Below the pieces are notes generated by a model. It was not told where the DNA came from. It searched no databases and saw only the letters and a list, made by a program, of their open reading frames with translations. This document shows positions 1-64,000 of a stretch of DNA of 64,000 nucleotides, in pieces (positions within the stretch are counted from its first letter, which is position 1; the number at the start of each line of letters is the position of its first letter). Both the position numbers and the translations under genes were made by a program. Origin of the DNA: an uncultured candidate division Zixibacteria bacterium (GTDB lineage: Bacteria > Zixibacteria > MSB-5A5 > UBA10806 > 4484-95); the NCBI GenBank assembly GCA_963668625.2, contig CAXXKA010000008.1, forward strand, positions 896,001 to 960,000. The letters run 5' to 3'.

Positions 1-1
1 C

Positions 2-802
2 TATGGGGACGCAGCCTTGGAGCTTGCCGATGACCTTTATAAAGGCCAATACTACGAGGAATCGATTACGGAATATAAGCGGTATATGTTTTTTAACCCC
101 GGTAGTGATCGACTGGATTACGCTTTCAGGCAGATCGGTTACGCTTATCGGCAAAACCATGAATTGGAAAAATCCATTCGGGCTTTCGGAAATGCCATTG
201 CAGCGGCAAAAAACGACAGCCTGGCTGATGAGATAAAGATCGATTTAGGTGTCACAGCCATAGCCTCCGGCAACTACGAAAAGGCGGAGGCGATATTGCT
301 GAAACTGGCATATTTCGACAAACACTATAATATAAAAGCCAAAGCCTCCCTGTACCTCTGTATCAATATGATCTATAAATATGAATGGTCGGAGGCTCGG
401 GCCGCTTATGCCAACTATCTAAAATATATCGTGGATGAAGCTAACGGAGTCTATCTCAGCGACTCGCTGTTTCTGGCAACAGCCGATATCCATCTCAAAT
501 CACCCCGGTTGGCTAAAACCTTATCGACATTCCTGCCCGGCAGCGGCCAGATATACGCTGGGAACTGGTTTAACGGCCTTAACGCGCTGATTATCAACGG
601 CGGGCTGGGGTACCTGGCGGGCGATTCGATAATCGAGGGCAATTACGCGGATGGTATATTGAATTATTTCATGTTGTTTTTACGGTACTATCGGGGGAAT
701 CGTCATAACGCGGAAACACTGACCTTGCTGTATAACGAGAAGTATAATAAAAGAACAGCCGATTCGATTCTCGAGACCATACGATTCATAAAACACGAGT
801 AA
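2..802 (+). CDS. TPR-repeat protein with C-terminal membrane segment, probably 5'-truncated by the window edge
   Basis: Frame open from position 2. TPR-like helices (AFRQIGYAYRQNHELEKSIRAF; DLGVTAIASGNYEKAE) and a KSPRLAKTLSTFLPGSGQIYAG motif. Confidence 0.7.
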   Translation, partial: YGDAALELADDLYKGQYYEESITEYKRYMFFNPGSDRLDYAFRQIGYAYRQNHELEKSIRAFGNAIAAAKNDSLADEIKIDLGVTAIASGNYEKAEAILLKLAYFDKHYNIKAKASLYLCINMIYKYEWSEARAAYANYLKYIVDEANGVYLSDSLFLATADIHLKSPRLAKTLSTFLPGSGQIYAGNWFNGLNALIINGGLGYLAGDSIIEGNYADGILNYFMLFLRYYRGNRHNAETLTLLYNEKYNKRTADSILETIRFIKHE

Positions 803-846
803 CTGATCTACATTCCGGGCTGGCCTATAATTACAGGATCTGATTC

Positions 847-1677
847 CTACTGTGGCGTATTTTCCATCCGGGTATAATCTATTTCAGAACCAAGGGTACT
901 GTGCGGTATAAGGTAAACCAGAAGCGTAACGACCGCGGCGATTATCGCCCAGGTATGCCTCCCGTAGCCTCGTGATTTGGCTTTCCAGAACGATACGACC
1001 CAGAATATTACGGCGAAAAGAGTTTTATTATCGGTTAAATCACTGCCGGCAGGCCAGCCTGTCCAAAACGCGCCGAAAGCGAATTTCTGCACGATCGGGC
1101 CGAGTATCAGGCCGCCCAGAGCCAATCCAACCAGGGTGATGAGGTTCAACCGGTATAAGTTGTTGCCGCCGATGATTCCCTCGAGGCCGGTACGGGTGGC
1201 TAAAAGCATCCCGGTGAACATGAAAAATATATGCGGGAAAAGCACGTATGACGGCACCGCTCCTTTGAATCGGATCACGACAGTCTCCTCGGTCAGGGGA
1301 TATTTCGTGCCTTCGCTGTCTGATAGGGTCACCTCGTACATTACCTTGCCTGCCGAGGGCTGTTTGGGGATCGTGACTACCAGGTTATCGCCTTTACGCG
1401 GTAGAGTTTCGGTAGTCCATTCATCATAGCTCTTATAACGCTTGAATGTCATCTCGCCGGTGATCGATTTATCGGGCGCGTATAGCTCCATCACGGCATC
1501 ATCGGTGGTATCGTGCGAGCGTAGTAGTCGATAACTGATCTTCTGGTCATCTATAGTGACACTACCGCGCACGGGGTATGTCGGCCCGGTTGCTCGTTGA
1601 TAGGCAACGGATGCCAGAGTAAGCAGAACCGTAATTATCCAGAGCAGAGCTGTTTTCCAGGGTTTTGTCGCGCCCAT
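847..1677 (-). CDS. Hypothetical membrane protein
   Basis: 276 aa. N-terminal TM, soluble beta-rich domain, several C-terminal TM helices (KFAFGAFWTGWP..DLTDNKTL). Confidence 0.7.
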   Translation of the reverse strand: MGATKPWKTALLWIITVLLTLASVAYQRATGPTYPVRGSVTIDDQKISYRLLRSHDTTDDAVMELYAPDKSITGEMTFKRYKSYDEWTTETLPRKGDNLVVTIPKQPSAGKVMYEVTLSDSEGTKYPLTEETVVIRFKGAVPSYVLFPHIFFMFTGMLLATRTGLEGIIGGNNLYRLNLITLVGLALGGLILGPIVQKFAFGAFWTGWPAGSDLTDNKTLFAVIFWVVSFWKAKSRGYGRHTWAIIAAVVTLLVYLIPHSTLGSEIDYTRMENTPQ

Positions 1678-1845
1678 TTAGTCATCCTATCTTTGAAAAA
1701 TTAATCATCATAACCAAGTAACCCCTACTCGGGTTTCTATTTTCTCATAGGATAATAATAATATATTCGTTTTTGAATCAAGTAAACCATTATCGTAGCT
1801 GGAGAATGTGCGGGTCACTATTAGAATCATATATATCAGGAATAC

Positions 1846-2649
1846 TTAGAACTTGTGGATATCTTTGCCACAATGGGGACATTTATTTACTTGTGTTTTA
1901 TTTTGTAGATATTCAATAAAACCTGATCCTAATATGCCCGCGGGAAGCGCGAATAAGCCAATTCCCAAAATCGAAATTATTGCACCAAATATTTTACCCA
2001 GTGCGGTTACAGGAAAAACATCGCCATAGCCTACTGTAGTAAGAGTCGCGACCCCCCACCACATCGCTGTTGGGATATTAGGAAAAGCATCCGGTTGAAT
2101 ATCTTTTTCAAGAAAATACATGATGCTTGAAGACATGATTAATAAAACCATTACGCCCAACAAAGTCATTCCGATTTGGGTACTCTTTGTTTTAAAAACA
2201 AATGCTAAAGCTCTCATTGATTCAAAATACCTTGATAGCTTTAATATACGAATAATTCGAAACACCCTGATCGTTCTCAGAATACGTAGATCTATCCCCA
2301 AAAATAAAGGGATGAAAAAAGGTAGAATCGCAAAGAGATCAATTAATAGCATTGGTTTAATAGCATATTTTAAACGTCCTGAGATTACTCCTTGATATTT
2401 ACTTTCGGATGTACATGAATAAACTCGAAGTAAATATTCTATACTGAAAATAGTAACAGATACTATTTCGAAATAATAAAAAAATATATGATAGTGAGTG
2501 GCAAGGTTGTTATATGATTCTAAAATAACAGCAATAACATTTAAAAGTATTAGTAAAATTATAAATATGTTAACTGTTTTACTAAATCCATCTTTTCCTC
2601 GAGGGATTTCAATAATTTCATAGATTCTTTGCTTTAATAGTTTACTCAT
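1846..2649 (-). CDS. Voltage-gated-type potassium channel (ion transporter)
   Basis: TTVGYGD selectivity filter, S4-like LRILRTIRVFRIIRILKLSR, C-terminal CPHC. AT-rich. Confidence 0.92.
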   Translation of the reverse strand: MSKLLKQRIYEIIEIPRGKDGFSKTVNIFIILLILLNVIAVILESYNNLATHYHIFFYYFEIVSVTIFSIEYLLRVYSCTSESKYQGVISGRLKYAIKPMLLIDLFAILPFFIPLFLGIDLRILRTIRVFRIIRILKLSRYFESMRALAFVFKTKSTQIGMTLLGVMVLLIMSSSIMYFLEKDIQPDAFPNIPTAMWWGVATLTTVGYGDVFPVTALGKIFGAIISILGIGLFALPAGILGSGFIEYLQNKTQVNKCPHCGKDIHKF

Positions 2650-2658
2650 ATCATAGTA

Positions 2659-3489
2659 TTATTGATTTCTATCTCGTAGTAATCTTTCGGACACACTTAA
2701 ATTCTTAATACTAGTATTATCTTTTTTCTTGTTCGCTGATATATTCTTTTTGAGGCTTTTTTTATTAATTTTAACGATTTTCTGTTTAGCCTTTAATGCT
2801 TCATCACCTTCTATAACATCCCTTTTCAATACTTCATTCTTTAATATTTTCTCGATTTCATCTGATTCAACCTTTATTCCCGTTGCTAGCTTTCTAATAT
2901 CTCTTTTTATGATGTTAATTACAGGCTCACTAACAACCAATGAACCGATCACGAATCTGTTTACGCTTTGAACTCTCTCATAAAAATCTTCACGTACAGA
3001 TTTACCAACGCCTTCCTTGGTTAATAAATACAACTTATTTTGATCTTCAAGCTTTCTGTAATTGATATCCAAAAAGCTAAACGAAGTTACAAGATCATGC
3101 TCAACCGGTCTCTCGAATCTAATTTTATAAAGCTCCCAATTTATACCATTAGTTAATACGACCCATTGAACGCCCTTATTAACACCATATTCTATTACTT
3201 GGCGCAGGTGTTGTTCTTTTAATGTCAAACCAACAGCTTTGACCTCTATCAGGAATTGTATTTTGTCATTCATTTTAATTGCTAAATCGCAAAACATATT
3301 ACGAATAGCATATTCACTCGTTATTTCAATATATTTCTGATATCCAAACACTTCCGCGAGTATGTCTTGAATGATCGAGACTGTATCAGCCTCATTAATA
3401 TCCCTATCCTGAGCAATTTTCAATACTTTCTGAAATTTACTCATCGAATTCTTATAACGTTCAATGACTTTTTTAGGTAGATTTGCCAT
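2659..3489 (-). CDS. Stand-alone HsdR N-terminal-like (PD-(D/E)xK) nuclease-domain protein
   Basis: NEADT...EYAIR..FCDLAI..LIEVKA...QVIEY...WVVLTNG motifs. ATG at 3489 with GGAGG RBS preferred over 3519. Confidence 0.75.
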   Translation of the reverse strand: MANLPKKVIERYKNSMSKFQKVLKIAQDRDINEADTVSIIQDILAEVFGYQKYIEITSEYAIRNMFCDLAIKMNDKIQFLIEVKAVGLTLKEQHLRQVIEYGVNKGVQWVVLTNGINWELYKIRFERPVEHDLVTSFSFLDINYRKLEDQNKLYLLTKEGVGKSVREDFYERVQSVNRFVIGSLVVSEPVINIIKRDIRKLATGIKVESDEIEKILKNEVLKRDVIEGDEALKAKQKIVKINKKSLKKNISANKKKDNTSIKNLSVSERLLRDRNQ

Positions 3490-3681
3490 AGTATCCTCCG
3501 TAAAGGTTAGAATCAACATGTACCCCTAATTACAGATATAATTTATATAATAGTATTACCCGTGTCAATAAAGAATTAATCTTAAATTGTTACATACTCC
3601 ACTATTGACTTCTCAGATACCAGCCAATATATTGAACCGGTTTTGAAATCAGGCATTGAGTCTGAACTAAGGAGATTAGCG

Positions 3682-4221
3682 ATGATTAAGAAAAGTGCCC
3701 ACGATATCATGATCCCAATCAACAAATATCCCAATATATTCAGCGGCGCAACCGTTAAAGAGGCTATCGCCGAATTCGAGCACGCGTTTCTTCATGTTGA
3801 CGGGCAGATGTCATTACCCAGGGCGCTTCTGGTTATCGACAAGAATCATACCCTGTTGGGTATGATCCGCCGCCGCGATATTTTAAAAGCTCTCGAACCT
3901 AAATATATGCAGCCAATGGCGCATCACCACCAGAAAGAGCTCATCGATATCGAGGGTTCGCCCGAACTGGCCGCATTATCGGCTGGCAAACTGATTAATT
4001 CGATAAAAGCTCAGGCTACACAGAAAATCGATGATATAATGCTGCCGGCGGAGCTGATGTTCACAGCCGGTTATGATGATCATATAGCTAAAATCATATA
4101 TGTAATGGCTATCAAAGATTTGAATTTGATGCCGGTTATGCGTGATGGTCAAGTCGTTGGAGTGGTTAGAAGCGTTGATGTTTTTCACGAGATTGCCCAT
4201 CTATTTACAGAGGAAGAATGA
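3682..4221 (+). CDS. CBS-domain protein
   Basis: Two CBS repeats (AHDIMIP..LLGMIRRRDIL; IDDIM..LMPVMRDGQVVGVVRSVDV). AGGAG RBS before ATG 3682. Confidence 0.85.
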   Translation: MIKKSAHDIMIPINKYPNIFSGATVKEAIAEFEHAFLHVDGQMSLPRALLVIDKNHTLLGMIRRRDILKALEPKYMQPMAHHHQKELIDIEGSPELAALSAGKLINSIKAQATQKIDDIMLPAELMFTAGYDDHIAKIIYVMAIKDLNLMPVMRDGQVVGVVRSVDVFHEIAHLFTEEE

Positions 4222-4283
4222 ATCCGTTTTTTCCTCTAATCATTAGAAATAAATAATTTAACTAATAGACGGAGGATAGCAGC

Positions 4284-6134
4284 CTGAACCCCGCAGCTCA
4301 CGAAATTCATCTGGCACGGGGCCCCCGCCGAATCGACTGGAAACGTCTGGCCTTTATCTTTCTCGGCCTTTCCCTTTTTACAATCGTATTTTTCTCACCG
4401 GACTGGCCGGAGGCAATCGACCCTATGGGGAAGGTGTTTCAACTCTCGTACGAGGGTAAAGCAGCCCTGGGATTGTTTCTACTGGCCGCCACCTGGTGGG
4501 TATTCGAGGTCGTTCCCATCGGTGTGACATCCATAACGATCGGCGTGATTCAAGCCCTGTTTTTAATTCGTCCCGCGAAAATCGCATTCAGCGATTTCAT
4601 GGACCCATCCGTGTGGTTCATTATCGGCTCACTGGTTATCGGTATGTCGTTTTCCAAAACGGGCCTGACCAAACGCATGGCCTACAAGATGCTCCAACTG
4701 GTGGGCGAGAAAACGAGCATGATCTATCTGGGGGTTTTCGTTATGACAGCCGGATTGACGTTGATCATGGCGCATACCGCTGTAGCCGCCGCGCTTTATC
4801 CTCTGCTTATAGCCATTTATTCTCTATACGAGGAGGATAACAAGCCCACCAAATTCGGCAAGGGCCTGTTCATGGGGATGGCTTTCGTGGCCGGAGCAGG
4901 TTCGATTATCACCCTGCTGGGCGCCGCCAGAGGAGCGGTGGCCATCGGCTTTTTCAAGGATATCATCGGCCGCGAGGTTTCGTTTTTCGAATTATCGTAC
5001 TACATGGCCCCGGTCGGCATAAGCATGACTATTATTCTCTGGCTGTTTTTCATGGTATTTTTCAAGCCCGAACGTAAAACCATACCCGGTTTGCGAGAGC
5101 GCGCCGCCGACTTGAACAAACAACTCGGCCCGATGACCAGAATCGAGATTCTTACGCTTATCATAGTATTCGCCGCGATTATCACTATGAGTTTGAGATC
5201 GTTTGTTCCGGCGTTGGGTCCTATCAACAAAAGCGCGATTATTCTCGTTTCCACGATATTATTCTTTCTACTGGGTATATTAAAAATCGATGACCTGGAG
5301 AAGATACCCTGGAATATAGTGCTGCTTTTCGGCGGAGCCATGAGTATCGGTTTTTGCCTGTGGCAAACCGGCGCGGCAAGCTGGCTGGCTATCAAGTGGC
5401 TGGGAATTCTTCAAGACGCTCACTGGTTCATATTCGTAATCGGCGTCTCCTGCTTCGTTCTGATAATGACTAATTTCATCATGAACGTCGCGGCTATCGC
5501 CATAAGCTTACCGGTCGCACTGGTGATCGCGCCTTACCTGGGAGTCGCTCCCGAGGTGATATTCTATTCGGCCCTGGTCGTGGCAGGTATGCCGTTTTTA
5601 CTCCTGGTTGGAGCGGCGCCGAATGCAATCGCTTACGAATCGAAACAGTTTACCTCGGGGGAATTTTTCGGCTATGGTATACCCGCCAGTATAATCCTGG
5701 TAATACTCCTGGGTGTATTCGTTTGGATCGTTTGGCCCATGATGGGAATGCCCACACAGGCCGAGAAGGTAACCGGTGATCGGGTCATGCATGTCATGGT
5801 GACATCAATGGATGGCGATTACTCATCTTCGCTTTCCGAGTCGGTGGAGGGTTCGGGAATGAAGGCCTCGCTTTGCAGTGATGCTGAAAAAGCGGTAGAG
5901 TTAGTCGGCAAAACCATGCCTGATATCATCGTGCTGGATTTCGAGTCGCACGATTACGGCAGTTTATATTATCGATTGAAACTAGAATATCCCGAGATTA
6001 AAGTGATTATTCTGTCCCGACAGGGTTCATCGATCAATTCCGAATTCGGTATTTCGGAACATTTGAACAAACCGATATCTCCAGATTCGTTGATGGGCTA
6101 TGTTAACCGTGCCTTGTTTCAAGTAGAAAACTGA
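4284..6134 (+). CDS. SLC13/DASS-family anion transporter with C-terminal receiver-like domain (probable CTG start)
   Basis: Multiple TM helices and a GAAPNAIAY motif. C-terminal PDIIVLD..IKVIILS..LNKP. Frame open upstream of ATG 4425 to CTG 4284, preceded by GGAGG at 4271-4275. Confidence 0.85.
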   Translation: MNPAAHEIHLARGPRRIDWKRLAFIFLGLSLFTIVFFSPDWPEAIDPMGKVFQLSYEGKAALGLFLLAATWWVFEVVPIGVTSITIGVIQALFLIRPAKIAFSDFMDPSVWFIIGSLVIGMSFSKTGLTKRMAYKMLQLVGEKTSMIYLGVFVMTAGLTLIMAHTAVAAALYPLLIAIYSLYEEDNKPTKFGKGLFMGMAFVAGAGSIITLLGAARGAVAIGFFKDIIGREVSFFELSYYMAPVGISMTIILWLFFMVFFKPERKTIPGLRERAADLNKQLGPMTRIEILTLIIVFAAIITMSLRSFVPALGPINKSAIILVSTILFFLLGILKIDDLEKIPWNIVLLFGGAMSIGFCLWQTGAASWLAIKWLGILQDAHWFIFVIGVSCFVLIMTNFIMNVAAIAISLPVALVIAPYLGVAPEVIFYSALVVAGMPFLLLVGAAPNAIAYESKQFTSGEFFGYGIPASIILVILLGVFVWIVWPMMGMPTQAEKVTGDRVMHVMVTSMDGDYSSSLSESVEGSGMKASLCSDAEKAVELVGKTMPDIIVLDFESHDYGSLYYRLKLEYPEIKVIILSRQGSSINSEFGISEHLNKPISPDSLMGYVNRALFQVEN

Positions 6135-6187
6135 CAGGTCGCCCGGAAGTAAATGAGAATCGCTATATTAGACTGGGAATCAATCCA

Positions 6188-7363
6188 ATGCGTTTACATT
6201 TATTTGTTATTGTTGTCGCGATGTTGATTATGGGCAATTGTAACGGAATCGATACTGATTACATGAGCTTGCATAATAATGCTCTGGTGGCCGATATGCA
6301 CTGCGACACGGTCATGGATTTAATCGCCGGCGAGGATATAGCGAAGAGGGATTCGACCGGCCATATCGATCTGCAGCGACTAAAAGCCGGCGGGATCGAT
6401 CTTCAGGTCTTCGCTTGCTTCGTTTGGACACATACCCCACCGGCTGAGGCTTATGCTATGGCAAATAGGATGATCGATACTCTGGAAACGCAGTTTGCGC
6501 GTAACAGTGATCGGATAGAGATTTGCAGGACAGCCGACCGGGCGGAAAGCATTATCAATCAGGAAAAGATGGCCGCCTTCCTGGGAATAGAAAACGGCGT
6601 CGCTATCAGAAATAATCTAAGCGATCTCGAGCATTTCTATAATCGCGGCGTACGCTATCTCACGCTTACGCATACATCATCCAACGACTGGTGCACCTCC
6701 TCATCCGATTCGACTCGTCCCGGCGAGGGCTTGACCGAGTTCGGTAAGGATGTCGTACGCAAAATGAACGAACTTGGGATGATAATCGATGTCTCGCATG
6801 CTCGTATCGAGGCGGTCGAGGATGTGTTAGAGATAACCACCGCCCCGATCATAGCCTCGCATTCATGTGTTCGGGGGATACAAAATCACGACCGTAATTT
6901 GAACGATAACCAGATTCGTGCAATCGCTAAAAACGGCGGTGTGATCGGCATTAATTATTTTCAGTACTATCTCTCTCATCGCGCCTCGGAGATAGCCGAT
7001 TCCATTCAACTGGTCTACAAAGAGGAAATCGACGCGGCCAAGAAATCATATCCCGATGATTACAAGACTCGTCGCGAGATACTAAAGCATGTTTATGCCG
7101 ATTTGACGGTCGCGCTCGAGGGCGTGGTTGATATCGGTACCGTGGTTGATCATATCGACTACATAGTCAAACTGGTCGGCCCCGATCATGTCGGTTTGGG
7201 CTCGGATTTCGACGGCGTATCGCGCTTACCGGAGGGATTAACGGATTGCTCGATGACGCCGAATATTACTCGTGAGCTGGTTAAGCGAGGCTATTCCGAG
7301 GTAGATATCAAAAAGATTTTAGGCGGTAATTTCATGAGGGTATTCAGGCGAGTTTGCGGCTAA
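6188..7363 (+). CDS. Membrane dipeptidase (peptidase M19), exported
   Basis: DMHCD, GIENG, DVSH, ASHS, HDRN and GLGSDFDG motifs. N-terminal signal sequence. Confidence 0.92.
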   Translation: MRLHLFVIVVAMLIMGNCNGIDTDYMSLHNNALVADMHCDTVMDLIAGEDIAKRDSTGHIDLQRLKAGGIDLQVFACFVWTHTPPAEAYAMANRMIDTLETQFARNSDRIEICRTADRAESIINQEKMAAFLGIENGVAIRNNLSDLEHFYNRGVRYLTLTHTSSNDWCTSSSDSTRPGEGLTEFGKDVVRKMNELGMIIDVSHARIEAVEDVLEITTAPIIASHSCVRGIQNHDRNLNDNQIRAIAKNGGVIGINYFQYYLSHRASEIADSIQLVYKEEIDAAKKSYPDDYKTRREILKHVYADLTVALEGVVDIGTVVDHIDYIVKLVGPDHVGLGSDFDGVSRLPEGLTDCSMTPNITRELVKRGYSEVDIKKILGGNFMRVFRRVCG

Positions 7364-7401
7364 TTTTAGAATAAGTAATCGGCAAAATTTACGATGTAAT
7401 C

Positions 7402-8601
7402 TCACGCCGCTTTCCGAACGCGTAAATTAACGGCCACGATCAGAATCATAATCGCGCCGACTGCCAGCAGCGAGTTGTTGAACCAGAACATCCAGAGTGT
7501 ATTGCCAACCATATCATGCATGAATCCTCCGAATAATATGAATCCGATCACAGCAGTCCATTTCATCCATCTATTCAAACTACCCCAGTTGAATATTATT
7601 AAAAATACGACAATCTCCAGAAAACCGAACGCGTTGCGACCGGTAGAGGCGATAAGCGGTATCAGGCCGGTCAGGAAAGCCATCTCAAAAACGTAAGCAT
7701 CATTGATATCGTGCCCTTTGAATATCAGGTATAAAACCAATAAACACAATAAAGCCAGTACGATTGCCTGGTAGACATGGGTAGTCAGCGGCGTAAACTC
7801 CACGAGCCGCATTGGGGTGTACTTAGCCAGCGCGGCGAAAATCGTGAGGTTGCCATCGCCCAGCATATCCTGTTTGTTGCCCAGATCGATAGCCAGTTCG
7901 TGAAACCAGAGCTGCTGCTGATCGATGGCCATATCGAATCCCATGAACACTGAAGGAGCGATGAATAGTACCGCGGCAAAAACTAAAAACATCGCCACTA
8001 TTTTGAATTTCTTTTTCACTAAAAAATATGGCAGGAAAATCAGGCAGTGCGGTTTCAAGAACAACGCCATGGCCCACAAGAGCGATATGAACAACTCCCG
8101 CTTGTTACGCCACAGATATATCATACCAATATACATCAATAAAAGCAGATGGTTTACCTGTCCCAGGTGTAACTCGCGCTGAAGTTTCACGCCGATTATG
8201 CAGGTTACGATTAAGACGACGTTGTTTATAGTTTTAGGAGGCAGCTCTTTATACCACGGCCGCACGAGGGAGATACACATATAACATCCCAGAAGAAAAA
8301 TAAGCGTTAGAAATATCCAGTAGATGGCTCGCGCGTAAACATACGGTATTGCAGTATACGGCAGAAAATAAATCGCCGCCGTCGGAGAATATTTATAGTA
8401 GTAATGGCCATCCTGCTCGGGACGGTATAGATTTTCTCCGCTTAACAACCTTTCCGCGGCGGTTACATATACTCTGAAATCGGAGGCCTTGAATCGATCA
8501 TTGGCGATCTCGGGTATCATCATGAGCAATATTACTAAAAGCAGTAAAGCTAAAGCAAAATTACGTTGCGACAGGTAGGCGTTTTTCAGAAAATCTTTCA
8601 A
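7402..8601 (-). CDS. GT87/DUF2029-like polytopic membrane glycosyltransferase
   Basis: SDFRVY..AA...L.GENLY, YKYSP, ELHLGQVN and LFLKP motifs. Confidence 0.75.
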   Translation of the reverse strand: MKDFLKNAYLSQRNFALALLLLVILLMMIPEIANDRFKASDFRVYVTAAERLLSGENLYRPEQDGHYYYKYSPTAAIYFLPYTAIPYVYARAIYWIFLTLIFLLGCYMCISLVRPWYKELPPKTINNVVLIVTCIIGVKLQRELHLGQVNHLLLLMYIGMIYLWRNKRELFISLLWAMALFLKPHCLIFLPYFLVKKKFKIVAMFLVFAAVLFIAPSVFMGFDMAIDQQQLWFHELAIDLGNKQDMLGDGNLTIFAALAKYTPMRLVEFTPLTTHVYQAIVLALLCLLVLYLIFKGHDINDAYVFEMAFLTGLIPLIASTGRNAFGFLEIVVFLIIFNWGSLNRWMKWTAVIGFILFGGFMHDMVGNTLWMFWFNNSLLAVGAIMILIVAVNLRVRKAA

Positions 8602-8789
8602 GCCCTGCTCCGGATTCTCATCAAGCGATTAATCTTAAATAAAAGTTACCCGCAATTATAATTCAATATCGTGGTTATGCCAAATATTTAAATAGACTCG
8701 GATAACAAAGAAAAGCTCGATAAACCTCTAGATAAGCAAAAACGGGCATGATATTGCTCCGCTTGGATTACACGTATAAAGCGGTAATC

Positions 8790-9482
8790 CTATTTATCTT
8801 CGATTTGAGTGGCTTTCAGAGAGAAATCGACGTTACCATGACGGGTTATTATACCCTCTATCATGTAGATAACATCCTCGGCTATATTCGTCGCGTGATC
8901 GGCAATACGCTCCAGGTGACGGGAGATACCCAGGATATGAATCAGACTGTCGAGTTTATCGGGATGTATTTTGATAAACTCCTTTACTTTGATATATGTT
9001 TGACGGTTCATTTCATCCACTTCGTCATCCATCAAGCAAACATCCCGGGCCATATCGGAGTTTAACTGCACCAGCGAATCGAGGCTTTTTTTCAGCATGA
9101 ACTGAACTTTTTCCACCATCTCGGCAAAATTAAAATCATTACTCAAATCGCTCTTGGTTGCTAAAAACGCCGAGCGTTTCGCGATATTCACGGCCTCATC
9201 ACCGATACGTTCGAGCTCGTTGTTTATTTTCAGCACGGCGATTATGAATCGCAAATCGATAGCTACGGGTTGGTGAAGCGCCAGGATTTTCAGGCATTCC
9301 TCCTCCATTTCGACCTCGAGCTTATCGATTTCGATATCTTTGCTGATAACTTCCTGGGTCAGATCATAATCGCGGCGTGATATCGAATTGGCCGATTTCT
9401 GGACATTTTCCTCAACCACCGCGCTTAACGATAGAATATTCTTTTTTAATATCTCAATAGCGTTTTGCAAATGTATCGGCAT
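8790..9482 (-). CDS. phoU: Phosphate signalling protein PhoU
   Basis: LALHQPVAIDLR, ELERIGDEAVNIA, HLERIADHATNIAE. Last gene of the pst operon. Confidence 0.96.
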   Translation of the reverse strand: MPIHLQNAIEILKKNILSLSAVVEENVQKSANSISRRDYDLTQEVISKDIEIDKLEVEMEEECLKILALHQPVAIDLRFIIAVLKINNELERIGDEAVNIAKRSAFLATKSDLSNDFNFAEMVEKVQFMLKKSLDSLVQLNSDMARDVCLMDDEVDEMNRQTYIKVKEFIKIHPDKLDSLIHILGISRHLERIADHATNIAEDVIYMIEGIITRHGNVDFSLKATQIEDK

Positions 9483-9507
9483 TTAATATTCCTTGCCAGT
9501 TTTTCCA

Positions 9508-10335
9508 TCAACCGAATCTTCCGGTAATATAATCTTCGGTAATCTTTTTATCCGGCTTAGTGAAAATCTTTTTTGTCGGCCCGAATTCTTTCAAGTACCC
9601 CTGGAAAAAGAATGCGGTATAATCAGAAATTCGCGCCGCTTGTTGCATATTATGTGTTACGATAACTATCGTGTAAAGTTGTTTTAGCTCGCCAATCAAA
9701 TCCTCGATCTTGGCTGTCGAAATCGGGTCGAGCGCCGAGGCAGGTTCATCCATCAGGAGCACCTCGGGCTTAATAGCCAGGGCTCGGGCTATACAAAGAC
9801 GTTGCTGCTGTCCTCCCGAAAGCGACAGAGCGCTTTTATCCAGAAGGTCCTTGACCTCATCCCAGAGATAAGCTTTTTTCAGCGAGGTTTCCACGGCGTT
9901 GCGGAGGATAGTTTTGTCTTTTATACCGTTTACGATCAAGCCATAGGCCACGTTATCGTAGATCGATTTCGGGAACGGATTCGGCCTCTGGAAAACCATG
10001 CCGACCCGGGTTCGTACGCTGGCAACATCCTTGATATCTTTGTAGATATCGATGCCGTCGAGCGTGATCCTGCCCTCCCTGCGAGTTTTAGGTATAGTCT
10101 CGTTCATTCGATTAAGCGAGCGCAGGAAGGTTGACTTGCCGCATCCCGAGGGACCGATTAAGGCGGTCACCATCTTCTCCTCGACATCCAGGGAAACATC
10201 GAAAAGAACTTGATTGTCACCATAAAAGAAATCAAGATTACTAATTCTCATCTTGTTGTTCTTTTCCCCGGCAGGTTCATCGATAATACTATTCACCATC
10301 TGGTCAGCCTTGGTTTTTGCCTTATCATCCGACAT
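9508..10335 (-). CDS. pstB: Phosphate ABC transporter ATP-binding protein
   Basis: [52 protein letters not shown]. Confidence 0.97.
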
Positions 10336-11290
10336 TGGCGCGCCTTTTCCTCATATTCGACCTGATTACGATAGCAGTCAGGTTAAGTAAAAAAGTCAGG
10401 ATCAACAACACTACTACCGTGCCGTACAAAATCGGCAGGGTCGCCTCGACATCCGGAGACTGTGTAGCCATTACATATATATGATATCCGAGTTCCATGA
10501 ACTGGTCGTTGAGCTTAGCGGGCAAGTAAGGCAGATAATACGCCGCTCCGGTAAACATTATCGGGGCTACCTCGCCCGCGCCTCGGCTTATCGAGAGAAT
10601 CGCGCCGGTCAGGATACCGGGCATGGCCTGCGGTATAATTATCCGTCTTATGGTTTGAAGCTTGGTAGCTCCCAGAGCGTAACTGGCTTCTTTCAGCTCT
10701 CTCGGGATAGTATTCAGAGCTTCCTCGGTAGATATAATCACTACTGGTAGTGTCAGCAACGCCAACGTAGCCGCCGCCCAGATAATCGCCGGTTGCCCCC
10801 AAACCGGGGCTGTTTGACTGAAAAACATAGAGTCCAGCCCGGAGCCGATAAAGCCTATGAAAAATCCCATACCGAATAAACCGAACACGATCGACGGCAC
10901 ACCGGCTAAATTACTTATCGCCACCCGTATGAGCTTGGTGATCTTCGAGGCCGGATTAGTGTATTCATGAAGATATATCGCGGTAAGAACTCCTATCGGA
11001 ATCGCTATAATAGTCATCAGCAACACCAGGAATATCGTGCCGATTATAGCGGGGAAAATACCGCCTTTCTCCATTCCCTGCTCAGGCGGACTGGATAAAA
11101 ACTCCCAGCTGACCATGCCAATACCGCCATATATGATATTGAACATGATAATAACCAGCATCGAGATTATTATTATCACTGCCATCGAGGTCAGAGCTTT
11201 CGGTATATAGCCTTTGCTTTTGGGTTTGAAATCGCGGGAGGGAATGAAATCCTCTATGTAATCGCGAGAGATTTTAGCATCGATAGCCAT
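10325..11290 (-). CDS. pstA: Phosphate ABC transporter permease PstA
   Basis: [33 protein letters not shown]. Confidence 0.95.
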
Positions 11291-12219
11291 TACTGTTGAC
11301 CCTGTATTTTCTCTTTGAGTTTATTCAAAATAATTTCTCCGCCCAAATTGGTCAGGAACGTGAACGCGAACAGCAGCGAGCCTATGAAAAACAGAACGCT
11401 GTAATGAGTGCCGCCGAATACGACCTCGGCCAACTCCGCCGCAATCGTCGCCGAAAATGTCCTGATCGAGTCGGCGAAGTTCCACGAGGATATTGCGGCG
11501 TTGCCGGAGGCCATCAACACTATCATCGTCTCGCCGATAGCCCTGCCGAAACCAAGCACTATACCGGCCCCGATACCGGGAATGGCCGCCGGGATAACCA
11601 TCGTGAAAGACACCTGCCACGGACTGGCGCCTAAGGCCAGCGCGGCCTCGCGAAGAGACCCGGGCACCGAGTTCAGCGCGTCCTCCGAAATAGTGAAGAT
11701 AATCGGGATAACCGCCAACCCTAAAGCGATACCGGCGTTAATCGCGTTTAAGCGAAACGTGAGTCCGAATAGATTCTGAATCATGGTTGCCATCACTATT
11801 AGCGCAAAAAAGCCCAGTACCACCGATGGTATACCGGCCAATAGCTCTATAGCCGGTTTAATCAACTCGCGGATACGTTTGGAGGCGAATTCCGCCGAGT
11901 ATACAGCCGCGCCTACTCCCAGCGGAACAGCTATAAGCATAGCGATCAGGGTAGCTTTCAGGGTGCCGATGAATAACGGCATCATGGAGAATTTAGCGGG
12001 ATCGGAGGTCGGACGCCACCTCGAGTGGTCAACGAACATTTTCTGCAAACTGACCTCGGCAGCGATATCGGGATCGGTAAAGATAGGAATTGCCTCTTTG
12101 AAAATGAATATGAATATAAGGAAAATAATGACGATAGCTGAAAGAGCACTCAGCATTATTATCTTCTCACCGAGGAACTCCAGCACCCTCGACTTGCTTT
12201 TAAACTCGTATCTCTCCAA
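11290..12219 (-). CDS. pstC: Phosphate ABC transporter permease PstC
   Basis: ELLAGIPSVVLG, REAALALGAS, GRAIGETMIVLM. Confidence 0.95.
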   Translation of the reverse strand: MERYEFKSKSRVLEFLGEKIIMLSALSAIVIIFLIFIFIFKEAIPIFTDPDIAAEVSLQKMFVDHSRWRPTSDPAKFSMMPLFIGTLKATLIAMLIAVPLGVGAAVYSAEFASKRIRELIKPAIELLAGIPSVVLGFFALIVMATMIQNLFGLTFRLNAINAGIALGLAVIPIIFTISEDALNSVPGSLREAALALGASPWQVSFTMVIPAAIPGIGAGIVLGFGRAIGETMIVLMASGNAAISSWNFADSIRTFSATIAAELAEVVFGGTHYSVLFFIGSLLFAFTFLTNLGGEIILNKLKEKIQGQQ

Positions 12220-12249
12220 AAAATTACTCCGACATCCTCGTGAATTTAC

Positions 12250-13104
12250 TCAGTCTATCATGTTAGCTTTGGCCATCTTGGATGATAATGGCACGTAGTC
12301 TATCTCCTCGGAGATTTTCTGGCCTTTAGCCGACAATGCCCAGTTAACCAGAGCTTTTACCTCGCCGGTAGGTTGACCGTTGAAAAACCAGTACAGCTCG
12401 CGCGATATCGGATAACTGCCGTTTGAAACTGTCTCCACGGAGGGTTCGACCGCCGTATCCGTTTCGGTCTTTTTAATCGCGGCAAACTTGACACCCTTAG
12501 CCCAGGCAATGCCACCGTAACCAATACCATTGACATCCTTTGAAACCGCGTTAACCACTGCTGCTGTACCCGGTAATGTCTGGGTATATTCAGAATACTC
12601 GCCTTTCGAGAGAACATGCTCTTTAAAGAAAGCGTAAGTACCGGAGTTATTTTCGCGCCCGTATAAAATAATTCGCTTGTCCCGGCCGCCAACCTCGCTC
12701 CAATTGGATATATTGCCGGTGTAAATTCCCTGAAGCTGTGCGAATGACAGCTCTTTCACCGGATTCTTCTCGTGGAGGAATACGGCTATACCGTCCAAAG
12801 CAACCGATATCCTTTGAATATCTATGCCTTTTTTCTCGGCCAACTTGTATTCTTTGGCTTTCATGTCTCTGGAGGCTTCGCAGATATCCGTAGTACCGTT
12901 TAAGAGCGCGGCAATACCGGTACCGGAACCGCCGCCGGATACCTGAATGATAACCTCGGGTTTTTCTTTCATGTATTCCTCTGCCCAGCGTTGGCCCAAC
13001 CTGACCAACGTGTCAGAACCTTTAATCGTTATCGTGTTTCCTGCGAACAGTATCGCCGATATCACCATCACAGCCAGCATCGCGATCATTACTTTTTTCA
13101 TCAT
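12250..13104 (-). CDS. pstS: Phosphate-binding periplasmic protein
   Basis: Signal peptide, KGSDT, GGGSGTG, ASR, RENNSGT, YPISRELY. Confidence 0.95.
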   Translation of the reverse strand: MMKKVMIAMLAVMVISAILFAGNTITIKGSDTLVRLGQRWAEEYMKEKPEVIIQVSGGGSGTGIAALLNGTTDICEASRDMKAKEYKLAEKKGIDIQRISVALDGIAVFLHEKNPVKELSFAQLQGIYTGNISNWSEVGGRDKRIILYGRENNSGTYAFFKEHVLSKGEYSEYTQTLPGTAAVVNAVSKDVNGIGYGGIAWAKGVKFAAIKKTETDTAVEPSVETVSNGSYPISRELYWFFNGQPTGEVKALVNWALSAKGQKISEEIDYVPLSSKMAKANMID

Positions 13105-13190
13105 TCCTCCGTTGCCGGTTGGTTCACCCTCCTCGAGTACCGGCGAATTTTAAATTACACTCTTCTCTGTGAGAATAGTACGTATCAATT

Positions 13191-13207
13191 GTTAAGTATT
13201 CGTTAGC
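13191..13207 (-). promoter_or_regulatory. Pho-box-like direct repeat upstream of pstS
   Basis: GTTAAG (13191) and GTTAGC (13202), 11 bp apart. Confidence 0.55.
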
Positions 13208-13279
13208 TTTTCATAAAAACAACGAAAACATTTATCCTTATCTTAATGTAACTCTTAATCATAGAAAAAATGTTCATCA

Positions 13280-14473
13280 TTAGTACTTAATTTGATACAC
13301 CATCTGGACTTTATAATCATCACCGAGGCTGTTACCGGCTACCGGCAACTTACCTCTGCCGCCTGAATCAGAGTCATAAGAGGTTGTTTCGAAATCGAGT
13401 ATGACCATATTTCCCCCCGATAAACCATACGATAAACCGCCAACAATCATCGTATAAGCAGTCTTATCGGCTATCAGATTATCTTTATCGGTATCAAACC
13501 GGTCGAATCTACCGAACAATGATAGTTTTACAGACTTAAAAGGTGAGATATTACCGAAAACCGATACCCCCTGAGTTTTCAACTCTGCGCCTGTCGAGTC
13601 GATCCAGGTACCTTTGGCGTTACCGGTAGTGGCGAATAACTGACCGGATAGAGTATATCTGGGATTTTCGATACTCAGCATACCGATATTAACTTTATAA
13701 TCAGGTTCATCCATTGTGTTACCTTTACCGAATATACCGAAATAGCTGAGTTGAAGTCCGGGCATGATATCGGGTATGGGGCGGAATGTTAATCGTCCCT
13801 GAAATGTCTTGTTCTCGTTGTTCTCATCTGCATGATAACCGCCGCCGTTGTATACGCCGATATGCCATGAGCCAAAACGGCCGTCATAATGGCTGTTGCC
13901 GGTGAGCTTTTCGGCCTCGTTTAATTTGCCTCCGAAATTGCCACCCAAGCTTATCCCTAAATCGGCAGAGTTGAGTACGCCGGCGCGCTCGATAGCCATA
14001 GTTCCCTGGCATCTGTAGATATTTATATGCTCCTCGAAATCCAGCCAGGGGATGTGTCCCAGGCCGATTTCGGAACGCCAATCGGTAAAGAAACCGTAGC
14101 CGGTATGGCGAAGTTCGGCGAAGAGATATTTCTCCCTTACCTTATAGTCACCGGTGTTATCTCGATGAATATCCATCGTAACGCGCATTCCGATCCATTC
14201 TGGATCTGACTTTTTGAATGTGAAATATCCGCGATTTAAGGAGAACTCGTTGTATTCCTCGTAAGTATCTCCGGCTAGAGGCGAGCGACCATATGAATAA
14301 TCGATATACCCGAGAACCTCCATTTTCACGCCTTTAAACGGATTCTTGTCTGCCCCTCCGGCTATCACCGGATTTGCCACAAAATAAGCTAGATACATAA
14401 ACAATACACATCCAAGAATTACTGTTTTTGTGCTTAATAAGTTTGAAATTCCCTCTCGGATCATAAAAAGCAT
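13280..14473 (-). CDS. Outer-membrane beta-barrel, probable phosphate-regulated porin
   Basis: Amphipathic beta strands and C-terminal QMVYQIKY barrel signature. Lies between phoR and pstS. Start uncertain (14536, 14473 or 14464). Confidence 0.7.
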   Translation of the reverse strand: MLFMIREGISNLLSTKTVILGCVLFMYLAYFVANPVIAGGADKNPFKGVKMEVLGYIDYSYGRSPLAGDTYEEYNEFSLNRGYFTFKKSDPEWIGMRVTMDIHRDNTGDYKVREKYLFAELRHTGYGFFTDWRSEIGLGHIPWLDFEEHINIYRCQGTMAIERAGVLNSADLGISLGGNFGGKLNEAEKLTGNSHYDGRFGSWHIGVYNGGGYHADENNENKTFQGRLTFRPIPDIMPGLQLSYFGIFGKGNTMDEPDYKVNIGMLSIENPRYTLSGQLFATTGNAKGTWIDSTGAELKTQGVSVFGNISPFKSVKLSLFGRFDRFDTDKDNLIADKTAYTMIVGGLSYGLSGGNMVILDFETTSYDSDSGGRGKLPVAGNSLGDDYKVQMVYQIKY

Positions 14474-14547
14474 ACCTTTCCCTATTGGTAACGAATTATT
14501 CTTCCCTGATTGTATTTCCACGGCGTCAATCATCACATTGCGATTAA

Positions 14548-14586
14548 ATTAATTTAATGTTATGATTGTGTTAGCGTACTATTAGC
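14548..14586 (-). promoter_or_regulatory. Pho-box-like array upstream of the porin gene
   Basis: ATTAAT, GTTATG, GTTAGC, ATTAGC at 14548, 14559, 14570 and 14581 (11-bp period). Confidence 0.65.
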
Positions 14587-14714
14587 AAACGATAATATTA
14601 TTAAAGAAAATTAAGATATTGTTCAACTTTAGTATTGTTCGGGATTTCGATTTTATGATAATGTTGTAAATCTCTCTATGTTTGGAATATATAAGATAAA
14701 GTTGATTTTTTCAA

Positions 14715-16487
14715 CTATGCATGTGGAATCGATATCGTGAAAATACTACCTTTGCCCAGGTTGCTTTCCACAGAGACTTTACCCTTGTGAACGATAACGA
14801 TATGCTTAACTATTGATAACCCCAGCCCGGTTCCACCCAACTGGCGGCTTCTTTCTTTGTCCACCCTGTAAAACCTCTCGAATATGCGTTGCTGATCTTC
14901 CTTTGGTATACCAATGCCATCATCTTTGACACTGATATTAACGAAATCATTATCCCGCTCAACCATGACACTTATCGTTCCACCTTCGGGGCTGTACTTT
15001 ATGGCATTATTCAGAAGGTTAACCATTGCTTGATGAATGAGATCCTCGTTTATTTTCGCGCTCAGGTTCTCAGCGCATTCCAGTTCCAGCCTGATACTGC
15101 TTTCTTTTGCCTGTGGATCGCAGGTTTGCAGGCTGGTTTTAAGCACACCATGAAGTTCTTGCATCTCGAACGCGATACCGGCTTTCTCTTCATTCTCCTC
15201 GATACGGGATAGGTTTAGAAGATCCTCGATAATACCGTTGAGTCTTTCGGTCTGTTTTATGATGATAGATAAAAACCGGCGAGCATCATCGGGGCTGTTT
15301 ATAGCGCCGTCCTGAAGGGTTTCCACGAATCCTTTTATCGAAGTGATCGGGGTTTTAAGCTCATGCGATACGTTGGCCACGAAATCGCGGCGCATATTTT
15401 CCAACTCACGTATCTTGGTGATATCGTTCAGCACGATAACCGTTCCGATATGCTTGCCCGCGCCATCCCGGAGCGCTGCTCCGTGCGCCTGTATATAGTA
15501 TTCTTTGCCCCGGTCCAATACTATCTCGCCCTCAATAGCTTTTTGTTCGGCTAATGATCTTTTCACGAAATCTTGAATCTGGGTATTTCGCAGTACCTCG
15601 TAAATATAACGACCATGAGCCAAATCATCGCTGACATTGAGCATACTCTCGGCGGCGGCATTGATATTTATCACCCGCTCGTTCAGATCGATAGCCAGTA
15701 CGCCCTCGACCATACTCGATAATACAGCCTGCTGCTCGTTTTTCTGGCGAATTATCGTATTGATCCTGTCGTTCAACTGGATGGCCATCTGGTTCATCGA
15801 ATCGACGAGCCCGCCAATTTCGTGCGAATCGTGATCCGGCATTCGATGGCTTAACTTGCCCCTGGCATACTCGTTGGAAATACTCCGCATCGTTTCCAGC
15901 GGATCGCTGACTCGTTTCGAGGTATACAGGCTCGCCAGCAATATCAGAATCATCACCGCCAAACCTCCGAGCGCCACCCTGAAATATACGCTCATCAAAG
16001 CCTCATGGACTATTTGCACCGAGCGGGAGGCCCGGATAGCCCCGATCACCCGGCGGTTTTCGATGATTGGTACTGCCACATATACGAAATCGGACTTGAT
16101 GGTATTGCTATATCGAACCGCCACGCCGATATCACCCGAAAGCGCCCGGCTGATTTCGGGACGTTGTGAGTGATCCTCCATCAGGACTGATTCCTCCTCC
16201 GAGTCACATCGTACCATGCCATCCGCATCGACTATAGTCAAACGAGTTTCGGTATCATTAAAGAGGCTGGAGCAATAATCATCATTAACGAGCGCCATTA
16301 CATCATCATCGCATTGGGTGAAATGATTATTCACTATAGTAGCTTTGTTTTGTAGTTCGACGACGACTTGCTCGAGATAGAATTGTTCGAAAGTCTGGGA
16401 GATGTAAAACGTAACCGCTATCATGGCGATAAACGTTATCAACCAGAGCGATGGAAATAATTGCCAGACTAGACGCTTTCGATTCAC
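14715..16487 (-). CDS. phoR: Phosphate regulon sensor histidine kinase (HAMP-PAS-HisKA-HATPase)
   Basis: DFVANVSHELKTP, NLLNNAIKY, FERFYRVDKERSR..GGTGLGLSIVKH. Confidence 0.93.
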   Translation of the reverse strand: MNRKRLVWQLFPSLWLITFIAMIAVTFYISQTFEQFYLEQVVVELQNKATIVNNHFTQCDDDVMALVNDDYCSSLFNDTETRLTIVDADGMVRCDSEEESVLMEDHSQRPEISRALSGDIGVAVRYSNTIKSDFVYVAVPIIENRRVIGAIRASRSVQIVHEALMSVYFRVALGGLAVMILILLASLYTSKRVSDPLETMRSISNEYARGKLSHRMPDHDSHEIGGLVDSMNQMAIQLNDRINTIIRQKNEQQAVLSSMVEGVLAIDLNERVININAAAESMLNVSDDLAHGRYIYEVLRNTQIQDFVKRSLAEQKAIEGEIVLDRGKEYYIQAHGAALRDGAGKHIGTVIVLNDITKIRELENMRRDFVANVSHELKTPITSIKGFVETLQDGAINSPDDARRFLSIIIKQTERLNGIIEDLLNLSRIEENEEKAGIAFEMQELHGVLKTSLQTCDPQAKESSIRLELECAENLSAKINEDLIHQAMVNLLNNAIKYSPEGGTISVMVERDNDFVNISVKDDGIGIPKEDQQRIFERFYRVDKERSRQLGGTGLGLSIVKHIVIVHKGKVSVESNLGKGSIFTISIPHA

Positions 16488-17182
16488 ATTTGTTCCCTGA
16501 ACCGGTAACCGACACCGCGTACTGTTTCGATATACTTGCCGTAACTGCGGAGCTTCTTGCGCAACCCGACAACCTGAACATCAACGGTTCTATCGGTTAC
16601 GACATAGTCTTCACCCCTGACAGCATCGACGATTTGATAGCGAGTGAAAACCCATCCCGGACGGCTTGCCAGGAAGTGCAGCAATTTGAATTCCGTAAGC
16701 GTGAACTTTACCGATTCGCCGGAAATCAGAACCTCATGTCGACCCGGATGAATCACCAGGTCGTTAATCTTGATAACCGAGTTCTGATCCGCCGGATGCT
16801 GGGTATTACGTCTAAAACAGGCACGAATTCGAGCGATAAGGACTTTAGGGCTAAAGGGTTTGGTTACGTAATCATCCGCGCCTAATTCCAATCCGGTTAC
16901 TATATCCGATTCCTCCCCCTTGGCGGTTACCATGACGACCGGAATAACAGCCGTGGCTGAATCCGACTTGAGAAGTTTGCAAACCTCAAGACCGTCAATG
17001 CCGGGAAGCATAAGATCAAGTACGATCAAATCTGGTTTCTCCGCCCGGGCTTTATCCAAACCGATTTCACCCGAGTTGGCGCTTATAACCTGGTATCCCT
17101 CTTTATCAAGGTTATATCTTATTAACTCCTGAATGTCCTCGTCATCCTCGACAACAAGTATTTTTGCTTTTCCCATAATCAT
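16484..17182 (-). CDS. phoB: Phosphate regulon response regulator (OmpR/PhoB family)
   Basis: DLIVLDLMLP, GLELGADDYVTKPF, RTVDVQV, IETVRGVGYRF. Confidence 0.93.
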   Translation of the reverse strand: MIMGKAKILVVEDDEDIQELIRYNLDKEGYQVISANSGEIGLDKARAEKPDLIVLDLMLPGIDGLEVCKLLKSDSATAVIPVVMVTAKGEESDIVTGLELGADDYVTKPFSPKVLIARIRACFRRNTQHPADQNSVIKINDLVIHPGRHEVLISGESVKFTLTEFKLLHFLASRPGWVFTRYQIVDAVRGEDYVVTDRTVDVQVVGLRKKLRSYGKYIETVRGVGYRFREQM

Positions 17183-17206
17183 AATGCCTGTAATAAACCC
17201 CGAAAC

Positions 17207-17234
17207 ATTAGCCTAATGTTAGCAATCGGTTAAA
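17207..17234 (-). promoter_or_regulatory. Pho-box-like array upstream of phoB
   Basis: ATTAGC, GTTAGC, GTTAAA at 17207, 17218 and 17229. Confidence 0.65.
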
Positions 17235-17895
17235 TTTACACTTGCGATTTCGACTACCATTTGTTTAACTCGTTTAAAACCATCCATTTATTGAATATGA
17301 ATATATTAGCGATAAATTAAAATCAAAGCAAATCATATATTTCAACTATTGACTTTTGGAGCAGTTTAAATTTTACAACCTGAATTATCCGATATGCGAT
17401 TGAAACCCGCAGTAAGTGACCTGCCAGTCTATCTTTTAGAGTTATACTCCCGGTACTTCTTCAAGCCGCCGGCATGTCATCGGTGTAAGATATTGTTTTC
17501 TTGTCGCCACGATTTAGCAAATCAGTCAATTAATCGGTTGAAATAAAGCAATTTTTGGAAACAATTCTAAAAACTCCAATGTTACCTATAATTTGAAGGG
17601 TTGTTGAAAAATTCAGCTTCACGAGTCGACAGGAATCATTTCCTGGCGAATTACCGTATGAATATAGGTGGCAGGAAAGAATTTCTACCACCTCAGGTAG
17701 ATTTACATCAATCCTTTGAATAGATGTTCGTTCAATTTGCATCCATTATTGCAAATTGACTTTTTAAACCCGGACTGCTATACTTTTAAGATGAAAAGTG
17801 ATTGAATGACCAAACTAATCAAACTGGGAAAATTCGTTTTAAACTCATGAATAATATCAAAATTTAGCATATAATTGAGATTTGTAGGAGGATAA

Positions 17896-18933
17896 ATGCC
17901 CGCCCAAAAATCATCGACAAAGAAGGCTACCGGAAAGCGCAAATCGGAGATTCCCGATGACGTGTTGATGGGGCTATATACTAACCTGCTAAAAACCCGC
18001 CTCCTGGATGAGAAACTGCGCAAGTTGTTCCGTCAGGGACGATATGCCGGCACTTATTTTTCGGCGGTCGGGCAAGAGGCAACCACGGTCTGTCCCACAT
18101 ATGGGCTCCGTGATGAGGACATCATAGCACCATCACACCGCGAGATTGGCTCTGCCGTAGCTAAAGGCATCCCACTGGTGGAGATTATAGCCCAGGTGTA
18201 CGCCCGCAAGAACTCGCCCGACAAAGGCAAAACTCACCCCTGCCATTACGGCTCGCGCGCGAAAGGATTTATTTCGCCCTCCTCGACCCTTGCCAGTCAA
18301 GCCATCATAGGCACGGGCTGCGCGATGGGTTATAAAATTCAGAAAAAGGATAATGTCGTAATCGCCTTTTTCGGTGAGGGCTCGACGGCTAGAGGCGGTT
18401 GGCATGAGGCCGTGAACTATGCCGGCATTCACAAGCTGCCTATCGTATATATCTGCCAGAACAATCTCTGGGCCGAATCGGTACCGGCCAGTAGCTCGGC
18501 GGCCATTCAGTTTTTCTCCGATAGAGCCAAGGCTTACGGTTTCCCGGGTGTTACCGTGGATGGTAACGATTTTGTCGAGATGTATAAAGCCTCGCAAGAT
18601 GCCATAAAGCGCGCTCGTGAGGGCAAAGGTCCGACCCTGATCGAGGCGATGACCTACCGCTGGTACGGCCATTCCGAGATTGACCCGGCTGACTACCGAA
18701 CTCAGGAGGAGTTGAACTACTGGAAAGAGAAAGACCCGCTGGCACGCGCCGAGAATTATCTCCGCGAAAGAGATATTCTAACGGATGCCAGGCGTGAATC
18801 TATCATAGAGGAATGCACGCTTGAAATCGAGGAAGCGATCAAGGCTAACGAAAACGAGAAATACGCCGAGCCCGAGGAGGCTTACGAGGACGTGTATTCG
18901 AAGAATTTCCCGGTGAGGCGTGATGAGTACTGA
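17896..18933 (+). CDS. 2-oxoacid dehydrogenase E1 alpha (branched-chain type likely)
   Basis: GQEA, ThDP motif GEGS...QNN, TYRWYGHS. Confidence 0.92.
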   Translation: MPAQKSSTKKATGKRKSEIPDDVLMGLYTNLLKTRLLDEKLRKLFRQGRYAGTYFSAVGQEATTVCPTYGLRDEDIIAPSHREIGSAVAKGIPLVEIIAQVYARKNSPDKGKTHPCHYGSRAKGFISPSSTLASQAIIGTGCAMGYKIQKKDNVVIAFFGEGSTARGGWHEAVNYAGIHKLPIVYICQNNLWAESVPASSSAAIQFFSDRAKAYGFPGVTVDGNDFVEMYKASQDAIKRAREGKGPTLIEAMTYRWYGHSEIDPADYRTQEELNYWKEKDPLARAENYLRERDILTDARRESIIEECTLEIEEAIKANENEKYAEPEEAYEDVYSKNFPVRRDEY

Positions 18934-19411
18934 TATACAGGGTAAGAAATCATCCGAATCCAGAATCGAGATGACCGAGCTGGTATTACCCAATGATGCC
19001 AACGTACTGGGCAACGCTTTAGGTGGCCGCGTAATGCATTGGATCGACCTGGCGGCGGCGACCGCGGCACACAAGCATTGCAATTCTATATGTGTAACCG
19101 CCTCGTTGGAACGTTTATCGTTTTTGAATCCTATAAAGGTAGGTCAATTGGCTCATCTGAAAGGCCGAGTTGTTTGTACGGGGAACACCTCGCTTATTAC
19201 CAAAGTGGATGTTTACTCGGAGGACATGGACACGGGCGAGGTCAAGATGACCTCCGAGGCGTATTTGATTTTTGTCTGCCTGGATAAAGACGGCAACAAG
19301 AAAAAAGTGCCCCCGGTGATTTTAGAAACGGAGGCGGAGAAAGCCGAATGCGCCCGGGCACAGGAGTTCAGGAAAAAAATACAACAAAATAAGAAGCAGG
19401 AGCGGAGATGA
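18920..19411 (+). CDS. Hotdog-fold acyl-CoA thioesterase (YciA-like)
   Basis: VLPNDANVLGNALGGRVMHWIDLAA, VTAS, FLNPIKVG. Confidence 0.9.
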   Translation: MMSTDIQGKKSSESRIEMTELVLPNDANVLGNALGGRVMHWIDLAAATAAHKHCNSICVTASLERLSFLNPIKVGQLAHLKGRVVCTGNTSLITKVDVYSEDMDTGEVKMTSEAYLIFVCLDKDGNKKKVPPVILETEAEKAECARAQEFRKKIQQNKKQERR

Positions 19412-20391
19412 AGAAAACATCATACATCGATGCTATAAACCAGGCGATGCATGAGGAGATGGAGCGCGACGAAAAAGTCTTCATCATCGGCGAGGATGTC
19501 GGAGTCTACGGCGGCGTATTCAAGGCCACTAAAGGGCTTCTGGATAAATTCGGCCCGGAGCGCGTGATCGATTCGCCGATCTCCGAGGTATATATCGCCG
19601 GGGGAAGTGTTGGCGCGGCCATGGTCGGCATGAGACCTATCGCCGAAATTCAGTTCGCCGATTTCATAACCCCCTCCATGGATCAGCTTATTCAGCAGGC
19701 GGCCAAACTTCGCTACCGCACCGGCGGCCAGTGGACATGCCCGATGGTGGTACGTGTCTGCTGCGGCGGTGATGTCGGCGGCGGGCTTTATCATTCGCAA
19801 ATTAATGAGCAGTGGTTTTTCTCTCAACCCGGCCTGCAGGTAGTGCTGCCATCAACGGCCTATGATGCCAAAGGATTACTGAAATCCGCTATCCGAGGCG
19901 AGGATCCGGTGATATATTACGAGCACAAACGCCTCTATCGTTGGGTTAAAGAGGATTTACCCGAGGATGATTTCATGGTGCCTATAGGTAAAGCAGCGAT
20001 TCGTAAAGAGGGTAAGGACGTTACGCTCGTTTCCTACGGATTTATGGCCCATCGCTCTCTTCAAGCGATGGAGGAACTGGAAAAGGACGGAATATCGGTG
20101 GAGATGATCGATATGCGGACGATATCTCCATGGGATAGAGAGATGATACTGGGGTCAGTGAGGAAAACATCGAGAGTGGTGCTGGTACAGGAAAGCTCGA
20201 AAACAGGCGGCGTGATGGGTGAGATCGCCGCGACTATAGCCGAGGAGGTTTTCGACTACCTCGACGCTCCGGTGGCGCGCGTGTGTGGTTTGGATGTCCC
20301 GGCTATACCGTTTGCTCCCCCGATGGAGCATTTTTTCCTGCCCAACCCGGAGAAAATAGCCAGAGCCGTTAGGAAAGTAATGGAATACTAA
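19408..20391 (+). CDS. 2-oxoacid dehydrogenase E1 beta
   Basis: GEDVGVYGGVFKAT, DSPISE, AEIQFADF, GGLYHSQ. Confidence 0.95.
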   Translation: MKKTSYIDAINQAMHEEMERDEKVFIIGEDVGVYGGVFKATKGLLDKFGPERVIDSPISEVYIAGGSVGAAMVGMRPIAEIQFADFITPSMDQLIQQAAKLRYRTGGQWTCPMVVRVCCGGDVGGGLYHSQINEQWFFSQPGLQVVLPSTAYDAKGLLKSAIRGEDPVIYYEHKRLYRWVKEDLPEDDFMVPIGKAAIRKEGKDVTLVSYGFMAHRSLQAMEELEKDGISVEMIDMRTISPWDREMILGSVRKTSRVVLVQESSKTGGVMGEIAATIAEEVFDYLDAPVARVCGLDVPAIPFAPPMEHFFLPNPEKIARAVRKVMEY

Positions 20392-20401
20392 GGAGATTGC
20401 T

Positions 20402-21682
20402 ATGGAATATAAAGTTGTAGTACCCCCGCTCGGGGAATCGGTAGTTGAAGGAACAATCGTAAAGTGGCTGAAAAACGAAGGTGAAAAAGTAAAAGTAGAT
20501 GAGCCTCTGGTTGAGATAATGACCGACAAGATCAATGTCGAGATACCCTCCGGACACGATGGCGTAATGCAAAAACACCTGGTCGCGCCCGATACGGTAG
20601 TCGAGATCGGCCAGGAGATAGCCATAATGGATGTCGAGGGCGAAGCCACCGAGGCCAAGACATTCCAGAAAGAGGCTGATGACGGCAAAGAGCATATCCC
20701 GCAGGAGCAGGAGGTTACTCCCCCGGCAGAGGATTTCGTCAAAGCCGCAGAACATCACCGCCACGAGGGCATTCACGCCGATGAGGACGCTATCGAATCC
20801 GGTATCAAGGCTGTCAAGTCCTCTCCGCTAGTGCGACGATTAGCCCGAGAGCATTTCATAGACCTGCGTAAAGTAACCGGCACCGGCAAAGATGGTCGCG
20901 TTTCCAAAGATGATGTTATCAAGTATATAGATATGCGTCACCGCGCCGATGTCGTGGTGCCCGATTTCACCTGGCCCGGCGAGGAGAAAGAGGAGGTCAT
21001 CAAGATTTCCGGCGTACGCAAGGTAATCTCCGAGCATATGACCAAATCGGCTTTCTCCATCCCGCATGTTACTACATTCGATGAGTGCGATATGAGCGAG
21101 CTTATTGCCTGGCGCAAAAAATACGTTAACGGTATCGAGGAGAAACACGGCGTACGTGTCACGTTCCTGCCGTTTATCGCCAAAGCCATTATTTTCGCCG
21201 CCAAGGATTTTCCCTGGATCAACGCCCATTTCAATGGTACCGAGATGCGGGTTAAACATTATTTCAATATAGGCATGGCGGTAGCCCGCGACAATTCGCT
21301 TATCGTGCCGGTGGTAAAACACTGCGAGCAGAAATCCATATTGGAAATCGCCAAGTCGATGAAGGATTTAGCCGATAAAGCCAATGCCGATACGCTCTCC
21401 ATGGATGAGATATCAGGCGGGACTATCACGATTACCAACGCCGGAGTGTACGGCGCGACAGGTTCCACCCCGATTATCGCTCATCCGCAAGTTGCGATTT
21501 TAGGCGTGCATACGATCAAGGAGAAACCGGTCGTAGTCGATGGCGAAATCGTAGCCCGGCCGATACTGAATTTCGGTATGAGCTTCGACCATCGAGTCGT
21601 AGATGGCGGCTACGCCGTGCAATTCCTGCGCAAGATGATCGAGTACCTGGAGGATCCGTCCAGTTGGCTTATTGATGTTTAA
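20402..21682 (+). CDS. Dihydrolipoamide acyltransferase E2 (single lipoyl domain)
   Basis: EIMTDKINVEI lipoyl-Lys, SPLVRRLARE E3-binding domain, DHRVVDG catalytic motif. Confidence 0.95.
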   Translation: MEYKVVVPPLGESVVEGTIVKWLKNEGEKVKVDEPLVEIMTDKINVEIPSGHDGVMQKHLVAPDTVVEIGQEIAIMDVEGEATEAKTFQKEADDGKEHIPQEQEVTPPAEDFVKAAEHHRHEGIHADEDAIESGIKAVKSSPLVRRLAREHFIDLRKVTGTGKDGRVSKDDVIKYIDMRHRADVVVPDFTWPGEEKEEVIKISGVRKVISEHMTKSAFSIPHVTTFDECDMSELIAWRKKYVNGIEEKHGVRVTFLPFIAKAIIFAAKDFPWINAHFNGTEMRVKHYFNIGMAVARDNSLIVPVVKHCEQKSILEIAKSMKDLADKANADTLSMDEISGGTITITNAGVYGATGSTPIIAHPQVAILGVHTIKEKPVVVDGEIVARPILNFGMSFDHRVVDGGYAVQFLRKMIEYLEDPSSWLIDV

Positions 21683-21701
21683 ATACGTTTGCATACTAAT
21701 C

Positions 21702-21725
21702 AGGGCGTTTTAAGACGCCCTTTTT
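21702..21725 (+). terminator. Intrinsic terminator-like hairpin between E2 and E3
   Basis: AGGGCGT-TTTAAG-ACGCCCT followed by a T-tract. Confidence 0.55.
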
Positions 21726-21746
21726 CCATACTGAAAGGATTTTACG

Positions 21747-23144
21747 ATGGCTGATAAATATCAACTGGTGGTGATCGGAGCCGGCCCTGGCGGTTATGTC
21801 TCCGCTATCAGGGCGGCACAGCTTGGCCTGAAAACGGCGATTGTCGAGAAAGAATATCTCGGCGGTGTATGTCTCAACTGGGGATGTATTCCCTCTAAAG
21901 CTCTTTTATATGTCACCGAGCTAAAACGCACAATCGAACACGCCGAACGTCTGGGCATAAAGGCCGAGGGCGTAGAGATCGAGATCGATAAACTTAAAAA
22001 GCACAAAGATGACACGGTCAAACGCTTGACCGGCGGCGTTAAGGTACTTTTACAAAAAGCCGGCGTGGATATCATAAACGGCGAGGCCTCATTCGTCTCA
22101 AAAAACGAGATACAAGTTAATGACGGAGGTCAGAAAACCCCGGTGCAGTCGGAGAATTTCATTATCGCCACCGGCGCATCCCCGATGCAGATTCCGACTA
22201 TCAAAACCGATGGCGAGCTTATCTTAGGCGCGCGGGAGGCTATCGATATACCGTTCGTGCCTAAAAAGATGGGCGTTGTCGGGGCCGGCCCAATCGGCAC
22301 CGAGATGGCAACCGTGTACAGCAGCCTCGGCGCCGAGGTGACCATAATCGAGCTTATGGATGCCGTGTTACCGATGCTGGATAAAGACCTGTCTTCGGCC
22401 TCCGAACGAGCGCTTAAAAAACAGAAGATGGAGATACTGACCTCCTCGAAAGTTACCGGCTCGAAACGTACCCCCAAGAAAGTCGAGGTAACCGTAGAGA
22501 CACCTAAAGGCGAGCAACAGTACAAGTTCGATATGGTACTGGTCGCCGCCGGCATGGTGCCCAACACCGGTACGCTGGGACTGGATAAAGCCGGTATTAA
22601 AACCGATAAGCGAGGTTTCATCGAGGTGAACAACAAGATGCAGACCAGCCTACCGAATATCTATGCTATAGGTGATGTGGTCGGTGGTATACTACTGGCG
22701 CACAAAGCCTCGCACGAGGGTATCATCGCAGCCGAGAACGTTTCCGGTGCGGCTCATATCACCGATTGGAAATCGGTACCGTACGCGGTGTTTACCGATC
22801 CGGAGATCGCCGGTGTGGGTATGACCGAGAAAGAAGCTGTCGAAAAAGGCCACAAGGTGAAAGTCGGCAAATTCCCCTACCGTGCTATCGGCAAGGCAAT
22901 CGCCACGCTGGCCTCGGATGGTTTCACTAAAGTCATCGCCGATGCCGACACTGATGCCATACTGGGTATTCACATGTTCGGCCCGCATTCGGGAGATATC
23001 GTTTTCGCCGGTACGACACTGCTCGAGTTCGACGGAACAACCGAGGATTTAGGTCATCTGATGGCCATACATCCGACACTATCGGAGGCCATGATGGAGG
23101 CCGGTTTGGCCGCCAACAAGAAAGCGATACATATAGTTAATTAG
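21747..23144 (+). CDS. lpdA: Dihydrolipoyl dehydrogenase E3
   Basis: GAGPGG, GGVCLNWGCIPSK, LAHKA, HPTLSE. Confidence 0.96.
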   Translation: MADKYQLVVIGAGPGGYVSAIRAAQLGLKTAIVEKEYLGGVCLNWGCIPSKALLYVTELKRTIEHAERLGIKAEGVEIEIDKLKKHKDDTVKRLTGGVKVLLQKAGVDIINGEASFVSKNEIQVNDGGQKTPVQSENFIIATGASPMQIPTIKTDGELILGAREAIDIPFVPKKMGVVGAGPIGTEMATVYSSLGAEVTIIELMDAVLPMLDKDLSSASERALKKQKMEILTSSKVTGSKRTPKKVEVTVETPKGEQQYKFDMVLVAAGMVPNTGTLGLDKAGIKTDKRGFIEVNNKMQTSLPNIYAIGDVVGGILLAHKASHEGIIAAENVSGAAHITDWKSVPYAVFTDPEIAGVGMTEKEAVEKGHKVKVGKFPYRAIGKAIATLASDGFTKVIADADTDAILGIHMFGPHSGDIVFAGTTLLEFDGTTEDLGHLMAIHPTLSEAMMEAGLAANKKAIHIVN

Positions 23145-23170
23145 AATCATTATTTGGCTTATAAATATTC

Positions 23171-23199
23171 GTAGAGGCGTTCGATCGAGCGCCTCTTTT
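23171..23199 (+). repeat. GTAG-led palindrome (REP-like, may act as terminator)
   Basis: GT-AGAGGCGTTCG/CGAGCGCCTCT. Similar GTAG-led hairpins at 41913-41934 and 57598-57624. Confidence 0.5.
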
Positions 23200-23391
23200 C
23201 AGAATTTTTAATAAGCTGGCGGGAATTCTTTCCCGCCAAGTTTAATCCGGTAGTATTTCATCAGGAAAGTATAAACGGAAAACACCGCATATCATACGAT
23301 ACGGATAGTGGCCCTCATCAATAAACCCAACACTTTACAACTTGAAAACAAGATTTGCCGGATATGTCTGCACGATATTGATGATTAATCG

Positions 23392-24384
23392 TTATTTGAA
23401 AAAGTAACAGATACCGGCTTTGATATCGAAAATATATGAATATTGATGGCTACGCTCGCCATACGAATTATAGCCATAACCAACACTTACTATATCCAAA
23501 CTGACTCCCCCCTCGATACCCAGGTATTCCGATACCTTTTTCACGACTCCGAAACTTCCGGTAAGAAGAAACTTTGATTGCTTATCCGTGACTTTTTCGC
23601 TCCAGGTCTCATTGGTGCTAGTATTCTCAAAAAAAACCTCGAGTGAGGTAAGATGCTGTATAGCTCCAAATCCACCATAAAGGTACCACATGCTAAAGTC
23701 TTTGATGTTTTTATCGGTATGGCTGTAATACTCAACCGCGCATATATAACGAATCCCATGAAATTTAAGTTTGTGATCGGTAATTTCGTTATCGGGGAAG
23801 TTGGAATAAAGCTGAAGGTTGTCGTCGATACTCATTCCGGAGCGCGAGACGATAAACCGTAATGCCAAATGATGGTCGACTGCTAATCGGAAGTCACCCT
23901 CGAATCCTATTCCTGAGTTTATCCCCTCGTAGTAGTCACCTATCGGTATGCTATGAATCCCGGAAAACCTTATTGCGAAATTCCATATTTTCCATGGAGA
24001 TACCAGGTAACGATGAGGAATATCAGAATCGGGCACCGGAGTATTACTGCTGGTTAAATCAAAAAAAGGAATATCTTCCTCGCTTTTATCATCAATCTCC
24101 CCTGATCCGGATGAAACATCCCTTTTTTTCAAAACCTTATCAGTAATATCTTTATTATCGAGATCCAACACTTTCTCGATATGATCAAATCCTAGCTCAA
24201 TGATCCTGTCCTCGAGAGATATACGAATATTTTTATAGTAATTATTTGTATCATATTTAACATTTTCGAATTGCTCGCCATTCTTTAATATTATAGTACC
24301 CTGACTGGCCGCCAACGGGCTTAGTGATACAATAAATATAGCTAAGGTTAATACCAATTTTCCTATAGATTTAGAAATAGTCAT
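23392..24384 (-). CDS. Exported protein with C-terminal outer-membrane beta-barrel-like domain
   Basis: Signal peptide, IILKNG N-domain, C-terminal DIKAGICYFFK. Confidence 0.6.
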   Translation of the reverse strand: MTISKSIGKLVLTLAIFIVSLSPLAASQGTIILKNGEQFENVKYDTNNYYKNIRISLEDRIIELGFDHIEKVLDLDNKDITDKVLKKRDVSSGSGEIDDKSEEDIPFFDLTSSNTPVPDSDIPHRYLVSPWKIWNFAIRFSGIHSIPIGDYYEGINSGIGFEGDFRLAVDHHLALRFIVSRSGMSIDDNLQLYSNFPDNEITDHKLKFHGIRYICAVEYYSHTDKNIKDFSMWYLYGGFGAIQHLTSLEVFFENTSTNETWSEKVTDKQSKFLLTGSFGVVKKVSEYLGIEGGVSLDIVSVGYGYNSYGERSHQYSYIFDIKAGICYFFK

Positions 24385-24422
24385 TAAAAACTCCTATGAT
24401 AAAAGTCTACTCCAAATTTCAG

Positions 24423-25436
24423 TTATCTGTTTGCTAACACAAAGTTAGGGAAATCTTCAAACACCCAATTATTTTTCAAGGTGTCATAGATTATTCCCAG
24501 TAATTTTCTGGCTGTGGCAATGATAGCCTTACCGCTGCCACGACGGTTTTTTATACGATTGTAATATTTACTCAAGTAATGGTTATATCGTATGGCAACA
24601 AGCGTACACTGCACCAGTGTAGTCCGACCAATCTTAGAACCACGCTTGGTAATCCGACCATGATGCTGAATCTCGTTTGAATTGGAAACTCGCGGCACTA
24701 CGCCAAAATATGAGGCCAATTTATCTTTGTCCGAAAAATCAGCAACATCACCAATTACCGAAAGCAACACTGTAGCTGATTTGCTGCCGATTCCTTTGAT
24801 GCTGGTCAGGTTCTTATGCCCGTTCAACTTGCGACCCTGATCCTCTATCTGTTTGTCCAGCTTTTTTATCCCCTCATTCAAACTGCGAATCTGATCAACC
24901 AATACCTCAAGCTCAACAGAAACAACCTCATCAAAATTCATCTTTAGAACCCGCTCCAAACTCTTGTTGCTGGAGTAGGCCTCCTTTTTACTCTTGATAC
25001 CATGATGATTGAGTATGTTGTGTATTTTATTCTTCAAAGCTGTACGTAACTTGACCAGCTTGTCCCGTGTCCCAACAAGTGAACTGATCTGCGCTTTATC
25101 TTTCGTCTTTAATCGGGCTTTCGGCAACATGTCTTTGCTCATAAAATAGGCTAAGTTCCTGGCATCGTTTTCATCCGTCTTACTGACTGATGATTTGATT
25201 ATCTCAAATTTGTTCGGATCGACGACAACAACTCGCTTGACCAAATGCGATATCTCATCAACGAAATAACGAGTGTTGCCAGTGGCCTCAACCGCTACAC
25301 AATCCGTCTTTTTTAATCCTCGTTTAAATTCCTTTAGATCCTTTAGCCGATACTCCTTGATCCTCTCCCGACCACCGGCTGTCAGGTAACACACGGTCAA
25401 ACTGTTTGTGTGAAGGTCTACTCCTAAGTACCTCAT
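24423..25436 (-). CDS. IS110-family DEDD recombinase/transposase
   Basis: MRYLGVDLH, AVEAT, KTDENDA, SIKGIG, YFGVVPRVSNS..GRITKRG, AIIATARKL. ATG 25436 with GGAG RBS. Confidence 0.95.
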   Translation of the reverse strand: MRYLGVDLHTNSLTVCYLTAGGRERIKEYRLKDLKEFKRGLKKTDCVAVEATGNTRYFVDEISHLVKRVVVVDPNKFEIIKSSVSKTDENDARNLAYFMSKDMLPKARLKTKDKAQISSLVGTRDKLVKLRTALKNKIHNILNHHGIKSKKEAYSSNKSLERVLKMNFDEVVSVELEVLVDQIRSLNEGIKKLDKQIEDQGRKLNGHKNLTSIKGIGSKSATVLLSVIGDVADFSDKDKLASYFGVVPRVSNSNEIQHHGRITKRGSKIGRTTLVQCTLVAIRYNHYLSKYYNRIKNRRGSGKAIIATARKLLGIIYDTLKNNWVFEDFPNFVLANR

Positions 25437-25665
25437 CTTCTTGCTCCATTCTATGGTTATCACTGGAGCAGACTCTCTGTCGGCGCCTACCAAACTCCTA
25501 TTCAAGGTCTTTGCCTTATGGTGGCAATTCGGTTACAGGTCTGATTAATCTCCTTTACGAGGTCTGGCCTCAAGCATTCAGTTCAGCCTATAACCTATCC
25601 GCTCCAGTTAGAAATTCATTACCGAAGCTCTAACACCAACAGAATAGATTAGCAAGATGCTTTTA
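25437..25665 (-). ncRNA. Candidate IS110 bridge RNA in the long non-coding end
   Basis: About 240-nt non-coding end 5' of the recombinase. Contains AAAGGAG and ATAGGAG, matching target-plus-core and donor-plus-core. Boundaries inferred. Confidence 0.5.
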
Positions 25666-26063
25666 TCGTACCATCTCCTTTTTTTTACATAATATATTGC
25701 TATAAATGTTAAGGCAAGGTGTTTTGCCGGTATTACACCGATACTGAAACCGGAGCTGAAACAAATATAATTCGATTACATTATCCTAATATAATGGAAA
25801 TAGTTAGCATATAGTATCAGATTAATATGCTAATGCGTTGATATAGTTTACTTAAGCAGGTGCTGAGAGAATATTAGATTGGGTGCAATGAGGTGTAACC
25901 GATAGTAAAGCTTATCGTATAGAGCAAGAAAACTTTACTCTTTTTTCTTTTTTAAGTGAAAAGTACTAATTTTTCGCCGATTAATTAAATGATCAATAAA
26001 TTTTAGAAACAAAATACCGTTAGCAATCGTTATGGCAAATTAACTTGTTAAGGAGGTTTGAAT

Positions 26064-26321
26064 ATGCCGAGCAAAACTGCTACAACCAAGAAGGCAGCTA
26101 CTAGAAAAAAAGCTACCTCTACTCGGAAAAAAACAACAACCTCAGCTAAAAAGAATACCAAAGACCAGAGGATGGTTTTAGGTAATCCCGGCGAATTAAA
26201 TACCAAAATCCGCCAGAAGGCTTACGAGATGTACCAGCAGCGCGGTGGATGGCATGGCGCTGATATGGAAGATTGGTTGAAAGCCGAGCGAGAGGTTAAA
26301 AGAACGCTGACTACAGCATAA
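26064..26321 (+). CDS. Small basic protein: Lys/Ala/Thr-rich histone-like tail plus DUF2934-like domain
   Basis: AGGAGG RBS. TTKKAATRKKAT repeats, then IRQKAYEMYQQRG..HGADMEDWLKAERE. Confidence 0.8.
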   Translation: MPSKTATTKKAATRKKATSTRKKTTTSAKKNTKDQRMVLGNPGELNTKIRQKAYEMYQQRGGWHGADMEDWLKAEREVKRTLTTA

Positions 26322-26341
26322 AGTTGACAGGGTCGGGATAC

Positions 26342-27241
26342 TTACCGGCCCTTTTTTATTGTCAGTGAAACGAGCGCGTTTACAGCCTCGATCAAGGTTG
26401 ATATGATTCTCTGCACCAGAGCTATGACCAGTGCGATCTCGGCGGACATATAAGCCGAAAGCAGGGCTACCAACAAGGCTTCGCGCACACCGATACCACC
26501 GGGAATGAATACCGCCAGGTAGCCAATAGTCCAGGCCAGGGGCAGAAACGATATAACTGCGGCCGCATTCACCGCGTTAATCGGATGAACCGCCTGTATA
26601 AGCATATAAAGGCTCAATCCGTAAATCCCCCAGAATACCAGGTATATCACGAAATAGATAATAATCGAACTATAGCTGATATTTAACTCGATCGTATCTT
26701 TTTTTAATAACCTTGAGCCGTAATCAAGCACTTTCCGGAGTATTGACGGGTGTATGGCAATAAAAGCAAGAATCATTACCGATACCACCGGGATATGGAA
26801 TTCGGTATATTTTCGGCTGATCAGGAAATAAGCCAGCCCCCAGAACAAACCCGAGCCCTTGAAACAGACCTCATTTATTATCACAGCAGTCATCGAAAGG
26901 CGCTTGCCGATACCGTACTCGCCGGTATAATATACCATCCCCAGCACGCTCCATACCTTGCCGGGCAGGTATCTTCCGATAAACGATAGGTTGAATATCC
27001 TGAAAATTTCAGGCAGGTTGAATCGATATCCGGCAATTTTCGTAAAAAGCAGGCGAAATACTACAACCGGGCCGAACAACGCCAGCCAGGTAAGGATAAT
27101 AGAAATAATGAGATACCATATATTAATATGCCAGTCGAATCCGTTTAGTTTTGACCAGTTGACTGTCAAGTAGTAGGCCATGAAACCGAAAGCTAGGAGT
27201 ATATAGACATATTTCAGGATTGCCGAAAATTTCTTATTCAT
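26342..27241 (-). CDS. Lysylphosphatidylglycerol-synthase-TM/flippase-like membrane protein
   Basis: GRYLPGKVW and PGGIGVRE motifs, polytopic. Confidence 0.8.
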   Translation of the reverse strand: MNKKFSAILKYVYILLAFGFMAYYLTVNWSKLNGFDWHINIWYLIISIILTWLALFGPVVVFRLLFTKIAGYRFNLPEIFRIFNLSFIGRYLPGKVWSVLGMVYYTGEYGIGKRLSMTAVIINEVCFKGSGLFWGLAYFLISRKYTEFHIPVVSVMILAFIAIHPSILRKVLDYGSRLLKKDTIELNISYSSIIIYFVIYLVFWGIYGLSLYMLIQAVHPINAVNAAAVISFLPLAWTIGYLAVFIPGGIGVREALLVALLSAYMSAEIALVIALVQRIISTLIEAVNALVSLTIKKGR

Positions 27242-27320
27242 TAATCGTTCCTTAATGATATCCGGTATTGATTATAATCGATAGGATGCTTACATTCAAT
27301 AAAACAATGAGGGGATCGTA

Positions 27321-27884
27321 ATGAGTATGTTCGAAAAATATAAGCCTGGAAAATCCGATAATGGTGAGCCTCTCGAGGATTTACTTTTCAGATCCGCCGT
27401 TATAGATGATGCCCCGTTGCTGGCAACTATAATGTTTAACCGCGAGGGCGGTGATATCACGGATATGATAGCCCGATTCGAGAAAGAGATCGAAACGAGC
27501 GATCCGGGCAGCCATCTACTTCTAATAGCCGAACATGAAGGTAAGATAGCAGGTTACGCCCGAGCCAGGTATTTCAGCCATCCCGAAAATCCGCCTCGTA
27601 ATATCTGTCCCGAGGGTTGGTACTTAGCGGGTGTAATAGTTCGTTCGAGATATCGTCGCCGGGGTGTTGCCCTGGCACTAACCAAAAAGCGCCTGGAGTG
27701 GATCGCCGAACGAGCCGGATCGGCTTACTATTTCGCCAATGCCCGTAATAAGGTATCATTCGAACTTCACGAAAAATTAGGATTCGAGGAGGTCACTCGC
27801 GATTTCACATACCCGGGTGTGGAATTCGAGGGCGGCGAGGGTGTTCTTTTCAAAGTGGAATTGATTCACCTGGAGCAGGTTTAA
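27321..27884 (+). CDS. GNAT-family N-acetyltransferase
   Basis: V..RYRRRGVA motif A, N..S..LHEKLGF. Confidence 0.88.
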   Translation: MSMFEKYKPGKSDNGEPLEDLLFRSAVIDDAPLLATIMFNREGGDITDMIARFEKEIETSDPGSHLLLIAEHEGKIAGYARARYFSHPENPPRNICPEGWYLAGVIVRSRYRRRGVALALTKKRLEWIAERAGSAYYFANARNKVSFELHEKLGFEEVTRDFTYPGVEFEGGEGVLFKVELIHLEQV

Positions 27885-28303
27885 TCCCAATCGATATCTT
27901 TACGCCGCAAATCTTTTTTAGCGCTATGCTTTTTCTTTTCTTCCAATCGTCTTTTTTTTGCCGCTTTCGATATTCCGGTTTTAATACGTTTCGGCTTCTT
28001 GATCAGGGCCCGTTTCAATATTTCGATAAAACGACTCAGTACATCCTCACGATTGGCAAGCTGGGTACGATACTTATGCGAGCTTAACTGAAGAATACCC
28101 TCTCCCGAAAGTCGCGTTTTAAGCTTACTCCGAAGTATTGCTTTTTGATTATCATCCAGAGAGCGCGAATTTTCCAGATCGAAATACAGGATAACTTTCG
28201 TCTCCAGTTTATTCACGTTCTGTCCGCCGGGTCCGCCTCCACGGGCGAAAGTGAACCTGATCTCGCCCTCATCTATGGTTAAATGTTTATTAATCTCTAT
28301 CAT
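27881..28303 (-). CDS. arfB: Alternative ribosome-rescue peptidyl-tRNA hydrolase ArfB
   Basis: FARGGGPGGQNVNK, RTQLANR, basic C-terminal tail. Likely start ATG 28303. Confidence 0.93.
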   Translation of the reverse strand: MIEINKHLTIDEGEIRFTFARGGGPGGQNVNKLETKVILYFDLENSRSLDDNQKAILRSKLKTRLSGEGILQLSSHKYRTQLANREDVLSRFIEILKRALIKKPKRIKTGISKAAKKRRLEEKKKHSAKKDLRRKDIDWD

Positions 28304-28361
28304 TACGATAATCCTCAAGTTAACGATTGCCTTTCCTACGAAAATATCATTAATTCGTTTC

Positions 28362-28790
28362 ATGCGCTACCCTAAAAGGCTCAAGAAAACAGGTAAACCC
28401 GGCGGAATTCGAGGCGTTCGATTGAAACGTAAACTCAAGTTCAACCCAATACTCGATACCTCGTCCGGTATTCCCGTTCGCTCGAAACTCGAACGGGCAT
28501 GTGTGGATTGGCTTATGGCACACGGTTTCGAATTCCGGTACGAGCCTCTTATACTACTGGGCGGCAGGCAGTTCCGGCCTGATTTTTTCTTAAAAGAGCA
28601 TAATATATTTTTAGAGATTTGCGGTTACAATCATATGCCGCATTACCGCGATAGGGTGGCCGAGAAGAAGAATCTTTACCATAAATTCGGCATGGATGCT
28701 ATATTTATCGAATGTCAGAGAAAAAGTGATATGGTAAAAGCTCTGGATACCGAATTCATAAAAAGGGGGTTGGTGGATGACAGACAATAA
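28362..28790 (+). CDS. Small PD-(D/E)xK-like nuclease-fold protein
   Basis: VRSKLE...FRYEP...FRPDFFL...FLEICG. Start ATG 28362. Confidence 0.65.
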   Translation: MRYPKRLKKTGKPGGIRGVRLKRKLKFNPILDTSSGIPVRSKLERACVDWLMAHGFEFRYEPLILLGGRQFRPDFFLKEHNIFLEICGYNHMPHYRDRVAEKKNLYHKFGMDAIFIECQRKSDMVKALDTEFIKRGLVDDRQ

Positions 28791-29547
28791 GGAGAATCTT
28801 TTGAAAAGTATTATTTGCGATATAGATGGTGTAATTGCTCATGATAATAAAATACTTCCGGGTGCAGCCGAGTTTTTGAATTCCCTGATAAACAGCGATA
28901 AAGAATTTCGTATGCTGACCAATTACCCCTCGCAGACTCCGGCCGATCTACGCAATCGTATCGCCGCCTCCGGTGTGGATATCCCCGAGGATCATTTCTA
29001 TACCTCGGCCATGGCCACTGCCGCTTTTTTAAAAAATCAGGAGGGTGATAAAGCTTACGTTATCGGCGAGGGCGCGCTTACCCATGAGCTATACAATATC
29101 GGTTTCAAGATTACCGATATCAATCCCGATTTCGTGATCGTGGGCGAAACTCGAGCTTATAACTGGGATATGATTCAAAAAGCCTCATATTTCGTTATGC
29201 GAGGGGCGCGTTTTATTGCAACCAACCCGGATGTTGCCGGGCCGAAAGGGCATCCCGCCTGCGGAGCCCTGTGTGCCCCTATAGAGAGAATAACCGGCAA
29301 GAGGCCATTTTATATCGGCAAGCCGAACGCCTGGATTTTGCGGGCCGCTCTAAATAGTATAAATGCCCACTCGGAGGAAAGTGTTATCATAGGCGATAAC
29401 ATGAACACCGATATACTGGCGGGTATTCAGGCCGGCATAACCACCGTGCTGGTGTTAAGCGGTTTAAGCCAGATGAGTGATCTGGAGAAACTCCCGTTCA
29501 GGCCGAATTACATTTTCCCCAGTGTAAAAGAGATAGATATAATTTAG
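28777..29547 (+). CDS. nagD: HAD-IIA ribonucleotide monophosphatase (NagD/UmpH-like)
   Basis: CDIDGV, LTNYPSQT, FYTSAMATAAFL, GARFIATNPD, IGKP, IGDNMNTDILAG. Confidence 0.88.
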   Translation: MTDNKENLLKSIICDIDGVIAHDNKILPGAAEFLNSLINSDKEFRMLTNYPSQTPADLRNRIAASGVDIPEDHFYTSAMATAAFLKNQEGDKAYVIGEGALTHELYNIGFKITDINPDFVIVGETRAYNWDMIQKASYFVMRGARFIATNPDVAGPKGHPACGALCAPIERITGKRPFYIGKPNAWILRAALNSINAHSEESVIIGDNMNTDILAGIQAGITTVLVLSGLSQMSDLEKLPFRPNYIFPSVKEIDII

Positions 29548-29579
29548 TTACTGATGGATTCTCGAGGAATTCTCGTTCT

Positions 29580-30677
29580 CTACTCCATGCATTTCAATGT
29601 TCGAGGATACCTGGCGATGTATCTGATATCCTCTTCGGGAAAATCCCCGAGAAACCCGGTGTTTTTAATAGCCTGTTCCAGGAAATTATAGTTCAACTCG
29701 TAACTGTAGTCTTGCATATACCCGGCGATATCGCCCGAATGTATGTTGTTAATATCGATGACGAACACAGGAGAGTTGCAATCGAATTCCAGAGAACTGA
29801 ATTCGAGGTATTTATGATTTGGTCTCTCTATGGATTTGAAATGAATCGTCCGGTTCGGAATATCATATACTATATTCCAGACAGTGCGTTTGCCGGATTT
29901 CACGAGCGCCAGAACATCGAAAGCGTATTTTATATCTTTATTAGCGTTTTCCGGTTTGAATTTATCGGCTTTTACTCCGGCATGCACGAATCGATCCAGC
30001 GAGGCTTCGCGGCTAAATACTTCTATCTCTGTTTTGCGTTCACCGAGCTTTTTATCTCCGCCGAAACAATCATATTTCCCGGCAAATTCGTATGATTCGG
30101 CATATGTGTTATTGGTTATCACCTCTATGGGCATATCCATCCCGGAATGAGCCACCATCTTGCCATTTAAAATTTCTATCACCGCCGTATTCCCGGTGGC
30201 ATCCACAACGAAATAATGAACCAGCGCGTTGTTATCGCCGTTAATACGAATCTCTTTGTCGGTCGCGATGACTTCCTCGACAGTCCTGCATCTATCGAGC
30301 TGATACTGCACCCACTGTGTATTGCCGATACTCGGACGGTTATCAGGCCGTGGATATTCAGTGGCGCGTAACCACAGAATCTCCACCACCAGGCCGGCCT
30401 CGTTCATCCCACCATTAGGATTTTCCCGACCATACTGGTTGAAAGTGACGCTGCCATATTTTGACACCCAATTCGCGGGATTGCCGGAGATCAACGCGGT
30501 TTTCGCCACGCTTGCTTTGTTAACTATCAGTAATCCCGAACTAACGCTCCAATCGTAATTTTTTGCTACATATATATGGCCATCGCCTTGCAAGCATAAG
30601 GCCGTGCATGGGATAATTGTCTCATTGATAAATAGTAAGCTTACCAAAGCCGCGATCGATATGATAGACTTATTCAT
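29580..30677 (-). CDS. Linear amide C-N hydrolase (choloylglycine hydrolase/penicillin V acylase family), exported
   Basis: Signal peptide, Ntn Cys (CTAL..AKNYDW), GGMNEAGL, ITNN. Confidence 0.88.
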   Translation of the reverse strand: MNKSIISIAALVSLLFINETIIPCTALCLQGDGHIYVAKNYDWSVSSGLLIVNKASVAKTALISGNPANWVSKYGSVTFNQYGRENPNGGMNEAGLVVEILWLRATEYPRPDNRPSIGNTQWVQYQLDRCRTVEEVIATDKEIRINGDNNALVHYFVVDATGNTAVIEILNGKMVAHSGMDMPIEVITNNTYAESYEFAGKYDCFGGDKKLGERKTEIEVFSREASLDRFVHAGVKADKFKPENANKDIKYAFDVLALVKSGKRTVWNIVYDIPNRTIHFKSIERPNHKYLEFSSLEFDCNSPVFVIDINNIHSGDIAGYMQDYSYELNYNFLEQAIKNTGFLGDFPEEDIRYIARYPRTLKCME

Positions 30678-30794
30678 TTTCACTCCTCGATACCATCGAC
30701 GGTTCATCTAGTTTTTTCTAGCCTGCACGTAATGTTCGGTTTGATACCGGCAATGTACGATTCAAAATTTCTATGTATACTGTAGGAAAATAAT

Positions 30795-33700
30795 TCATTG
30801 GCGCGTGTAATGCAAACTCTTTGATTTGGGCTTTGCCGATCTGGACATTTTATCGAGTTCCGCTCGCACTGCTATTGCGATCGTTTTCATGGTAAGAGGT
30901 TTTCTGATATAAGAACCTGCTCCGAGTTCGAGCGCCGCCTTCACACGATCAGTTTCAGCGTATCCCGAAACTATGATAGCTCGCTGCTTGGGATTGATAT
31001 TAAGAGCCTGTTTGTAGGTCTCGGCGCCGTCGATACTCTCGGGCATTATCATATCCAGTATTAAAAGGTCGAACGAGCGGGTATTCAAAATCGATAAAGC
31101 CATCTCACCGGAATCGGCGGCCACAACCTCGTAACCGAGTTGTGCAAGTAAAGCAATGGCTATCTCGCGTTGAGTCTGATCATCATCCACGACCAGTATG
31201 CTTTCATCGCCACCTTCGATTTTGTCGGATGCCTCCTCTCTTACCTGTTCACGCGTAATCGGGAAATACAAAAAGAATCTTGTGCCTTCGTTCGGTTTGC
31301 TCTCAATATCCACGAAACCGTTATGATCCTCCATTACGGCATGCACTACACTTAAGCCGAGGCCTGATCCTCGCGAAACATCCGCGCGTTTGGTAGTAAA
31401 GAACGGATCGAATATTTTGGGTCTGACATTCTCTGGAATACCACAGCCGTTATCGCTGATAGTAAGTTTCACGTATTCGCCCCTGGGTATCATTCCATAG
31501 CGGGCGACCGAGTCATCGATATAATAATTTTCGGTTCGTATCTCAACCTTGCCATCCCTACCGAGAGCATCCCAGGCATTCGTTAGAAGGTTGGCGATAA
31601 CGCGGCTTATTTGAGATTTTCCACCATTTATATTCATAAGATTGGACGAGTAATGTTTCAGTAACGGTTTATCCCCTTTTTCAGAGAGCATGCTACTGAC
31701 GACGCTGTCTATAACAGCATTCAGGTTCAGCGGTTCGAGATTATAATGCCCCCGTCTGCCCAGGACTAAAAGCTCCTGGTTGATTTCCGCCATATATAAG
31801 GCGGCCTGTTCCATTTTTTGGATATATTTCATGGCGGGATGATTGATATCCAGTATCCCTCTGATAATATCAGGATAGGCGGTAAGCGGCCCCAGAAGGT
31901 TGTTGAAATCATGGGCGATTTGCCCCGATATTCGGCCGGCCGTCTCTAACCTCTGGGTGCGGTTGACAAGCTCCTCTAGGTTTTTCTTTTCGGTAACATC
32001 AATTACCGCCATGATAGCGCCTTCATAATTCCCTTCGGAGTCGAGCTTGGGCGACACGGTTGCCAGGATGTGTTTCTTGTTTCCTTTTGCGGTAATTATT
32101 TCCAACTCATACTGTGAATTACTATCCAGTCTTCTTGACTCCCCAATTTTATGCAAGTATTCATGCAGCTCATCAGGAATAAAATCGAAAATTCTTTTCC
32201 CTACCAGCGCTCCCGGATCGCTCACCTCGAGAATTTGCGCTAAAGCAGGATTGCTAAAAAGGAAGTTCCTGTGCTCATCGACTACACTTATCCCCTCCAA
32301 TACCGAATCGAATAGTTGTTGATAACGCTGTTCCGATTCCCTCAGTTCGATCTCGTATTTCTTGCGTGAAGTGATGTCTCTTACGATTGCCAGAATAAAA
32401 TCCTCATCACTGAGAGAGAATTGATTGAGGCTTACCTCGGCATCGAATAAGGTTCCATCCAGACGGAGGTGTTTCCATTCGAAAAATTGCGGTTGGCCGT
32501 TCAATGCGGCCTTGATTTTTTCCATCGCTTTATCCGAAGATAACTCTCCCTTATCCTGATATTCAGGAGATAATTTGTATGGCGACTTGCCAACTATATC
32601 TTCTCTTTTACACTTGAATATTTCGAGTGTTTTAGAGTTACAATCGATAAATAATTCACCTTTCATAATAAATATGGAATCATTGGCTGATTCGAATAAT
32701 GTCCTGTATTTCTGCTCGTTCTCTAATCTTGCTTGTTCTGCTAATTTGCGCTCCGTGATATCGGGGAAAACAAGGAAACTGGCTATGAGCTTGCCTGCTT
32801 TATCGAATAAAGGAATGCAATCGACAATAGCATAGCGCACGGACCCATCCTCCCTGACTATCCTATGCTCCCGTGTTAAGGTTCGCTGTCCTTTCAGCGC
32901 TTTGACAAGAGGAAGTTCATCGAAAGGGATCAGGTTTCCATCGACGTCATAGTCTTTCCAGGTTATCGCCAAATCCAAAATGCTTACACCAACCTGGGAT
33001 GGGATATCGCTCACGGCAAGAATATCGCTGCAAGCCCGGTTATACATCCTGAGCACCAAATCAGGTGAACTCACCAGAGCCATAGGTATAGGCGATTGAT
33101 CTATGATCGATTCGAGCAGCGACTTCGAGTTTTCCAGTTCATATTCTGCTTTTTTTCTATCGGTAATATCTTTGCCAACCCCACGTATACCAATTACTTG
33201 GAATTCATTATCATATACGGGTAATCCCGATAGTTCAAGAAATACATTATGGCCATCCAGATGTTCGAATCCCAACTCGATACCCGAAAATGGATGTGGA
33301 TCGTCTAAAGTATTGTTTCTAATACTATTAAGTTTTTCCGTATCTTTAGGTGCTACGAAGTCAAAGATGTTTTTACCGACAATCTCGTCTGCCTTAAAGC
33401 CCAGTATTTCTACAATTTTAGGACTCATATAGGTGCAGTTCAGTTCATTGTCTGTTTCCCAGATTATATTCTCGGAGGTTTCTATTAACGATCTGTATTT
33501 TTTCTCATTATTGGTAAGCGCTTCTTCGATATTTTTCTGATGCGTGATATCCCGAAACATCGCTGCTACCTTACCCTGGGTGATTTGGAATACCACGACC
33601 TCATACGCGCCCTTTATCAAACCACCTTCGTAATCGACCCGCTCGGTTCGCCAGGGAGTACCCTCCAGGGCCGCCCATTTGTAACGCTCGGGAACCTCGG

Positions 33701-34379
33701 TATTTTTCAATTGAGGAAACGCCTCATCGATTGTTTTTCCGATAAATCGAGAATGCTCCTCACCGAGTATTCTATCTGCCGACTCATTTGCGCCAACGAA
33801 CACTAAATTACCGTCACTATTAATGTCGTAAAGATGTATCCCGAGAGGGGAGGCTTCGATGATGTTACGGAATGTGTTTAAGCTTTCATCCAGGGCGCTT
33901 TTCAATTTTACCTGTTCGGATATATCCTCAACCGATAATGCTATACCGTCAAATTCGTTGTTTTTGTCAAATAGCGGGGCGGCGCTTAAAGACACTATAA
34001 TATGTTTGGAGTCTGGGAATTCTAATTTATACTGCTGGTTGTTTAGAGGTTTTAATGTTTTTTGGATGACTTCGAAAGGCTGCTTACTTATGGGAACTGG
34101 ATTGTCGTTTAAATCTTTGACAGTCAGTTTGGCATTAGCGTATTTTTCATTGAGTACGTCATTTCTGTTTAATCCAAGTAACTGTTCCGTATAGCTGTTA
34201 AGTAAAACTACATTTTGACATTTATCGATTACAGCGAGTCCGGTTGGAATCTTTTCTATGATTCTTTCTAGGAAATCTCTGCTTACGTGCTTTTTTTGTT
34301 TATATTCGAGCTGTTCTTCCAGGTCTTTGACTTTTGCTTCAAGCTCGTCTATTCGCTTTAATAATCTTTTTTGGGTCAT
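30795..34379 (-). CDS. Multi-PAS hybrid sensor histidine kinase/response regulator
   Basis: About six PAS repeats (DISEQ, DITHQK, DITDRK, DITERK, DITSRK, DVTEKK), AHDFNNLL H-box, [15 protein letters not shown]-terminal receiver. Confidence 0.93.
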
Positions 34380-34675
34380 ATGAATTTAACCAGAATTATC
34401 CGTTTACCCCAAGTTTATTTATAAACATAAAATACAATATACTAAACATATATCGGTAGTACATCGGTCATCTTTCATCAATAAGCCATAATATGTTTAC
34501 TTATTTAACTTTAATAACAGTTACAATTGTATTTATCGAAAATAATGATGAGTATATATTAACCTTAATGTTAACATGCAAACAATTTCTAATGTGGCCA
34601 TAATGGGGTGTTAGTGTCATATTATTAATGGAACCACCATCAAGATATGGCGTTAATATACGATATAAAAAGTGA

Positions 34676-34704
34676 TTGACTTTATCTTGCTTGCTGTTTA
34701 ACAT
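34676..34704 (+). promoter_or_regulatory. Sigma70-type promoter of tRNA-His/hisS
   Basis: TTGACT-17 bp-TAACAT. Confidence 0.6.
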
Positions 34705-34717
34705 AGACAGGTATTTT

Positions 34718-34791
34718 GCCGACGTAGCTCAGCTGGCTAGAGCGCCTGACTGTGGATCAGGAGGTCTTGGGTTCGATCCCCGACGTCGGTA
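34718..34791 (+). tRNA. tRNA-His(GTG): no encoded G-1, G1-U72 pair, A73, CCA not encoded
   Basis: Cloverleaf with acceptor GCCGACG/CGTCGGT, D-arm GCTC/GAGC, anticodon arm CCTGA-CTGTGGA-TCAGG, T-loop TTCGATC. Confidence 0.95.
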
Positions 34792-34814
34792 TTTTTTTAT
34801 TCCGGAGGAAAATT

Positions 34815-36227
34815 ATGGCGGATGTTAAGCCGAGACTGTTAAAAGGGTTTAGAGATTTATTGCCAGATGAGGCGTTATTTCGCGAGCAGATTATCTCAAA
34901 GATTAGAAAAGTGTATGAATCATATGGATTTGCGCCTATCTCCACGCCGGCGCTGGAATATAAAGATATTCTACTTGGCTATGGCGAGGAGGCCTCCAAG
35001 CAGATCTACCTGTTTACCGATCCAGATAAAAACGAGGTCGGGCTTCGCTACGATTTGACTGTTCCGATTTCAAGGGTGATGGCTCAATATAAAGATATAG
35101 TCCGGCCGTTTAAACGTTATCAGATTCAACCGGTATGGCGCTACGATAAGCCCGATCCGGGGCGTTTCCGTGAGTTCATGCAATGCGATATCGATATTAT
35201 CGGCTCCAAATCAATGCTGGCGGATACCGAGATTATGGTTGTGATGGTTGAAGCGTCTAAAGCTATCGGCCTGGAAACGAAAATCAGGTTTAACAATCGT
35301 AAAATTCTAAACAGCCTTGTCAGATTCGTTGGTATGACCGAGGATTCCGCGCATTCGGTGTTCCGGGTACTGGATAAGCTCGATAAACAGGGGCTGGATA
35401 ATGTCAAGCTGGAACTCGGGCCGGGACGTAAAGATGAATCGGGTGATATGATAGCTGGACTCGGATTGAATGAAGATCAGATTGCAAAGATAGTCGACTA
35501 CATTCAGCTTCCCAGCAAGAACCGTAAAGAGGCGCTCGATTCGATCGGTTGTTTATTCGAATCTCTGGAGGGCAGCGAAGAAGGCATCGATGAACTGGCG
35601 CAGATAGATTCCAACCTGTCTTCCATGGGCGTATCCGATGATCAGGTGGTTATCGATTTCAGTATCGCCCGGGGATTAGATTATTACACGGGCCCGATAT
35701 TCGAGGCGGTTTTTACCAATGAGAAGATTAACCGGGTAGGCAGTATCATGGGGGGCGGACGATATGACAATTTAATCGGCAAGTTCGCCGGGCAAAATAC
35801 GCCGGCCACCGGTGGCTCAATCGGTATTGACCGCTTGATCGCGGCTATCAGGATGCTGGAAAAGAGCGCGCCGCGTTCCTCCACTGCTGATGTGCTGGTT
35901 ACGGTTATGGATAAGGATAAGCTTCCACGTTATATAAAAATCGCTTCTAAATTGCGATCCTCCGGTATTAAAACCGAACTGTACCTGGGTAAAGAAGGAG
36001 CAATCGGCAAGCAGATGAAATACGCTGACCGTGCCGGTATTCCTATCACGGTTATTGCCGGCTCCGATGAGTTCGAGCGGGACGAGATATCGATAAAAAA
36101 CCTGAATGTGATCAAACAGCAAGATGTTCAGATCGAGGACAGGCAGGAGTGGATCGATAAAAAGCCCGGCCAGGTTACAGTGCCGATGGCTAAAATGGTT
36201 GAAACGATAAAGTCGTTTTTGGAATAG
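34815..36227 (+). CDS. hisS: Histidine--tRNA ligase (alphaproteobacterial-like type)
   Basis: KGFRD, LRYDLTVP, GRFREFMQCDIDI, RGLDYYTG, GGGRYD, SIGIDRL, KQMKYAD. GGAGG RBS before ATG 34815. Confidence 0.96.
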   Translation: MADVKPRLLKGFRDLLPDEALFREQIISKIRKVYESYGFAPISTPALEYKDILLGYGEEASKQIYLFTDPDKNEVGLRYDLTVPISRVMAQYKDIVRPFKRYQIQPVWRYDKPDPGRFREFMQCDIDIIGSKSMLADTEIMVVMVEASKAIGLETKIRFNNRKILNSLVRFVGMTEDSAHSVFRVLDKLDKQGLDNVKLELGPGRKDESGDMIAGLGLNEDQIAKIVDYIQLPSKNRKEALDSIGCLFESLEGSEEGIDELAQIDSNLSSMGVSDDQVVIDFSIARGLDYYTGPIFEAVFTNEKINRVGSIMGGGRYDNLIGKFAGQNTPATGGSIGIDRLIAAIRMLEKSAPRSSTADVLVTVMDKDKLPRYIKIASKLRSSGIKTELYLGKEGAIGKQMKYADRAGIPITVIAGSDEFERDEISIKNLNVIKQQDVQIEDRQEWIDKKPGQVTVPMAKMVETIKSFLE

Positions 36228-36350
36228 ATTCAGCAATAATTCGTCGATTCTACGAGTTCCTATACTTAAATATATCACATTTTATTTGTTTCACGCCGAT
36301 AACACTCATATACTCAAAGGTAAATTAGAACTAAAAGGAGTACTAATAAA

Positions 36351-38381
36351 ATGATTAAGACATCCCGCGCACTGCTAATAGCAATAATGTTAACGACTGC
36401 GGTTATGGCCGAACAATCAATCACATTCGATGATTTATACAGCTACCCCCAGCTCGAAAATTTCTGCCTTTCTCCCGATGGCAAATACATTGCCGCCGAG
36501 GTAACCGAGTACGATCTCTCGAGCGACGAGGCTTTCACCAATATCTGGATAGTACCGGTGGATGGCGGCGGGGTGTATCAACTAACAAATGGCGGAAATG
36601 ATACGCAACCGGCCTGGTCTCCGGACGGCAACCGTATCGCCTTTATCTCTACTCGCGGGGATGGTTTTACCGGGCAACTCTGGACTATATCGCTATATGG
36701 AGGCGAGGCAACCCTTCTAACCGACAACTACTCCGATTTCGCTTATCCGGTATGGTCAGGTGACGGCAAATCGATTATAGTGCAAACCTCGGTCTATCCC
36801 GAATGTAACGCGGATGACGAGTGTAACCGCCGGATTGACGAGGATAAAGAGGAAAGCGAGGTCAAGGCGATTCTTTATGATGATTTGTTATTCCGTCACT
36901 ATAAATGGTGGAACGATGGCAAGCGAAATCACTTGTTTCTAGTCGATACCCAAACCGGAGAGTACTCCGACCTGACTCCTTTCGATAAGGACGCCCCTCC
37001 GATAGCGGGAAGTTCCGATCCCGGGTACGCGTTCTCGAAAGAAAACAGCGAGATCGCGTTCGTCATGAACACCGATACGGTAGTAACGATTAGCACTAAC
37101 AATGATGTTTTCACGCTCAATATCAAAACCAATCACCTGACCCGTATATCCGATTCTCCCGGTTATGATGATAATCCCGTATATTCCCCTAACGGTCGGC
37201 TTATCGCATATCGTTCGATGGCGCGCGGTGGCTACGAGGCGGATCAGCGAGATTTGATACTGTATAAACGGGTAAACGGGGAATATGAAAATATAACTCA
37301 GGAGTTCGATCGTTCTGTCAACGAGGTTGTCTGGGGACCGTATTCGAAATATATTTACTTCAACGCGGTCGATCAGGGAAAAAGTAAGATCTACAAGCTA
37401 ACTCTTAAAACTGGTAAAATCACTACTCTTGTTGATGACGGCGTTTGCTGGAATTTACAGATTTCAAGCAATGGCCTGTATCTTTACTATATAAAATCTA
37501 CCGAAACCGAGCCATATGAGATATACGAGTACAACAGCAAGAACAACAGACAATCGCGTCTGACACATTTCAGTGATGAGCGGTTCAAAGATCTGGAGCT
37601 TTCACCTGCAGAGGATTTTCTGTTCATTGGCGCCAATCAGGATAGTATCCACGGCATGCTGACCTTCCCGCCGCAATTCGATAAAACATCCAGGTATCCA
37701 TTGGTACTTCTGATACACGGCGGCCCGCAATGGTGCTGGCTGAAAGATTTTAATTACTACGGCTGGAATACCCAGCTTATGGCGGCTCAAGGATATATAG
37801 TGGCGCAGATCGATCCTCACGGCAGCCGGGGGTACGGCCAGGTTTTCGTGGATGCGGTCAACAACGACTGGGGCGGCGCTCCGTATGAGGATTTGATGCT
37901 GGGGCTGGATTATCTGATAGCCGAGCATGAATATATCGATACCACGAAGTTAGCGGCGTTGGGGCGATCTTATGGGGGCTATATGGTCAACTGGATCTGC
38001 GGCCAGACGGACAGATTCGCCTGCTTGATCAGTGTCGACGGCAGTTTCGAAAATATCAGCGACTACTATTCCACCGATGAACTCTGGTTCCCGAACTGGG
38101 AGTTCGGCGGACCGCCCTGGGAGGCCAGGGCTAACTATCTCAAACATTCTCCGGCAGAATATGTGGCTAATTTCAATACCCCCACGATGGTGATACACAG
38201 CCAGTACGATTACCGGGTGGATATCAGTCAGGGGATCATGATGTTTACTGCGCTGCAGGCCAGAAACGTACCATCACAGTTTTTATATTTCCCCGATGAG
38301 GGACATAGCATCAGAAAACTTCACAACCACCGCCACGTATACCGTGAGCAATTCGAGTGGTTGGGCAAGTATTTGAAATAA
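36351..38381 (+). CDS. S9-family serine peptidase with beta-propeller, exported
   Basis: Signal peptide, WSPDG repeats, IHGGP, GRSYGG, DYRV, FPDEGH. Confidence 0.93.
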   Translation: MIKTSRALLIAIMLTTAVMAEQSITFDDLYSYPQLENFCLSPDGKYIAAEVTEYDLSSDEAFTNIWIVPVDGGGVYQLTNGGNDTQPAWSPDGNRIAFISTRGDGFTGQLWTISLYGGEATLLTDNYSDFAYPVWSGDGKSIIVQTSVYPECNADDECNRRIDEDKEESEVKAILYDDLLFRHYKWWNDGKRNHLFLVDTQTGEYSDLTPFDKDAPPIAGSSDPGYAFSKENSEIAFVMNTDTVVTISTNNDVFTLNIKTNHLTRISDSPGYDDNPVYSPNGRLIAYRSMARGGYEADQRDLILYKRVNGEYENITQEFDRSVNEVVWGPYSKYIYFNAVDQGKSKIYKLTLKTGKITTLVDDGVCWNLQISSNGLYLYYIKSTETEPYEIYEYNSKNNRQSRLTHFSDERFKDLELSPAEDFLFIGANQDSIHGMLTFPPQFDKTSRYPLVLLIHGGPQWCWLKDFNYYGWNTQLMAAQGYIVAQIDPHGSRGYGQVFVDAVNNDWGGAPYEDLMLGLDYLIAEHEYIDTTKLAALGRSYGGYMVNWICGQTDRFACLISVDGSFENISDYYSTDELWFPNWEFGGPPWEARANYLKHSPAEYVANFNTPTMVIHSQYDYRVDISQGIMMFTALQARNVPSQFLYFPDEGHSIRKLHNHRHVYREQFEWLGKYLK

Positions 38382-38387
38382 AACCGT

Positions 38388-38418
38388 AAGCCGGGTTCGA
38401 GCAGAGCCCGGCTTTTTT
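38388..38418 (+). terminator. Intrinsic terminator
   Basis: AAGCCGGGTTC/GAGCCCGGCTT stem followed by a T-tract. Confidence 0.75.
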
Positions 38419-38651
38419 CTTTCTATATCTCGTTACGTTTACCTATCAGGATGGCGCGTTAGACAAACGTACCAGGGAGATGCCAGGCCTGGTGCCCACG
38501 ACAGTTGGTGGTACGATAGTAATACCTCATCCGAGACGAGTGGTGGAGTTTTTAGAGGAAATGGGGTAAAGCCAATTAAAGTCCGCCATTGCAAGAAGGC
38601 GAAACAATCTTCCAGAATAGCAACTCGCTGTATTAAGCCGCTGATTAGTAT

Positions 38652-38678
38652 CATTGCGAAGCAGCGCTTCGTAACGAG
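38652..38678. repeat. REP-like palindrome TTGCGAAGCAGCGCTTCG(C/T)AACGAG, second copy at 62244-62270
   Basis: Two near-identical intergenic palindromes. Related palindrome near 62176-62198. Confidence 0.7.
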
Positions 38679-38740
38679 GTTTAAGGAATACACGCAGTAA
38701 ATCATTGCATTTATACAGCCACTATATTAAAATTACCCTC

Positions 38741-39589
38741 ATGAATAAATCTTCGAATAAACTTTTCCACCCGGCTTTTATTATAGCCCTGGCTGTCCTT
38801 CTGGTAAACGATCATTTTCTCAAAGCTGCCCATCCGGGATGGCTGACCGGTAAGCTCTCCGATTTCTCCGGCCTGTTCGTGCTGGCGGTGTTTGTCAGTG
38901 TAAATGCCGGCCGGTATTTTAAATCATCGAAATCGATTATTATTATTCACATCACGATTGCCTTCGGTTTTATTCTCTGGAAAATCGCTCCGGTGGAGAA
39001 CCTGTTCATCGCAATTAACGGGCATATCGATATTCCTCTACCCTCGCGGGTGAAAGATATCACCGACCTGATCGCTCTGGCGGTATTGCCTCTCAGCTAT
39101 ACATTCGTCAAGCGTTCTCACGATAGCAGGCTCGTTCGGCGGCTTTCATATGGCCTGCAGAAAGCAGCCTCGGTTATTCTGATATTGATAACCGGTGCAG
39201 CCGTTATAGCTACACCACCGGGCAAGAAATATAATCTCGAGCCGGGGGCAACTGCCGAAACCTATAAAAGCCAGAACAGGCTGAGAGAGATTTTCGAGCA
39301 GACACTGGCCGAGCAGGATATAGAGATTCAGAATATAACCGATCTTGATGATACCACGGCTCATTACAAGCTGAAATTCTTTCAGAGCGATGACCCGCCG
39401 ACTCATGACTATCCCGAAAGCGACAGGATGTTTATCACTTTCCTGACACTGGTATATTCCCCCGGCAATCATACCATAGCTATAACCAATATCGATGGCT
39501 GGGTGACACACGATTTGCCGGAGGAGAAGGAAATGGCAGAATTCTATACAAAGTATCTTATCGATCCGTTTTTGGAGAAAATGAAATAA
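38741..39589 (+). CDS. Hypothetical membrane protein
   Basis: LLVNDHFLK..PGWLTGKLSDFSGL motif, TM helices, then a soluble domain. Confidence 0.7.
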   Translation: MNKSSNKLFHPAFIIALAVLLVNDHFLKAAHPGWLTGKLSDFSGLFVLAVFVSVNAGRYFKSSKSIIIIHITIAFGFILWKIAPVENLFIAINGHIDIPLPSRVKDITDLIALAVLPLSYTFVKRSHDSRLVRRLSYGLQKAASVILILITGAAVIATPPGKKYNLEPGATAETYKSQNRLREIFEQTLAEQDIEIQNITDLDDTTAHYKLKFFQSDDPPTHDYPESDRMFITFLTLVYSPGNHTIAITNIDGWVTHDLPEEKEMAEFYTKYLIDPFLEKMK

Positions 39590-39700
39590 ATAATGTTGCA
39601 TTCTGTTTTCATCAAATAGAAAATGGTGATAAATCTAGCTCGATTCGATCATGACATCAACTTTCCAGAGGGCCCCATCTGATATTGACTAGTATAATAT

Positions 39701-40372
39701 TTGTTTCCGGATTTACGTTTCGCTCAGGAGGATTCCGTTCTCGTTAATGCCTATTTGAATTCGTTGCCTAATAAGGTTTATTACGGCCGAGATCTGAGCG
39801 ATAATAAGATATGGAATTGTTATGATAAAATCAATTTCACTACTGCTAAAAAGGTTGATGAGTCGAGTGATACGATGGTTAACTATCATTTATCAAGAAG
39901 CGCTTTAAAAGAAAACATAACCAATTACTATTACTACATCCCCTCGGTAGAGGACTCCTCGCGAGAGATTATATTTACCGGCATCAATGGAAATGATCAA
40001 AAGACTCGTCATAATGGCAAACCATATCCGCCCACTTTGGAGGAGGCTGAAATACAAGCTGCCTCAATAGATATGTTCTCCGAAGATCTCTCGAGATATC
40101 AATATCTGTACTTTTTCGATAACGCCATTGAGTTAGAAGCGATCGGCTGGCTAGCAATGGAGACAGGTTATATATCCGGGTTAATCCGGCTTATAGGTAA
40201 ACAAGGCTCACTGGGCGAGAAAAATCTTAAAATAATAGCACTATCCTCGCTTGGAGCATGCCTTACTTTTATGGCGGCGGATATGATTGACGCTAAAATT
40301 CGTCAGAGAAAATCTTTAAAAATACGCCGAGAGCTGCTCGAACGAATCCATCAAAATAACCAACGGAAATAA
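39701..40372 (+). CDS. Hypothetical protein, N-terminus possibly frameshifted
   Basis: 223-aa ORF with C-terminal hydrophobic segments. A signal-like sequence lies upstream in another frame. Confidence 0.5.
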   Translation: MFPDLRFAQEDSVLVNAYLNSLPNKVYYGRDLSDNKIWNCYDKINFTTAKKVDESSDTMVNYHLSRSALKENITNYYYYIPSVEDSSREIIFTGINGNDQKTRHNGKPYPPTLEEAEIQAASIDMFSEDLSRYQYLYFFDNAIELEAIGWLAMETGYISGLIRLIGKQGSLGEKNLKIIALSSLGACLTFMAADMIDAKIRQRKSLKIRRELLERIHQNNQRK

Positions 40373-40511
40373 CTATCATTCGAATAAATTAAAAGCTGTT
40401 GAAATTATAAGCGTATTCTATTAATATTTAGCCTGTGCAAGGATGATCTGATACTCCTACTCGCACGTATTATCTTTTGAAAACACGATAACCCTCATCC
40501 CGGGAGGAGCT

Positions 40512-41903
40512 TTGGATATTATTAACAGCATTATAGATTTCTTGAATAAAATTGCCTGGGGTATTCCTGAGCAGATGCCGTATATGATCGTGCTGCTGGT
40601 CGGTACCGGTATATTTATCACCATACGTATGGGCTTTCCGCAGTTTAGACGGCTAAAGCACGCCATAGATATAACCCGCGGAAAGTATGATAACCCCGAG
40701 GATGCCGGCGATATCACGCATTTCCAGGCGCTCTCTACTGCGCTTTCAGCTACTATCGGTATCGGGAATATCTCGGGCGTAGCGCTGGCTATACATTACG
40801 GCGGCCCCGGGGCCCTGTTCTGGATGTGGATAACCGGGCTGTTCGGTACCTCGCTCAAGTTCGCCGAATGCACGCTATCGATGAAATACAGGAAAATCAA
40901 TCCCGATGGTTCGGCCTCGGGCGGCCCGATGTATTATATCGAGCAGGCGTTAGGCTGGAAATGGCTGGCTGTAATTTTCGCCACAGCTACCGCGATAAGC
41001 GCGCTCGGGCAAGGCAACTCGATACAGGGTTTTACCGTAGCCGATCAACTCAACTCCGATTTCGGTGTGCCGGTATGGATTACCGGCGTTATTTTAGCCT
41101 CCCTGGTGGGATCGGTGATTATTGGCGGTATCAAGCGCATCGCTAATGTCACCCGGATATTGGCTCCGACTATGACATTAATCTATGTGGCGGGCGGGCT
41201 TTTAATACTGTTTATGAATATCGATAAACTCCCGGATACATTCGGAATGATATTTAAATACGCCTTCGAGCCTCACGGTATAGTTGGCGGTTTCGCCGGC
41301 TCGGCGTTCATGCATACACTTATCTGGGGGTTCAAGCGCGGGTTGTTCTCCAACGAAGCCGGCCAGGGTTCCGCGGCTATCGCTCATTCGGCCGCTAAAA
41401 CAAAAGAGCCGGTACGCGAGGGAACGGTTGCCATGATGGGGCCGTACATCGATACTATAATCGTGTGTACTATCACCGGTCTGTGCATTCTGGTGACAGG
41501 AGCCTGGACAGATATAGTAAATGGCGAAGCGCTAAATGGCTCCCCGCTAACAGCTCATGCTTTTGGGAAGGGGCTGACATTCATGGGAGGTTACGGTTCG
41601 TTTATCGTAACCGGAGCGGTGCTTCTGTTTGCTACCTCCACTATTATAAGCTGGTCATATTATGGCGACCGAGCGGTGCAATATCTGTTCGGCGATGGCG
41701 CGGTCGTACCGTATCGGTATATTTACGTAGCAGTGTTATTCATTGGATGTATCGTAGGGTTGGAGCCGGTCTGGAATTTCGGGGATTTCGCCATTGCCTT
41801 GATGACCATTCCGAACCTGATAGCTCTAATCGCGCTCTCTAAAGTTACACGGAAACTGACAAGCGATTATTTCGGCCGCGAGCAAGTGCCGTATAAGAAA
41901 TAA
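40512..41903 (+). CDS. Sodium:alanine/glycine symporter (AgcS/AlsT family)
   Basis: ATIGIGNISGVA, GGPGALFWMW, GGPMYY, RGLFSNEAGQGS, TIISWSYYG. TTG start with GGAGGAG RBS. Confidence 0.94.
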   Translation: MDIINSIIDFLNKIAWGIPEQMPYMIVLLVGTGIFITIRMGFPQFRRLKHAIDITRGKYDNPEDAGDITHFQALSTALSATIGIGNISGVALAIHYGGPGALFWMWITGLFGTSLKFAECTLSMKYRKINPDGSASGGPMYYIEQALGWKWLAVIFATATAISALGQGNSIQGFTVADQLNSDFGVPVWITGVILASLVGSVIIGGIKRIANVTRILAPTMTLIYVAGGLLILFMNIDKLPDTFGMIFKYAFEPHGIVGGFAGSAFMHTLIWGFKRGLFSNEAGQGSAAIAHSAAKTKEPVREGTVAMMGPYIDTIIVCTITGLCILVTGAWTDIVNGEALNGSPLTAHAFGKGLTFMGGYGSFIVTGAVLLFATSTIISWSYYGDRAVQYLFGDGAVVPYRYIYVAVLFIGCIVGLEPVWNFGDFAIALMTIPNLIALIALSKVTRKLTSDYFGREQVPYKK

Positions 41904-41944
41904 TAGTTTGTCGTAGGGGTGTATCGCATACGCCTTTTTATTTG

Positions 41945-42265
41945 ATCCTAAAAAATACCGGTTTAGCCGGCATGTCCTTTTCCTTTTACAACACTAAACT
42001 CTATTTGACGGTGGTGTCAGGAATCCATTCCTGACACCTGATTTCATGCGGCATATCGCCGGGAAAGGATAAACAAAGGACTTCGCCCGCCCAGCGACTC
42101 ATGCAAATGGCTTTTTCAACAACCCCGGAGGATGTAATCCAGTATGTCCTTTTCTTTTTATAACACTAAACTCTATTTCTCTTTAGTTAGCTTATGTGGA
42201 GGGGAGACAAAACGAAGTTTCTAGAATACGGCGGGTTACAAAATCGGAGTTTTGTAACCAGTACA
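41945..42265. repeat. About 150-bp intergenic repeat, interrupted copy
   Basis: 41945-42006 plus 42144-42265 match 46441-46589. A 35-bp internal duplication flanks a 137-bp insert. Confidence 0.8.
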
Positions 42266-42354
42266 AGTATAAATCGAAACAGAGTTTGGTGGCGAGAAGT
42301 AAAAAAGGCGTACCTTTTCAGATACGCCCATAATAATAGTCATGCCGGCTATCG

Positions 42355-42948
42355 CTACATTTTCTCTTTAACCAGCTCAATCTCGAGATCAATTTTAATA
42401 TCATTGCCTACTACCAGTTTACCATCCTTAAGCTTGCTATCGAAAGCAACGTTATAGTCCTGACGGTTGATACTTGTATTAGCGGCAAAGCCGGCTCTCG
42501 TATTTCCCCAGGGGTCCTCAACGATTCCACTGAACTCGGCCATCAGGGTAACGGGATGAGTTACACCCTTGATAGTCAAATCGCCCATAATCTTGAGATT
42601 GCCGTCAGCATCCGGAGGCATTACCTTAGTTGACTTGAATGTCATTGTCGGGTATTTCTCGACCTCGAAGAAATCCCCCGAACGAAGATGGTCATCACGC
42701 TTGGTGTCATTGGTATTGATAGAATTAACCTGTATGGTAATTTCGACTTTAGCATCGCTCCAGTTTTTGCCATCGAACATGACATGCCCGTCATACTCCC
42801 CGAATTCGCCTCGGACATTCGAAATCATCAGGTGCTTGACCTTAAAACCGATTTCACTATGAGATTTATCAAAAGTCCATTTGTCGGCTTTCGCGCCAAC
42901 CGCAAACACTAAAATTAATGCAAATACTATCGCTACACGTTTAAACAT
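42355..42948 (-). CDS. YceI-family lipid/isoprenoid-binding protein
   Basis: Signal peptide, DKSHSEIGFKVKHLMISNVRG, RDDHLRSGDFF, GDLTIKGVT. Start ATG 42948 after AGGAG. Confidence 0.93.
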   Translation of the reverse strand: MFKRVAIVFALILVFAVGAKADKWTFDKSHSEIGFKVKHLMISNVRGEFGEYDGHVMFDGKNWSDAKVEITIQVNSINTNDTKRDDHLRSGDFFEVEKYPTMTFKSTKVMPPDADGNLKIMGDLTIKGVTHPVTLMAEFSGIVEDPWGNTRAGFAANTSINRQDYNVAFDSKLKDGKLVVGNDIKIDLEIELVKEKM

Positions 42949-43255
42949 CTTATTGTTCTCCTTATTTATTGCCCGGTTCTTTTTGATTATCTTCTTCATT
43001 TCCAACCGATTAATAAAAACTGATATACTTTAGTAATGGTTCCATTCCCTTGATTAATTATACAGCAAGACATTATATTCTTAATTACCCGGTTTTTAAA
43101 ATCTAAAAGCAAAATGTAAAAAATCTCATATCTATGTGATAATCTTCACAACTTATTATTGTCAATAAGGTTAGTACGTAGCTGGTTTAATAATAAGGAA
43201 TACAAGTCTATTTTATTGTGTTGTTTACTATTATAAGATAATCAGGTAAAAAAGT

Positions 43256-43300
43256 ACTTGACTTATAAAACTTATCAATTTACTATAGTTTAAGTCAAGT
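43256..43300 (+). promoter_or_regulatory. Promoter flanked by a 10-bp inverted repeat (candidate Rrf2 operator)
   Basis: ACTTGACTTA-25 bp-TAAGTCAAGT around TTGACT-17 bp-TACTAT. Confidence 0.65.
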
Positions 43301-43322
43301 GTGACTATAAATAAGGTGGTTT

Positions 43323-43856
43323 ATGAAATTTTCGACTCGCGCAAGATACGGTTTACGAATGATGGTGGAACTGGCCAGACTTTTAGAAAAAGAGCGCCTG
43401 GTTCGTCTCGGGCGAATAGCTAAAATCACCGGGCTTTCGGAAAATTACCTGGCGCAATTGGCGATCTCCCTAAAAAACAGCGGTTTATTAATCGGCATAT
43501 CCGGTAAAAAAGGCGGCTATCAACTGGCAAAACCGGCCAGGGAGATAAAAATCGGTGAGATAGTGCAGGCGGTTGCCGGGCCTCTCACCGCTACCGATTG
43601 CGTGAACCACCCGGAAACCTGCCTCAATGCCAGTTTTTGCGAGGCCCGAGTGCTCTGGGTACTGATAACCCATAGTATCGAAAATATTCTGGATGATTAC
43701 AGCCTGGCCGATCTCATAAGCCACAATTGGCTGGAAAGTGTCAGACAACAACATCCCGGCCTGGCGATGCTGAACCCGGATATCTTGATTAAAGATGAAA
43801 ATAGTGAAACCTTACCGGGCTGCCCGGTGAGTTCTAATAATCGAGAGGAGAAATAA
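43323..43856 (+). CDS. Rrf2-family transcriptional regulator with three Cys
   Basis: MKFSTRARYGLR, YLAQL, GKKGGYQLA, C-x6-C-x5-C. Confidence 0.92.
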   Translation: MKFSTRARYGLRMMVELARLLEKERLVRLGRIAKITGLSENYLAQLAISLKNSGLLIGISGKKGGYQLAKPAREIKIGEIVQAVAGPLTATDCVNHPETCLNASFCEARVLWVLITHSIENILDDYSLADLISHNWLESVRQQHPGLAMLNPDILIKDENSETLPGCPVSSNNREEK

Positions 43857-43858
43857 AA

Positions 43859-44776
43859 ATGATGGTTATCCAGATGGTGACCTATATCTCCCTGATAATT
43901 GCCGTAGTCGCGATGATTGTCAAGGCGATGAGGTATGCCAACGCACCCGAGCACCTGAGATGGGAACTCTATCCTGTACCGCATGAAGGTGACCGAGCCG
44001 AATACGGTGGTTCATATCTCGAGGAGCTTGACTGGTGGACAAAAAAGCGTCACGCGGATCATTTCAAAGAGATTAAAGAGATGATGGCCGAGATCATTTT
44101 TTTGAAAGGCGTATTTAATAACAACAAACGTGTCTGGACATCCTCGTTTCCTTTCCATTTCGGATTATACCTCTGTATAGGCTGGTTGGTGATGCTTCTT
44201 GGAGGCGCTATCGCGGAGAAATTAGGTGTAGAGATTTCAGCGAATGCCGGTGCAATAGGGATTATCATCCATTACCTGACTATCATTGCCGGTTATCTCG
44301 GCCTGGTTTTGGCCGGACTGGGAGCGTTCGGGCTATTTATCTGGAGAGCAACCGACCCCAAGCAGAAACCGTATAATTCACCGGCCGAGTATTTTAATTT
44401 AATCGTGTTCGATATAGTAGTCGTCGTTACCTTAATAGCCCAGCTTACCGGCGATTTCGGTTTCGAGACCTTGCGTGCTTATGTCGGCTCGCTCGTAACG
44501 TTCTCTCCGGCGCCGGCGCTATCGGGTTGGATGGTTGCCGAGATCGTCGTCGTCTCGTTAATAATCATGTACATTCCTCTCACCAGGATGTCGCATTTTG
44601 TTGCGAAATACTTCCTCTATCATGCCGTACGCTGGAACGATGAGCCGAACCCGAAAGGCAGCGCGATCGAGAAGCGTATCGCCGAGCTTCTGCAGCAAAA
44701 AGTCGGCTGGAAAGCCTCACACATGTCCACGGGTAAGTCCTGGGTTGAGGTGGTAAAGGAGACTGACAATGAGTAA
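43859..44776 (+). CDS. DsrM/NarI-like membrane cytochrome b subunit
   Basis: LRWELYPVPHE, FPFHFGLY, YIPLTRMSHF. About five TM helices. Confidence 0.8.
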   Translation: MMVIQMVTYISLIIAVVAMIVKAMRYANAPEHLRWELYPVPHEGDRAEYGGSYLEELDWWTKKRHADHFKEIKEMMAEIIFLKGVFNNNKRVWTSSFPFHFGLYLCIGWLVMLLGGAIAEKLGVEISANAGAIGIIIHYLTIIAGYLGLVLAGLGAFGLFIWRATDPKQKPYNSPAEYFNLIVFDIVVVVTLIAQLTGDFGFETLRAYVGSLVTFSPAPALSGWMVAEIVVVSLIIMYIPLTRMSHFVAKYFLYHAVRWNDEPNPKGSAIEKRIAELLQQKVGWKASHMSTGKSWVEVVKETDNE

Positions 44777-46379
44777 ACAGATTAAAGTTAAAGATATCAG
44801 TATCAAAGGCAAACAGCTTGTCGAAATAGATAAACACAGGCTGCCCAAATTACCCTATCCGTACGAGGATTGGGTCGAAGCCGATATCCCGCAGATTTCC
44901 GAGGAGAAGCGCAAGCAGGTGGATGTTTCCCTCGACGGTATTTTGAACCCGGCTATTCCAATTCCTGAAACCGAGGAGCAAAAGCAGAAACTGGTCGCAG
45001 ATTTTCTCGAGGGCTTGAAAAACTTATTGAGCCAGGAAAACAACTGGACATTCTTGAAACCTTTGATGCTTTCGCTGGATAACTGCGTTAAATGCAATAC
45101 CTGCAGTGATGCTTGCCCGATATTCAAAGAGAGCGGCGAGATCGAGGTTTACCGACCGCTTTTCCGCTCGGATGTCCTTCGCCGTATTATCCGTAAATAT
45201 ATCAAACCCGGTGGCAAATTAACCGCGGCATTCTCGGGCAATAATATCGATTTGAACTGGGAGACTATATCCCGATTAGCGCAGCTTTCGTATCGCTGTA
45301 CGCTTTGCCGTAGATGCGCCCAAACCTGCCCGATGGGGGTCGATAACGGCCTGTTGACCCGTGAAATCAGGAAGCTGTTCTCTCAGCAGTTAGGGATTTA
45401 CCCGGCCGAGCTTCATAAAGAAGGCACGATCAAACAGCTCCAGACGGGATCATCCACCGGCATAAATACCGCCGCCTTCCTGGATATTGTCGAGTTCATG
45501 GAGGAGGATATAACCGATAGAACCGGACTGAATATCAAGATACCCGTCGATAAACCGGATGCCGATATTCTGCTGGTACATAACGCCGGCGAGTTTTTAT
45601 CCTGGCCGGAAAATGTCGAGGCGTTCGCTATCATATTCGAGGCCGCCGGTTTAAGTTGGACATTAACCAGCCAGGAGGTCGGATACGACTCGGTCAACTA
45701 CGGCTTATTCTACGATGACGCCCAGCTTGCTAAGGTAACCTTAAAACATGCTGAATCAGCCAAGAAACTCAACGCCAAGAAAGTGGTAGTTGGAGAGTGC
45801 GGCCATGCCCATAAAGCCATGATGGCTATCGGCGATAGAATCTGGCTGGCCGAATCGAATACCCCGCGTGAGTCGAGCCTTGTGCTACTCGATCATATCG
45901 TATCCAAGGGTATGATAAAGCTCGATCCTGAGAAGAATAATTTCCCGGTTACCCTTCACGATCCCTGCAACGTTACTCGTTCGATGGGTATTATCGAACC
46001 CCAGCGTCGCGTTATCCGTAAAATCTGCCCGCAGTTCCGGGAGATGACACCGCATGGTGTGAAAAACTATTGCTGCGGCGGCGGTTCGGGATTTGCGATC
46101 ATGCAGAGTAACAATTTCCCTAGTTGGCGCAACGCTATCGCCGGTAGACGGAAATTCGCCCAGATACTAAACGCATTTACCAAAGAGGAGCTCGAACCGT
46201 CAGTCAACAAATATGTCTGCGCGCCGTGCTCCAACTGCAAAGGTCAGATCAGGGATTTGATCACTCACTATGACGCTTACGAGAAGATCCGCCTTCTGTA
46301 TGGAGGCCTGGTAGAGCTGATAGTAAACGCCATGCCTGAGGTAAACAAGGAATTCATCGAGTGGGATGATTTCCATTAG
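44769..46379 (+). CDS. DsrK/HdrD-like iron-sulfur protein with CCG domain
   Basis: CVKCNTCSDACP, CTLCRRCAQTCP, GECGH, HDPCN, CCGGGSG, CSNC. Confidence 0.88.
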   Translation: MSKQIKVKDISIKGKQLVEIDKHRLPKLPYPYEDWVEADIPQISEEKRKQVDVSLDGILNPAIPIPETEEQKQKLVADFLEGLKNLLSQENNWTFLKPLMLSLDNCVKCNTCSDACPIFKESGEIEVYRPLFRSDVLRRIIRKYIKPGGKLTAAFSGNNIDLNWETISRLAQLSYRCTLCRRCAQTCPMGVDNGLLTREIRKLFSQQLGIYPAELHKEGTIKQLQTGSSTGINTAAFLDIVEFMEEDITDRTGLNIKIPVDKPDADILLVHNAGEFLSWPENVEAFAIIFEAAGLSWTLTSQEVGYDSVNYGLFYDDAQLAKVTLKHAESAKKLNAKKVVVGECGHAHKAMMAIGDRIWLAESNTPRESSLVLLDHIVSKGMIKLDPEKNNFPVTLHDPCNVTRSMGIIEPQRRVIRKICPQFREMTPHGVKNYCCGGGSGFAIMQSNNFPSWRNAIAGRRKFAQILNAFTKEELEPSVNKYVCAPCSNCKGQIRDLITHYDAYEKIRLLYGGLVELIVNAMPEVNKEFIEWDDFH

Positions 46380-46409
46380 AGATATAGATATTACAAACAT
46401 GATTCTTTT

Positions 46410-46436
46410 AAAGCCCGGTGTAAGTCGGGCTTTTTT
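46410..46436 (+). terminator. Intrinsic terminator
   Basis: AAAGCCCG/CGGGCTTT stem followed by a T-tract. Confidence 0.7.
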
Positions 46437-46440
46437 GTTT

Positions 46441-46589
46441 ATCCTAAAAACCATCGGTTTAGCCGATACGTCCTTTTCTTTTTATAACACTAAACTCTAT
46501 TTCTATTTAGTTAGCTTATATATAGGGGAAACAGAACGAAGTTTTTAAAATACGGTTGGTTACAAAATCGGAGTTTTGTAACCAGTACA
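46441..46589. repeat. About 150-bp intergenic repeat, uninterrupted copy
   Basis: Matches the split copy at 41945-42265. Ends in palindrome GGTTACAAAA-TCGGAG-TTTTGTAACC. Confidence 0.8.
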
Positions 46590-46604
46590 CCCCTTGCCAA
46601 CCCC

Positions 46605-46632
46605 TGGATCCTGAATCAAGTTCAGGCTGACA
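46605..46632 (-). repeat. TGTCA..AACTTGATT..GGATCCA palindromic repeat, other copy at 56590-56617
   Basis: Reverse complement TGTCAGCCTGAACTTGATTCAGGATCCA versus TGTCATCCCAAACTTGATTTGGGATCCA, with compensatory stem changes. Confidence 0.65.
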
Positions 46633-46754
46633 TAGCCAGCTTAGGCCGACTGGGTAAAAGTCACCGGTCCTGTGGCCGGAAATAGTTTACTGCGAGGTTC
46701 GGTTCTTTCCTGATTCATGAATTTCAATAACGAAGTTTAATGATTTATCCAATC

Positions 46755-46787
46755 AAAAATAAGGCAGGAGCATGCCGCTCCTGCCTT
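46755..46787 (-). terminator. Intrinsic terminator closing the peptidase-peptide operon
   Basis: Perfect 11-bp stem AAGGCAGGAGC/GCTCCTGCCTT, followed by ATTTTT on the minus strand. Confidence 0.75.
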
Positions 46788-46801
46788 TCGCTGAAAACTA
46801 G

Positions 46802-46960
46802 TTACTCATCGAGCAAATCCCCGGCATCATCCGAGAAAAGACTACACATTCTGGGACGCCCACCGGAACCATCGCACCAGATAGCCGACTGCCCTCCGGC
46901 GCCATCCATAACCGTATATGAATTACCGCCTACGGAATCATGAAAGAGTCTAGCGAACAT
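46802..46960 (-). CDS. Repeat peptide P3 (52 aa), putative precursor
   Basis: MFARLFHDSVGGNSYTVMDGAGGQSAIWCDGSGGRPRMCSLFSDDAGDLLDE. GGAGG RBS. Homologous to P1 and P2. Confidence 0.85.
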   Translation of the reverse strand: MFARLFHDSVGGNSYTVMDGAGGQSAIWCDGSGGRPRMCSLFSDDAGDLLDE

Positions 46961-47083
46961 ATCGTCCTCCCTGTTAAGATTTTTTGTGATAAGAAACTCC
47001 ACTGCCTGTGATTGATAATTTGTTAGCGAAATTTCCAGTTAAAAGAGCAACAGCAACGTATCTCGATAGATTGCCGATTGGAG

Positions 47084-47209
47084 TTACTCATCGAGCATGT
47101 CGCCGATATCCTCGACCGGCGAATTACCATACAACGAATGACCGCCTTTATAATCAGCGACGACCAGTTGAGGAACATTACCGTTATCCGCAACGATCCA
47201 ATTGTACAT
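47084..47209 (-). CDS. Repeat peptide P2 (41 aa), putative precursor, absent from the ORF track
   Basis: Manual translation MYNWIVADNGNVPQLVVADYKGGHSLYGNSPVEDIGDMLDE. AAGGAAGG RBS. Shared C-terminus. Confidence 0.82.
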   Translation of the reverse strand: MYNWIVADNGNVPQLVVADYKGGHSLYGNSPVEDIGDMLDE

Positions 47210-47305
47210 CCGTACCTTCCTTGTTAAAATTCATACTTCATCTAACAAGACGATGATTAGCTCCCAGGCGGAGGAGTCAATCCCCCACCTGAGAAAGCGC
47301 TACTG

Positions 47306-47629
47306 CTATTCAGCCAGCACATCACCGATATCGGATGACGGTAAGGAACCGGCCTTAGCTCCACCTCCCGAGCCATCGCTCATGATACGAGGTCTGCCAC
47401 CTGAGCCATCGAGATAAATCAGTGGCCTGCCGCCAGCTCCGTCACAACAGACATAAGGCCGGCCGCCTGAGCCATCAAGCTCGATGTAGGGTCGTCCACC
47501 CGCGCCATCAGACATGATGTAGGGTCGTCCGCCTGAGCCATCAGACATGATGTAGGGTTGTCCACCCGCACCATCACTCATGATAAAAGGCTGCCCCCCG
47601 GCACCATCCATCCAAATTCTTCCATACAT
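47306..47629 (-). CDS. Repeat peptide P1 (107 aa, eight DG[AS]GG units at 11-aa period), putative multi-core precursor
   Basis: ATG 47629 with AAGGAGG RBS. 33-nt tandem repeats with synonymous variation. C-terminus SDIGDVLAE. Confidence 0.9.
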   Translation of the reverse strand: MYGRIWMDGAGGQPFIMSDGAGGQPYIMSDGSGGRPYIMSDGAGGRPYIELDGSGGRPYVCCDGAGGRPLIYLDGSGGRPRIMSDGSGGGAKAGSLPSSDIGDVLAE

Positions 47630-47712
47630 TTTCTTCCTCCTTTTGAAAGAAATTTGAAATATTGCTAATTCGGTGGAAAGTATTGATCCCACCGTTTCGA
47701 GAACTAATTCGA

Positions 47713-50619
47713 TCAAACCATACTGATTTTTTCCATTGGTTTGACATTGATCGATTTGACTTCATCGATCAACTCCGCCGGTCCGAGAATTTTCAGAACA
47801 TCACTTACTGCCAATGATTTCATGACATCCGCGAATTTCGTGAAATCACTCGCTTTAGTATGCAAAATTTGCTCGAATACCGCCGTCCTGTCGGCAGAAT
47901 CGATACCGGCCAGGTAATGCGCCAGCGCTTGATGGCCACGAGCATCGGGAGATTTATAGCTTTGGAACTTTCGCACGGCCCCGATTATACAGGATGTAAG
48001 TTCATCCCGGCTTATTTCAAACGAGGATAGATATTCACCGGCGCTGTTTATCGCCTCGATCGTTTTAGTAAGATTCAAATCGCGGTTGGAAACTATGGTG
48101 AAAACATCACTGGTGTGATCATAGTCGCAATAAGATTCGTACGCGCCGCCGGTTACCCTGATTTTATCCCAGAACCATGTTGTCCAGAGATGGTTGCTGA
48201 CAACGTACGCGGCGCCTTTCGATTCGAAACCTGAGCGACCAATATCAATACCCTTACCAGCAATGCCTGTCTGGGATGGTATAACGAAGCCCTCGGTTTC
48301 CGGCAACGGATCGAACTCATGGGGGTGATAGACTGGTTCGTTTTCAGGCAACTGATAGCTTAATGACAGCAGTTGATCTCTTATATTATCCCAAACCGGA
48401 CGCGAGCATGTAACATTCACTATCATCGTTTTACGGTTGATGAGTATTTGCTTTATCCGATCGAAAATCGCTATGGTTCTTTCGGGAGTTTTCTCGAATT
48501 CATTCAGCAGATTTTTAAGAAAACGTATATAGTCGATTCCGGTCAAACATTCGGACATCCTGCCGGCCTCGTTAAAGTGCGCATTAAGCCGATAACGAAT
48601 AAACTTGAAACCGTGCTCCGAATAAAGCATGGATTCGTGTCGTCTTAACTCATCACTGGTTATATCGTACAACTCCGAAGGGTTATGAATATCCGAATCC
48701 AGGATCAGCTTTTTGAATGAATCTATTAAAGCCCCAGTATTATTGAGAATCGCTTTCCCCGGAAACAGCACCAGTGAGGAGCTAGTCGACTTGTCTTTAT
48801 TCGAGATATTGAAAAATCCGGTACGCACTCCGCCGGTTTCGTTGTTGATCGTTTCATTCAGATTATCCCCGCCAAGCTGAAGCATTGCCCGGGCGATTAA
48901 CCTCGAATACCGCACGAACTCTACCGGCAGGGCGCGCAGATCAAAGCCAAGCGTGATATAAGCGGTACCGCTGGTGTGAATATCATTGAACAGTACACGA
49001 AGGCCGTTGAGGTTTACAATATCCTGATTGATGATATCAGGAGCCATTTCGATATCGGAAACTCGCAGGCGGGGTATCATATTCCGGTCGAAACCGGCTT
49101 TTCTTAACCTAATCGAATCATCCAATCGTGCCGGTGATTTATAGATATCATCCAGTTGCTCCGGGGTTAACGATTCCCGAATACGTTCGAGCTGCGAACG
49201 TTCCAACCCTGATTCCCTGTCGAGCAAGCCGGGATCGGGCCTGAAAACCGCGACCGACCTGTGATTGTTGTTCAGCAGGCATTTTTCGATCAGTCGTTCG
49301 AAATAGTTATCATCGTTTTTAACCAGTTGCTCTATTTCCTGGAGCGGTTGTTCAAAACCAATTTTATCGAATATATCTTTTTCGTAGCACCAGGCTGAAA
49401 GAGCTCTGAGCATTAGTTGAATTCCTGCCGGAGTCTTGCCGAAATTATTCTCTCTGATAAGAAACTGTAATCGGTTAAGCGCCGCTTTTTTCAGCTTTCG
49501 ATCTATGCCTCTCGAGACGATTCGCTCCAAAGCATTGAGAACCGAGGATTCGGCCTTAGCGAGGTCGGCTTGCGCTACACCTTTTAAGCCGGTCGAAAAA
49601 TACGGCTGTCGTAAATCCTGGAATAAACCCACTCCTGCTGTGGTATGGCCGTACACCGATTCTAAAAGTGCGATTCTCAATGGCGAGGAGTTGAGCCCCA
49701 TGAGAATAGTCTCGAACATCATGTTGACTAATGTGGTTTTAAAATCAGGCTTATCGTTTAACACCCAATTTAATGTAACTATATTTTCATCCCGGTTCCC
49801 TTCATTTTGCCGGGATGGAAACGTGTATTCAGCCCTGGCGGGTTTTATGAACGGTTGTTGGCGCTGGACGGATATAGCGTAATCGACGGTATCAAAATCC
49901 TTGAGAAAACTATTTATTCGTTCGAGGTAATTATCCGGTTCGATATCGCCATAAAGAAAAATAAAGCTGTTGGATGGATGATAATGCTTTTTATGATATT
50001 TCAATAAGTCTTCGTAACGTAAATATGGTATTTGCTCGGGAAGCCCCCCTGGTGTATTGGAATAGGGGCTTTGGGGGAATAATGATTTCCTTATATTCTC
50101 AGTGATTCGCGATGAAGCCGAGGAGAAATGGCCTTTCATTTCGCTATATACTATTCCTTTATAAACCAGTTTATCGGGCCGGCCGTTACTTTCCAATCTC
50201 CAACCTTCCAGCGCGAAATTCTCCGGCGAAAGTGTGGGGAAGAAAACCGCATCCAGCATGAGTTCCATGCAGTTGGAATAATCTTTCTTGTTGGGTGTAG
50301 ATGCCAGATAACATGTCGTATCAAGGTAGGTATAGGCATTCAGGTAGTTTTGAAGCGATCCCTTCAGCAACTCGACGAAAACATCTTTGACGGGATATTT
50401 TCTGGAACCGCAGAAAACCATATGCTCCAGAATATGCTGTATACCCGTGGAATTCTCCGGGGGAGTTCGAAGGGCTATTCCAATGGTTTTGTTTACATCA
50501 CTATTTTTAAGCGAAAATACAGTGGCGGATGTTTTCTTGTGCTTAAAAAGCTTGCAGACTGCGTTAAACTCCGGTATCTGCTGTTTTTGAACCAGCTCGA
50601 AATCGGTAATATCTGGCAC
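47713..50619 (-). CDS. M16C (PreP/insulinase-family) zinc metallopeptidase
   Basis: HILEH (HxxEH), GSRKYPVKDVF, LNAYT, VYSEMKG, IRVTGGAY. GTG start with GGAGG RBS. No signal peptide. Confidence 0.93.
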   Translation of the reverse strand: MPDITDFELVQKQQIPEFNAVCKLFKHKKTSATVFSLKNSDVNKTIGIALRTPPENSTGIQHILEHMVFCGSRKYPVKDVFVELLKGSLQNYLNAYTYLDTTCYLASTPNKKDYSNCMELMLDAVFFPTLSPENFALEGWRLESNGRPDKLVYKGIVYSEMKGHFSSASSRITENIRKSLFPQSPYSNTPGGLPEQIPYLRYEDLLKYHKKHYHPSNSFIFLYGDIEPDNYLERINSFLKDFDTVDYAISVQRQQPFIKPARAEYTFPSRQNEGNRDENIVTLNWVLNDKPDFKTTLVNMMFETILMGLNSSPLRIALLESVYGHTTAGVGLFQDLRQPYFSTGLKGVAQADLAKAESSVLNALERIVSRGIDRKLKKAALNRLQFLIRENNFGKTPAGIQLMLRALSAWCYEKDIFDKIGFEQPLQEIEQLVKNDDNYFERLIEKCLLNNNHRSVAVFRPDPGLLDRESGLERSQLERIRESLTPEQLDDIYKSPARLDDSIRLRKAGFDRNMIPRLRVSDIEMAPDIINQDIVNLNGLRVLFNDIHTSGTAYITLGFDLRALPVEFVRYSRLIARAMLQLGGDNLNETINNETGGVRTGFFNISNKDKSTSSSLVLFPGKAILNNTGALIDSFKKLILDSDIHNPSELYDITSDELRRHESMLYSEHGFKFIRYRLNAHFNEAGRMSECLTGIDYIRFLKNLLNEFEKTPERTIAIFDRIKQILINRKTMIVNVTCSRPVWDNIRDQLLSLSYQLPENEPVYHPHEFDPLPETEGFVIPSQTGIAGKGIDIGRSGFESKGAAYVVSNHLWTTWFWDKIRVTGGAYESYCDYDHTSDVFTIVSNRDLNLTKTIEAINSAGEYLSSFEISRDELTSCIIGAVRKFQSYKSPDARGHQALAHYLAGIDSADRTAVFEQILHTKASDFTKFADVMKSLAVSDVLKILGPAELIDEVKSINVKPMEKISMV

Positions 50620-51268
50620 ACATACCTCCGTAGGCTAGCGGTTTTAAGCTATATCTCATCTCTGGCGGTGTAGATGCCGGCGGTAATAATAGCCGGAATT
50701 TCCTGAAATTACTTTACGGTAATCTCGTAATATGAGGCGGTTTTCATCAGGATATACTAATATTGTGGGATGCCGGTACTATAGTCATCTCTGGAGAAAA
50801 TACTTAAATACCTTACTGCATTAATCAATCCTGGATGGATATCGTTTCAAATCCAGCGGCTTGCTTATTGATTAAATAAACGGATTTGATGTTCCCCACT
50901 ACACAGTATTTCTTTATCTTTGGCTTAATTTTACGAAGAAGTTTTAGCTTAGTTTCATAATTTTTTGTAATATTATGAATACATCATCTTGATAGTAAGT
51001 TTATTGTAAAATCACTGGTGTCCGGTTTTTTCATACTCGATCATGATTTACATTCAGCATATTGCAACAAATATGCGGATTACTTCGTTCGGCTCGTAAT
51101 GATTGACCTTATACGGTTTTTCAACAATCCCGGCGTTTCGGAACCAGGGATTGGAACCTGTATTTACAGATGGCTGTTGAAATAGAATTAGCTGTTGAAA
51201 TATCGAATGCAAAATATTAAATTAATCCAGAAATAGCGTGGAGATGTCTATCTCAAACTTGGAGACTT

Positions 51269-51967
51269 ATGAGCGCCGAAATCAGAGCTGTCATTTTCGA
51301 TATCGATGATACCCTGTACGATAGAAAAAAAGCACAGGCGATAGTTTTTGAGCAGTTCAAGCATCAATATACCGAGCTGTTCGACTCCATTGATATCCAC
51401 ATGCTCACCACCGCCTATTATGAGGCCGACAGACTTTCCGGCGAATATTTCTACGCCAGCGGAAAGGGTGAAAGGCATCGACAGAATAGATTCGGTCTTT
51501 TTCTGGATATGCTGGAGTTGGATAATGAATATGTCGGGGAGATGGCAAAGTTCTATATAGAACAATATAGCAAGGTCAACACCCCGATGGCAGGCGCGGT
51601 GGAGGTAGTTAAAGCGTTACGTGATAAATACAAGCTTGGCGTAATCACCAATGGTCTTTCCGAAACGCAGAGAAATAAACTGGATGCAATAGGTTTGACC
51701 TCATTGTTCGATAGTATCGTGATTTCGGATGAGTCCGAGTACAAAAAACCCGAGCCCAATATATTTTGGGAATCAGCCGGCAAACTCGCTTGTAAATCCG
51801 AGCAGTGCATCTATATCGGTAATTCGTATAATGGCGATATCATCGGCGCCGCCGGAGCTGGTATGAAATCCTGTTGGTATAATCCCTCTAAAAATAGGCC
51901 AATGCATATGCCGGTTATGCCGGATCATGAAATTTCGAAATTGGCGGAGCTACATGGTTTCCTTTAG
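51269..51967 (+). CDS. HAD-IA hydrolase (YjjG-like)
   Basis: FDIDDTL, ITNG, KPEPNIF, IGNS..GDIIGA. Confidence 0.88.
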   Translation: MSAEIRAVIFDIDDTLYDRKKAQAIVFEQFKHQYTELFDSIDIHMLTTAYYEADRLSGEYFYASGKGERHRQNRFGLFLDMLELDNEYVGEMAKFYIEQYSKVNTPMAGAVEVVKALRDKYKLGVITNGLSETQRNKLDAIGLTSLFDSIVISDESEYKKPEPNIFWESAGKLACKSEQCIYIGNSYNGDIIGAAGAGMKSCWYNPSKNRPMHMPVMPDHEISKLAELHGFL

Positions 51968-51978
51968 ATGTTAATCTC

Positions 51979-52977
51979 ATGAATATATTTGATTGGTTAA
52001 AACAGAATATCGATTTTCAGGAATGCGATTCGACCGCTTTGATGTACGATTACATGGAATCGCAATCGAACGAATTATTGCCTATTATTTATCAGCCTTT
52101 CGATATCGATAACCTCTCACACTGGCGTGACCGGGGATATATACTCGATTTCCATTATTCCGTCGGCGAGGGTAATATCCTGGATTTCGGTCCGGGGGAT
52201 GGCTGGCCTTCGCTGATGATAGCTCCGTTCACCAATCGTATAACCGGTGTTGAGGCCTCGAATACGCGAGTGGAGGTTTGCAGAATAAATGCGGCCCGGC
52301 TCGGTATTCAAAACGTCGAGTTCGTGCATGTTAAACCCGGGGATAAGCTGCCATTCGAGAATAACTTTTTCGATGGCATCACCGCTGCCTCATCCATAGA
52401 GCAAACTCCCGATCCATTCGCGACATTAAGCGAGCTATATAGGGTGTTGAAACCGGGTGGTAAGCTCAGGATGTACTATGAGTCGCTTGCTGGATATCGG
52501 GATGGCCGGGAAAAGGAAATGGTCAGTTGGCAAACGAAAGATAGCAAGTTCAGGATAGATATCTACAACAGGATTATTGACAGGGAAGAAACGGAGATAT
52601 ACTCCCTGGAATTCGATTTACTATCGGATGATATAACAACGCTGTTCAGAGATACAACCGATGCAGAAGATATTCCCGATGATTTGCTTAAAAAGTTGAA
52701 TAATATTACCAGGTCTATTGATAATCCATGCAAAGCCAGGCTGGTACAACCGGATTGCCGGACATGGCTGGAATGGATGGGAAAGATCGGTTTCAGTGGA
52801 TGTTTGCCCACCCGCAACGGCGGTATACTGGCGGAGTTGATGTTCAATACATATAAAGGGGAGAATCGACCGACGAACCTCGATCAACTCGATGAACTTC
52901 TTATACCTTTTATCGCTGAGATAATTAAAATAAAAGAACCTGTATTATCCAACCCTATGATTACCGCAATTAAATAA
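51979..52977 (+). CDS. Class I SAM-dependent methyltransferase
   Basis: ILDFGPGDG, LPFENNFFD, ELYRVLKPGG. Confidence 0.85.
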   Translation: MNIFDWLKQNIDFQECDSTALMYDYMESQSNELLPIIYQPFDIDNLSHWRDRGYILDFHYSVGEGNILDFGPGDGWPSLMIAPFTNRITGVEASNTRVEVCRINAARLGIQNVEFVHVKPGDKLPFENNFFDGITAASSIEQTPDPFATLSELYRVLKPGGKLRMYYESLAGYRDGREKEMVSWQTKDSKFRIDIYNRIIDREETEIYSLEFDLLSDDITTLFRDTTDAEDIPDDLLKKLNNITRSIDNPCKARLVQPDCRTWLEWMGKIGFSGCLPTRNGGILAELMFNTYKGENRPTNLDQLDELLIPFIAEIIKIKEPVLSNPMITAIK

Positions 52978-52979
52978 AC

Positions 52980-54956
52980 CTAACGAAATACCTTATTAAA
53001 AACAGGGTGATCGGGAATGTTTTCACAGGGTGGCCAACCCTCGGGCATCTCGTCCGGTACTTCGTTTCCGTTCGACCATTGCGGCGGAATCATGGGACAA
53101 TAGTCAAGCCCGATAAAGCCTCGGAAATACGACACCAGCCGGCTGACATCCGAACCGAGTACCCGGCAGTCTCCGGTAACATCCCCCGAACCCCAGGCGC
53201 CGTTTATAGAACAGGGTTTGCAAGCTTCTATAACGCTGAGATAATTTACGATATACGTAACATCATTGCCGATTCGTCGTGGCGGCCAGGCGCCGTAATA
53301 CATGTTGGCGTCCCCCAGCAAGAACGGATAGCCCAAAAAGCGAAGCTCGATATCAACTTGCGCGGTATCCCCGGCCAGAGCCTCTATCTCCGAAATGATA
53401 GTGTCGGCGTAGTTTATATGATAGAACGAAAGCTCATAATTGCCGGCATCCAGGCTATCGAAACTGAATTCGCCGTAGAAATCGGAGGTGTCGGTGCGCG
53501 ACGGATTGCTCAGGTCGACTACAATGTTTTCGAGAAATGCCCCGGAGGAGTCGGTCAGAACTCCGGTAATAAACGTAGGATAATGCATGACCATGAACAA
53601 CTGGGTAGTGCTGTCGGAGGCAATATGTATATCGGCTAACGTCGTATCGTTATAGTACTCATCTATGAAACTGATCTCGAAATCACCCAGATCAAGAGAG
53701 TCCATATGGAAATTGCCTTCCTCATCGGTGAAAGCCCGGTGAGAGGTGCCGCCCACGGAAACCCTTATATCCTCCAGTGGCATCATGTTATCATCCACCA
53801 CCGCTCCGGCCAACTTTCCCGGATACCTGAGTATCACATTCTGCATTACCTCGATATCATCAAGCTGAACCTCGACATTCTGAATGATCGTGTCGGCATA
53901 GTAATAGTGACGGTAGCGAATATTATAGCTGCCACTACTGAGGCACCCGATTTGATACTCACTGTTTGCATCCGAGCGTGTACTGAAAGGAGCGTTGGTA
54001 GTATTGATATAAGTAGTGCTAACCGTTTCGCCTAATGGGCCGGTTATAGTTCCGCTTACATAAGGAAGATAATCACAGAGATCGTATATCACCGGCTCTA
54101 CACCGGCGTTGACCTCCAACAGCTCATGATCGTGTACGGTGATCCAGTCCTCCTGCTGCTGCGTGGGAAATCTTGAGGCGATCGCCGTAAATGAATATGA
54201 GGGATCGGTGTAGTAGTACAGGGTTCTATCCAGGCGGTAGGACCATATGGTATTACCATCGCTGAGTATGAAATTTAAAGCCTCATCATAACTGCGAACG
54301 TTTATTTGCCTGAGCGCCTCGATTATACCCTCGACCACGTTCCAGTCATGCTCCTCTATATTTTTCAGGAGAAGAAGGAAATACAGCTCCGAATCGATAA
54401 CGAGATCGGAATCGGCCGGATCGCATTCGGCGATACCTGAGCCGGTTAGCGGATTTTCTATCAAATAATGTTGTCCTACGAGTTCGTATAAAAGTGGTTT
54501 GCTGGCGGTACCGTTATGAATAAAAGTCCAGGTGCGATTGTCCTTTTCTCTTATAAACGGGTGCGGATCCGGAATGCTATCGCTGCCGTGGGCACAGCAA
54601 CCGGCGGAGCAATTTCTGACATGGCCTAAAATGATATTAGGGGCGGTCCTCTCCAGGCCGGCTATGATCACGTCATATTGGATATCGTTAATCGCTCGTA
54701 TCGCTCCCCTGTCGATAATCGCCGTATCCCCGAATGACTGATAACTAGCTATACCCCAGCCATCTATATTAGCGGATTCGGAAAGCCGTTCGAGTGAATA
54801 AGGGTAGTCAACGTAATAATCCTGTATGAGTCCCCGGGGCATATCCGCGGAAATTATTCCCGTTATCCGGCAATTATGAGGTTCCTCATTCTCCTGCCCG
54901 TAAACTATGGGTATAGAAATAAATATCGTAAACAATAACGTGATTATCAGTTTCAT
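52980..54956 (-). CDS. Exported class-II-glutamine-amidotransferase-like Ntn protein with three carboxypeptidase-regulatory-like domains and a dockerin-like C-terminus
   Basis: Signal peptide, HNCR, NIDGWG, GHVR, PHPF, FIHNG, IDSE, LNFILSDG. Repeated G.(V/L)TD..G..L beta-sandwiches. GDAN../GDVTGDC. Confidence 0.75.
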   Translation of the reverse strand: MKLIITLLFTIFISIPIVYGQENEEPHNCRITGIISADMPRGLIQDYYVDYPYSLERLSESANIDGWGIASYQSFGDTAIIDRGAIRAINDIQYDVIIAGLERTAPNIILGHVRNCSAGCCAHGSDSIPDPHPFIREKDNRTWTFIHNGTASKPLLYELVGQHYLIENPLTGSGIAECDPADSDLVIDSELYFLLLLKNIEEHDWNVVEGIIEALRQINVRSYDEALNFILSDGNTIWSYRLDRTLYYYTDPSYSFTAIASRFPTQQQEDWITVHDHELLEVNAGVEPVIYDLCDYLPYVSGTITGPLGETVSTTYINTTNAPFSTRSDANSEYQIGCLSSGSYNIRYRHYYYADTIIQNVEVQLDDIEVMQNVILRYPGKLAGAVVDDNMMPLEDIRVSVGGTSHRAFTDEEGNFHMDSLDLGDFEISFIDEYYNDTTLADIHIASDSTTQLFMVMHYPTFITGVLTDSSGAFLENIVVDLSNPSRTDTSDFYGEFSFDSLDAGNYELSFYHINYADTIISEIEALAGDTAQVDIELRFLGYPFLLGDANMYYGAWPPRRIGNDVTYIVNYLSVIEACKPCSINGAWGSGDVTGDCRVLGSDVSRLVSYFRGFIGLDYCPMIPPQWSNGNEVPDEMPEGWPPCENIPDHPVFNKVFR

Positions 54957-55067
54957 TAGAAAAATCCGTTTTAAAGTATCATCAATTATAACTAATATAT
55001 AGTCCTATTAGTTAAATCGCCACTACTTTTAGGGGCTTTAATATATACTGAAAATTAACAGTATTCT

Positions 55068-56486
55068 CTACAAATCCAGATCAAATGACTGCCCGAATTC
55101 GGGCACCTCGACATTCCAGCCCAGTTTATCGCGGATTTTCTCCGCCAGTGAGGCTGAGGCGTCGCTTTCGCCATGCACTAAAAATGTCTTTTCAGGCGGG
55201 AAATTGAATCCCATTAGCCAGGCTAGTATCTCATTGTAATCGGCATGCGCCGAGAGGCTGGAAATGCTTTCTACATGGGCGTTTATGGGCACCTGGCGAC
55301 CGTGAATCTTTACCTCCGGCTTCTTTCTTTCTAATATTTTCCGGCCTCGCGTGCCCTGGGCCTGGTAGCCGATGAAAAACACCGTGTTCTTCGGGTCGGG
55401 CAGCCGGTTGGCCAGGTGATGTAATATCCTGCCGCCGGTGACCATACCGCTGGCGGAGATTATTATGGCATTTTTACTGACTTTGTTAATTGCCTTGGAC
55501 TGTTGGCGGGTTTCGCAAATATGAAGCTTCTTCGGATGAAACGCCCGTTTGCCCTCAATCGTTAGTAACCTGCTGGTGATATTCTGGTCGGTACTTCTTT
55601 CCTCGAAAATCTTGGTGACATTGATCGCCATCGGTGAGTCGACATATATATCCAACTCTGGTATCTTGCCATCCTCCTCCAACTCGCGAAGCATAAACAG
55701 TAATGTCTGGGTTCTGCCTACCGCGAAAGAGGGGATAATCAGCACGCCGCCGCGTTTCTGGCTTTCCGCGATAATCCTGACTAAAGCCTCGCGCGGATCG
55801 ACCTCATCATGCAGGCGGTTGCCGTAAGTGGACTCGATCACCAAATAGTCGACATTAAAAGCCTGTACGGGGTCGCGAAGGTATTTCTCGGAGGGACGTC
55901 CCAGATCGCCACTGAAAACAATCTTTCTGGATTTGCTGCCGCGACCGATTTTGATATCGATAAAGGATGAGCCGAGTATATGGCCGGCATCCTTGAACTT
56001 TATACGGAAATCATCCTCGAGATAGAATCCCTCGCCGTATTGCAGGGGCATCAGATGAGTCAACGCCTGCTCGGCATCCTTGACAGTGTAGAGTGGCAGG
56101 GCCGGTTTATGTTTGGAAAAACCGCGTTTATTGGCCCATTTCGCGTCCTCCTCCTGCAAGTGCGCGCTATCTTTGAGCATGATCTCGCATAGCTTGGCGG
56201 TGGCTATCGTACTGTGTACGTTGCCATCGAAACCATCCTTGACCAGTCGCGGAAGATAGCCGGTGTGATCGATATGGGCGTGGGTTAGAAACACGCGCTC
56301 GATCTCGTTGGCCGGGAAGGGGAACGGCTCCCAGTTTCGCGAGCGCACCTCTTTAGGCCCCTGGAACAGCCCGCAGTCGATAAGCATGTTCCGGCCTTTG
56401 GTTTCGAATAAAAAGCGCGAGCCGGTAACCGTACCGGTAGCGCCATAAAACGTGAGTTTCGATTTATTAGATTGCGTAGTTGCCAT
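55068..56486 (-). CDS. MBL-fold beta-CASP ribonuclease
   Basis: VTGS, IDCGLFQG, THAHIDH, AGHILGS, ESTYGNR, GGRILHH, SAHAD, LVHGE. Start ATG 56486. Confidence 0.93.
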   Translation of the reverse strand: MATTQSNKSKLTFYGATGTVTGSRFLFETKGRNMLIDCGLFQGPKEVRSRNWEPFPFPANEIERVFLTHAHIDHTGYLPRLVKDGFDGNVHSTIATAKLCEIMLKDSAHLQEEDAKWANKRGFSKHKPALPLYTVKDAEQALTHLMPLQYGEGFYLEDDFRIKFKDAGHILGSSFIDIKIGRGSKSRKIVFSGDLGRPSEKYLRDPVQAFNVDYLVIESTYGNRLHDEVDPREALVRIIAESQKRGGVLIIPSFAVGRTQTLLFMLRELEEDGKIPELDIYVDSPMAINVTKIFEERSTDQNITSRLLTIEGKRAFHPKKLHICETRQQSKAINKVSKNAIIISASGMVTGGRILHHLANRLPDPKNTVFFIGYQAQGTRGRKILERKKPEVKIHGRQVPINAHVESISSLSAHADYNEILAWLMGFNFPPEKTFLVHGESDASASLAEKIRDKLGWNVEVPEFGQSFDLDL

Positions 56487-56998
56487 AGTACATCTCCATG
56501 TTAATATCCAATATAAGATACGGTAATGATGCCCGAAATGCAACTTTATGTGAGGAAAAAGGGGAAAGGCGAGCGAGGGGGGAGGGGGATGTCATCCCAA
56601 ACTTGATTTGGGATCCATCTTCCCACGCTTGTGATTACAAACGTTACTTGCCAACTGCCACATGCTGACATTCCCACTACCGCTAGGGTGGGGATGGGGC
56701 ACCGGGCGATACTTGTTTAATGAAGACAATCAACTTGACAATTATGTTTATTCTAACTACATTTCATCATAGATAAAGAGAGTTTTGGTATGATAATCTT
56801 CCGGGTTGTTTATATGCATAAAGTTGTTTGTTTCGCGATAGAATAGTAGGAGCAGGTTGAATTCCCGCAGTTTTGACATTATGGCATAAAATATAATCTA
56901 CTTCATGCATACTTTTGCCCTCTTTTACCCAGGGATTAGCCACCCGATAACAAACGGAAATATTTGGTGAGTTGAAATGCAAAGTTAAATAAATCAAC

Positions 56999-57592
56999 AT
57001 GAAAGGGACTATAATGAAAGGATCAATTTTAGTATTAGTATTTGTTGCAGCGTTTTTTTCATTTGGCGTTGCGCAAGAAGTTGAAGACATTAAATCGTTA
57101 AGAGAAGAACAAATATCTAAACTCGGAACAGGTAGTATACCGCGTATAGAGGAAGTTATTAATGAAGCGAATTCATATCTTTCTTTGCCAATTGAAAGGC
57201 AAACAATAGAAGAGCTGGAGAAACTTGCCGAAAAAACAAATAGAGCATCAAACTTTATGGATTTCATCCTTGAAGAATATCGTGATTATTATAGCGATAA
57301 CTATAGATATGAATTTGTTCAAGAAAAAGTGGCACCTTTCCACGACCAATACCTCATTATATCTAATAAATTAAGAAGCTTTAGAAACGAAGCATATTTT
57401 AATATTGGCACTCTTTACAAAGAAGCCGGTGATTATATTTTAGCCTTTTTTTATTTTCGGGATGCGTTTCGTTTATCCTCATTTACTGAGAGCGAGGGGG
57501 ATCATAAAGGAATGAGGTATATAGCTGAAATTGAATTGAAAAAACTACTTGGAATTGAGGAATTAGGTACATTTCTCTATTGGAAAGAATAA
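56999..57592 (+). CDS. Hypothetical exported helical protein (AT-rich)
   Basis: Signal peptide and TPR-like EAYFNIGTLYKEAGDY. Confidence 0.65.
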   Translation: MKGTIMKGSILVLVFVAAFFSFGVAQEVEDIKSLREEQISKLGTGSIPRIEEVINEANSYLSLPIERQTIEELEKLAEKTNRASNFMDFILEEYRDYYSDNYRYEFVQEKVAPFHDQYLIISNKLRSFRNEAYFNIGTLYKEAGDYILAFFYFRDAFRLSSFTESEGDHKGMRYIAEIELKKLLGIEELGTFLYWKE

Positions 57593-57831
57593 GTAAAGTA
57601 GGCCACGCCTACTCGGGGCGTGACTAACCCGCATACAGAGCAACAAACGCCTACTGCATGAAATACCTGCGCTGATAATTCAAGCATTCAAATCCCCCTC
57701 AACCCCTTCTGGATCTCCCGCTCGGGCGGGACAGGCCTCATCCCCGGCCGGAATGACACTATAGTTTTCTGACTTTGATTATCCATATAAGTCGTCGTTT
57801 TGCTTTCACAATTATACTATTTAATCCCACC

Positions 57832-57864
57832 AAACAAAAAACCGGGATGGTAAAACCACCCCGG
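57832..57864 (-). terminator. Intrinsic terminator after serC
   Basis: GC-rich stem followed by a T-tract on the minus strand. Confidence 0.7.
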
Positions 57865-57887
57865 CTACTAAAAGAGCGTATCTGAAA

Positions 57888-58973
57888 TTAGTTAGATTTC
57901 TTGAAATCCTCCATGAATTGAGCAACAGCCTGAGCGCCCTCTAATGTCATGGCATTGTACATCGATATCCTGACTCCACCGACACTGCGATGTCCCTTAA
58001 GGCCGACTAAACCTTTAGCCTTGGCCTCGGCGATCATCTTCTTCTCCAAATCCTCGTTGGGCAGGCGAAGAGTTAAATTCATCCAGCTACGGCTGTCTTT
58101 CTCGGCCGTGCCTTTGAAATAATCGGCGTTGTTATCGATCACATTGTAAACAGCATCCTTTTTCGCCTGGTTGATCTTCTCGATTGCCGGAAGACCACCC
58201 TGCTTTTTCACCCACTCGAACACCAGTTTCACGATATAGATAGCGAAACACGGGGGAGTGTTGTAAAGCGAGTTCTTGCCGGCCTGGGTTCTGTAATCCA
58301 GAAGAGCCGGGTTGCCGTCTTTGCATTTATCCAGCATATCCTGTTTCATGGCCACGAATGTGACACCGGCCGGGCCGAGGTTTTTCTGCGCGCCGGCGTA
58401 GATCATATCGTACTTCTTGTAGTCCCAGGTGCGCGAGCAGATATCGGAGGACATATCGGCGATTAACGGAATGCCGCCCGGATCGGGGATGTAGTGATAC
58501 TGCGTGCCCTTGATCGTGTTGTTGGTGGTGATATGCAGGTAAGCCGCGTTATCGGGGATATCCAGATCGGCCTGCTGCGGTATGAAACTATAACCTTTAT
58601 CCTTGGAGGAGGCAGCCTCGTATGCCTTACCGATAATGTTGGCCTCTTTAATAGCCTTGGACGACCAGGTGCCGGTATCGACATAAGCGCCGACCTTGCC
58701 CTCGGGCAGGAAATTGAACGGGATCATGGCGAACTGCATCGAGGCGCCAGCGGTTAAAAACAGAATCTTGTAGGTGTCATCCAGACCAAGCACCTCTTTA
58801 GCCAGCGACATGGCCTGGTTATTGATCTCGTCGAATTCCGGCGAGCGGTGTGAGCTCTCGATAATCGACATGCCGGTACCGCGATAATCCAGGAACTCCT
58901 CCTGCGCTATTTTTAAGACATCCAGGGGAAGAGTGCACGGACCGGGATTGAAATTAAATACTCTATTTGCCAT
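57888..58973 (-). CDS. serC: Phosphoserine aminotransferase
   Basis: NFNPGP, SHRS, DMSS, YAGAQKNLGPAG, NTPP, KGHRSVGGVRISMYNA. Start ATG 58973. Confidence 0.96.
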   Translation of the reverse strand: MANRVFNFNPGPCTLPLDVLKIAQEEFLDYRGTGMSIIESSHRSPEFDEINNQAMSLAKEVLGLDDTYKILFLTAGASMQFAMIPFNFLPEGKVGAYVDTGTWSSKAIKEANIIGKAYEAASSKDKGYSFIPQQADLDIPDNAAYLHITTNNTIKGTQYHYIPDPGGIPLIADMSSDICSRTWDYKKYDMIYAGAQKNLGPAGVTFVAMKQDMLDKCKDGNPALLDYRTQAGKNSLYNTPPCFAIYIVKLVFEWVKKQGGLPAIEKINQAKKDAVYNVIDNNADYFKGTAEKDSRSWMNLTLRLPNEDLEKKMIAEAKAKGLVGLKGHRSVGGVRISMYNAMTLEGAQAVAQFMEDFKKSN

Positions 58974-58992
58974 TGATATATCCTCGCGATTT

Positions 58993-59874
58993 TTAAAGTT
59001 CGTTTTTGACGTACTTACCAATTAACTCCTCGATGATATCACCGATACGGAGCAGGTTCTCTTTGGTAGAGGCGCCGATATGCGGAGTCATGACCACTTT
59101 GTCGGCATCTCTGAAAGGTGTGCTTTCCGGCGGATCGGAATACCAGACATCATTGCCGTAGCCGGCGAGCTTACCGCTCTTGAGAGCCTCGACAACATCC
59201 TGTTCGACAACGCATTTGCCGCGGCCGGTGTTGACCATGTAAGCGCCGTCCTTACAGTCGGCCAAGGTATTCTTGTTGATCATGCCGAGAGTATCCTCGG
59301 TTTGCGGCATGTTGATCGAGACGTAATCCGAGACAGCGAGAGTATCTTTGAGCGAACCTTTCATCTCGGCGATATCGTGCTTCTTGATGAACGGGTCGTA
59401 GGCGACTACTTTCATGCCGAACGCCTGGCCGCGTTTGGCGATCTCGGTACCGATTCTGCCGATACCCAGTACGCCCAGGGTTTTGCCGTAAAGCTCGGAA
59501 CGTTTGAGCTGCTTTTTCTCCCACTTGCCCTCTTTCATTGAGATATGGCCGGGTACGATATTGTTCGGCATGGCTATCATCAGCGCGAAAGCCAGCTCGG
59601 CAACCGCTATGGATGATGCGGCCGCGGTATTAAAAACCTTGATACCTTTTTCTTTGGCATAAACCTGATCGACATTATCCAGGCCGACTCCGCCGCGAAT
59701 GACCAGTTTCAGGTTGGGAGCGCCATCGATATATTCTTTGGTAACTTTGGTTTTACTGCGAATCAATATGACCTCAGCCTCCGGGATACGAGCTTTGTCA
59801 TCGGTGATCTCGCCGAATTTCGTCAGTTTCTCCGGTAAACCGGGATCGAATGCATCGGAAATTAAAATCAACAT
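58993..59874 (-). CDS. serA: D-3-phosphoglycerate dehydrogenase-like protein (short form, no ACT domain)
   Basis: RGGVGLDNVD, AVAELA, GIGRIG, NTGRG, TPHIGAST. Adjacent to serC. Confidence 0.82.
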   Translation of the reverse strand: MLILISDAFDPGLPEKLTKFGEITDDKARIPEAEVILIRSKTKVTKEYIDGAPNLKLVIRGGVGLDNVDQVYAKEKGIKVFNTAAASSIAVAELAFALMIAMPNNIVPGHISMKEGKWEKKQLKRSELYGKTLGVLGIGRIGTEIAKRGQAFGMKVVAYDPFIKKHDIAEMKGSLKDTLAVSDYVSINMPQTEDTLGMINKNTLADCKDGAYMVNTGRGKCVVEQDVVEALKSGKLAGYGNDVWYSDPPESTPFRDADKVVMTPHIGASTKENLLRIGDIIEELIGKYVKNEL

Positions 59875-59893
59875 AGGATGTTCCTTTATTCTA

Positions 59894-61135
59894 TTAATTG
59901 GTTAACAGGTTAACAACCATGCCGCTGCGAAGTTTCGGTTCAAACCATGTCGATTTGGGCGGCATTACCTCGCCGGCATCCGCAACATTTAACAGTTGTT
60001 CTATCGATGTTGGATAGAGTGAAAACGCTAACTGGTATTCACCCGAATCCACCAGTTTCATCAGTTCTTTAGTACCCCTAATACCGCCGACGAAATCAAT
60101 ACGTTTGTCGGTTTTGGGATTCTCGATTCCCAGAATCGGCGCGATCAGGTTATTCCCCAGTATGGCGGCATCGATGGAGTTGACCGGATCTTTAGGGTCG
60201 AATGAGCCGTCTTTAGCTATAAGCTCATACCATTTACCCTCAGTGTAAACGCCAAAGTGATGAGGCGTAGCCGGGGCCAGCTCGCCCTCGTGTATTTTTA
60301 TCTCGAATTTGTCTCCGGCCTGTTTGAATACCTCATCCATGGAGATCGTATTATCTTTCACGACACGGTTATAGGGCAGGATTTTCAACTCATCATCGGG
60401 GAATGAAACGGTCAGGAAAAAATTGTACGGCTCCTCGCCTGTGTGATTGGGATTACTCTCCTTATTGCGATGGCATATCTCGGAGGCGGACTGGCTTCTG
60501 TGATGGCCATCGGCGACATACAGGTAAGGCAGTTGATTGAAGCGCTCGGAGACTAAGGCGATAGTCTCGTTGTTATCGATAACCCAGAATTCATGCTTTA
60601 TACCGTCATCGGCCGTGAAATCTACCTGCGGTTTATCGGAGGTGATTTTGGCGAACAACTCTTTGATATTCTGGTTAGAGCGGAAAGTCAAAAAGACAGG
60701 ACCTACCTGAGCCTCTAAAAACGTAATGTGATTGGCGCGGTCGTTGACTTTCTCGGGGCGGGTGTGTTCGTGTTTCTTGATAAGACCTTTATCGTACTCC
60801 TCAACCGAGGCTAAAGCCACCAGGCCATGCTGAGCCCGGCCGTCCATGGTGAGACGATAGAGATAGAAACATGGTTTCTCATCGCGTATCATTATCTTAT
60901 CATCAATCAGCTTCTGAAGATTGTCTTTGCCCCGCTGGTATACCTGCCGGCTGTATTGATCGACATTGTCATCAAATTCCAGTTCAGCTTTATTAACGCG
61001 CAAAAATGATTTTGGATTATTGGCTGCCATTGCGCGAGCTTCTTTAGCATTTAAAACATCATAGGGGGGTGAGGCGACCTCGCCTGCGAATTCAGGCTTG
61101 GGTCTCAAGCCTTTGAACGGCTTTACTATCGACAT
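59894..61135 (-). CDS. DUF1015-family protein
   Basis: PFKGLRP, PPYDV, IKKHEHT, YVADGHHR, MPPKSTWFEPKLRSG. Confidence 0.9.
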   Translation of the reverse strand: MSIVKPFKGLRPKPEFAGEVASPPYDVLNAKEARAMAANNPKSFLRVNKAELEFDDNVDQYSRQVYQRGKDNLQKLIDDKIMIRDEKPCFYLYRLTMDGRAQHGLVALASVEEYDKGLIKKHEHTRPEKVNDRANHITFLEAQVGPVFLTFRSNQNIKELFAKITSDKPQVDFTADDGIKHEFWVIDNNETIALVSERFNQLPYLYVADGHHRSQSASEICHRNKESNPNHTGEEPYNFFLTVSFPDDELKILPYNRVVKDNTISMDEVFKQAGDKFEIKIHEGELAPATPHHFGVYTEGKWYELIAKDGSFDPKDPVNSIDAAILGNNLIAPILGIENPKTDKRIDFVGGIRGTKELMKLVDSGEYQLAFSLYPTSIEQLLNVADAGEVMPPKSTWFEPKLRSGMVVNLLTN

Positions 61136-61332
61136 GGAATACCTCCGTTTTATCGCGTACTCGTAATATTCAAATTAGATCAGAAAATAACAAAAATGCC
61201 GTAAAATCCAAGAACATTTATAGGGTTTAACGTAAATATTATCAGACTCATAAAGAAACGGAAAAGCCCGGAATGAAAATCGATTTCCGGGCTAATTGAT
61301 ATCTGCTAATCTATTGTATTACAATAGTATAT

Positions 61333-62684
61333 CTATTCGCATAGTGGCCAGCCATCGGGTGCGGTAGTAGGCACATCCTCGTCGCTGAGCCATTCCGGTG
61401 GAGTATCGGGGCAGTATAGAATCGGATTAATACCTCTGAAATGGTTAACGAAATAGGTTACATCACTACCGGTTGTGCTGCAATCGCCGTTTATATCCGC
61501 CGCTGCGAAGAAACCATTAAAGTTGCAGGGAATGCTTGCTGGTTTGCCACGGAAGAAGTTCACCAAATAGGTAATATCAGCCTGGCCGGTGCTGGGAGGC
61601 CAAGCAGCGTAGGCCATGTTGGCATCCCCGGGAAGATACTTGTAGGCATTTATAATCTTTAGAACTGGGAAATGTTGCGATAAGGAATATACCTTTGTTC
61701 CAGTTTAATCTGCTATATATGCAGGCGCTGAACTAAGAGTCAGACCTGTTCCTATAGCATCGTTAATTACGATATCATCAGGAGTTAAATTATCCCTGAT
61801 ATGAGCTTTGAATGTCATGAATTGAATCGGTGCTGATCCGGGGGTGAAGTAAAACGGTGATGGATCATATGGCACCGGGCCATCATTATAAGCTACGAAT
61901 GCTTTGCTGTCCCAGGTATTGCCCAGGCTGTCTATCATGAAATCATGATAAACCTCATTAAATGAAAACAGGTCCCAGTCATCGAATATATCGTAATTAT
62001 ATGTACAATCGGTGGCAAATGAATCTATATATGCGTTCACTAGTGTCCGGTGTTTTTCGTTAAATTTTAAATTTCTCCTTGGAATTGTTAATGAAAAATA
62101 TTTTCCGATATAATTATTTTATTCAGCGTATCATTCATCCTGACATATCCTGCCGATGTTAGGCTTGGTTTTCTGGTTTCCAAGCGCTGCTTGGAAACCT
62201 TCTTGAATCATGTAGAATGCGCATTCTGCCGGCAAACAAGCCACGTTGCGAAGCAGCGCTTCGCAACGAGATGAAAAGACCGGACAGTAGTGATATGCGT
62301 TGTTAATACCTAAAGATGTATAAGAGTCCCAGGGGCCTTCGCCATATAAATCCTCTAGCAACTACTATCCTCAACTAATAAACCAAAATTACGAGAATCC
62401 CACTGGATAATTATCCCAGTCGGGTCAAAGTGGCATAATTCCTGTAGAAAATAATCCGAGTAGATGTTATTTATTGCTATTGGGCAGTTGAAATATCCCC
62501 CGCCGACACTTGAGTCAAGCGCTACGAAATACACCGGAATATCAATGGTATCGTTTAAAGCTACCTCGATAGGCTCTCCTGCCGGGCCATCATTATCACC
62601 TACCAAAAACATAACCTGCTGAGCTGATACCGAGATGCTACTAATTAGGATACAGCAAGCGATTATCTTAGCCGTTTTGCTTAT
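61333..62684 (-). pseudogene. Disrupted exported beta-sandwich protein with dockerin-like C-terminus
   Basis: AAGGAG RBS followed by ATA (62684) and a signal peptide. Frameshift near 62357, REP-containing break about 62041-62270, in-frame TAA at 61705-61707. C-terminal domain homologous to that of 52980-54956. Confidence 0.7.
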
Positions 62685-63318
62685 AATACTCTCCTTGAAA
62701 TAGTTTTATTATAAAAATTCTACTTATTTTACATCATTTCGATAACTGTCAGCGATAAATCTCCGGTATGATAAAAGAGCTAAAATGGTGTGTTAAGTGT
62801 TTTTTGTGAGGTTTAAGTTAATTAACTTGACACTCATTCATCAATCATTTGCCGAAATCTTAATTTCACACCCTTCCTTCGATAAATTATTATTATTTAT
62901 TTATCGTTACTTAAAGAGCCATATGATTAATGTAATATTTTCAATCTACTCGTCAATTACTTAGAACTGATTGTTTTAGTATAGATAAAGCAATACATTA
63001 TTTATATAGCTTGGCAAAGAAATCATTAGTGTAGGAAAATAGAACTGAACTAAAGCAATGTTTGGAATATTATTCGGATCAAATCAGTTGAGCTAAGCCA
63101 TATATATGGCTGCAACTACGCCGATTGCCAGCGAGAGCACTATTATTACGATACCCAACACGACACGTTTCATGGCTACACCTCTGGTGTTGACCTGTTT
63201 ACGATTAATAATTTTTAGCTTACTCTCTCAGTCCAAACTGAAGATGCTGCAATAAAGATAGCATATGGCTTATTTTAGTCAAGCAAAATTTAAGTAAATG
63301 AGCAAGAGCTCGTGTCTA

Positions 63319-64000
63319 TTATTCAAGGGCTTTTTGCTTAGCTCTTTCGAGATTGGTTTTGTAGATATGAAAACTAGAATCATCGCTTTTAGCGGCTTTT
63401 TCAACAGCTTTAGCATAACTTTGCGCGGCCAGGTCGTATTGTTTATTCTCGTAATAAGCATCACCCAGGCTGTCAAATACATTTGCCGATTTCGGGTAGA
63501 GCCGGGTATTATGTTTGAATATTTTGATAGCCTCATCGATTTTATTTTCTCTTAATGCGCGATATCCCATAAGGTTGAGCATCTCTTCAGGCGGCTTTAT
63601 TTCGAAACCGAATCGCTCGGTAACCATTCGGTAATGCTGCTCGATAGCATCCAGGCCCTTATTTTGAATCTCCAGCGGCGGCCGTAGATCCTTGAATATC
63701 AACTCCAGACCCTGGTACAGGCTCAATAGCGGGGTGGAGAGATGGCTTTCACCCGGCATGTATTTATATTTCCACAGGAATTTCTCCGGGGCGTTAACCG
63801 CCAGCATATCCACGAAACGCTGCATCGGTTCGAGCATGCCATCGCCCTCATCGCCCATAGTCAGATACATGAACTTGTTCAACTCCCGGTTTTTGCTCAG
63901 AAAATTCCGGGTGTTTCTTATCAGCATATCGTTTTGCCAATCCAGGGGCGCGCTTATGATAATATAGGCGTCGAACAAATCCGGCATGGTGTACATCGAG
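63319..64000 (-). CDS. Alpha/beta-hydrolase (esterase) C-terminal part with TPR domain, 5' part outside the window
   Basis: FDAYIIISAPL, YLTMG.E, GESHLS, then TPR (LNLMGY..L; YPKSANVFDSLGDAY). Confidence 0.8.
   Translation of the reverse strand, partial: SMYTMPDLFDAYIIISAPLDWQNDMLIRNTRNFLSKNRELNKFMYLTMGDEGDGMLEPMQRFVDMLAVNAPEKFLWKYKYMPGESHLSTPLLSLYQGLELIFKDLRPPLEIQNKGLDAIEQHYRMVTERFGFEIKPPEEMLNLMGYRALRENKIDEAIKIFKHNTRLYPKSANVFDSLGDAYYENKQYDLAAQSYAKAVEKAAKSDDSSFHIYKTNLERAKQKALE

Follow-up and report, generated by a model that had tools for sequence, protein, structure and literature searches.

A linked tRNA-His and histidyl-tRNA synthetase gene pair of the G-1-less type in a Zixibacteria genome

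The G at position -1 (G-1) of tRNA-His is among the most conserved of tRNA identity marks. A pair that lacks it, that of the alphaproteobacterial RRCH clade, is reportedly also dealt with by Wang et al. (2007) and by Ardell & Andersson (2006). In the canonical systems of Escherichia coli and Thermus thermophilus, as described in PMC4357726 and PMC3245924, G-1 is encoded, stands opposite C73, is retained through an unusual RNase P cut, and is read by the histidyl-tRNA synthetase (HisRS). The biochemical precedent for a pair without G-1 is that of Caulobacter crescentus (Yuan et al., PMC3064791), where no G-1 is encoded, the acceptor stem closes with G1:U72, and the discriminator base is A73. 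Reviews up to 2023 present the alphaproteobacterial clade as the sole bacterial exception, and one paper considers a single origin likely (PMC3245924, PMC3937112, PMC9976931). Our literature search returned no report of a G-1-less tRNA-His outside Alphaproteobacteria, which is not proof of absence, the phage/alphaproteobacterial 8/4 tRNAs mentioned in PMC5389517 aside. Among eukaryotes, Trypanosoma brucei and Acanthamoeba castellanii are described as having no G-1, no Thg1, and a G-1-independent HisRS (PMC4338351, PMC3561963); the lack of G-1 and Thg1 is common to these protists and to the system reported here, but theirs are eukaryotic lineages. An unusual tRNA beside the gene of its dedicated synthetase is likewise described for selC* tRNA-Cys and CysRS*, a linked tRNA-synthetase unit (PMC5389517); that unit is an extra pair for a special codon beside the normal one, whereas here the pair is the cell's sole histidine pair.

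Here we describe a tRNA-His gene and an adjacent hisS gene from a member of the Zixibacteria. Sequence comparisons make it probable that the two linked genes specify a G-1-independent histidine identity pair of the Caulobacter crescentus type, which would be movable and appears to have replaced the resident pair in this genome.

The tRNA-His gene and its position beside hisS

The genome comes as 10 contigs of a metagenome-type assembly and is 95.9% complete with 1.1% contamination. Its RpoB is 65-66% identical to those of genomes of the same class (Zixibacteria) and about 50% identical to that of an alphaproteobacterium; the taxonomy check, which included this comparison, placed the genome in Zixibacteria, in agreement with the initial annotation, which had judged the surroundings of the locus not to be alphaproteobacterial. 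The window analyzed is a stretch of 64,000 nucleotides, and all features given below lie on its forward (+) strand.

The single tRNA within this 64-kb window is tRNA-His(GTG), called by ARAGORN at 34717-34792. The Rfam tRNA model RF00005 matches it end to end at 34718..34791 (model positions 1-71 of 71, 66.1 bits, E = 2.9e-14). Read directly from the sequence, the acceptor stem is GCCGACG/CGTCGGT, which gives G1:U72, with A73 at 34791; position -1 (34717..34717) is T, where canonical bacterial genes have G. The D-loop, AGCTGGCTA, has 9 nt, and CCA is not encoded. The T before G1, the G1-U72 closure, and the discriminator A had all been pointed out in the initial annotation, and the sequence, ARAGORN, and RF00005 bear them out. 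A search for further tRNA-His genes found this one copy among the 46 tRNA genes of the genome. The absence of an encoded G-1, G1:U72, and A73 are features common to the RRCH pair, and the GUG anticodon is shared with the canonical system. A 9-nt D-loop with the extra U20a is a further trait of the RRCH type, but the D-loop length does not discriminate here, because it is 9 nt in the canonical tRNA-His of sister families as well. CCA, in contrast, is encoded in all 10 of the alphaproteobacterial genes compared.

The hisS gene (34815..36227) follows closely, as had been claimed; the exact spacer between the end of the tRNA and the ATG at 34815 is 23 nt, and the 24 nt given previously includes the A of the ATG. 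Within the spacer, a run of seven T (34792..34798) directly follows A73, and a Shine-Dalgarno sequence, GGAGGA (34804..34809), stands 5 nt upstream of the ATG. The T run was not called by the terminator scan, which found no terminator-like sites in the scanned region. A promoter-like sequence, TTGACT-17 nt-TAACAT (34676..34704), matches at 9 of 12 positions and stops 13 nt short of the tRNA's G1. The one apparent promoter noted earlier therefore stands as a candidate site but not at the strength implied: the scanned region holds 8 promoter-like sites against 5.5 ± 2.4 in shuffled sequences, which makes weak evidence for the site at 34676-34704 alone. That tRNA-His and hisS are probably cotranscribed is suggested mainly by the spacer, which is too short for a promoter.

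In the pathway that we propose, the common precursor would be cut by RNase P at +1, so that G1, not preceded by another G, would be the first base of the mature tRNA-His; CCA would be added after this cut. The RNase P protein, RnpA, is present (71.9 bits); a search with RF00010 for the RNase P RNA gave no match in the genome. Alternatively, RNase P might cut one base early and leave U-1:A73 in an 8-bp acceptor stem, to be read as a variant -1:73 rule. ARAGORN indeed takes in T34717 and draws it paired with A73 in such a stem, and about three in four listed non-alphaproteobacterial genes of the G-1-less type have T at -1. However, T is the commonest -1 base over the tRNA genes of this genome anyway (19/46; G occurs once), and within the HisRS clade described below a, c, or g is found at -1 in L016, L017, G261, L009b, L007, and 4 of the 10 alphaproteobacterial genes. 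The early cut is also at odds with a HisRS that has no pocket glycines (see below) and with the Caulobacter work, in which addition of G-1 gave no better charging (PMC3064791). We regard it as improbable and favor the cut at +1.

HisRS clade membership and covariation with tRNA type

The product of hisS, which occurs in one copy in the genome, is a 470-aa HisRS that scores 390.7 bits on TIGR00442 (cutoff, 286.75). TIGR00442 and PF13393 with the HGTP anticodon-binding domain are common to this enzyme and the canonical ones; the system differs from the canonical one in having no G-1, no C73, no loop Gln, no pocket glycines, and two extra inserts. A comparison with solved structures gave a best relative at E = 1e-74, with the E. 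coli and Thermus enzymes distant (E = 1e-26 to 1e-29). Two bacterial HisRS ranked first, followed by human cytoplasmic HisRS, and trypanosome HisRS was weaker than the human enzyme.

In Thermus HisRS a glycine dipeptide forms the G-1 pocket, and it is replaced in Caulobacter, as described in PMC4357726. The corresponding site here, residues 69-73 (35019..35033), reads DPDKN, with no glycine at the place of the dipeptide. The alignment has DRNGD in E. coli, DQGDR or DLGGR in canonical Zixibacteria HisRS, and DDDDD or DDDEQ in the alphaproteobacterial enzymes, the canonical pattern being D-x-G-G/D. In the motif-2 loop, WRYDKPDPGRFREF (35136..35177), Asp takes the place of the Gln of canonical ERPQ-KGR. 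This Gln reads C73, and the RRCH clade has Gly there, according to PMC3937112; Asp thus sets the present enzyme apart from the alphaproteobacterial ones, which have Gly. None of 35 members of the clade described below has Gln at this position (Gly in 30, Asp in 3, Glu in 1, and Ala in 1), and 18 of 20 HisRS paired with a canonical tRNA do. The other 2 have Gly, so the motif-2 residue alone is not decisive.

Two inserts distinguish the clade further. The first, GPGRKDESGDMIAGL (residues ~202-216; 35418..35462), lies in the insertion domain and is found in 35/35 clade members, 12/12 alphaproteobacterial enzymes included, and in 0/44 other HisRS. The second, RQEWIDKKPGQVTVPMAK (residues ~443-460; 36141..36194), lies in the anticodon-binding domain and is found in 34/35 clade members (it is mostly missing in L009) and again in 0/44 other HisRS. 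The peptides LGPGRKDESGD..GLGL and IEDRQEW..PGQVTV, which the initial annotation had recognized from alphaproteobacterial HisRS, are both present, and both are found as well in HisRS from alphaproteobacterial genomes of the G-1-less kind. Small peptide inserts of RRCH-type HisRS are mentioned in PMC3245924.

In a tree of 79 HisRS built with a mixture model, among whose rows the Caulobacter crescentus enzyme is not included, a single clade (SH-aLRT, 99) comprises all 32 enzymes with a verified G-1-less tRNA-His and 3 whose tRNA is unknown; the 20 whose tRNA-His is canonical all fall outside it. A reduced tree of 43 rows gave the identical split with support of 96.5/99. The HisRS of this genome belongs to the clade along with the alphaproteobacterial enzymes, and the two sub-lineages lie in different halves of it, the alphaproteobacterial one nested among non-alphaproteobacterial lineages. 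The enzyme is therefore of the alphaproteobacterial type, as had been proposed, by both the tree and the common inserts, and it groups with the G-1-less type and not with the canonical enzymes. Ten alphaproteobacterial genomes with a verified tRNA carry the RRCH features of both partners, which on the HisRS side are clade membership, the two inserts, and the loss of the motif-2 Gln and of the pocket glycines, all shared with the present enzyme. The E value alone was rejected as a divider of the two HisRS types, whose ranges overlap; coverage of the second insert and the tree were required.

The type of tRNA-His covaries with the type of synthetase. Among close relatives, all 11 G-1-less tRNAs occur in genomes with a G-1-less-type HisRS, and all 16 canonical ones occur in genomes without it; for this set 31 genomes were searched, giving a best-hit locus for 30 and an identified tRNA-His in 27. 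The canonical tRNA-His/HisRS system is kept in sister families of the same order. The best match of the tRNA model was another tRNA in 12/30 alphaproteobacterial and 11/27 matched named genomes, in which the tRNA-His type was left uncounted; the model had no match in three further named genomes, and G008 was outside the sample. Most of the comparison genomes are metagenome bins.

In our reading, the HisRS no longer has the residues with which pocket and loop read G-1:C73, has gained two inserts, and would recognize the anticodon, U72, and A73 instead. A different possibility is that an unrecognized enzyme adds G-1 post-transcriptionally and that the synthetase still depends on it, as in eukaryotes, where A73 is likewise found. 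The gene layout would fit, A73 without an encoded G-1 being that of eukaryotes, as would the rank of human cytoplasmic HisRS as the closest of the solved structures after the two bacterial ones. But the search for a Thg1-like protein, with PF04446, matched the control genome and gave 0 matches in this 95.9%-complete one. The HisRS has neither the motif-2 Gln nor the pocket glycines, and it falls in a clade with alphaproteobacterial enzymes; that of Caulobacter crescentus, an enzyme of that kind, is described as charging a G-1-less tRNA. We consider such an addition very unlikely, and recognition independent of G-1 remains the reading that we prefer.

Linkage and phylogenetic discordance of the pair

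A spacing of 20-40 nt between the upstream tRNA-His gene and hisS is seen in this genome, in each of the seven family members whose data are contiguous, and in G028, G375, G254, and G261; in L005, L009, L011, and L012 it is roughly 20-115 nt. The two genes are unlinked in G030, L008, L010, L013, L015, L016, and L017. The close linkage seen here differs from the layout in Alphaproteobacteria, where tRNA-His was found about 100 nt upstream of hisS in only 2 of 10 genomes and was unlinked in the other 8. An apparent swap is seen within the Zixibacteria genus g30. In five of its six genomes the tRNA is canonical (g at -1, C73) and the enzyme is of the ERPQxGR type; G254, which is 100% complete and carries its cassette on a 514-kb contig, has a linked G-1-less pair only.

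The pair of the present genome is discordant with its host. RpoB shares 83% identity with that of the genus mate G001, HisRS only 43-46%. The nearest enzymes, at 53-62% identity, are in five other families (f17, f12, f9, f14, and f15), with which it groups at an SH-aLRT of 99.6. The tRNA-His agrees with that of G254 at 69 of 74 positions and with those of genus mates at 59-61 of 74.

It might be argued that there was no replacement, and that the pair was inherited vertically within the family and diverged fast. The entire family is already G-1-less with gene order alike, no anomaly of GC content or composition was found over the cassette, and the 43-row tree resolves the branches of subclade I poorly. 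That tree nevertheless places the seven family enzymes in a 100/100 clade, within a 100/100 subclade that excludes this HisRS. Enforcing this HisRS together with its family's cost 111.5 lnL and was rejected by the AU test (P = 3.9e-5; 43-row set, LG+F+G4, constrained tree from a fast search). This enzyme does not have the additional insert that its family carries near residue 175, the tRNA varies together with the subtype of the enzyme, the nearest enzymes are outside the family, and synteny with G001 stops exactly at the hisS side of the neighboring peptidase gene. Vertical inheritance is, on this evidence, quite unlikely. Synteny around hisS is not conserved among the family members, so no "empty site" can be demonstrated, and the cassette has no visible mobile-element genes next to it. 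That the cassette came from another organism by a binning or assembly error is extremely unlikely; the assembly is of the metagenome type and in several contigs, but the cassette sits inside a contig of 1.4 Mb, the genes downstream are syntenic with those of the genus mate, and it contains the sole hisS and the sole tRNA-His of a genome with little contamination.

The pair of this genome thus appears to be a replacement from a sub-lineage other than that of its genus and family mates, and the linked G-1-less pair seems to pass from one bacterium to another as a whole. A physically linked, co-transferable pair had been proposed from the sequence of this locus, and it finds support in the linkage in relatives, the swap in genus g30, the AU test, and the tRNA match to G254. 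With the tRNA and synthetase genes adjacent, a single event would suffice to move the whole identity rule and displace a resident pair; the transfers are putative in direction and number.

Distribution, possible origin, and significance

Among the Zixibacteria sampled, about 124 of 201 carry the G-1-less-type HisRS; for Marinimicrobia the figure is 6 of 101. The type also occurs in lineages labeled Marinimicrobia, Thermoanaerobaculia, and Phycisphaeraceae. The suggestion that the exception might extend to another phylum holds for Zixibacteria but understated the extent, which takes in most Zixibacteria plus several other lineages. Several submitter labels were rejected, among them Ignavibacteriales for the locus L015, whose genome is of the same class as the Zixibacteria. 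New here are the spread of the type in Zixibacteria, the nesting of the alphaproteobacterial enzymes, the apparent replacement of resident pairs by the linked one, and a pair discordant with its genus.

With the alphaproteobacterial enzymes nested among non-alphaproteobacterial ones, the origin of the rule becomes a different question. We tentatively suggest, as a serious possibility rather than a probable one, that the G-1-less rule was not born in Alphaproteobacteria but is an older mobile cassette whose main home is in bacteria of the FCB type, with most of the Zixibacteria and a minority of the Marinimicrobia, that the ancestor of Rhizobiales, Rhodobacterales, and Caulobacterales acquired it once by transfer, and that it still overwrites canonical and other G-1-less pairs within genera. 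If true, this would provide a concrete one-step swap route for a near-universal tRNA identity rule.

The G-1-less system is the majority state in Zixibacteria and is present in several more phyla. Traits of tRNA-His are accordingly less safe as a phylogenetic marker than has been assumed, and annotation pipelines that expect G-1 would misdraw the genes of a tRNA-His that lacks G-1. These pairs also add natural candidates for orthogonal histidine pairs, their orthogonality being putative. Swaps within a genus would show a way to alter an essential identity rule with no lethal intermediate: tRNA and synthetase would come in jointly, and the former pair would disappear.

The tRNA-His/hisS pair and its host genome

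The window contains a single tRNA gene, identified by ARAGORN as tRNA-His(GTG) (positions 34718-34791, forward strand) and matching the Rfam tRNA model over its full length (66.1 bits). The initial annotation described a tRNA-His with U72 and A73 but without G-1, and the sequence bears this out: a T precedes G1, the acceptor stem is GCCGACG/CGTCGGT, which makes the first pair G1:U72, and the discriminator is A73, followed by seven T residues, with CCA not encoded. The hisS gene begins with an ATG at position 34815 on the same strand, 23 nt past tRNA-His and behind a ribosome-binding site (GGAGGA, 34804-34809, forward strand). Its 470-codon ORF specifies a full-length histidyl-tRNA synthetase (HisRS; TIGR00442, 390.7 bits against a cutoff of 286.75) with PF13393 and HGTP anticodon-binding domains. 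The two genes had been assigned one promoter; a promoter-like site does end 13 nt 5' of G1, but such sites are barely more frequent than in shuffled sequence, so the short spacer is the main ground on which we infer cotranscription. The gap 5' of tRNA-His is 340 nt long and AT-rich (GC 37%). The pair is flanked by a divergently transcribed multi-PAS histidine kinase/response-regulator hybrid (1194 aa; 30795-34379, reverse strand) and, on the other side, by a 676-aa protein (36351-38381, forward strand) that is 64-68% identical to the ORF in the syntenic position of genus mate G001 and that we would guess to be an S9-type peptidase.

The genome spans 4.30 Mb in 10 contigs (95.9% complete) and encodes one hisS gene and 46 tRNA genes, among which tRNA-His is single, with no further copy. 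The Thg1 family found no match in this 95.9% complete genome and did match in a control genome. RNase P protein RnpA is encoded (G000:C8:451048-451356, 71.9 bits); no RNase P RNA (RF00010) was matched across the whole genome, with 69 candidates scored; a divergent sequence, a gap in the assembly, or the first-look filter may account for this. A tRNA-Sec gene (anticodon TCA; G000:C2:36055-36149) indicates that the organism probably uses selenocysteine.

The surroundings had been judged not to be alphaproteobacterial, and the genome is indeed not alphaproteobacterial. RpoB is 83% identical to that of G001, 71% to that of G010 (same order), and 65-66% to those of G028 (same class) and of genomes titled Zixibacteria, versus about 50% for an alphaproteobacterium; values for a Marinimicrobia and a Phycisphaeraceae genome are 56% and about 50%, respectively. 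Contigs of two genomes of the same class, G400 and G338, are sequence-identical to loci titled Candidatus Zixiibacteriota (L057 and L017).

HisRS type and tRNA type

HisRS sequences were sampled from close relatives, named genomes, 101 alphaproteobacterial genomes, canonical relatives, and E. coli; tRNA-His genes of the source genomes were sought with a covariance model and ARAGORN and obtained for part of the genomes. In a 79-row HisRS tree, all 32 enzymes with a verified G-1-less tRNA-His, including the window's, fall in one clade (SH-aLRT 99), which also takes in three enzymes of unknown tRNA type (35 in total); the 20 enzymes whose genomes have a verified canonical tRNA-His (G at -1, C73) all fall outside. 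The same split was recovered in a 43-row tree with bootstraps (96.5/99). Of the 31 closest relatives, 30 were examined at their best-hit locus and 27 gave an identified tRNA-His: all 11 G-1-less tRNAs are in genomes with this enzyme type, and all 16 canonical tRNAs are in genomes without it. Twelve clade members are alphaproteobacterial; G1:U72, A73, and the absence of G-1 were verified for 10 of their genomes, which by this defining trait are of the published type of the Rhizobiales-Rhodobacterales-Caulobacterales (RRCH) clade.

Two insertions mark the enzymes. Insert 1 (GPGRKDESGDMIAGL in the window's enzyme) is present in 35/35 clade members, and insert 2, in the anticodon-binding domain (RQEWIDKKPGQVTVPMAK), in 34/35; both are absent from all 44 others. 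As the alphaproteobacterial enzymes share them, the initial assignment of both peptides to the alphaproteobacterial type proved sound. Of the 20 canonical-tRNA enzymes, 18 keep the Gln of the canonical motif-2 loop (ERPQ-KGR); this Gln is missing throughout the clade (35/35), where Gly replaces it in 30 members and Asp in the window's enzyme. According to excerpts of PMC4357726, a glycine dipeptide forms the G-1 pocket of HisRS in the Thermus complex, and its authors hold that an aspartate pair substitutes for it in Caulobacter; as a further signature of the present clade, acidic residues without glycine take the place of the dipeptide. Relative to the window's enzyme, HisRSs of the genome's own family, f1 (L088, L091-L095, and L099; ORFs of 507-546 aa), have ~40-70 additional aa near residue 175 (numbering of the window's enzyme), and their BLAST hits are divided in two.

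For Caulobacter crescentus, excerpts of PMC3064791 report that a G-1-less tRNA-His transcript is fully charged with no gain from G-1 addition and that losses are 91- to 1000-fold for anticodon changes and 91-fold for U72C. From homology and the shared signatures, we infer that the window's pair works in the same way. RNase P would cut the precursor at +1, a step for which RnpA is present though the RNA subunit was not found; CCA would be added posttranscriptionally, and HisRS would read the anticodon, U72, and A73.

Distribution, linkage, and probable replacement of resident pairs

Among 201 sampled Zixibacteria genomes, 127 had a HisRS match at E <= 1e-60. Three matches, shorter enzymes that lack insert 2 and share about 40% identity, were set aside, leaving the HisRS type in about 124/201, a count of the enzyme, with the tRNA looked at in a subset of genomes. 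By family, it is found in f9 (68/73), f15 (21/21), f10 (11/12), and f7 (5/5) and in none of f2 (0/10), f5 (0/17), f18 (0/10), and f8 (0/8). It also occurs in 6/101 sampled Marinimicrobia, and verified pairs are present in genomes titled Thermoanaerobaculia and Phycisphaeraceae and in two unclassified bacteria. The genomes of L015 (G299:C7, "uncultured Ignavibacteriales bacterium") and L008 (G283:C26, "uncultured bacterium") are listed in the same class as the window's, so submitter labels inflate the count of phyla involved.

A tRNA-His directly 5' of hisS recurs in several of the clade's deep branches: in the window's genome, all seven family members for which the data are contiguous, G028, G375, G254, G261, loci L005, L009, L011, and L012, and 2 of the 10 alphaproteobacterial genomes; in many other members the genes are unlinked. 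In the two alphaproteobacterial cases (L173 of G090 and L178 of G109), tRNA-His precedes hisS by about 100 nt, with both genes in the same orientation, so linkage is shared by alphaproteobacterial and non-alphaproteobacterial lineages. The 1.3-Mb genome of L009, labeled uncultured Gammaproteobacteria, encodes a HisRS without most of insert 2; its hisS is preceded by a tandem pair of G-1-less tRNA-His genes whose acceptor stems differ (L009, 2790-2971). In L251 (G261:C1), of the window's enzyme sublineage, the tRNA-His just 5' of hisS has G73 for A73, with CCA encoded, so the discriminator is not fixed within the clade. A Zixibacteria tRNA-His in L215 (about 1501-1574; same genome as L057) looks mosaic: the 5' half is like the common Zixibacteria type (GCTGGGG), the 3' half is like the window's type, and the acceptor stem consequently has a G6/G67 mismatch. 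Recombination between the two types or chimeric assembly could account for it.

Two cases show replacement, in which tRNA-His and hisS appear to move as a unit. In the Zixibacteria genus g30, the canonical tRNA-His and HisRS genes are found, on different contigs, in five of the six genomes; in the sixth, G254, the sole pair is G-1-less and linked and lies on a 514-kb contig. In the second, probable case, the window's genome shares just 43-46% HisRS identity with its genus mates, whereas RpoB identity is 83%. The enzyme lies outside the subclade holding its family's enzymes (100/100, 43-row tree), and forcing it together with them was rejected (delta lnL 111.5, AU p = 3.9e-5); it groups (SH-aLRT 99.6) with 53-62% identical enzymes scattered over f17, f12, f9, f14, and f15. 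Its tRNA-His follows the enzyme's affinity, matching that of G254 at 69/74 positions and those of genus mates at 59-61/74. Synteny with G001 is kept downstream and broken on the hisS side.

Place of the alphaproteobacterial enzymes

The alphaproteobacterial enzymes form one clade in both trees (100 in the 79-row tree; 99.3/100 in the 43-row tree), sister to family f1 (91; 94/97), and this pair is joined by an unclassified bacterium and Marinimicrobia in a larger subclade (99; 100/100). Rooting on canonical-tRNA enzymes places the alphaproteobacterial clade inside a set of non-alphaproteobacterial lineages. Given the limited sample and the assumed root, this suggests that the RRCH ancestor acquired the system and was not its source. 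The system has been described as confined to Alphaproteobacteria, including in passages of a 2023 review (PMC9976931), and literature searches, whose reach stopped short of the two primary papers (2006 and 2007) and of all supplements, found no report of it in other phyla. The kind of system is already known; new here are its spread across the phylum, the nested position of the alphaproteobacterial clade, and swaps of pairs within genera.
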